From Euprymna scolopes (lineage: Eukaryota), in the NCBI GenBank assembly GCA_053919585.1, contig CM132813.1: a stretch of 64,000 bases of DNA. One strand, 5' to 3'. A model generated the notes under the pieces. The model was not told the origin of the DNA and did not search any database. It saw only the letters and a program-made list of their open reading frames with translations. Each line of letters begins with the position of its first letter. Position 1 is the stretch's first letter. The position numbers and the translations under genes are program-made. This document shows positions 1 to 64,000 of the stretch, one piece after another.

Positions 1-664
1 ATACTGTAAAACTGAAACGAAGCTGCTCTGCTTGAAAAGGGTGCCATTTTCTCCTTATTCAAGTTTTATATTGATTCTTTGCTTTAAAAAAAAACTAAAG
101 TAATTACATTTTTTAATATCCTATTTTGCTGTTTCTGATTTTTTTACTAAAGTAAGTAAAGCTTCATTATTTTTCAAAACTGTTTTTGTTTCTATGTTTT
201 TCGATATTTCGTCGATATTATTTAGTAAGAGTGTTTAGCAGAAAAACCAACAAACGACTACCCGAAAAAATAAATATACAAGCAATAAATGTTACCATAG
301 TCAATAAAAGTTCAGTTCATGTTTTTTTTGTTTTGAAATAGTTTTTAATGCTCTTTACTTGAAATAATTTCAGCGAACCTAAATTAAAACGAACTTTGAG
401 GCGATAACTCTTTAAATGAATTTTTATATAAACTACACATGCCGTAATCGAATATTCCTCAAGCACAAAATAACGGAAAACATTAAAATACGTTTATAAA
501 TATTCCTTACGTTGACCAAACTCTCTTAAATTGTTAACACAGAATGCTCAGGTGCCCTCCTTGAAATTGAAAACGGGGCTCTCCATGTCAATGTCGCTGC
601 AATTTTGATTTTTTAAACCGGTTCGTGAATTAAAAAAAATAAAACTACTTCAAAATACAAATCA

Positions 665-2324
665 ATGAACTTTTCTACCTTAACACATAATTTGGAAGAA
701 TCAGTGATTGCAGCAATTCGAAAAAACGTCGAAGTGAAAAATATGGTAGCAAACAGCATTAAAGAACTACGAGTAACATTGTCGGACATTAAAAGAGAAG
801 CCAATAAAGATGAATATACAAATGATATAAAAGAACAAAATTATAAATGACAAAAAAGTTCAGGAAATGTTTTCCATATGTAACGATGTTATTATATAGC
901 GAGAGTGTAGTAATACCTAAAACGTTGCAGAAGAGGATTTTGAGAGACTTCTACACAGGACATCCGGGGATAAATCGAATGAAGTCTCTAATGTGAAGCT
1001 ACGTATACTGGCGTAACATGGACGTCGACATAGCTACAACAATAAATAGATGTGAAGGACGCCAGTTAGCAGCAAAATCCCCACCTATAGTACACAAACC
1101 TTGGCCAAAAACCGACCACCCATGGTCGAGAATCAACATGGACTTCGTTAGTCCAGTAGGAGGAAAATTACTACTTAATTGTAGTAGATAGTTATACAAA
1201 ATGGTCTGAGGTAATGTGTTGCAGGAATCCAACAACGAACAACTATATATGATTCCTACACGAGTTATTTGCATGATTTGGTGTACCAGACACACTGGTC
1301 ACTGACAATGGAACTCAATTCACATCCACAGACTTTAAGGAATTTTGTTATATGCTCTAAGTAAAGCATATCACTACTTCGGCGTATCATCTAAGATCGA
1401 ACGGCCTCGCGGAGAGGTTCGTGGACATGTTAAAACGAGCGTTGAAAAAATCCATTGGGATACCAACGGAAAAAGCTTTGCAACAATTTTTGCAAATATA
1501 TAGAATAACACCGCACCCTAATACGGCGTCAAACATATCCCAACCTGATTTAATATTTGCCAGAAAGGTGAAATCAGCGTTTGATAAACTATTGCCAAGA
1601 CAGGCAATTGTCAGAAACAATACACACATGATAAGAAAGAAATATAACTCGGGAGATCGAGTATATTTAAAGTGCTACAGGAATAACACTTCTTACTGCT
1701 TATGTGAAGTAGTGGATAAACGCATTGGTGATTGTACATACATGATTAAAGTTCCACAAAATATACATAAAAGGCACCTGAACCAAATAAAAAAAACGCC
1801 ACATTCAAGATAGTGATTATACAACAGCAGTCGAAGAGGAGCACACCATGGACATCATATACGAATCCTTTAATTTGGAACCGCCTAAATATACACCGGA
1901 AACCCGAAGATCATGTAGAAAAAGAAAGTTTAATGAAGCATTAATGTAAAATCCCAAGAGAAAAAGATATTGAAATCCGTGCGACTTCAAATCCTGGGAG
2001 GAGGGTGTTGTGGTGGCACACATTCATTTGGATATGTGGATAGGAATTACAGATAAATAGGAAGACTCAGTTAGTCTGAGTGTGTGTTCACCAGAAGCAA
2101 CCGAAGGCCGTTGAGAGCAGATATGTTTCTCCAGCAAAGACTCTCTTATTTGGCACCATTATGTAAATATCCTGTAAATATACCTTTTCCTAATACACTT
2201 CTTATTTGATCTGCCTTTGTTTGTTGAGTCGTCATTTGTATTGCTTTCTACGTTACTTGTTTCAACCTGCAAACTTAACAGTTAATATGGTACCATTTAT
2301 TTCTTGTATATCTATATTATAACA
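665..2324 (+). mobile_element. Ty3/Gypsy LTR retrotransposon 3' part (K02A2.6-like pol integrase region, PPT, 3' LTR), decayed
   Basis: Translation across stops and frameshifts gives ERVVIPKTLQKRILRDFYTGHPGINRMKSLM*SYVYW...RCEGRQ (integrase zinc-binding region), PWSRINMDF, LVTDNGTQFTS, YHLRSNGLAERFVDMLKRAL, YRITPHP (rve core). Polypurine tract GGGAGGAGGG at 1996-2005 directly precedes TGTTG. Confidence 0.93.
2006..2324 (+). repeat. 3' LTR of the Gypsy element
   Basis: Begins TGTTG immediately after the PPT; ends TATAACA at 2324 (TG...CA with short inverted ends). The right boundary is inferred because there is no second LTR copy to compare. Confidence 0.65.
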
Positions 2325-2334
2325 TTCTCTCATT

Positions 2335-2577
2335 GTAAGGAAACAGGATTTGTTGGTCATTTTTAGCTACGAATGGAAACAAAGTTGATATAAAAAACAT
2401 ATTTTCGCAGAAATTAGTTTTACTTTCATCATATTTAACTTAGGGTAAAATATTTGAGTATCAACACCTATCTCTATACAACCCGCTCCTTTTCATAACC
2501 TATCATACTTTCTATCAATTACAACCCATTTTTTGTAGGCTGTTTTTTAACCAAGTCAACGACGGGTACTTCTGCTA

Positions 2578-2578
<1 letters not shown>
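2335..2578 (+). mobile_element. Helitron-type non-autonomous element, 3' end
   Basis: Ends CAACGACGGGTACTTCTGCTAG|T; similar subterminal motif to the minus-strand elements starting at 8467 and 29737. Confidence 0.45.
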
Positions 2579-2646
<68 letters not shown>

Positions 2647-2832
2647 ATAACGTTGAAATGCGGGGTCTCGTTAAATGAAAATGATTTAGCAAATTTGAGT
2701 CATGTAAGAATCAAATGCAACATGTGCCAACACTTAATCTCATAATCTCGCATCATTGAAATGGTAGATTTTATTGAGGACTGCTTGCAAGGTAAATACT
2801 TTCATAAAACGTATTCTTCCTTCCGATAGAGG

Positions 2833-2888
<56 letters not shown>

Positions 2889-3273
2889 ATTGCAACGTCT
2901 TGTCAGACGAGTGCCACTCCCTCAGACATTTAAAATCCATGAGCCAAAATGCCTGAGGGAGTATCTATACAAATATGATGTTACAGAGTCTTAGTTTTGT
3001 ACGACCGCTAAATCTCTCTCTCCGTTCAAAATGTTGAGATCCAGCAACAAGCAAGAGCAAGATAGCCAGCAACAAATTAAACTGCAGACCACCTTAATGC
3101 GGGTAATGGTCTTCCGCTTTATGGTTTTTAAATCAGAGATTTGCTTCTCCTAGAAAGGTTTCCTTCACCACGGCGTACGGGAGCTCTCTCCACCCCAATA
3201 TACATATACACACACAAATTTACACGGTGCTAGTTGGCCGTTGACCCAGAAAGAGTTCATTCGCCCAAAGGGC

Positions 3274-3343
<70 letters not shown>

Positions 3344-3364
3344 AAGGCGGCATTTAGTTTATTC

Positions 3365-3423
<59 letters not shown>

Positions 3424-3443
3424 ATAGATATATATATATATAT
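2579..3443. repeat. Cluster of (TA)n microsatellites (~2579-2646, 2834-2884, 3276-3341, 3369-3443)
   Basis: Seen directly. Other (TA)n tracts lie at ~7045, 14160, 14477, 15213, 18408, 30460, 31172, 32365, 41496, 48811, 50953 and 52600. Confidence 0.97.
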
Positions 3444-3461
3444 AATTTATAATATAATTAT

Positions 3462-3502
3462 CCACTGACACGTGTTTCGTCGCCTACGACTGATCAGAGC
3501 GG
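3462..3502 (-). ncRNA. Minimal type I hammerhead ribozyme motif with G8>C core mutation
   Basis: Minus strand reads CCGCU-CUGAUCA-GUCG uagg CGAC-GAAA-C acgu G-UC-AGUGG. Stems I and II pair, and stem III is the palindromic minimal form. Confidence 0.75.
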
Positions 3503-3655
3503 CTAAAAATGATATATATATATGCCGCTCCTCATTTGGGGGGTACCAGATTGGTCAAAGGGGACATTATTTCCAAAACGCATTTAGGTAAAAATGCACT
3601 TTCGTATAATTTTTATTTTAATTCATTCAAGAAAGTATCGCTAAAAAAACAAAGA

Positions 3656-3796
3656 NNNNNNNNNNNNNNNNNNNNNNNNNNNNNNNNNNNNNNNNNNNNN
3701 NNNNNNNNNNNNNNNNNNNNNNNNNNNNNNNNNNNNNNNNNNNNNNNNNNNNNNNNNNNNNNNNNNNNNNNNNNNNNNNNNNNNNNNNNNNNNNNN
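3656..3796. other. Assembly gap (also 7700-7843, 24638-24771, 52714-52845, 54371-54504)
   Basis: Runs of N. Confidence 1.
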
Positions 3797-4784
3797 ACAT
3801 TTTTCCTGATTCGATTCAATTATTGAATCTGCTCTAAATTTCCGATTCTGATACGATTCGGATTTGATTTTTATAACAAAAAACGCCCCAAAAAACACAA
3901 CTAAAAATTAGTGTTCATCAAATGGCGTCGATTTAACTCTTTTTAAGAAACGTTCCGATATTTGGAGCTTTACTCATGGCAGTGAACAATGAGTTTAATA
4001 TATAAATATACCAATTTTTTTTTTATTTAAAAATCAACTAACAAATTGTTTACATCATTTTTTATTTCTCTTTTAATAATTTTGTGAAGCTAAATCCATA
4101 AAAACAGACATGTTCATTTTTTCCTTTGTATCTCACTGATAATACGTATACAAAATACGAATTTAGCAAAACTCATCGCGGCAAAACTTGACCATTTATG
4201 CACCGTAGGGAAACTGGTCTATTATTGAATAAATATCGATTGAAAGTTGTATTCGTTTTAAAAGTGTATACCCATCCCATAACATATTTAAAAAAATACT
4301 TTTACTATTTTACTGTTGTAAATTATTTTTCTGTGTTCGTTTTCTACCTAGCTTTGTAAGATTTTACTGGTTTAACTTATTTTTAAGAGTTTATATTGTT
4401 AATAAATAAACAAGTAATTAAGATTGTTACTTTTGAACAAATATGCCCGACATTAGAGGATCACGTTTAGGAGTCTTGATAATCGATCAAAAATAGAATA
4501 TTAAAGAAAGTACTTACGTAGAGATAGTTTGAAACGCTCCACCTCAAAAAGAAAATAAATGTATATATTTTTTAGGCAATGATTAAGATCATTGCTCGGA
4601 AACCTCCAGTTACAGGAAATGGATACGGTTGATTATATAACTAAATCGAACGGAAGACACGAAAAACGAACTCATATATTTATTTTAAAAATGTACTTCT
4701 CTTGTTATTACGAAATAAAAAAAAAACCGAAAACACTTCTTTTATTATGAAATAATAAAACAAGTATTTTATTTAGGAGAAATA

Positions 4785-4988
4785 AGGTACTAGTGCAGAG
4801 AGTGATCCGGAGGTATATAATAAGGTTATTATTTAAAAAAGCCATTCTTAACATGGAAAGGCTGTGTGTTTTGTACCTATTGTATACTTCAACCTTACAA
4901 TTGAATAAAAAACATATCATAAAACTTTAATTAAACTTAAAAATACGATTTAAAAAAATAGCGCGGATCCCTCTCTGCACTAGCACCC
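4785..4988. mobile_element. MITE (~204 bp) with ~25-bp TIRs and 3-bp TSD ATA (PIF/Harbinger-like)
   Basis: Left end AGGTACTAGTGCAGAGAGTGATCCG; right end reverse complement GGGTGCTAGTGCAGAGAGGGATCCG; ATA at 4782-4784 and 4989-4991. Confidence 0.75.
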
Positions 4989-5743
4989 ATAGTTATTTAA
5001 TTTTAGCATATTTTGTGTTCACAAACACCACAAAAGGCACGTCTGCAGTATTCGGACGGTAGTAATATTTCCTTTTGCGTTTCACTAAACTGTCGCGAGG
5101 TGGCGCTTATTGGTAAAGAAAAAAAATAAATTATTCATTTGTTGTTGGCCCTTCAAAGTTGCTTTAATTCAAAAGAAATGTTTCATTTAAATTATTTATT
5201 TGCTCGAAAAAAATCTACTTTACTTTATAAAAAATCCAATATTGCTTTGTAATAAAATTGCTTTATAAAAATGGTATTATCGTTTGCAGACTTTTAAATA
5301 AATGTTTTTACAATTATATATTGATACATTTTTATACAATAAATGTTTTGGTTTCCAAATATTTTTTTCTGTTTGAAATTTTATTTTGTTTGTTACTCAT
5401 TTGCCGCATAATTTAATCAAGAAGAATTTGTATCATTTTACTTAAAGTCCTGTCGTATATTCGTATCAAATATTTAGGTTTCGGTGTGCTTTAAATAACG
5501 ACACCGAACGCAGGACACGAAAAACGAAATCATATACCATATGTAACCGTTTCTGTCAACAATTTAACGTTTGCATGGTATTATTTCTCCGGATCCTGGG
5601 ATTATTTTCCCCCATGTAACAGTCTTAGCTTATGCTACGCGAGAGTATAAACGAAGGCCGTGAAATGTGCATTTGCGTACAAAACAGGGTTCTCCCATAG
5701 CGTAGTAATCATTGCCGAACAATTTAAAATCATATGAAGAACA

Positions 5744-6086
5744 GGTAGTTTTCCAGATATTAAGCTATGAAATCCTTTATTTTATCATAGGGTGACCATT
5801 TCTGTACGTGCAAGCGCGGACATATTTTTGCTGGATGTGCGTCAAACTTATGCGCACGCTTGCGTGTACAGAAATGCTAATCTTTGATAACATAAAGAAT
5901 TACATTGATTAATATTTGGAAAACTATTTGTTTGCGGCAAAAATATACACCTGCTTGCGTGTATAGAAATGGTCACCACTGATAAGGAATTACATTGCTT
6001 AATATCCGGAAAACTACTTATTTGAGCAAAAATATACGCGCTTACGCGTACAGAGATTTTCCCCCTGACAACATAATCAATTACAT
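5744..6086. repeat. ~90-100 bp unit: one inverted copy followed by ~2.5 tandem copies
   Basis: Unit GCTTGCGTGTAYAGAAATG...AATTACATTGMTTAATATYYGGAAAACTA...GCAAAAATATAC recurs at ~5858, ~5953 and ~6040; reverse complement at 5744-5832. Confidence 0.8.
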
Positions 6087-6232
6087 GTATCTGTATAAAG
6101 AATTTTCTTTATTTTTCAATTTCGTCGTGTCTTTATTGAAAGATGAAAGCAGAAAAAAAACAAAATAAACAAAAACGCTATTAGCCAATAAACAAGCAAA
6201 CACATTTCCCCCTCACTAGGTGGCCAAAAAGT

Positions 6233-6704
6233 GAGTTCTCATTGTAAGTAAAATTCACATGGAAAAATGATCACCTACATTTTAAAAAAAAGAATTTCTT
6301 CATATCATGAAAACTATTTCTCTGCGACGAAAACGCTTAGCAGTTTCGTTTTTAGCAGACCGACATCAACAAAAATATATTTTTTGATATGAAAGTTCGA
6401 CAGATTTTAAATAATATTTTACCGAAGAAATTGGATTTATCGCCCCCTTAACAATAGCCGCATTGTGGCTAATGCAGAAATGGCCCCTAAAGGATTTTAA
6501 ACAAAATAAAATGTGCTTTAATGTCAAGTTTCTTTCCAGCCCTCACAACGTTACATGGCGTCTTTTAGAAATTTTCGGAGGTACTGAAAACAATTATCAA
6601 ATTTAAATTTAAGCACATTAATATTTTGCAGGATATGAAGAAATTACTGTTACAAAAAGTGGTTGATCACTTTACCATGTAAATTTAATTTAAAATGAGA
6701 ACTC
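6233..6704. mobile_element. MITE-like element with ~90-bp imperfect TIRs
   Basis: GAGTTCTCATTGTAAGTAAAATTCACATGGAAAAATGATCA... matches the reverse complement of ...TGATCACTTTACCATGTAAATTTAATTTAAAATGAGAACTC. No TSD seen. Confidence 0.65.
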
Positions 6705-6729
6705 AACACTAATGTATATACATATATCT

Positions 6730-6958
6730 AGTAATTTATAAAAATATATATGACGATTAAGCTACACTGATTATTCGGCGTTTCATCCACTCTAGGATTC
6801 GCCAGGCTTATGCGCATAAGCTAAATCGTCATATATATTTTATAAATTACTAACTAGCTCTACTTACGTATTGAGCACTTTTGAAGTAAATACTTAAAGT
6901 TTACGCATAAATCTATACTTTCGTATATTAATTTTATGTGAGTAAATGAAGTAGTTAT
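6730..6958. mobile_element. ORF-less HHR-bearing inverted-repeat element (PLE pseudo-LTR-like), copy A
   Basis: 6730-6762 and 6817-6851 are inverted repeats; 6853-6958 is the reverse complement of 30500-30608; contains the HHR motif at 6758-6810. Confidence 0.75.
6758..6810 (-). ncRNA. Type I hammerhead ribozyme motif with A6>G core mutation
   Basis: UAAGC-CUGGCGA-AUCC uagagu GGAU-GAAA-CGCCGAAUAAUCAGUG-UA-GCUUA; paralog of 30636-30688. Confidence 0.8.
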
Positions 6959-7060
6959 ATATATATATACATATATATGCATATATATATATAAATGCAT
7001 TTGTGTGAGATCGTTCCATATGAACTTTCAAACAACTTAATCGAATATATATATAATATA

Positions 7061-7101
<41 letters not shown>

Positions 7102-8466
7102 GATGTTAATGAACTTAATGTGCACAGCAGTGATGTTATGTTTTGTATTGCCGTAAAGAAGTGGCAACGATCGATAGTCTTAAAATCCGAGTAAAGAAGA
7201 CACAGTTCTAGTTGCTCAAAGTTAACCTCTTTATGCAGCATAAAATCACAAATGTATATTAAATCTTATATTACCGTACGTGCAGATCGGCCCAGTGTAT
7301 AAAATCAACAGCGGTTATTTGAGAGAACATATCACGTTTAAAATGAATGATTTTCTTTTAAACACAATTGAACCCGGATACTTGATTTTTTGCATTTGGA
7401 CCATTGATGTAAGCTTTTATATGAACTACTTTTTTATACCAACGGTATATTCTCTACGGTCTATTGTACGCAAGATTATATTGTTGAGGGTGTGGGTCCT
7501 GGATGTAATAAATAGATCGGATTAGAAAAAAAAATGTTGATTCGACTTATTTTAAAGGAAAAGAAAGTGTAAAAAGGGAAACGATCATTGGTATCTATTC
7601 AATATGGGACAAGGTTTGGTCTGTATATATGTGTGTTCATGTGTTAGTCCATATGTATATGCGTGTATTTTTCGTTCATATTCTTGAACAAGTCTTTCAN
7701 NNNNNNNNNNNNNNNNNNNNNNNNNNNNNNNNNNNNNNNNNNNNNNNNNNNNNNNNNNNNNNNNNNNNNNNNNNNNNNNNNNNNNNNNNNNNNNNNNNNN
7801 NNNNNNNNNNNNNNNNNNNNNNNNNNNNNNNNNNNNNNNNNNNTAATTCTATGTAAAGGTGTGCATGAAAACATAAACATATAGGAGTATGTGTATGTGG
7901 GATATACTTTATCTAGCATTCAATTTTGTACGAGTCTGCATTTGTTGGGTGTATTTACAATAGCTCTTGAGTGACTCTAGGGTGTCAAAAATGTTCCATT
8001 AACGAATAATGTATTCATCTCAGGGAAGTATACAAAAAATTTAGATTAATTCCATGTAATTCTGAGTTAAAATTACTTTCCCGCGTAGAAACCCACGAAT
8101 TTCCCCTTCTCATTTCCAACTAGTAATTATCTCTTCCCTCTTATAAAGCAAATGTTATTTACGTTTGCTGATATTGGACATACTTGCCGGTAGACGTATA
8201 TGTTTTACCTAACACTTATTTTTTAATCAAGCATTATGCAACCGGAAGGTATATTTGTCCCTATATTAAACATTGCTGCTGATTAACAAGCTTGCATTTT
8301 TTATCGATTTATTCTATAAATATATATTATTTTTTTAGTGATTGCTTTGGATTTTAAAACGGCATTTTTATATTTTCCATACCAGTTATTCTATTCGGGA
8401 TGTTTATGAAAAAATATTGGCCATATATTAAATCTTAATCGATCTGTTCGTTTATCTTATCTTATA

Positions 8467-9095
8467 CTAGCGGGGGTACACGGCGTTTCCAAGGTGTTGA
8501 CAGGTGAGTGTGTGAGGTGGTGGTGGAAATAACAGTACGAAGTCCGAGTGAAGATAGGTGTTAAAAAAGTCGTAGTAGTGGGGAGAATGAAAACAACAGT
8601 AGGCAGACCTGATGGAGTCAGGGGTAAAAAAAACATGGTAGTAGTAGGGGGAATTCGGCGTTGCTCGCGCGTGTGTTGATGGCGTAGTAAGGAACTAAAA
8701 TCAAAGAGGTGGGAGTGGGGTAATCAAAACAACAATTTCAGCTTAGGTGTAGAGAGGTGTTATGAAAAAGTTTTAGTAGGGAGCCAGGCTCGGACCCGTG
8801 AGGAGAATTTGGAAAGCAAGGTAAAAGAACATCTGATGTCTTACCAATGCTCCGTTTCACACCGGAAGTCAGGACAGTTGAAATAAAGTGAGGAAACTCC
8901 AACCCTCTTTGCACAGAACTGGCTAGCCTAGGGTGGAGAAATCAGTGTTTTTAGCATAATGTTCGATATTTATCGTCCGAGACATCGAAGTTCAAGATTA
9001 AATCGATCTTGACAGGATCCGTTGCCTCTATCGAAAGTTTTCATCGAGACATGCATACATGCATTTAAACAGACATGTGAAATTTATATAATAGT
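8467..9095 (-). mobile_element. Helitron-type non-autonomous element
   Basis: Minus-strand 3' end ...GGAAACGCCGTGTACCCCCGCTAG|T; 5' end CTATTATATAAATTTCACATGTCTGTTTAAATG, shared with ~24920-24974. Confidence 0.55.
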
Positions 9096-12000
9096 TATAG
9101 TATCATAATGTCTTGTGAATCCAGATAAGTATTTTCATGTAATATTTTTAAAATTTTTATTATTGTCTAATGCATTTTTCTCAAACAAACGAAGCATATA
9201 TATATATATATATTTTTTTGTATTTCTTTATTTTTATCTTTGTTTCTCGTTCAAATGAAAACGTAATAAATATTGAAGTTCATTTTAAATGCATTTAAAA
9301 AAATAATTCCTCTCTAATACCTTTTATATGTAAATTTGCACTAAAACATAAATTTAGTAAATAAAAACTGATAAATAATTTTCTATGGCTGTTGTTTACT
9401 AGCTAGAATATGAAGAGAAGTTGACACAATGAGATTGGGACCAATATGAAAAATAATAATTAATAAAAGTGTCGATATTTCTCGATTGCAGTACTTCTGT
9501 AAATCGGAAGGAAACAAACTTCAAAGAAGGATTATATTATGCTATAGAAGCTACATTACTAAGGCACGAGATCAACGATATCTGATTTTAACAAAACGGT
9601 TTTATACCTGCACGACACTTCTAGGTTTTCTGATAAATTTCTAGGCACAGTTTAGTGATTTGCTATGTAACGTGCTTAGTAAACTTGATAATGTTTCGTT
9701 CTTGGATAGCATCTATTTCTTTTTAAGTCCTGTATAACGTACCTAATACATTTAAGGTGTTTTTCTTGCCTCTAGATTACATCTATATTAGTCGAATATA
9801 TCGATATAATATAATAGATTATAATATAAAACGTTGCATGCACTACACTGTCGCCCGTATTCCTAGTTGCACATATAGTAATCATAGTCATTTATTACAG
9901 AGGTATAACTTAAATCTAATAACCAATCATAACCTTCTGGATAACAATCTACATGTGTATAATAGTTTATAAGGTAAATAATGTACATCGTTAATTACTT
10001 CAGAAATAGAGGTTTACTATGTTACTCGATAGCGAGCGCACGTTTGAGTGGTAATGGCAGGAATCAAATCATGAAACACCGGATTCTTTTTTTTTTAATC
10101 TGAATATTAAATACATTGTTCTGATGTGCCATAAGCTGTGGATTCTCTCAAATATTACCTCCTTCGTTTGAGGGATCTTATTTTATGTCAATCACCTGAA
10201 ATATTCTAACGGCGAAATATAAACACGGCCGTTCTTTTGAATTTAGTAAGGTGTCTACAACTTTCAACCGTGAGGTACATTTGGATTCAAGAGAAATAAA
10301 GTAAATTGGTCATATTTAATACATTGGTTATGCATCCAAATGTATCCCAGAACCACACGCTTCATAACTAGAAAATGTTACAGGCTTTTAAATCAGCCAT
10401 TTGACGTACGAATTAGATATAATATATTATTTACGGCTATATTGCACACATATAGTGTTGCGAAATGTTATAATGAAAAATTTCCCACAAGATCTGTGCA
10501 ATAAAACATGCTTAATTAATTGGTAAGTGGACAATATTGATCAAAAATGAATAAAATCACAGCTTACAATTCCCTACTTGCATTACCATTGCGATTGGCT
10601 ATATAACGAAAGTAGTGAACTATGTAAATGGCTAGACTACCCGGGATCCGTTTGGGCAGTATATGTTATGACTAGATATAGAATAGTTCGTATATTTATT
10701 CTGGCAAAAACATGCGCACTTGCGCGTACAAAATACCCTACTTAAAACATTAGAAATTAATTTGATTATATACGAAAAACTATTAATTTGCGGAAATGTA
10801 AATGCGATATTCGTTTTCAGCATACAGGACAACTTATAAAAGTCGTCATATTAAAGGAAAGCGTTTAGGTGGAAAATTTACTAAAACTTCTATTTTTTGT
10901 TATTTGTTTAAAAATCCTACATTACATACACTATCCTAACCTTAAAATTATTATTATGTCACTTTCGCCGAACTCGTTTGTAAACAAAGACGTGCGACCA
11001 TTAACTAAAGCGCTTATTAAACGTCAACGGTTATAACTTTGTCGGTGCTGTTGGATATGTCGTCATTGATCTGAGAGAGATAACTGTATTTTGTTTAGAC
11101 ATGAGCGTACAGTGAGCACTTATGTTTTTGTCCTTTAGCTCACTATTTCGTATGTTTGTTTTTTATTCACGTGAAAAATATTTTTATTTTCATTTAAAAG
11201 AAACAAATATTATTTGGGATTTACAAATGCATCTTCTGTAGCAGTATCCCACGCGAATTCTTGACGTAAAGATAACATTTATTAAACAAGTTCAACGAAA
11301 GTCTATGTATGATTCTTAAATTTTGAAATAAAAAAAACAAGTTTTACATATCTTTTTTTATTAAATTATATTTATTTCAGTTTCATTTTTTACAGTTTAA
11401 CACAGTTTTCGTTTAGTTATAATTAAATTGCTTTCCATGCCAACGTTTTTATTTATTTGTTTTTATTTTTACCTTATTTGAAAATATTCAAGTGTAATAT
11501 TCTGTAGGCGTATGTTTTAGATTGAAACTCTGTAAATTATTTTTTTTCATATGAATATTTGGGAAGCTAAAACCTATATAAACATTTAACTTAACAAATA
11601 CATGTTCGACGACTTTTTAATGAAAAAAGTTTATAACGTTAGTTACACGTGAAATACATCAGAGAATCACATTTAAAAATCCATGTATGTAGTTGGTTCA
11701 CGGCATCATATTTACCTAATGTTATAAAATGTGTTTAATTATGAAACCGTTTAACCTACTTAATAAATATTACATTTCACATTTTATTCAATTAGTATCG
11801 TATCCTTTTCCAGGGAAATAATAGTTAAGTCCAGGTAACAACTTCGTTTTTGTAATTTTAAATATTTTCCGCTTGATGTAGCGTCACGAATTGTCGTATG
11901 AAAAAATAATTAAAGAAGTTTTCAATTGTTACTAGATTAAGATAAAAACAAAATTGATTTTTTCAAGCATCGTAATAAAAACATTTGTGGCATTTCCTGA

Positions 12001-12365
12001 AGAATCTCGGATTTTGTTCGAGTTATTGTTTAGTTTGATTGCTTTTTTATGTAATTACGCATGAACATGATTTTTTTAAACCTGGAAATTGTAGACTGAG
12101 TACACGGTTTCCACGCCCAAAGGATACGATTCTTGTTCTATAAAATAATAGATGTAAATGTCAAACAAACTTCATTAATAAAAGTTTCCTATGGTATACA
12201 ATTCTCATTAAATAATATTAACCTTGAAAACGAAATTAACGAAGTTCATTAACAATGTGGCAAAACTAGGAGCTTAAAATGTGATCGAATATCAGACGGG
12301 TTTCCTCAGATGTGTGATACGATACATCGTGCTATACAACAATTATTTTCCATATTGTACAACAC

Positions 12366-12529
12366 TAGTATCAAGTTTTGGGATGCCTTTCAATTTCGAT
12401 TTGACAATAGTATCACATTTTTGGATGCCTTTCAATTTCGATTTGACAATAGTATCAAGTTTTGGGATGCCTTTCAATTTCGATTTGACAATAGTATCAA
12501 ATTTTTGGATGCCTTTCAATTTCGATTTG
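12366..12529. repeat. 42-bp minisatellite, ~4 copies
   Basis: TAGTATCAAGTTTTGGGATGCCTTTCAATTTCGATTTGACAA repeated head to tail with no spacers; explains the repeated peptides in ORFs 12281..12541 and 12310..12633. Confidence 0.95.
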
Positions 12530-12848
12530 TCAGTGAAATAAGGCTAGGCTATTATAGGCCCGTCAATATCTTAGAACATGTGATCAACATTTTTAGTTTT
12601 TTGATGTATTTAATCCGCTGTTCAAAAAGTTAACATTTAAACGGATTGGGTAGAATAGGAAAACGACAGCTAACTGTTTACATAAGATTCCTCCGTTTGA
12701 TATTTTAAATTATTTATGTATTATTTCTGTTTTAATCTCTTTTGTTTCTGTTAATAAATTGGTTTCTATTACTAAATTCGTTCAAATAAGTTCCAACGCG
12801 TATTTCCATATTATTTGATGGCATATTCTAAAATGTATTACTTTTCAG

Positions 12849-12944
12849 GTTTACTCTGATGCCCGAAATAAGGGCAGTTAACGTTTCTTTATCCAAATCA
12901 AACTTAAGCAATAGCAGAACTGTTCAAATACAGTTGCCGGATGT
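12849..12944 (+). other. Candidate 96-nt internal exon
   Basis: CTTTTCAG acceptor and GTAAGT donor; length divisible by 3; one open frame FTLMPEIRAVNVSLSKSNLSNSRTVQIQLPD. No homology recognised. Confidence 0.25.
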
Positions 12945-14163
12945 GTAAGTCTGAATTTCGCTGAATTCTAGTTTCCCACACTAATTATGAAATTTTATAA
13001 ATGCACACTCGTAAATAATAAAATTGAATTAAGTAGATATCGGATGTTTTGTTGAGAGTTTATAGTTTATGGCAATGCTAGATAATAAGTTAAAAGTAAT
13101 GTTTAGTTTGGCTTGGTTCATTTTGAGATTATGGCATAGTCGACACTTTTGATAATAGTTCAGTTATGTTACGTTTGCTTTTGGAAAAAAAACAACACAT
13201 TTTATAAACTATCATATATATTTTTCATTTTGATGTTCTGTAGCAGTACACAGTTACATACAATCAAAGTCTGGTTCAGTTTGTTTTTTTAGATATAATT
13301 GTTTCGCCATGATATATGTCTAACAGAGACTGACACTGTTGGTTTAAGTTGAAATGTTTCTCGATGTCATTATGTACGAGTAGAAATGCAACGCCTGTAT
13401 AATTAGCATGACCTAGAATTTTTTTTCAAAAATAAAAATAACCCCGAATTTTTTTTTTATAAATATTAAATTAGTGTTAAATTAGATCGTTCAATTAAAA
13501 ATGTTCTGCCGGGCGTTAACGTGGTATGTTTCATGGGTCGAAGGAAGGTAGCCAGTAGCAATCTCGTGATTTACACCGAATATGAAAAGGGTTATGGTCT
13601 AAACCTATAATATGCTTCAACAAAACCAACAGAAATTGTCCTAATTGTTATAATAAAACGGATGTAATGTGTTCATCATTGGTATCTAAAAATGTGTATT
13701 CAATTTTGTGCATTAATACATTAGCATAGCTTGAGGGAACATTTTGTTGAAACAAAATTAAGAGGAATTATCTACGACGTACTCTACATATTGCATACAT
13801 TTAATATTTGAGGATCAACATTGATTAATAGATTATTCAACCTCTTATTTCCAATCACATCAAGTAAGAAAAATACCCCAAAAAAGAGAGGTACTTCTAT
13901 TCCGATGTTTGTTTTTGATGGTATACGAAGATAGCCACATACTTTAAAACTATAAATAGCTGGAATTTTAGACTGCCACAATATCTGAGTATGCACGAGG
14001 GAAACATTACTTATCGTTCAAGTCGGACGAAAAATGTATTTAGATGTCCCTCTGTCCAAAGAGGCATCTTGACTGGTTTGATATTCTTTATATTTATTCT
14101 TGAAAACATTTAATTATGTAACTATGTTTACTGAAAATTGTAAGTTGCCTTTTACATCAGATA

Positions 14164-14232
<69 letters not shown>

Positions 14233-14473
14233 TAAAATGATATCGCGTTCGATTGCACCCTCGAATCGATTTGCAAATACTTGCATTCATTAGACATACT
14301 GGTTCAAGAGAAATTCTCAGATTTATTTAAAAATGATTATATCGTTATTTATCTTGGACGCAATATTAGCGCATCATTTTATGTAATGTTCATAAGCAGG
14401 ACAATGTTTGCTCCCTTCAATTAAACACTGTCTATTGAAGAAAAACATGCTATTTCAATTTGGTTCTTTAGCT

Positions 14474-14544
<71 letters not shown>

Positions 14545-14921
14545 GACAAATATTATTAAATGGCACGGAACTATTCTGTTTTACAATTTTCGTTTTTATC
14601 TTCTCCAATCTCCGATTAGTCCTTTTTGTGTTCTTCTCGAAATTGTATATGTTGGATCCATAATCGCGAGCGCTTTCGACAGAAGTATCTTGCCCGATTC
14701 GGATATCTACGGATTACCCAATATATAACTTGGACCTTATTACCAAACGGATGTAAAGAACGCATAACATGGATTTTACTAAGCAAGCTGGATATTTTTT
14801 TCTCCAAATCATCCTGCTACAAGACTTCTGATAAATTTATTATTTTGACTTTGACTTTCCATGTCTCACTGACTTTAGCAAATAGGGTGCATACCTTATA
14901 AATATTTACTAATATTTTCTC

Positions 14922-14965
14922 TCCTCTGATGAGATGGTAGACATCGAAACCCTATAGGTTAAGGA
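14922..14965 (+). ncRNA. Type I hammerhead ribozyme motif
   Basis: UCCU-CUGAUGA-GAUG guaga CAUC-GAAA-CCC uaua GGU-UA-AGGA. Core boxes intact; one C/U mismatch at the base of stem III. Confidence 0.75.
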
Positions 14966-15212
14966 TATTAACTTTCTAAGGCATTATTTGTCTTCCTTAG
15001 AATAATAAAAATTCGTTGATATGAAATTCATTTCAATGAGAGTTTTTTGAAATCCATTGAATTACAATGTAATTTATTTACCCAGTCTTGCATATCGAAC
15101 AATTCTTGTTTAGATGGGATAACTTACAAAATATTACTGCCAGTAATATTTTGTAAACCTTACAATCTCACGTTTACATAACAACACATTGTTAAATAAA
15201 AACTATTCTGAA

Positions 15213-15251
<39 letters not shown>

Positions 15252-18200
15252 CTGGTGTATAAAGTGCAAGAATATGAGTACATGCTTGATATATAGTTTG
15301 CCAACAAGTAAATTGACTGTGTAGTTCGTTGTAAAGAGATATGCAAGGATATTTCTTTATTCCCCGCATAGCTCTAGATTAGAGAATAAGAAAGGACGTC
15401 GTTTAAATGTGTGATGGTCAAGCTTCCTAAAAATATCATTACAAATTTCGACAAAAATATGCCCGCATACATGTAGAAGAATATTCCGATGATACAATAG
15501 ACAACGTGCAATATCAAAATAGAAAATCTTTGAAGAGAAAAAGAAAGGTCGCAATTTCCAAATTTACGTCAGTAAAGATATGGCGAGAATAGATGTCCCC
15601 TATTAACACCAAATTCTTAGTAAAATGCGTCACAAATGCCGGCAGCTTATTTTCCTTGAATAGATTCAACAAATAATACATTGTGTGCTACTGAATCATT
15701 AGACGCACTAACAACACCTTATTTTCTCTAAATTTACCTTTAAGTATTCGGAGATAACTGCACGGTTACAAATAATGTGCTCTTATTTAATATCAATGGA
15801 TTCTTGAAAGCGACAGAAATATGTATATTTATATGCAGGTATATATGTAGACATCTTAATTTTTTAACTAGATAAGGCATTTTCCAATTTCAGCATGTCT
15901 GTAAAGTTATGATGTCTGCCTTGAAAAGTTAATAGTATGCATAGGTTATGCACACCAAGAGCACTTATCTACTCAATGTTTAGAAATGCAATTCTTTTTG
16001 ATGTCTCCAGTTTTTCGTTTTCAGATTAAATAGTACGGTTTGTCTACTGAATTTAAAAAGATATCCTAACCGAACATTTCTATCGGATTTATTCATTTTC
16101 TAATTTCTATTTTTATTTTTCGTTTTGCAAATACAATCCGCGTTTATATACGTGAGCTATTATCCGTTTGTTATGTAAATCTCCCATTAGATTTCCTTAT
16201 TATGTATTTGATTGGCATAAAAAAGTCGTGGTCAAGGAGCGCCTCTTTAAAAGATGCTTTTTGATATTCTTCTTACCTACCGAATGTGTAAGGTTTATAT
16301 CTATATAAAGGGTGCATATTACGTATTCTGAGTATATAAAGTGTTTCTTCGTGTCGTCTCGTGTTTCATAATGTAAATTTGTAGATGTGTGTATAATTGT
16401 GCACATATATACATTGCCCATATATCTACAGTTTTAAAATGACATATAGCATTTCATAAACAAACACTTTAATACATCAAAGAGACGGAACACCTTTCTG
16501 TGGAATTACATCTTGCCAAACACGAAAACATAACCTTCATTCATCCAGGTCTTAGTAGGCAATTTAAAAGCAGCTGAAAAGATGATTCCTTCCAAGGAAA
16601 CGACCAGAATTCTCTGATTATATTTTCAGACAGTTTTTCATTGCAAATGCTTTCCGTTGAAGATGGCATGCGTATAAATACTGTTCCCCTGTAGTACAGG
16701 GTCATGAACCGCTGTCTCAAACGCTCCGACGCTGTCTGCTTAACCCCTCTCTTTCTAACTCCTTTCTACAGCTGACCACCGACTAATACCGTATATCTCT
16801 ATATTGTTCGTTTTTTATGACGTAAGAAAACTCACATCTTTAAAGACATGACCGTGAATTACGTTTTCATACGGTACATTTTCAATTAGTCTGTTCTAGT
16901 ATCAAATTCTCAATTTCTCTTTTGGTCTATTGTTTCGCTAACATATTTTAAATTCCGAAACCTGTAACGTGTTAGTCTTTGTTCATACGGATAAATAATA
17001 CTATTCTTGTATTTAATATTTCTTTTAATAATAACGGTCGATGTTCCAAAACCAACTATCAGCAAGGTAGTCCCGTGTCGCCCAGCATAATCAAACATTA
17101 TATATATAAAAATGATCTAGTATTTCAGCTCTTTATCCAGTCGACATGATTAAATGTATGTTTTATATGAATACTCTCTAGAAGAACCCTTGAAATTCCA
17201 CAATAGTTTAAAACAGCATAACATAATCAAACAGTAGAATAGTCAGTGTAATATTTGTTTTGATCCAACCATGAATTAAAAATAAATATTTTCCAGCAAA
17301 ATATGTAGAAATCCTTCAGATATATTGTTACAAGAAATAGAACTATAGTAATGCATCATATTTTCTATAGGTAATAATTTAATGAAAGTGACTTTTAAAT
17401 CAGTAATGCTAGATAATAACATGCTTAAGTGTAAAATTGTTATTATCACTCTATCTATCTATCTATCTATCTATCGTTCTATTTTTTTATTATATCCAGT
17501 GATACTGTTTAATATATTGATAGTGGGATTGTTTTTATTGTTTAACGAATAAATGTAAGAATGGGTCTAGCTAAAGATGCTTATATAAATTGGCTAAATA
17601 TACGAAATGACCTGAGAAAGACATACATGGAAACGTCGCACGTTAAGAGACATGTGATTTTAAATGATAACGTAACGGAACTAGGGGCAAGAGGTCGGGA
17701 TGATAAGAGAACTGAGTGGAGTTAGAGTTTGGTCACAAAAGTGAACAGATAGCTCTTAAAAAACAGGAGGCGCATTGTAAAGAACAAGCATGTAGACACG
17801 TAATGCAGAATCCTTGTGAAGAATATTTCGACAGCGTAAATAAAATTATATTTTTTTTAAATATGAAGTGGTGTTCTGTGGTTTAACAAAGGAATGAAGA
17901 ACAAGGGTTAATTGGCCTATTTAATGTTTTATCACGGAGCTCAGCAGTTAAAGTAGAACTCTTAGAGAAAGAAAAGGTACGAAGAGTATATATTATTAGT
18001 CTTATAAAAATCATACAGCTATGTAAATATAAACCGTAATATATACTCGTGTGATAACTCAGTGATACAACATGATTCAGTTTATTCCTTGATAACGTAT
18101 CGCCTGGCGAAAGCACAATATATACAATTCACACGGTTATCTGGAGCCGTTTGGGGAACAGTATATATCATCATTCTATCATTGACTATGTAACAGTAAT

Positions 18201-18404
18201 TACTATATCCCAATTTTTTTCTGAAAATCTGATAATTTGGAATGTACATAATAATATTTTATAGAAAGATGTCAGATGTCAACTTTTAAAATTTTTTCAT
18301 AGTGGTAAGAAAATAAAATAGATCAGTAAATAAAGCGATTAGTGGAATTTAGTTAAAGGAAAAATAAATTGGTAGGGTGTGTAAAGTGTATATGAAAACA
18401 CTTG

Positions 18405-18464
<60 letters not shown>

Positions 18465-19619
18465 ATTAATTAAATATTGTTTGCTCATTATGAATCTCAA
18501 TGTCGTAATTTGTTAGATGAAAGAAAGTAATGTTCACCTCGTAAACTACTTAAGCCATTTGCATGAGTGACTGCTTATACGCATTCAATTTACACTACCC
18601 GCCTTCACAATAATTTGTAGAGAAATACGATACTTCTAAAGAATTTTCCTATATGGACAAACAATGACATTTATACCATTCGATGATTGGGCGCAATTTT
18701 CGGTTTTAAAAGCTTTTATGGGCGTCATAGATAAGAGTTTCTAGTTTTTTCACATCCGTATTATACTAAACAAGTACGTTATTTCTATAGTCAATAGTGT
18801 ATAGGTACCTTATTTTTTACTTAATTATGAAACTACTTGATTATTTTACGAAAATTCTGTTTGTGTTTATTTTAACGTACCTCACGGCAAGTGTTATTTT
18901 TCCCTTACGCACTACACGTACTATACTGAAGAACCACGTTATTTATTATTTAAAGGTCAATCAACTTTATGATTGTACATGGTTTACGTTTTAAACACGA
19001 TTATGCACGTCAATGGTGAGGTTTTTTTTGTTATTATGTGGGTACTGAACTGTACAAGTGTATTATATCCTGAGTCGATAAATTTATAAGTACCTTATTT
19101 CTTATTTAAAAATAAAACGTCGATTATTTTATAAAATTTTCTATTGTGCTTACTTTTCATATGCACAACTTTGGACTTATTTCTTTTTGTTTCATATGGG
19201 TGCTATTCTTCAGAAACATGTTTTTATAAGTAATACTACTCGATGATTTTGTCTGAGTCTCGGCTTTTATAATTTTTATGTGCGCCACAGGAAATATTTT
19301 CATCTCGTTACGGCTTAGAATTGTTTTTTTTTCATATAGGCATGCATATCACATGTTAAATATTACTAACCAAAAGAAAAAAAACAATACTTGGGAAACT
19401 TGAATTGTGAAAACTAAATTGAAAAAAATTCCCCTACTCACCGCCGAAAAAACGGTAGAGATAGATCCTGGAAAATCGGTAATTTCTGGAAGTCTTCAGA
19501 GCCTTTATAAAATATACATAATCCTGCTTCATTCCTCGTGCACCCATACATCGTGAAATCATTTCTAGAATATGATATTTCCAAATGTATGCAGTAATAC
19601 ACCGTTTCATTATGAACTA

Positions 19620-21460
19620 ATTATATGGCATTCTCGCCCTAAAACTGAAGACCCACTGCTCAAGAAAAAAAGGCTGAGTGGGAAGCCATCATGGAACTCA
19701 TCAGAGATATCCCATGGCGATATATATATTTTCTTTTCCACGGAACAGTGTGAAAATGAGATCACTGAATGGTTCCAAACTGCAATTGAAGCACATGTTT
19801 CCGCAAGGAAATTCTAGAGAAAGCCCCACTCTCCCAAATGGTTTAATTCTGCTTGTGCATCTGCCATTGCTCAAAGGCAGCACTAGACGACTTGAAAATC
19901 ACCCCTCTCCAGGTACATGGTATCATAAAAAAACCTAGATTCCTCAAATGCATGTGGATCCGATCTTATCCCGGTTGTGCTATTAAAAATGCTCCGCTAA
20001 TGTTGTTCCTGTTCTCTCCAAACTTAAAATAAATGTGTTAACGAATCTTGCTTTCCCGACTGCTGGAAAACCGCTTTTGTGATACCAGTCTTTAAGAATA
20101 CTGGTGAAAGAACTGATCCATCAAATTATCACCCCATTAGCCTCCTCCCGCTTTTTGCAAAAATATTTGAGTCCTTTATTAATTAAACCGTAGTCCAACA
20201 CCTAACAGCTGATAAACCCCTTACCGACGAACGATGTGGATTTAGGCAAGTCCGTTCCACAGCAGATATCTTAACTGAAATCTTTGAACATATATACCGT
20301 TCACTAGACAAAACAGGGGAGGGAAGAGCGGTAGCCTCCGATATATCTAAGGCTTTTGACAAGGTATGGCACTATGGTCTTCTAAGGAAAATTAGATTAT
20401 ATGGTATAACTGGAAGTAAGAGAAACATCGAAGTTGTCCTCGACGGTGGTACATCTAAACAATATGATATAAATGCAAGAGTACCTTAGGGATCTATCCT
20501 TAGACTTTTATTATTCCTGATATTTATAAATGACCTTCCTGATAAAATTGTTTCGGAGATGGGTATATTTGCTGCGGACACCACTCTCTAAACACAGGCA
20601 CGAGGGGAAAACAAATGAACCCACATCTAAGAAAATGGCAGAAATACTAGAGGATGTCCTCCACTCTGTTGTGGAATTGGATAAAAATGGATAGTCACAT
20701 TCAATGCTGCAAAGACTAAGCTTGTTTTCTTTAATAACTACAAGAAAACTTTTCTACCACCAATAGCAATTGCCAAGCACACATTACCTGAAAGTACTTC
20801 ATTTAAACTCCTCGTCCTAACGTTTACAGGGAACATGAACTGGAATAGATACATTGAGAGCATTGTCAAGGCTGCTGCAAAAAGGTGGGCTATCTCTACC
20901 GTGGTTGAAAACTACTTACGCCTCAAAGTATCCAGTACCTCTATAAGGCCACCATACACCCATGTATGGAGTACTGTTGTCACATTTGGGCTGGCGCATC
21001 TGCTGCTTGGCTTTTACTCCTGGACAGGGTTCAAAAGAGAGTCGACAACCTGATAGGTCCTGAAGTGTCATCAAGGCTTTAACCCCTGTCAAATCGACGA
21101 AATGTTGCATCCCTCGGCCTATTCTAAAAGTACTTTAATGGTGTATGCTCTGACGAACTACAAGTGCTTGTATCCTCTAGACGTAACCACCCCCGACAAA
21201 CGCGACAAGCAACTAAGTTCCGCCCCTTTATAGTAGAGAGCCTTAGGTGTAGGAAAACATTTTACTCCAATAGTTTCTTCCCCAGAAATATAAGACTTTG
21301 GACCTCCCTTTCGGGATGCTGCTTTCCAAACTGAACTGATATGCAGAAGTGTGTAATATTACACACATCTTGCTACTCATCTCCCTTCATTATGTCTCTG
21401 CAACTTATGTCTTCAAAGTGGCAATGTGCATTGTTGGGGTGACAATTGATTTTAAAAAAA
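19620..21460 (+). mobile_element. CR1-group (Crack/Daphne/L2-like) LINE, 5'-truncated and decayed
   Basis: RT motifs [65 protein letters not shown]; A-rich tail at ~21450. Same family as 46845-49500. Confidence 0.92.
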
Positions 21461-21984
21461 TAATTTAATTATCGTGGTTTCGTTGTGCATGCAACGAAGA
21501 GCCCAGGGGGAGGACTGATTGAGACTGACGAATATGTAGGAGAGCACTTTGACGTGTGTACCACAATGTGGACATGACCGACATAAACTGTTAATTACAA
21601 CAGTGGTTAAAGAGGAAGAACACGATAAAATAATTTAATCAGAGGAAAGAATCGAAGCACCAAATACGGCTGTTGAAATAAATCAATCGCAATAAATACT
21701 TATGCAAACAGTGGAAACACCTACAGGAATGAATGTTCTGAACACTTCAGGCTGTATGGTTTAACTCTTGTAGCAGTGACACGCATTGTTAATACGTGTT
21801 TAATTGTTGTTAAAAAAGTGCAGCCTATACTATTACTAAGTATGTGCAAATCTGCATTAGAGTTTGTGCAGCAAATTTTTATCTCAAGTAAGTAGAAGTT
21901 GTATGCCAATGATAAATAATGGGTTGTGGAAAATGAGGAATTCATATCTTTAGGATTTCATGCAGTCTGACCGAGAAATATCCT

Positions 21985-22300
21985 ACAGAAAGCCGGTAAT
22001 TGTAGTTATAGATAAAAAAAAACAAGCACAAGAAAATTAATATTATTGACGTGGGTTTCCCAAGCGACATCAATTTAGGAGACAAAATAATGAGAAAATA
22101 CAAAATTATCAAAAACTGAGTATGGGAATTACTAGGGTGTGAAACAAGTAAGCTGTCATTGCACCAAACATCATAAGTGCGCTTGGCTTTAATCCAAATG
22201 ATTTTAAGAAACATCAGAAACATCAGAACTTTTGGAAATAAAGTTCTGGTGTCAGTTCTGCCTAGCACAGCAAATATGCCACGCAATGTGTTTCTCAGCA
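21985..22300 (+). mobile_element. R4/Dong-like non-LTR retrotransposon 3' fragment (restriction-like endonuclease)
   Basis: RKPVIVVIDKKNK...IIDVGFPSDINL (cf. RPD...IIDV motif), IISALG, SVLPSTANMPRNVF (cf. SALLGTAHILRKVL). Confidence 0.65.
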
Positions 22301-22729
22301 GTTGGACTTTTGAATTTGCTAACTAGATTTCATGTAAAACCCCACTCTTCTGTAAATACATAACCTGTGTAAAGCATCACAATGCTGTAGAAATTAAAGC
22401 ACGCGCTACTACAACTACTTATAATAATACTTTTGCATGCCTTGTAAACTGCACACCCACATAAACACACACACATATGTACATGTATATATATATATAT
22501 GTGTGTGTATGTGTGTATGCGTGTGTATATACATTTGTAATAGATCGTAAGAAAGTTGTTGCAGCTTTTTACTCATGCATTCAGATAAACATATCTCAAA
22601 TCAAACAGACAATTATTGATCGACACAAGCACAACAAGAACCCACACAACGCAAAACACGTATGCAAGTAACGTACAAATACTGCTTTATCGCGGTGATG
22701 AAGCCACTAAAGACATTTTTGACATCGTA

Positions 22730-23330
22730 AGGTTTTTTAAGCATTTCTCATGCAGAATGCTATTGAGATGCTTTAAACTGTGGTAGTCTGGAAGGGAAAT
22801 ATCTATAGAGCATGGCGGATAGAGCGGAGCTGTCTAGCACGCGTCGTTCAATTTTTCCAGGGTCGGTTTATTAAGGTTAGGTCGGGCATTATCGTGGAGG
22901 AGAATTGGCTTTTTTAGTGAGTGTTGCTTTCGAGGGTTTTATGCATTTTACTGATTTGTTAAAAGTACTTATCTGCCGTATTTATTCTGCCGTCATTAAA
23001 ATAAGCAGTAAAGGATGAGACCGGTCGGAGTCCACCAATCACTCAGTATGACGTTTTTTAGTGCAACTCGTGTTTCCAAAAGTGACGTGAACTTCTTCAG
23101 CGTCTAACCACTGATTTTATCGTCGACTGTTTTAAATAATTCACTTTTCATCGCACTTTACAATCCGGTCGAGAAACGGGTCGTTATTGTTGCGTAAAAT
23201 TATGAATGGTGACACTCAATAACGGCGTTTCTTTTGGTTGTTGTTTAATTTCTGAGGCACCCATTTATTAAGATATTTGCCATGCTAATCTCTTTCAAGT
23301 AGTTGGAAATCGGCGTATATGTTACATCTA
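22730..23330 (-). mobile_element. mariner transposase relic
   Basis: Minus strand: FLDRIVKCDEK*, LHDNARP, YPPCSIDISLPDYHSLKHL (cf. TGDEKW, HDNARPH, HPPYSPDLAPSDY). Confidence 0.88.
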
Positions 23331-23443
23331 ATTCAAAAGCAATTCAGGAAAAGGTGTTCCTGGATTGGTTTCCAGTAAGTATCTTCTGAATCTCTTTCTC
23401 TACTTGATTTTAAAATACAAATAAAAAAAATGGTGCCATATGC

Positions 23444-24500
23444 ACTGAATTCTAAAGAAAACCCGCCAGCAAACGCCTCTTCGTACATTTCAAATCTGCA
23501 CTACCTCTCAAGGACAAACTAAACTAAGCACATGCCGAAATCTCACGCATACAAGAAAAATGCAATAACATCTCCGACAAACATACACACACTAACAATT
23601 TCCTACAGCCCCTCTCACTAAACGGCTACCCTAATACGATCGTATTCTCACTTAAAAAGAAAAAACGCAACACCCGACCCTTCTCTAACAATGGTTTTCT
23701 AAAACTACCCTTCCTCAGTGACAAAATCTCATCTTCAATCCGAAAAGCCATCCGCAGCGAGGGACTCAACCGAAAACATCCATCGCATACACCTTCCCCT
23801 TGTTCACTCTCTAATTGCCCTATATCACACACAGGTTTATGCTTTAAGAACCACGTTGTTTACGACCTACAATGCGCTAAATGCAGTGCATCTTATATTG
23901 GAAGCACTACCAGATTGCTTCACCACCGCATTTAAGAGCATTTAAACACTACTGCTTCGTCGTTCTAAAAACATATTCGCCCTTACATTAATTCAGAACC
24001 GGATTTTCACATCAACATTCTTGCTTCTTCAAGAAACGTAGGTCAACTCCGTATTCTCGAATCTTTAATTATTTCAAAAAATACTCCCACACTAAACAAT
24101 AAACTGGAATTAGCTCCGCTTTTATAATATAAGTTTAAAACATAAGACATACAATAATTAAAATAATATTTTAAAAAAATGTTTTAAAATAATTAAAAGA
24201 TTAATAAAATCTCACAGAGTTACCTCCCTTCAACCCTTGATGAATAGTCATCTCCCTTGATTCACAAACGCAACAAGTATTTTAAACACCAACTGATTTA
24301 TTTTAACGTTCTCCTAACGTCATTTTTTGTTCTATATTTCACGGTATCACGTGGCAAACTCTGTAGCTGCTTTTCAAATGTTGAACACTCTTCCGCTGTC
24401 TTCTCTTGAAAAAGGACTAATAGGTCTGAAATATATTGAGATTTATAACACCATTGAATACAACAGGAAAAAGTACTGTTGTTTAGAGTTAAAACTTGTG
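23444..24500 (+). mobile_element. Penelope-like retroelement, 5'-truncated: RT thumb, GIY-YIG endonuclease and 3' pseudo-LTR
   Basis: One frame with in-frame stops, ending at TAA 24125-24127: KPASKRLFVHFKSALP...LNGYP...LKLPFLSD...CFKNHVVYDLQCAKCSASYIGSTTRLLHHRI*EH...LRILESLII...PTLN. HHR follows downstream. Confidence 0.93.
24402..24441 (+). ncRNA. Minimal type I hammerhead ribozyme with U3-A8 core variant, in the Penelope pseudo-LTR
   Basis: UCUC-UUGAAAA-AGGACU aau AGGUCU-GAAA uaua U-U-GAGA; same strand as, and ~275 nt downstream of, the GIY-YIG stop. Confidence 0.75.
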
Positions 24501-24771
24501 TGAAAAAGAAAAAACAAACAACAAAAAAAAAAATGTATTTCTTTTGTTTTCATTTAATTTTACTCTATATAAAAAAATCTCGCATTGTTCTTGGCTTTTA
24601 ATTTTACCTTATAATTTTCTTCAACAATGCTTCAAGCNNNNNNNNNNNNNNNNNNNNNNNNNNNNNNNNNNNNNNNNNNNNNNNNNNNNNNNNNNNNNNN
24701 NNNNNNNNNNNNNNNNNNNNNNNNNNNNNNNNNNNNNNNNNNNNNNNNNNNNNNNNNNNNNNNNNNNNNNN

Positions 24772-24974
24772 ATCAAGTTGGTTAAAAGGGAAAATTATTC
24801 CTAACTCGCATTTAGGTAAAAACATGGAATTTTGGGTACTTTTCGACCAGAAGCTTGGGCTTTCATACGATACCAATCTTGGGAAAATCCGTAACTTCTG
24901 TCGAAAAGTTTAGGCAGACATACATGCATAAATATACACACATTTAAACAGACAGGTGAGATTTATATTATAGG
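24772..24974 (-). mobile_element. Helitron-type element 5' end (rest probably in the gap)
   Basis: CATTTAAACAGACAGGTGAGATTTATATTATAG matches the end of 8467-9095; the part at ~24777-24822 also matches 3550-3594. Confidence 0.45.
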
Positions 24975-26989
24975 TTACTAGTTGAGTTCACTTATGTTAA
25001 GGAGCATTAGTTGTTAAATATTTCCATAAATACCCTATTTTTTAACTTTGATCTCTTTTCGCAGAAAGTAAAACAGTCTGAAAAATTCCAGCACAATGCG
25101 TGAATTTCAGAACTAATGCAATAAGATAAAAACTTATAAATCTTGAAGGTTATGCAACGTCACAATAATTGAACTTTAACATTTTGAATAGGGGAATTTT
25201 ATAAATACTTTATTTTTGTATCGCACGTGTACGAATAAAATATTATCATAGTTAATTTTCGCAACTAGCAACGTAAGGATATGAGACTCACGTCTATTGA
25301 ATTTAATTGCCATGTAAGCATACACGTTGAGTAGCGATTAAATAAAAGTGAGATTTTAGTTCAGAGAATTAGTTCCTGTAATAAACTAAATAATAAACAT
25401 GCTCAATACACATTTTTAATAAACATTTGTGTTTAATGTTATTGTATTGAATATCTTTCAGTTGTTTTTCGCTATGGATGAAAAAAGAAGAAGAGACATA
25501 TGTTTATCTCATGGTTTTAGATGTGAAAATTGATAGCGGATTGTCATACAATTGACTGTTTATAGATTGTGCGCCATTATAGTTCACTATATCAACTTTC
25601 ATCAGCACTATTCACTTTATTTGATCTTAATTCCATTTAAGATTATTACCTTTGAATAATTACATCTAATTAGTTTAATGCTTTTAAATCACGAGAAATC
25701 ATTAACATTTATTATCATTAATTAAATTCGGTACGATAGTTTAATGATCCACTCTCATACTCACTTTAATTATTTACTTCGTTTTCTATTAATGGTGTGA
25801 TACTTATAGGCATTCAGTATCAATCAGTGCACATACTCTTGAACCCCCTTCTATAGTTATCAAAACAAGTATTATACGAGTTAAAATAAACGTACATGTA
25901 TTGTAAGTTTATTTGACAACACCGTTCTATTACTATAAGTGTGTTGCTTTATGTAGAAATATATACGTACATTCGACTGTGTAACATATATCGATATTTT
26001 AAATGAGCAAGAACCACCACAGAAAGCGAAGTTATAACTCGGGAATTTTTCAAGGACACTGCGTCTTAAATAAAAAGTCGGTTGGTGGAACATAGCAGAT
26101 AAGCAGATACAACATTTCTGTGTTCGTAGACAACGAACATGCTTGATGATAGTTGCATTAATACGCCTACATGGTATATTATAAGAGATGAAATTGTATT
26201 CTTTGAGAAAATATAAAGGTATTAATAAACTTCATTGAATTTGTGTTATTGGCATTGGCAAATATTAAACAATATGCAGCATGCCAGAACAAAATTATCA
26301 AGAAAAGAAAAGGAAGTCTTAATTAGTTTAATAAATAAAATCAGACTAAAACGGTATACGTGGTAAGCTGTCGTCCCGATTATCAGCTTGAATTAGTTCC
26401 CTGAGTAAGAAGGAAAAATGCTATACATAATGTCCACCTACTTGGGGTAATTTTAGGAAATATGAGGACATTACTAGTCTAAATATATATTGTTCCACAA
26501 TTAAAAACGAGAAATATAACATTCTGACTCTCGAATGAGATAAGTCTGACTAAAAATATGTTTATTACTGGCAAGGAGATTCGACGTTGCACGAGATTAA
26601 ACGATTGATTTCTATTCTTCACTATTCCGAAAATATTTTATAGTGATTGAAATTAGCGAACTCACATATTCTAAGTTAAAAAAAAGATTGATTGCTTGTT
26701 CTAGTTGTAAACCTGTCGCGGGGAACCGAAAGGAACCTACAGGTAACCACCAGAAGTGACTTGGCCTAAAATATAGTTTTGCTTATATTAATCAGTATAA
26801 TACTTTATTGCAGGTCAATATTTAAAAAAAAATGTTGAATTGCTATGAAACGTTGAATAATGAGATTTGGTACACTGGAAGAGCATCGCTAGGTGCCATA
26901 TTTCCAAGATTCGTGTAGAATTGAGTGAATTATGCTAATCTTTCTGTTTTCTTGTAATTATAAGTGTGCATCACTTTAATTCAAGTCAT

Positions 26990-28050
26990 AAAAATGTATA
27001 TATCGATAATAAAACAATATCCTAACTTAATATTAATATGAAATAAAGGACATATTTAGTAATACTATTAACCAAAAACGGGAACGAATTTCACATTATT
27101 TTGTTTTAAAGAAATATTTATTCATTAACGTAACTCGCATGCATATCAATCACTTTGAATAGCTTCTTGTCAACTGATGATGCCAATCGGCGAATTTTAA
27201 GTAATGCGAGGCTTTGGAAATTTCCAAAATCTTCCTCGCAATTTTATCCGTCGACGAAAATTGAACACTAACGTTGTAAACTTTTATCTTTATTATTGAC
27301 TAGAGCTTATTAATTAGATTTATATCTGGAGAACAAGGTGGTCATGTCATCAAATTTCCCCCACTAATGACTAATGACTTAAGGTAGGATGGCATAGCCT
27401 TTGCTAAGTGGGATGGCGCATTTTCCTGCATAAAAATAAATTTGTAGTGACGCGCCAATGGAAGGTGCCATGGTGAGAAATGCTTATTTAAAAATATAAT
27501 ATATGACTCGTTTGTCAGTTTGACAAGTTCTGGCACTCATAATGATCCATTTAGTTTATCGCATATTATTCTAGCAAAACATGACACCTCCACTTCCTTG
27601 TTGACAACGGACTCGATTAGGGGTAGGGAATCAAAGAGGACTGCAAACTTTTGTCTCACACATCTGGCCCATAAGAATTGGGCCAGACTCATCAGTGAAA
27701 GCAACATTTTTAAAGCTGGTCTTTATATATATAGTTAAACCACACTGTTTTCCCTCGTGAGTTTGTTTTAAAACTGTCTAACTTAATGCTCTAGCGATTT
27801 GGTTTTCGAAATTTCAGCTTTGTCAAATATAGCGGCTACTTGATAATTGTCAGCGAACTTTCCTAACATCACGGACATTAACTGACGTTCTTGTGTGTTT
27901 GTCTTTCCTTGGTTTGATGTTTAGATTTTCTAAAAAACGAAGACACTGTTCTTCGATGTATTTCAAGCTCCTTGGCTAGATCTGCGAGGGGTAAACTTGC
28001 AACGGCATTTTGAAAGATTTGCAATAAATGATACGCACTTAAAATTGCGA
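26990..28050 (-). mobile_element. Tc1-like transposase relic
   Basis: FIFMQENAPSH...LMT*PPCSPDINLINKL*SI (cf. FMQDNAPSH, WPPQSPDLNPIENLW). TIRs not resolved. Confidence 0.85.
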
Positions 28051-29736
28051 GAAAATATGAAAATTAGCTAAATTTTCAAAATATTTGTTACAAATTCCAC
28101 AAAAATCAGGAAAATTAGGTCCCGTTCAGAATTGCCGAATTTAATTTCTCTGCGTGTCATATCAATTTCAAAATTAACAACATATCGACTTGCAATTAAG
28201 CGATACACAAGGTTGTTTTTAATGTAAGTAACCTACTGATGAACTTACGGAGTTGTTTTATGTAATGCCTTAAATTTAAGTTTAAAATGCAAAAGTAAAT
28301 ATAATGGTTCGAGTCTGCTCTAAAAACATTAATTTCAAATGAGTTCTTGTCTTACATGCAATTTAGGCTGTTCATGGGTGTAAAATTTGGTCCAAATCGA
28401 ATTCATACTTCGTAAATCGCATTTTTTATGTTCCACTGGAAACTCCGATACAAAACGCATCTAAGAATAGTCTTAAACAAAAATCGGCATAATTTTTGGG
28501 AGCCTTCAAGGCACAAACTAACAGACACACACACTGTGATATTTTATATAAGCAAAATATTCGTGCCTGTTTTGATTTTCATATGCCCAATGCCTGATCC
28601 TAACAAGTGTTTTATAGCAATGCGCTTCTTTAATATGTATTAAGTCATAAGAAATACTTTCAGAGCTCTTTACAGCAGTAAATTGCAGGCAACAATTTAA
28701 CAATTAACAAGATTAAAATAGATTTCAAATTTGGATATTGCATTTTAGCAGATTTGAAAATGTCGGACTCTCTGAGATACTTACCAAACTATTTACGCTT
28801 GTCAATAACTTTTATGAGATTTCAAACTGAAGTATTGATATAATCAATTAGTTTCTTTTCGCCTACTTGATCGTATTCAATTTTGAGATACAGTAATCAG
28901 TAGTTTATTAAGTACATGTTAATATGCATGTAGGGCATAGTCAGCTATCTAACAATATTTGTACAAATAAACTTCAGTTAATGCCTACGTTGTCTGTCAA
29001 GTTTCAACTTTGTTAGTATAATTCTTTTATTATATTACAGTGTATTTACATGGCGACCACTAATGATCATCTTGTCAGAAAAAGATGCTGTTCTAATTAT
29101 GCGCTTAAAATAGTCCTGTGGTGAATTATATATTTATTAATGATATCAAGCGAGACATTCTATTGAGGCTACACTGTACCGACAGGTATTGATTTTATCC
29201 ATAGTTTGGTTATAAATTAATGCAGAGACGAAACAATAACTCTAAGAGACAGGCAATTAAATCATCAGGTGAATTTATAATATTTTAATAATTTCATCAG
29301 TTAAATTATAATTTGTTCTGAATGAAACCTCGTAGGATATTACTTCAACTTGCAAAATGGATGAAATATATTCTCAACGCAAAACAAAATTAAAAATTAC
29401 GTGAAAATCAATTATTCTTGTCACGCATTTTCTATTATTTCCTTATTCAATTTCTTATTTCATTCGTTTTATTTATTTTAGATGATTACACAAATATATT
29501 TTATGATTATATTTAACGATTGGTTCTCTCTTTGAGACTTTAAATATAAGATATTAGCTTTCTCTTGCTTCATGTAGACTTCCGAAAAAATACATTAAAT
29601 AAAAACAATAATGTTTTGGTAATATTCGTAATTCAACTGTAAATAAATTTTTCTCGGATTTTCACATATTTTTAGTTATTGGTATGTTGATACTGCATTT
29701 GTGAGTACATACTTTTTTTCTGTGCGTTCCAAAGTA

Positions 29737-30225
29737 CTAGCGTGGAGGAACCGGCATTGCCTAGTTGTAAAGAAAAAAACGGGATATGGGTGTCAGCAGC
29801 GAAAAATGAAACCGAAAGCAAATTATGTGAGTAACAAATAAGACCAAATATGCTGCGTGCGAACTCTCATTACTTCAGTTTCCAAAAGTAACTTTTACCG
29901 TCCGATCGACGTCGGCACTAATGTTTTGACGTTGAAAAAATCATTTCATAATGAAACAACGAATCGACTGTTCGCGCATGCGCAATTAGCAAACATCATT
30001 TAAATGCACGTTTTTACCTGACCATTTAAAACTAAAAGACCTTTCTGCATGAAGTCAGTGAATATTTTTTCTTATTTTTTGAATATTCAATGTCCGATAA
30101 ATTGTTGTTTTTAAGTGTACAATATTTGTCCCGTTTCGATGCTAATGACAAATATTTTCGCCAACACACCAACACACCAACCCACCAACCCACCAACACA
30201 AATGTATTTGCCGTTATATAATAGA
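29737..30225 (-). mobile_element. Complete non-autonomous Helitron-type element (489 bp)
   Basis: Minus strand reads A|TCTATTATATAAC...(GTTGGTGG/GTTGGTGT)n...GCAATGCCGGTTCCTCCACGCTAG|T: 5'-TC, 3'-CTAG, inserted in an AT dinucleotide without TSD. Confidence 0.7.
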
Positions 30226-30455
30226 TGTGATATTATTGCGTTTTTCTTTATTATATTTACACATTATCTTACGTTTACTCAAGAGGTAATAGGAGTAATC
30301 GATGAAGTTGAATCTTGTTTTAATTCATTATCTGAAATATATTCACAACGGGATAAAACACCGTTTTATTTGGTCTTCACAAAATATATAAGTAAATTTA
30401 TAACGAATAAAATCAATCGTAGGTTGAATATAAAGTTTGCATTTTCACTATTAGT

Positions 30456-30499
<44 letters not shown>

Positions 30500-30505
<6 letters not shown>

Positions 30506-31168
30506 CTACTTCATTTACTCACATAAAATTAATATACGAAAGTATAGATTTATGCGTAAACTTTAAGTATTTACTTCAATTGTGCTCAATACGTAGGTAG
30601 AGCTAATTAGTAATTTAGAAAGTATATATGGCGATTAAGCTACACGGAATATTCTGCGTTTCATCCACTATAGGATTCGTCAGGCTTATACGCGAATTCT
30701 GTGGTTGTTTCTTTTTTTATATATATGTTGAGGATTTTAGTTAGCCAATCAGCTTTCTAGTATCCACCGCGCCCCTTCCTATCAGCCAATTGGCATGTAT
30801 TTTATCGAAGAAAGGATCTGTTTTAGAACTAGGTTAGTGGTTTAAGGTAGACGTTTTCCTCCTTTTATATATATTTAAATGTACATATGTGTACGCACAC
30901 ACATGCACACACACACATATATATACATATATGTGTGATCGTTTATGTATATTCATGTTTATTTAATTTATTTATTTGTTTGTTTTCTATTGTTTTTGTT
31001 AGTTTTAAAGCTATTCTGTATCGCTATCCTAGAGTAAGTTTTATTTTGTGAACACAGTTGTTTGCTATTTCTCGTCTACAGTTTAATAGATTTTGGGGTT
31101 CTTTAAAGTACAGGATAGCAAACGCAGACTATTCAGTGTAGCTTAATCGCCATATATATTTTATAAAT

Positions 31169-31171
<3 letters not shown>
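30500..31171 (-). mobile_element. ORF-less HHR-bearing element with inverted ends, embedded in (TA)n (PLE pseudo-LTR-like), copy B
   Basis: 30609-30661 and 31120-31171 are inverted repeats; (TA)n on both flanks; homologous to 6730-6958. Confidence 0.75.
30636..30688 (-). ncRNA. Canonical type I hammerhead ribozyme
   Basis: UAAGC-CUGACGA-AUCC uauagu GGAU-GAAA-CGCAGAAUAUUCCGUG-UA^GCUUA. All core nucleotides present, three stems, GUA cleavage triplet (predicted cut between 30641 and 30640). Confidence 0.9.
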
Positions 31172-31222
<51 letters not shown>

Positions 31223-32362
31223 TATTACACAAACGCGTAGTAATTTAAAGTTAGATTTATAATTTTTACATCTACAAAATACACATCATGTTGCATTTTT
31301 TCAAGTTTTATTATAATTTGTCTTGTTTAGTAATGTATTGAGAAACGCCCCATTAAAGTTTCTATTATTTATTCAAACCTAACTTAATGTAAGTTGTTTA
31401 ATTTCTGCTTTTTCTTACACACATCTGATATTATTCACACTCATGTATCGCTCTCTTTACATCTCACAATTTCTGTTTAGTAACTATCAGGTGAAGCGAT
31501 CTTTCGAACTGACGATAAAAATAATAATAGTGAAACTAGAACATATAATACAAGTGTTAAATGTATTTAGTAAATCAGGGTTATCTTATTTTATCTATAG
31601 TTAAACAGAATAAATTTCTGAATTTGAATATGTTCAATAAATAGTAATCTATATTCAATAGGGAAACGAATGCAATATTTACGATTAGTGTCTTTTAAAC
31701 CCCATATATATCTTATATATAATAATTTGATAGCAGAAATTCTCCTCAGGACCGAATTAACGTAGGTTTGCAATAATAGATTTCACATAAAAATGTAATG
31801 TATCTAAACTATTATGCACCATTGTTTCCATCTGTAGAATGCCGTTTCATACATATTTATTCTTTATAATAAAATGCTATATTCCAAACTAGGAACGTAA
31901 TCAACACTATTGTCACGACCTACAGAGGAAGTAGTTCGTATTTTCCCTCACTAAAAAAAAGCACTCCCGCCGACTATATTCAACACCGGGAAATATTAGT
32001 CGGACTACATATATACCGTTTAGTCTGCCTACATAACTGGCTTGCGAACTTATTCACATACAATTCACTTTCTTTTTCCCGTGAGAAAAATAATAATTTC
32101 TCCCTTACAGACATCCTGCAAACCTTATTGGCTGAGAGTAAACAAATTCCTGATTCATAATTTTGCGATTAATAATCTTGTATGGGACCAATTTTATCTT
32201 TATATTTCGGACCATGGTATAGTGTTAAGTAAAATATACTAAAGCTGCAAAGTAGTGCGATAACACTACATGATAATTACATGATAGTGTTCGGCTTGCT
32301 AATTATATATAAAATAATGTTCGTATTTTTATTGTACATTGTATAAACACTTTCCTGGTAGC

Positions 32363-32415
<53 letters not shown>

Positions 32416-34486
32416 GTGTGTATGTGCGTGTGTGTGTGTGTGTGTCGAACAGATTTGTTTCTCGGATGTACATCTACTGAAATCCGTGTGATTATTGAAG
32501 AGTGGTCAAATGAGAACAGATCAGGCATATAGTATGTTTATTATACAAATTTTATTTTTTACATATGCGCACACATGGTTCGCTTGGATCTCAGTTCTGA
32601 GATACCCATAAAAATATAAATAAAGATAAAGAGAAAAATTATATACATTGGTATATAGGAAAATATATCCCGGTGTGATTCACACTCTGAAAGATAGGCG
32701 GATGTATTGTTTGTGAAAGTATGTTCCGGCCTTGCCATGCTGTCACAGCGAGGATATATCGGTTTTATTTTTTACTAGACGGTTGTATTTTGGCGTTAGT
32801 ACTTGCTTAGGTCTGAAGTAATATTATGCTTTCATCACTGCTGTTTCCCTATTTGAATATTTTCTGATTGTTTTCTACTTTACCGGTGACACATTCGTCG
32901 TCCATCTATTTTTCTAAGCCCTATTTATTTATTTATTCATTTATTCATTTGATTCTCCGCTTTAATTTATTTAAAAATTTATTCCCATTTTTTAATTTAA
33001 TTTATTTATTTAATTAATTGTTGGTTTAGTTATTCCAAAACAATATCGGCTTACATATTAAAACTACCAGTCTGTAAACAAATATATGGGCGTATTTATA
33101 TGACTTAAGCATAAGTAATATCATAGGAGTTACATTATTTGTCTTTACGTGTCCGAAGTAATTACACATGCAAAGGTTTTAACATATAAAGTGTGAAACA
33201 TATGCCACGGGATTGCGAAGAAATACATTCACTATTAAAAAAAAAATACTGTTTTGGTAAATGACTGTACTTTATTCATTTTGTATTTTAATCCTTAACA
33301 ATTGGAATATTATTTTGATTTTTTGATTTAAAGAACGGAGATGTCACATTATTGAAAAAATTTTTGAAATGGTAAATTGACTTATGAGCTACCCTGTATA
33401 AATAAACATAATTTTAATAGTTGCCATTATGTAATTTGAGTTATTTATCTTTTCCTTCATCCATAGATAAATAATATATTTCATAAGTTTATATGATCTG
33501 TTATCGAGATATGTTTTCCTACGCATATACAGGCAAAGAGATACATAATAGCATAGATGAGTCTATAATTGTAGCACATCCTGTTTTTATAACCATCTAG
33601 ATAGAGTACTTAGTTACCGCTTGATACTAATTATCTGCTGGGTTTCTTCATATAACTCTGCTTAACAGAAATAGTTTTCGTAGGTATATATCAATATTCT
33701 ATTTATGAGCATGTAAGTCACATAGATTATTTGTGTTAATCGATTTTGGATATTTTATTAGTAAGTATTCAATACACACTGACCTAATTCGAGCTTGTGG
33801 CATATTGTGTTTTCAGTAGTTTGAGTGGCAGCAAAAGGGCAAATATTTCCTCATTTGGTAAATTATTTATTCTTGCCTATTCTGATACGTTTTTCTATAA
33901 GTATAATTATTAAATAGAGATGTACTGATTATTTGTTTGTATAGTAATTTAATTGTGGTGTATACGAAGCATTCTGTATCCTATCGATTTGCCCTCCGAT
34001 AATTTATTAATAAATGAAATGATAGAATGTGAGGGGTTATGGACTTTAGTATACAACCATGATGAAAATAGCTATTTGCTTTTTTTTATATGCTATTAAA
34101 AGTCCTTGCGAGTTACAGCCGATAATTGCTTTATATTTATTATGTTTTTATTTCCTTTGAACTCATAATTCCAAGTTGCTCCGTATAGCATTAATAACAG
34201 GATGAAGTAAATGAACTAAGATACATCGTCAAAAACCCAGAAATCGAAAAATTCTACAAAGGAAGTATCTCAATTATCTTTTAAAGCAGATTATACTGTC
34301 ATACATTGCCAACGAATAGCAAATCCTATGCTCACTCTCGGGGCACTACTGGAACTTAATCGAAGCGTTTCGGAACCTATAAAAAAGGACTCACACACAA
34401 AGTTACTTTTGAAATCATAGTAGAAAAAAGACAAATATATGTATATATATATATGTATTACTATATATGTTCATATATAGGCGTTG

Positions 34487-34520
<34 letters not shown>

Positions 34521-37249
34521 ATGTGTGTGTGTATGTGTGTGTATGTGCCCGTATATGACTAAATATGAATACGGCACTCAGCTATAATTAAAAAAAACGG
34601 TATCTTTAATGTGTAATCATATTTAATTCATCCCAATTAGAATATGCGTATCGTAATAGTCTGCTTTTATGATCCATGAAATAGTAACTATTTGGCTTTT
34701 CCTTAAAGAATAAATGTCGAATAAAATGAGAAAATAAACTCAGATGGAAAGAGATAGAAAGCAAAGGAGAGATAGATAGATAGAAAGAGATATAAAGCAA
34801 GAGAGAGATATGTACATGATCGGACCACCATCGGCGAAACAATTATTTCCATTCCAATGAGATTCTCTGTCGCTAAATTAAAGGGAAATGAATAAAAAGG
34901 GGGGGGGGTGAAAATGGCTACAATAACAAACTTTTCTAAGTAACACTTGTACGACCGTAAGAAAAACATTTCCACAAAACTTTTAACAAAATAATGGCTG
35001 GCGATGTGTCTATCGCTTGAAGATGTTTGCAAGAAAGTATCGAATTTTTATGTCAAAATTAATTTTTAAAATGCCAAAGTATGTGACAGTATTGGTTTAT
35101 TTTATCAGCTACCAGCGGCCGTTCGTGACTCTAGATTTTCGAGGTGATGTTTTGTGAAGTAAGGAATTTTGAATTCTTTCAAAGTTTTCACAGACAATAT
35201 GCTTTCTTAATCTGTTCCGTATATCTTTATCGCCAAACGTTTAATACATAGTATACTTGACTGAATTAACTATTATTATAATATTTATTCGTCTTTTTTA
35301 AGTCATATAGTAAACTATTTAGTAGTATGTACTAATTCTTTATCCTTGTATTCCATAATTAAGTTATGTTTCTATTTGCAAATATTTTATAAATATTTAT
35401 GACAATGTCATCATTAGTTAATGTTTACTTACATTTGTAACGAGACGCAGAAAAAATTGAAACGGCCGGAAAAACAACTCTGGGACACAAAAAGTGAAGA
35501 AAACCAAAAACATGCAAAACAACAAGGAAGAAGAAAAAAAGGAAAATTCGAGATGACAAAATAGACACGCGGTGAGGGGCTTTCTCTTGTTTTTCTTCTT
35601 TTTGCTCTACTCAGAAAAACAAATCGGCAATTTAAGGCCAATTTATTTTTTCATTTTAATGAATTATTTTTCTACCTTTTTTTGTTTAGCACATGTAAAC
35701 ATTGGTAGCACGTGTAAACATTTTCTTGCCTCATACAAAAATGTACGAATACAGGTCTTTCCATGTGTGATGCATTGGGAGAGAGGGAGATAGAGAAAGA
35801 GAGAGAGAGAGAGAGGTTCCTAGCGGCTGTGCGTTTGAAGAAGACACTGTGGAAATCATCTAGGAGCGATCGGGCAATGAAAAAAAGGGAGTGACTGGGT
35901 GGAGGAAGCCAGCAGAGATAGAAGAAAAGAGAGAATGGTGTCAGGAGATTAGCGATTGCAATGAAAAGTGTTGGATGGAAAATCTTAGTCGATGGGAAAA
36001 ACGGTAGTCGAAAAAAATGATGTAAGACGGGCGTGGGAGGTGCGCACATCTGGGTGAACACAAATTCGATTTAAGAGGGGAGCAATTCACATATTGTGAA
36101 GTCTTTTCTCCCCACGTGTTGACTAGGAACATGAGATGTGATCACATGCATCAACTCCTGATGCACGGATTACGTTCACTTGGTGTTAAAATGGTATCGG
36201 AAAGCATGGCGGTGCGTCATTTTGTTACTTTGTGGAAATGTAAGCCTAGGATAGAAATTGTTAAACATTTCAATTCGTGTCCATATAGAGGTCTTCTATA
36301 TTTGTGGAAATGCGGCGATCTTCCGTCTTTTCACTCACGGTTTACGAGGACTTCTATTAGCATAACACGTTTTAAGAGATGTTCGTCGATTTAAGGAACT
36401 TAAGGAATTTCAGACAACTTCGTCTGTTGTGGGAATGGGGATTTGTCTTACGTCGCGTGTTAGGTGATAGGGGGTCGGGGCGATAGTTAGAAGTAAATTA
36501 AGTCATGGTGATTCGACTTGGCTAGGTTGTTGGTGGAAAACGGAGCATGAGTTTTTGTTGAATGCAGGAAAAGAAGCATCCAGGAATTCGGATAGTTAGG
36601 GATACGACACACTGGCTCGTGGAGTACGTCGGTTCTATGATCCGGTGGCGGATGAAGAGCCATTGATGCGATGAGTGATTGCAATGAGGCCAGTCAAGAC
36701 TTTTAGAATTGTAATGTTATTTTTAACCACTGTTCACGATCCACGGGAGGAAATTAGGAGACGCATACTGATGATCTGTTCAGAATAGAAGAGAGAACGT
36801 CCTTCGCTTGAGAAAAAAAAATGAGGAAAAAAATAGACGGTCATAATGAATATTTATTTTTATTAAAAGTGTCGTTTATAGAAAAAATGGAGATTGTTTA
36901 AACAATTTTTCTGTACACATGCATACGAACTTTATATTTTAATTGTTGTTAAAAAGAATAGGAAAAAAGAGACTTATCTTGATTTAGGCATGCGGAAGAT
37001 GTTACTTGTTTTTTCAATAATGTTGAAAGTGTTATTTAAGTAAAATGTGCAAAATTGTACTTCTCATTAAAGAAAATTCGAGAGACTAGACAGGTTCAGG
37101 CGTGTGTGCACAATATTTTCCCGGTGGGAGGTGACAAAAAATCCTTCTGATTTTTTTAGGGTGGGTAGAAAGGGGGAGAGAGGATAATGGCACTATGCCT
37201 GTAACAGTTGAGGTGATTAACATTTCTCATGATTTTGTTTTTATTTTTT

Positions 37250-37600
37250 AGATGGTGGGGCGAAATATTTTGGAGTTGGTTAAAATTCCTCTTGGTTATT
37301 TTGTGGGTTGGGGCAAAATATTGTAGAGGTGGGTAAAATTCCTCCTATTTATTTTTGGGAGGTGTAGCGAAATATTGTGGATGTGGTAAAACAGTCCTCC
37401 TGTTTATTTTTGGGAGGGTGGGGCGAAATATTGTGGGGATGGTTAAAATGTCTCCTGTTTATTTTTGGGAGGTTGGGGCAAAATGGCTGAATGCCTGTTA
37501 ATTTGGAGGTGGTTTAAATTTCTCCTGTGTATTTGGGGGGGGCGAAATGGCGGAATGCCTCTTATTTTGGAGGTGGTTAAACTTCCTCCTGTTTCTTTTT
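37250..37600. repeat. Degenerate ~50-56 bp minisatellite, ~7 copies
   Basis: Recurring GGTGGGGCGAAATATTGTGGA...GGTTAAAATTCCTCCTGTTTATTTTTGGGA. Confidence 0.85.
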
Positions 37601-38335
37601 CTACCTCGGTAGAGGTGCGAGGTTTATTTTTCCTCTCTGGTATAAAAAGCTGTACCAGTTTTCTGGAGGCAGTCAAAAAAGGAAATGCTTTGAAGAGTTT
37701 TTTAAGGTTATTCAAATACCCGTGGAAAACCGAGAGAGTTGGGTGAACACCTGTGATACTGGTTTGGAAATGATACGCAGAATTTCTGTTTTTTTGTGTC
37801 TGTCTTCTAAGTGAAGGACATATTTTTGGCGTTTCATTATTCATGTAATATATATGAATTTTATGTAATTTATGTGGATATGAGCTTGTGTTTTTGGAAT
37901 TTATGTAATACATGACATGTTGGGCATGGGATGGGTGTGATACTATAAAGTGACCGTGGGATGGATTTGAGCAACTAAGTGCTGAGAGGGAGGGGAATAG
38001 ATAAAAGAGAGAAAATAGTTTAGAATTAACAAAGAAATCGGAAATATCCTACAATCAACAATATATAGGAAATAGCTTAGAATTAACAAATCTACAATCA
38101 ACCATAGATATGAAATAGCAAACAATAACAATAGAAACCTACTGAAAAAAACAGGGAATGACAGCTTCCGGTAGCCATGTTGGGGTGGGGGACATGGGAG
38201 ACCAAGACAGAGGAGACAGACAGTTGATATCTAGATGCGCTAGACGGAGGTTGGAAGTTGGACAGTTATAGAGTTGACTTTGAAATAGAGTCGTGGAAAA
38301 TTTTAGAGTTGTACTACGAAAGAGAGATAGACTAA

Positions 38336-38590
38336 TGTAACATCAATAGGACGAGGAGAAGACACACACACACTCACAAGTCCAACAGTCAATTTATATG
38401 TGAAAATTGGTGTTTGTGTTTTTACTTTCATTGTTCATATTTGTTCATCTTTGTACTTTTGTGAAACCACGCGTGTGTCCTCACCGAGAGTTGCCAGCGA
38501 GAAAATGTCGATCCGGCCATGAACGAAACATCCACGGTACACGACGTTGGAAGTCGGCGACCTGACGAGGGAGAAACACCTGGGGTTACA
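38336..38590. mobile_element. Possible solo LTR
   Basis: TGTAAC...GTTACA termini, 255 bp. No matching TSD. Confidence 0.35.
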
Positions 38591-39061
38591 ACCGTATTTC
38601 AATATATTATATATCAACGTTTCGTTTTTGAATTATAACGATTTTGATCACTGTTTCGATGCATATAATGATAGCATCACCAAAACTTATAAAAATATTA
38701 CACGATTCATCATGATTTAAATGATATAATTACATTTGTAAACGTGTGCACAGTTTGCACACATTTTGACCTCAAACAAGCGTATAAAATGTAATCCAAC
38801 TAAAAGTTGGAACAATCCTCTCGCTATACAAGTATTTTTCTTAGAATTTATGTGCATGAATACGGGTTGTACGATATGATATAAGCGATATGTACATGTA
38901 GGTATTGTAACTATCAGAATAGATGTTTTTTTTTACTTAATTAGCTTCTAATTTTAATATCTGAGAAGGTGATTCACGGCTATAAGAGCAATCAACACTA
39001 AATAAAATGAGAGCGGTGAGATGTAACATCACGAATTCGAAAAAGAAAATAGATAAAATGG

Positions 39062-40009
39062 TTGTATTATTATTCATCGGACTACTGTTCTCATCTTCAG
39101 TGTGATTCCCACAACGCTTTAGTCGACACAACCTCCCACCGTCTTCAAGTGTATCTTGTCGACCTCGGGAATGTTTCTGTCGAACTCGGGAATTTAGACG
39201 AAATTTCGAGCGAAACCCTTTATTGACGTTACGGAGGTAGCGTGCTCTTGTTTCGTCAGCCATGACTAGATAGAGATCCTAAGTAATTCGCAAATTCATA
39301 TTTTGGCCGCCCACAGTAAGGTTTTTACACAAACCACTGCGCCACGGGTCCTCGAGGACAATTCTATTACGAATTTTAGGAGCCTAAAACCTAATTTTAT
39401 TTCTAGTTGTAAATATCACCATTTATTACTAATCATTGCTATATATTAATATATATATATATATATATACATATCTATGCTTATTTTTTATATCTTAGTG
39501 TTTCATCTTATTACTTGTATATATTATCTATTGTTTATAATTACTGGTTACCATTATAGTATGGAATTCTACAGTGGGCTTACTTACTTGGTTATTCCCA
39601 TGCATATGTGTTGTTTCTTTTAGTCGTTTTACTCTCCATAGTTCCTTTCTGTCTATAATTTCTACTTCATCCCATAATAGTAGATGCTTCCCTTTTCTTT
39701 CCAGATACGGTTAGCTATACCTGACGTTTCAATCTCTCCACGTACTACGGCTTTCCGATTCCCTTCTAGCCGTACTTTTAACGGACGATACGTTTCACCT
39801 CCGTATGTCTTTCACATTTACATGGGATTTCTATTACAAAGTTCTTGAGAGTTGAATCACTTTTGAATATTTCCCTAATATCATATGGATTACATATTCG
39901 TTTAAGTAACCCATATGACATCAGGACAGTATTCAGGAGTTATATCGACCTAAACGTTGTGGAAATCACACTGCAGATGAGAACAGTAGTCCGATGAATA
40001 ATAATACAA
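39062..40009. repeat. Inverted pair of a short interspersed repeat (39062-39127 vs 39944-40009) carrying a degenerate HHR-like end
   Basis: ~65-bp inverted match. Minus strand 39110-39151 reads CAC-UUGAAGA-CGGUG...CGAC-UAAA-GCG-UU-GUG. A third related fragment, CATCGGTCGAAACGATAG, lies at ~52265-52320. Confidence 0.7.
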
Positions 40010-41493
40010 ATAACCAATCCTCATCTAAAAAAATCAGAAACATCAGGTAAAGTGCTTACAAATAAACCAAAATGTATATAGATATATAAATACCCAAAAA
40101 ATAGATAAAAAGCTTTCAATTATGATTAATTGCATATGAAACACGTTTAATTTTATTGAACATTATTATACTCCAAACACCGTTTAATGTAGTGCTGAAT
40201 TTGTGTATGAGTAATATATTGGAAACCACTTATTCTAAGCGTTCATATAATAGAATAACTATAAATATCTAACTATGATGGTTAATATTCTATTTTTCAG
40301 TTTTACTTTATTTTTTCTTTTGTTTTTATTCGATTATATTCCACTAAAATATAAAATATGAGTTAAGACTTAATTTTGACGTAGCGTGTTGATTATATTT
40401 TAAAGCAATCCCATTTCGACGACATTAAAAGTTGGAACCACAATGCTTATTATAAACGATTAATTGCGAGACGAATAATTAAACACATTTATCTTACACA
40501 TTAATATTGTAAAGGCTCTTTTATAGAAGAGCTCCACTTCTAAGAGAAAACACGAGTTTCGTAAAATAGTATTTTCTCTATTCATAAATATTAAGCTCTT
40601 ACTATTTAATCTAGCTTTATGATTATAAGAAGGCATGCGCCGATCAAGGAAAGGTACGCTTAATATTGAATTAGAGTTATTGTTATGCCCAGTGTTCGCA
40701 TATTACTCTGTTGAATTCTGATTTATCGCCATTAAAACATGGCAAATATCCACAGAAGTTTGAAGTGGAAAGATTTGTAAAAATAATAGTAGTATTTTGT
40801 GTGGATTCAATAAGCTTAGTTACTAAGAACGTATTTTCCCAAATGTTATCGCCATGAAGATGGCTAAGCAGTTTGCTTGAACGAAATTCAATTTGTGTGT
40901 AAGTAATGAAAATAGTTCATATGAGAATTGTCTCCAGGATACATGATCTTCACCTGCCTCGATGTTAAGGATCTAATTCATACATGATAGAGAATAATTC
41001 GGTGCGGTGTTTTCAGAGCTCTTTAACGTGGAACAATTGTGTTAACTTAGACGAGTTAATTAACATTATTTATCGATCTTGATTTTGAAAGTCATTATAG
41101 TTGTGACGCATTCAACCAATATTTGTGATATGCATTATTAAATATCGAAGTTGTTCACTTTACTATCGATTGTTTATCATATTCATAAAAAATAATAGAC
41201 ATGTTCACTTGTTGCAACAATAAATATATATTAAAAAACTGCTCTTTCGTCTCTCTTATCTCTTTTCCTCGTTTCCATCATTGAAGAGTTATAATACACG
41301 TTCATCAGTTCATGTACGTTTTTTTATATAATCTTTAGTCATATTTTGTGATCATATAAGAGAATCTATCATTTCATCCTTTTTTCCCCTTATATTCATT
41401 TACTAGAACACTTTACCTTTTATACTTCATTCTACTCTACTACATTACTCTCATTTAATTTATAGTATTCGTTTTTCTTCATACAATCCTGAA

Positions 41494-41558
<65 letters not shown>

Positions 41559-64000: not shown

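What the first reader, a model, noticed from the sequence alone, without database searches (positions are those of the whole stretch)
30500..31171. Intact hammerhead inside a 670-bp ORF-less element with inverted ends, inserted in (TA)n
Seen: a fully canonical HHR at 30636-30688(-); its 3' half is repeated in inverted orientation at 31120-31171; two AGCCAAT boxes lie inside (30744, 30784); (TA)n flanks both sides. Comparing the three stem III versions in the window suggests an ancestral perfect palindrome CUGAAUAUUCAG (inference). This is the best candidate for an active ribozyme and for a retrozyme-like or solo pseudo-LTR unit mobilised in trans.
Basis: partly seen in the sequence, partly recalled or inferred. 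Interest (0 to 1): 0.8.

Follow-up and report, generated by a model that had tools for sequence, protein, structure and literature searches.

The report
Truncated Penelope-like retroelement copy with hammerhead
The stretch is an old, 5'-truncated, dead copy of a very abundant Penelope-like retrotransposon that always lands in (TA)n repeats and carries a hammerhead ribozyme motif in its 3' untranslated region; it is an ordinary member of a known kind, not an independent ribozyme element.

Summary
The described features are real: a type-I hammerhead (HHR) motif at 30636-30688(-), an inverted copy of its 3' half at 31120-31171, two AGCCAAT boxes and (TA)n on both sides. The unit is not autonomous or self-contained. 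It is the last 618 bp (30505-31122) of a ~2.9-kb retroelement, plus a 52-bp inverted second arm.

- **Family size:** more than 43,000 HHR-bearing copies in this 5.9-Gb genome.
- **Family structure:** longer copies continue without a break into a reverse transcriptase plus C-terminal GIY-YIG ORF. It carries the diagnostic motifs of the Hydra clade of Penelope-like elements (DKT, CxCX5C linker, CxxC..E..N..CxH).
- **ORF remnant:** the window copy still encodes the last 32 codons of that ORF.
- **Insertion site and ends:** all sampled copies abut (TA)n. Two discrete 3' ends 103 nt apart, together with inverted arms, are the known PLE "tail" and inverted-copy signature.
- **Stem III inference:** the proposed ancestral perfect palindrome is not supported. 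It occurs in only 1.4% of about 46,000 copies.
- **What could not be tested:** self-cleavage. Rfam models do not recognise the motif.

Other first-reader notes of this scan describe the same family elsewhere in this genome.

The parts
30459..30504 (.). (TA)n target microsatellite, left flank. It abuts the element's 3' end.
   Evidence: In all 30 sampled copies the same terminal bases (ACTACTTCATTT on the + strand) directly follow (TA)n.
30505..30607 (-). 103-nt 'tail': the 3'-most part of the element. It is present on the long arm only and lies between the family's two alternative 3' ends.
   Evidence: In the sampled loci, 3' ends fall only at family position 1 (24+) or 103/104 (11). Both kinds sit flush with (TA)n. 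This corresponds to the PLE tail and two RT initiation sites of PMC11167929.
30631..30693 (-). Type-I hammerhead motif with extended helix I. The core motif spans 30636-30688 and the predicted cleavage lies between 30641 and 30640.
   Evidence: Two private substitutions relative to 44 other copies (30690 and 30646) both fall at unpaired positions. There is no Rfam match.
30743..30790 (.). Two CCAAT boxes (AGCCAAT on +, ATTGGCT on the element's sense strand) flanking a GC-rich block, 60-100 nt upstream of the HHR. Possible pLTR promoter module (inferred).
   Evidence: Conserved in divergent subfamily copies, whereas the TATA-like stretch between the boxes and the HHR is not.
30862..30935 (.). 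Internal (TG/TA)n low-complexity stretch of the 3' UTR, variable in length between copies.
   Evidence: It is the source of sub-threshold mir-297/mir-466-like Rfam hits, which are spurious.
31024..31122 (-). Remnant of the family ORF: the last 32 codons of the GIY-YIG endonuclease C-terminus (includes the conserved N and the CxH motif) plus the stop codon. 31122 is the 5' truncation point.
   Evidence: translation. It matches the C-terminus of the family ORFs and of intact ~720-aa relatives.
31120..31171 (+). Short inverted second arm, a copy of family positions 104-157 (HHR 3' half and downstream). Its outer end lies at the tail-less 3' end, flush with (TA)n.
   Evidence: It is 98% identical to other family copies.
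31172..31222 (.). (TA)n target microsatellite, right flank.

Best explanation
Window 30505-31171 is one old insertion of a Hydra-clade Penelope-like retroelement (PLE) into a (TA)n microsatellite.

**Structure (shown)**
- The long arm (31122 to 30505, minus strand) is a 5'-truncated copy. It holds the last 32 codons of the RT/GIY-YIG ORF and the ~530-nt 3' UTR. The UTR carries two CCAAT boxes, the family's type-I hammerhead motif and a 103-nt 3' tail.
- The short arm (31120-31171) is an inverted copy that starts at the alternative, tail-less 3' end.

**How it arose (inferred from published PLE biochemistry)**
- The element's endonuclease cut both strands of the AT-rich target.
- Reverse transcription was primed on both strands from two alternative internal initiation sites on the RNA.
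- The result is two opposed, 5'-truncated arms. The copy cannot move by itself.

**The hammerhead (inferred)**
It is the standard one of the family. As in other PLEs, it presumably processes multimeric or read-through element transcripts, probably as a dimer or with help from the element's protein. Its activity at this locus is untested.
For: **One large family, always in (TA)n**
- More than 5820 first-look candidates for the 667-bp stretch, with the best 40 at 89-95% identity.
- 43,457 exact matches to the HHR 5' half and 23,476 complete HHR frames, against 0 for the reversed control patterns.
- All 30 sampled copies have the same 3' terminus directly after (TA)n.

**The window copy is truncated**
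- Other copies continue past 31122 for up to ~2.5-2.9 kb, with variable end points.
- The distal part is about 15-fold rarer among first-look candidates.
- One locus shows the pLTR - full unit arrangement (L037).

**Coding capacity on the HHR strand**
- ORF pieces tile colinearly on intact 718-723-aa proteins from public data.
- Motifs present: RWR/RWK, ADKT, KDHK..RLINP, FDIxDFYPSI, YRDD, SNHP, CNCRx4C (CxCX5C), VY..YIG..R..H, CxLCxxEK, LLN, CxH.
- GIY-YIG scores 19.3 bits. The nearest Atlas clusters are reverse transcriptases, mostly cnidarian.
- These motifs, the size below 3 kb, (TA)n targeting and a 3' HHR are the published features of the Hydra clade (PMC8557442).

**Ends and arms**
- Two discrete 3' ends 103 nt apart, both flush with (TA)n.
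- Inverted arms are frequent: about 15 head-to-head pairs per 100 HHR hits.
- This fits the PLE tail and the cleavage and extension of both strands described in PMC11167929 and PMC8557442.

**ORF remnant:** the window copy encodes the ORF's last 32 codons.
Against: - No intact full-length ORF was found among the ~20 longer copies sampled. The architecture therefore rests on tiled pieces and on intact relatives from other data.
- Pfam hits are sub-threshold.
- No phylogeny with reference Hydra families was made.
- The tail is 103 nt, against the 30-40 nt described for other PLEs.
- Rfam does not recognise the HHR.
- Cleavage could not be tested. Only assembled contigs of RNA libraries were available, and they show presence but no RNA ends.
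Confidence: 0.9

Rival explanations
1. An independent non-autonomous unit (retrozyme-like, or a solo pLTR acting as its own transcription unit). Its RNA, carrying the HHR and the 3' recognition region, is mobilised in trans by PLE proteins.
For: - The conserved CCAAT boxes lie just upstream of the HHR.
- Many very short copies exist, often as head-to-head pairs. They share a fixed inner end at a GC|GC palindrome ~10 nt upstream of the HHR core: 7 overlapping pairs among 100 listed hits, and window 6729-6955. This hints at a defined RNA 5' end.
- There is a large excess of 3' parts over internal parts.
Against: - The window copy runs 430 nt beyond that point into the ORF's end.
- Truncation points of longer copies are variable.
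- Direct tandem HHR pairs are rare, 2 against ~15 inverted pairs per 100, so the retrozyme architecture is absent.
- No circular junctions were seen in RNA contigs.
- A promoter upstream of the RNA start would not be copied, so short copies would be dead ends.
Confidence: 0.07
2. The hammerhead motif of this copy is a sequence fossil that does not self-cleave, either at this locus or as a monomer.
For: - No Rfam match.
- Pair 10.1-11.1 is A-U, and helix III has an A.C mismatch.
- The isolated fold is only modestly better than shuffles (z = -1.3).
- The inverted arm is predicted to trap the HHR 3' half in read-through RNA.
- PLE HHRs show low activity in vitro, work as dimers, or need the element's protein (PMC4209133; PMC11167929).
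Against: - All conserved core nucleotides and all helices are intact. The two private substitutions lie at unpaired positions.
- Differences between subfamilies fall only at tolerated positions: N7, 10.1 A/G opposite U, loop 2 and the mismatch position. This suggests the motif was kept under selection in source copies.
Confidence: 0.4
3. A TA-targeting DNA transposon or MITE with terminal inverted repeats.
For: Inverted repeat of 52-73 bp and TA-rich flanks.
Against: - The left arm lies 103 nt inside the left end.
- Only 2 of 30 sampled copies have this right end.
- The others continue into an RT ORF.
Confidence: 0.01

Closest known systems
Hydra clade of C-terminal-endonuclease Penelope-like elements (Craig et al. 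2021, PMC8557442)
   Same: - Size below 3 kb with a single RT plus C-terminal GIY-YIG ORF.
- DKT in place of DKG, and an RWK-type motif.
- CxCX5C linker, with CxxC and CxH around the conserved E and N.
- Insertion into (TA)n and an HHR near the 3' end.
- 5' truncation, partial tandems (pLTR) and inverted upstream copies.
   Different: - The host is apparently a mollusc with a 5.9-Gb genome, where the family reaches tens of thousands of copies. [quoted passage not shown]
- RWR instead of RWK.
- The tail is 103 nt rather than 30-40.
- No phylogeny with the reference families was made here.
Hammerhead ribozymes of PLE pseudo-LTRs and metazoan type-I HHRs (Cervera & de la Pena 2014, PMC4209133)
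   Same: - Type-I topology, with helix I open and helix II of 4 bp.
- Short, palindromic helix III/loop 3 that would allow dimer formation.
- Location in the repeated 3' part of a PLE, and massive copy number.
- Pairs on opposite strands 100-700 bp apart.
   Different: - Helix III is longer than the 'minimal' PLE motifs and carries a conserved N.A mismatch.
- Pair 10.1-11.1 is A-U or G.U.
- Not recognised by Rfam models.
Poseidon PLE of Anolis carolinensis, PAc (Frangieh et al. 2024, PMC11167929)
   Same: - AT-rich target.
- Both DNA strands are used.
- Two alternative 3' ends, explained by two internal RT initiation sites, define a 'tail'.
- The HHR is not needed for insertion in vitro.
   Different: - A different clade.
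- There the HHR overlaps the ORF start; here it lies in the 3' UTR.
- Tail length differs.
- Nothing was tested biochemically here.
Metazoan non-LTR retrozymes (Cervera & de la Pena 2020, PMC7229834; Li et al. 2026 preprint, 10.64898/2026.07.22.740005)
   Same: Non-coding sequence with a type-I HHR, related to PLE pLTRs.
   Different: - Retrozymes are tandem arrays of short HHR units that give circular RNAs.
- This is a single truncated copy with an inverted fragment, and its family has its own ORF.

Membership tests
Hydra-clade Penelope-like element | Single ORF with reverse transcriptase followed by a C-terminal GIY-YIG endonuclease | tested here: met
   Family ORF pieces on the HHR strand tile in order on intact 718-723-aa relatives, with the EN at the extreme C-terminus. 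GIY-YIG scores 19.3 bits, below Pfam's cut-off. Atlas neighbours are RTs. No intact ORF was found in the sampled copies.
Hydra-clade Penelope-like element | Short element (<3 kb) | tested here: met
   About 2.9 kb between the 3' end and the upstream pLTR in L037. 2.55 kb in L051 before the inverted arm.
Hydra-clade Penelope-like element | DKG motif changed to DKT; RWK motif present | tested here: met
   ADKTRNFY and RRMRWRANFF in L037:3677-4282(-). Relatives have DKS/DKT and RWK. RWR is a variant of RWK.
Hydra-clade Penelope-like element | [quoted passage not shown] | tested here: met
   CNCRHRTIC, CKLCLHEK, LLN and CVH in L046:998-1429(-). All are conserved in relatives. N and CVH are also present in the window remnant.
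Hydra-clade Penelope-like element | No CCHH motif inside the endonuclease | tested here: inconclusive
   No obvious C..C..H..H block between the GIY and YIG regions by eye. No reference alignment of canonical PLE endonucleases was available.
Hydra-clade Penelope-like element | Insertion into (TA)n | tested here: met
   30 of 30 long arms and 10 of 11 tail-less ends abut (TA)n.
Hydra-clade Penelope-like element | RT/EN phylogeny groups with reference Hydra families | not testable with these tools
Hammerhead ribozyme, type I | Conserved core (CUGANGA, GAAA, UH) with three helices in type-I topology | tested here: met
   The core is conserved in 23,476 genomic frames.
Hammerhead ribozyme, type I | Match to a curated covariance model (Rfam Hammerhead families) | tested here: not met
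   No hit at gathering score or at E<=10, even on 96 nt.
Hammerhead ribozyme, type I | Compensatory base-pair changes supporting the helices | tested here: inconclusive
   Only one-sided changes (A-U to G.U at 10.1) and changes at unpaired positions among subfamilies. No double compensatory change was seen.
Hammerhead ribozyme, type I | Site-specific self-cleavage | not testable with these tools
   Only contigs of RNA libraries were available, and they give no RNA ends.
Metazoan non-LTR retrozyme | Tandem repeats of short HHR-bearing units | tested here: not met
   No direct repeat of the unit at the locus. Genome-wide, neighbouring HHRs are mostly inverted pairs: ~15 pairs against 2 direct pairs per 100 hits.
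Metazoan non-LTR retrozyme | Circular RNA product | tested here: inconclusive
   No consistent back-joined form among the contig joints. Contigs are a weak test.
TIR DNA transposon / MITE | Inverted repeats at both extreme ends, shared by the family's copies | tested here: not met
   The left arm lies 103 nt inside the end. The right arm is present in only 2 of 30 copies.

The most novel reading that the evidence does not exclude
The 3' UTR module (two CCAAT boxes, HHR, tail) of truncated copies like this one is a working transcription unit. Its short RNAs would start at a fixed site about 10 nt upstream of the HHR core. PLE proteins would copy them in trans, producing the thousands of mini head-to-head HHR pairs joined at a GC|GC palindrome. 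That would amount to a SINE-like sub-element nested in a Hydra-clade PLE. The N.A mismatch in helix III, kept in all three amplified subfamilies, would be needed for that cycle.
Probability: 0.12. Interest if true: 0.5.

Novelty: new member of a known kind. Interest (0 to 1): 0.2.

Why it matters
For this locus, little.

At family level it documents three things:
- A Hydra-clade PLE has expanded to more than 40,000 HHR-bearing copies in a large, apparently molluscan genome.
- It has strict (TA)n targeting and an unusually long (103-nt) tail between two discrete 3' ends.
- Its hammerhead is invisible to Rfam models yet kept intact at every core position across subfamilies.

This is useful for repeat annotation of this genome, for HHR descriptors, and as natural data on the two-site initiation model of PLE integration.

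Tried and rejected
- **Rfam:** gathering and permissive scans gave no hammerhead. They gave only sub-threshold miRNA-like hits on the internal (TG/TA)n stretch, which are low-complexity artefacts.
- **Pfam on single ORF pieces:** nothing for the RT pieces. GIY-YIG and RVT_1 scored only below the cut-offs.
- **RNA evidence:** all runs offered were assembled contigs. The family is present in poly-A RNA libraries, but starts, ends, strand and cleavage cannot be read, and DNA carry-over is not excluded.
- **Cluster look-up of relatives:** gave no names or taxa.
- **Rejected readings:** MITE/TIR transposon; retrozyme tandem unit; ancestral perfect stem III palindrome; a conserved TATA box upstream of the HHR, since the TATA-like stretch is not conserved between subfamilies.

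Full report
**Observation**

The minus strand of 30636-30688 reads as follows. Helix I 5' strand UAAGC, core CUGACGA, helix II AUCC/GGAU with loop UAUAGU, then GAAA. Helix III follows (CGCAGAAUAUUCCGUG, with an A.C mismatch), then U-A and helix I 3' strand GCUUA.
- The isolated 66-nt RNA has this three-way junction as its minimum-energy fold, with helix I extended by GCG/CGC across a 2x2 internal loop. The energy is only modestly better than shuffles (z = -1.3).
- A descriptor that demands the core, 4 bp in helix II, 3 bp in helix III and 5 bp in helix I finds exactly this site in the window and none in 200 dinucleotide-preserving shuffles.
- Against 'fully canonical': no Rfam hammerhead family matches at gathering score, at E<=10 on 1.1 kb, or at E<=10 on 96 nt. 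Pair 10.1-11.1 is A-U rather than G-C.
- The inverted repeat (30589-30661 against 31120-31192, 82%), the two AGCCAAT boxes (30743, 30784) and (TA)n on both sides are all present.

**The stretch is part of a huge family**

The window is a piece of a 5.9-Gb genome.
- A search with 30505-31171 gave 5820 first-look candidates. The 40 that were scored were 89-95% identical.
- Exact pattern counts give 43,457 copies of the HHR 5' half and 23,476 complete HHR frames. The reversed control patterns gave 0.
- In all 30 sampled loci the same terminal bases (window 30505 onward) directly follow a (TA)n run. This end is therefore a true terminus, with microsatellite targeting.

**The window copy is truncated, not a unit**

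- 28 of 30 sampled copies match only up to window position 31122. They then continue with sequence shared among themselves but absent from the window.
- Following this outwards, copies end at many different points, up to ~2.5-2.9 kb.
- The distal part has about 15-fold fewer candidates than the 3' part (370 against 5820). This is the 5'-truncation gradient of a retroelement whose 3' end lies at 30505.
- In locus L037 a partial upstream copy is followed, after ~140 nt, by a full unit of ~2.9 kb. This is the pseudo-LTR - ORF - pseudo-LTR arrangement.

**Coding capacity**

On the HHR strand the longer copies carry ORF pieces broken by frameshifts and stops. No intact ORF was found in the sample.
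- The pieces tile in order along intact 718-723-aa proteins found in public data with the endonuclease piece (4541 cluster representatives at E<=0.001).
- From the N-terminus the motifs are: RRMRWR (relatives RWK), ADKT, LLKDHK..P.TRLINPTK, FDIIDFYPSI, F.DL.MG, GLYRDD, FLDV, SNHP.
- After these comes a variable (AAT)n-encoded poly-Asn/Ile tract, then the linker CNCRHRTIC (CxCX5C).
- The endonuclease follows: VY..YIGMT..FKTRYYDH (GIY-YIG; Pfam 19.3 bits, below the cut-off), CKLCLHEK, LLN and CVH.
- Feature-based neighbours of the RT piece are reverse-transcriptase clusters, mostly cnidarian.
- These are the features Craig et al. list for the Hydra clade of PLEs. They are size <3 kb, DKT for DKG, an RWK motif, a CxCX5C linker, and CxxC and CxH around the conserved E and N. 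They also include insertion into (TA)n in almost all families and canonical HHRs near the 3' end (PMC8557442).
- The window's 31027-31122(-) translates to FAILYFKEPQNLLNCRREIANNCVHKIKLTLG followed by a stop. This is the C-terminus of that ORF. 'ORF-less' therefore reflects truncation.

**The inverted end**

- Among all sampled family copies the 3' ends fall at just two places: family position 1 (24+ cases) and position 103/104 (11 cases). Nothing lies between, and both kinds sit flush with (TA)n.
- The window's short arm (31120-31171) is a copy that starts at the second site and faces the long arm. The same architecture recurs in many loci and at window 6729-6955.
- Among the first 100 genomic HHR hits, about 15 head-to-head pairs lie within 1 kb, against 2 direct pairs.
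- This is the published PLE signature: strong 5' truncation, an inverted 5'-truncated copy next to the 5' end, and a 'tail' present at one end only (PMC8557442).
- It has a biochemical explanation in the Anolis Poseidon element. That protein cleaves and extends both strands of AT-rich targets and starts reverse transcription at two adjacent internal sites, with the tail being the sequence between them (PMC11167929).
- Here the tail is 103 nt rather than 30-40. That the same mechanism applies is an inference.

**The hammerhead in its family**

- The window copy differs from 44 other sampled copies at two positions of the motif (30690 and 30646). Both are unpaired, so the core and all pairs are intact.
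- Subfamilies differ in the motif only at N7 (A/C/G/U), at 10.1 (A or G opposite U), in loop 2 and at helix III position 15.5. All of these are tolerated positions. This is consistent with selection on the motif in source copies, but there is no double compensatory change, so covariation support is absent.
- Position 15.5 is A in 16,970 copies, G in 19,784, C in 9,088 and U in 639, always opposite A.
It is most simply explained as CpG decay of the C type, and no amplified subfamily has it.
- Helix III is palindromic enough to allow the dimeric mode proposed for metazoan and PLE HHRs, which cleave poorly as monomers in vitro (PMC4209133). The Anolis PLE HHR needs the element's protein and is dispensable for insertion in vitro.
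- At this locus a transcript that includes the inverted arm is predicted to pair it with the HHR 3' half in a ~70-bp duplex. This would block the ribozyme fold unless transcription starts inside the element.

**Expression**

RNA libraries labelled mollusc or invertebrate hold many contigs of the family. Only assembled contigs were available. They show no RNA ends, strand or cleavage, and DNA carry-over cannot be excluded.

**Promoter idea**

The two CCAAT boxes and the GC-rich block between them are conserved in divergent subfamilies. The TATA-like stretch between them and the HHR is not. Many short head-to-head pairs share an inner end at a GC|GC palindrome ~10 nt upstream of the HHR core. 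This could mark a fixed RNA 5' end. It is kept as the minor, more novel reading.

**Age**

The copy is 5-9% diverged from its relatives. Its two arms differ at 4 of 54 positions, so it is not recent and an empty-site polymorphism is unlikely.

**Verdict**

This is a 5'-truncated, immobile copy of a Hydra-clade PLE with the family's standard 3'-UTR hammerhead and the standard inverted arm, in a (TA)n target. The kind is known. The family, as far as the searched literature shows, is a new and very abundant member. Two other first-reader notes of this scan describe the same family elsewhere in this genome.

Noticed in passing
window 6729-6955: A second copy of the same family. An antisense arm (family positions 103-190, with a complete HHR) is joined to a sense arm that runs to position 1 and (TA)n. 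The joint is the perfect palindrome GCTTATGC|GCATAAGC. The sense arm lacks the HHR from the core to about the cleavage site.
   Followed up: partly
genome-wide (one search list, e.g. G000:C1:2836774-2836893, 10553264-10553383, 14158103-14158222): Head-to-head HHR pairs overlap by exactly the 4 bases GCGC, ~10 nt upstream of the core. There are 7 such pairs among 100 listed hits. A fixed inner end suggests a defined 5' end of the template RNA or a preferred template-switch point.
   Followed up: partly
genome-wide: Helix III position 15.5 is A, G or C in three large subfamilies (16,970, 19,784 and 9,088 copies), always opposite A. The pairing U is found in only 639 copies. The mismatch seems to be kept rather than repaired.
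   Followed up: yes
window 14926-14960 (+): Another hammerhead-like core: CUGAUGA, a 4-bp helix II, GAAA, and a short palindromic helix III CCUAUAGG. It has no convincing helix I. It may be a minimal HHR of another repeat family.
   Followed up: no
window 23050-23718 (-): Loose HHR-pattern hits in the region that another note of this scan calls a Penelope-like element with an unusual core. Not examined here.
   Followed up: no
window 30862-30956: mir-297/mir-466/mir-3149-like Rfam hits far below gathering scores. They lie on the (TG/TA)n stretch of the 3' UTR and are low-complexity artefacts.
   Followed up: yes
L056:2119-3039(-), L046:998-1624(-), L023:946-1596(+): The family ORF holds a trinucleotide microsatellite between the RT thumb and the endonuclease linker. 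It is read as poly-Asn or poly-Ile depending on frame, and its length differs widely between copies.
   Followed up: no
L037 (G000:C22:10911200-10919000): A pseudo-LTR (5'-truncated upstream copy ending at family position 9), ~140 nt, then a ~2.9-kb unit. It is the most complete arrangement seen, and its ORF is broken.
   Followed up: partly
window 30115-30600 (+): A mechanical 161-aa ORF runs through the (TA)n tract into the element's tail. It has no coding signal and is regarded as spurious.
   Followed up: no
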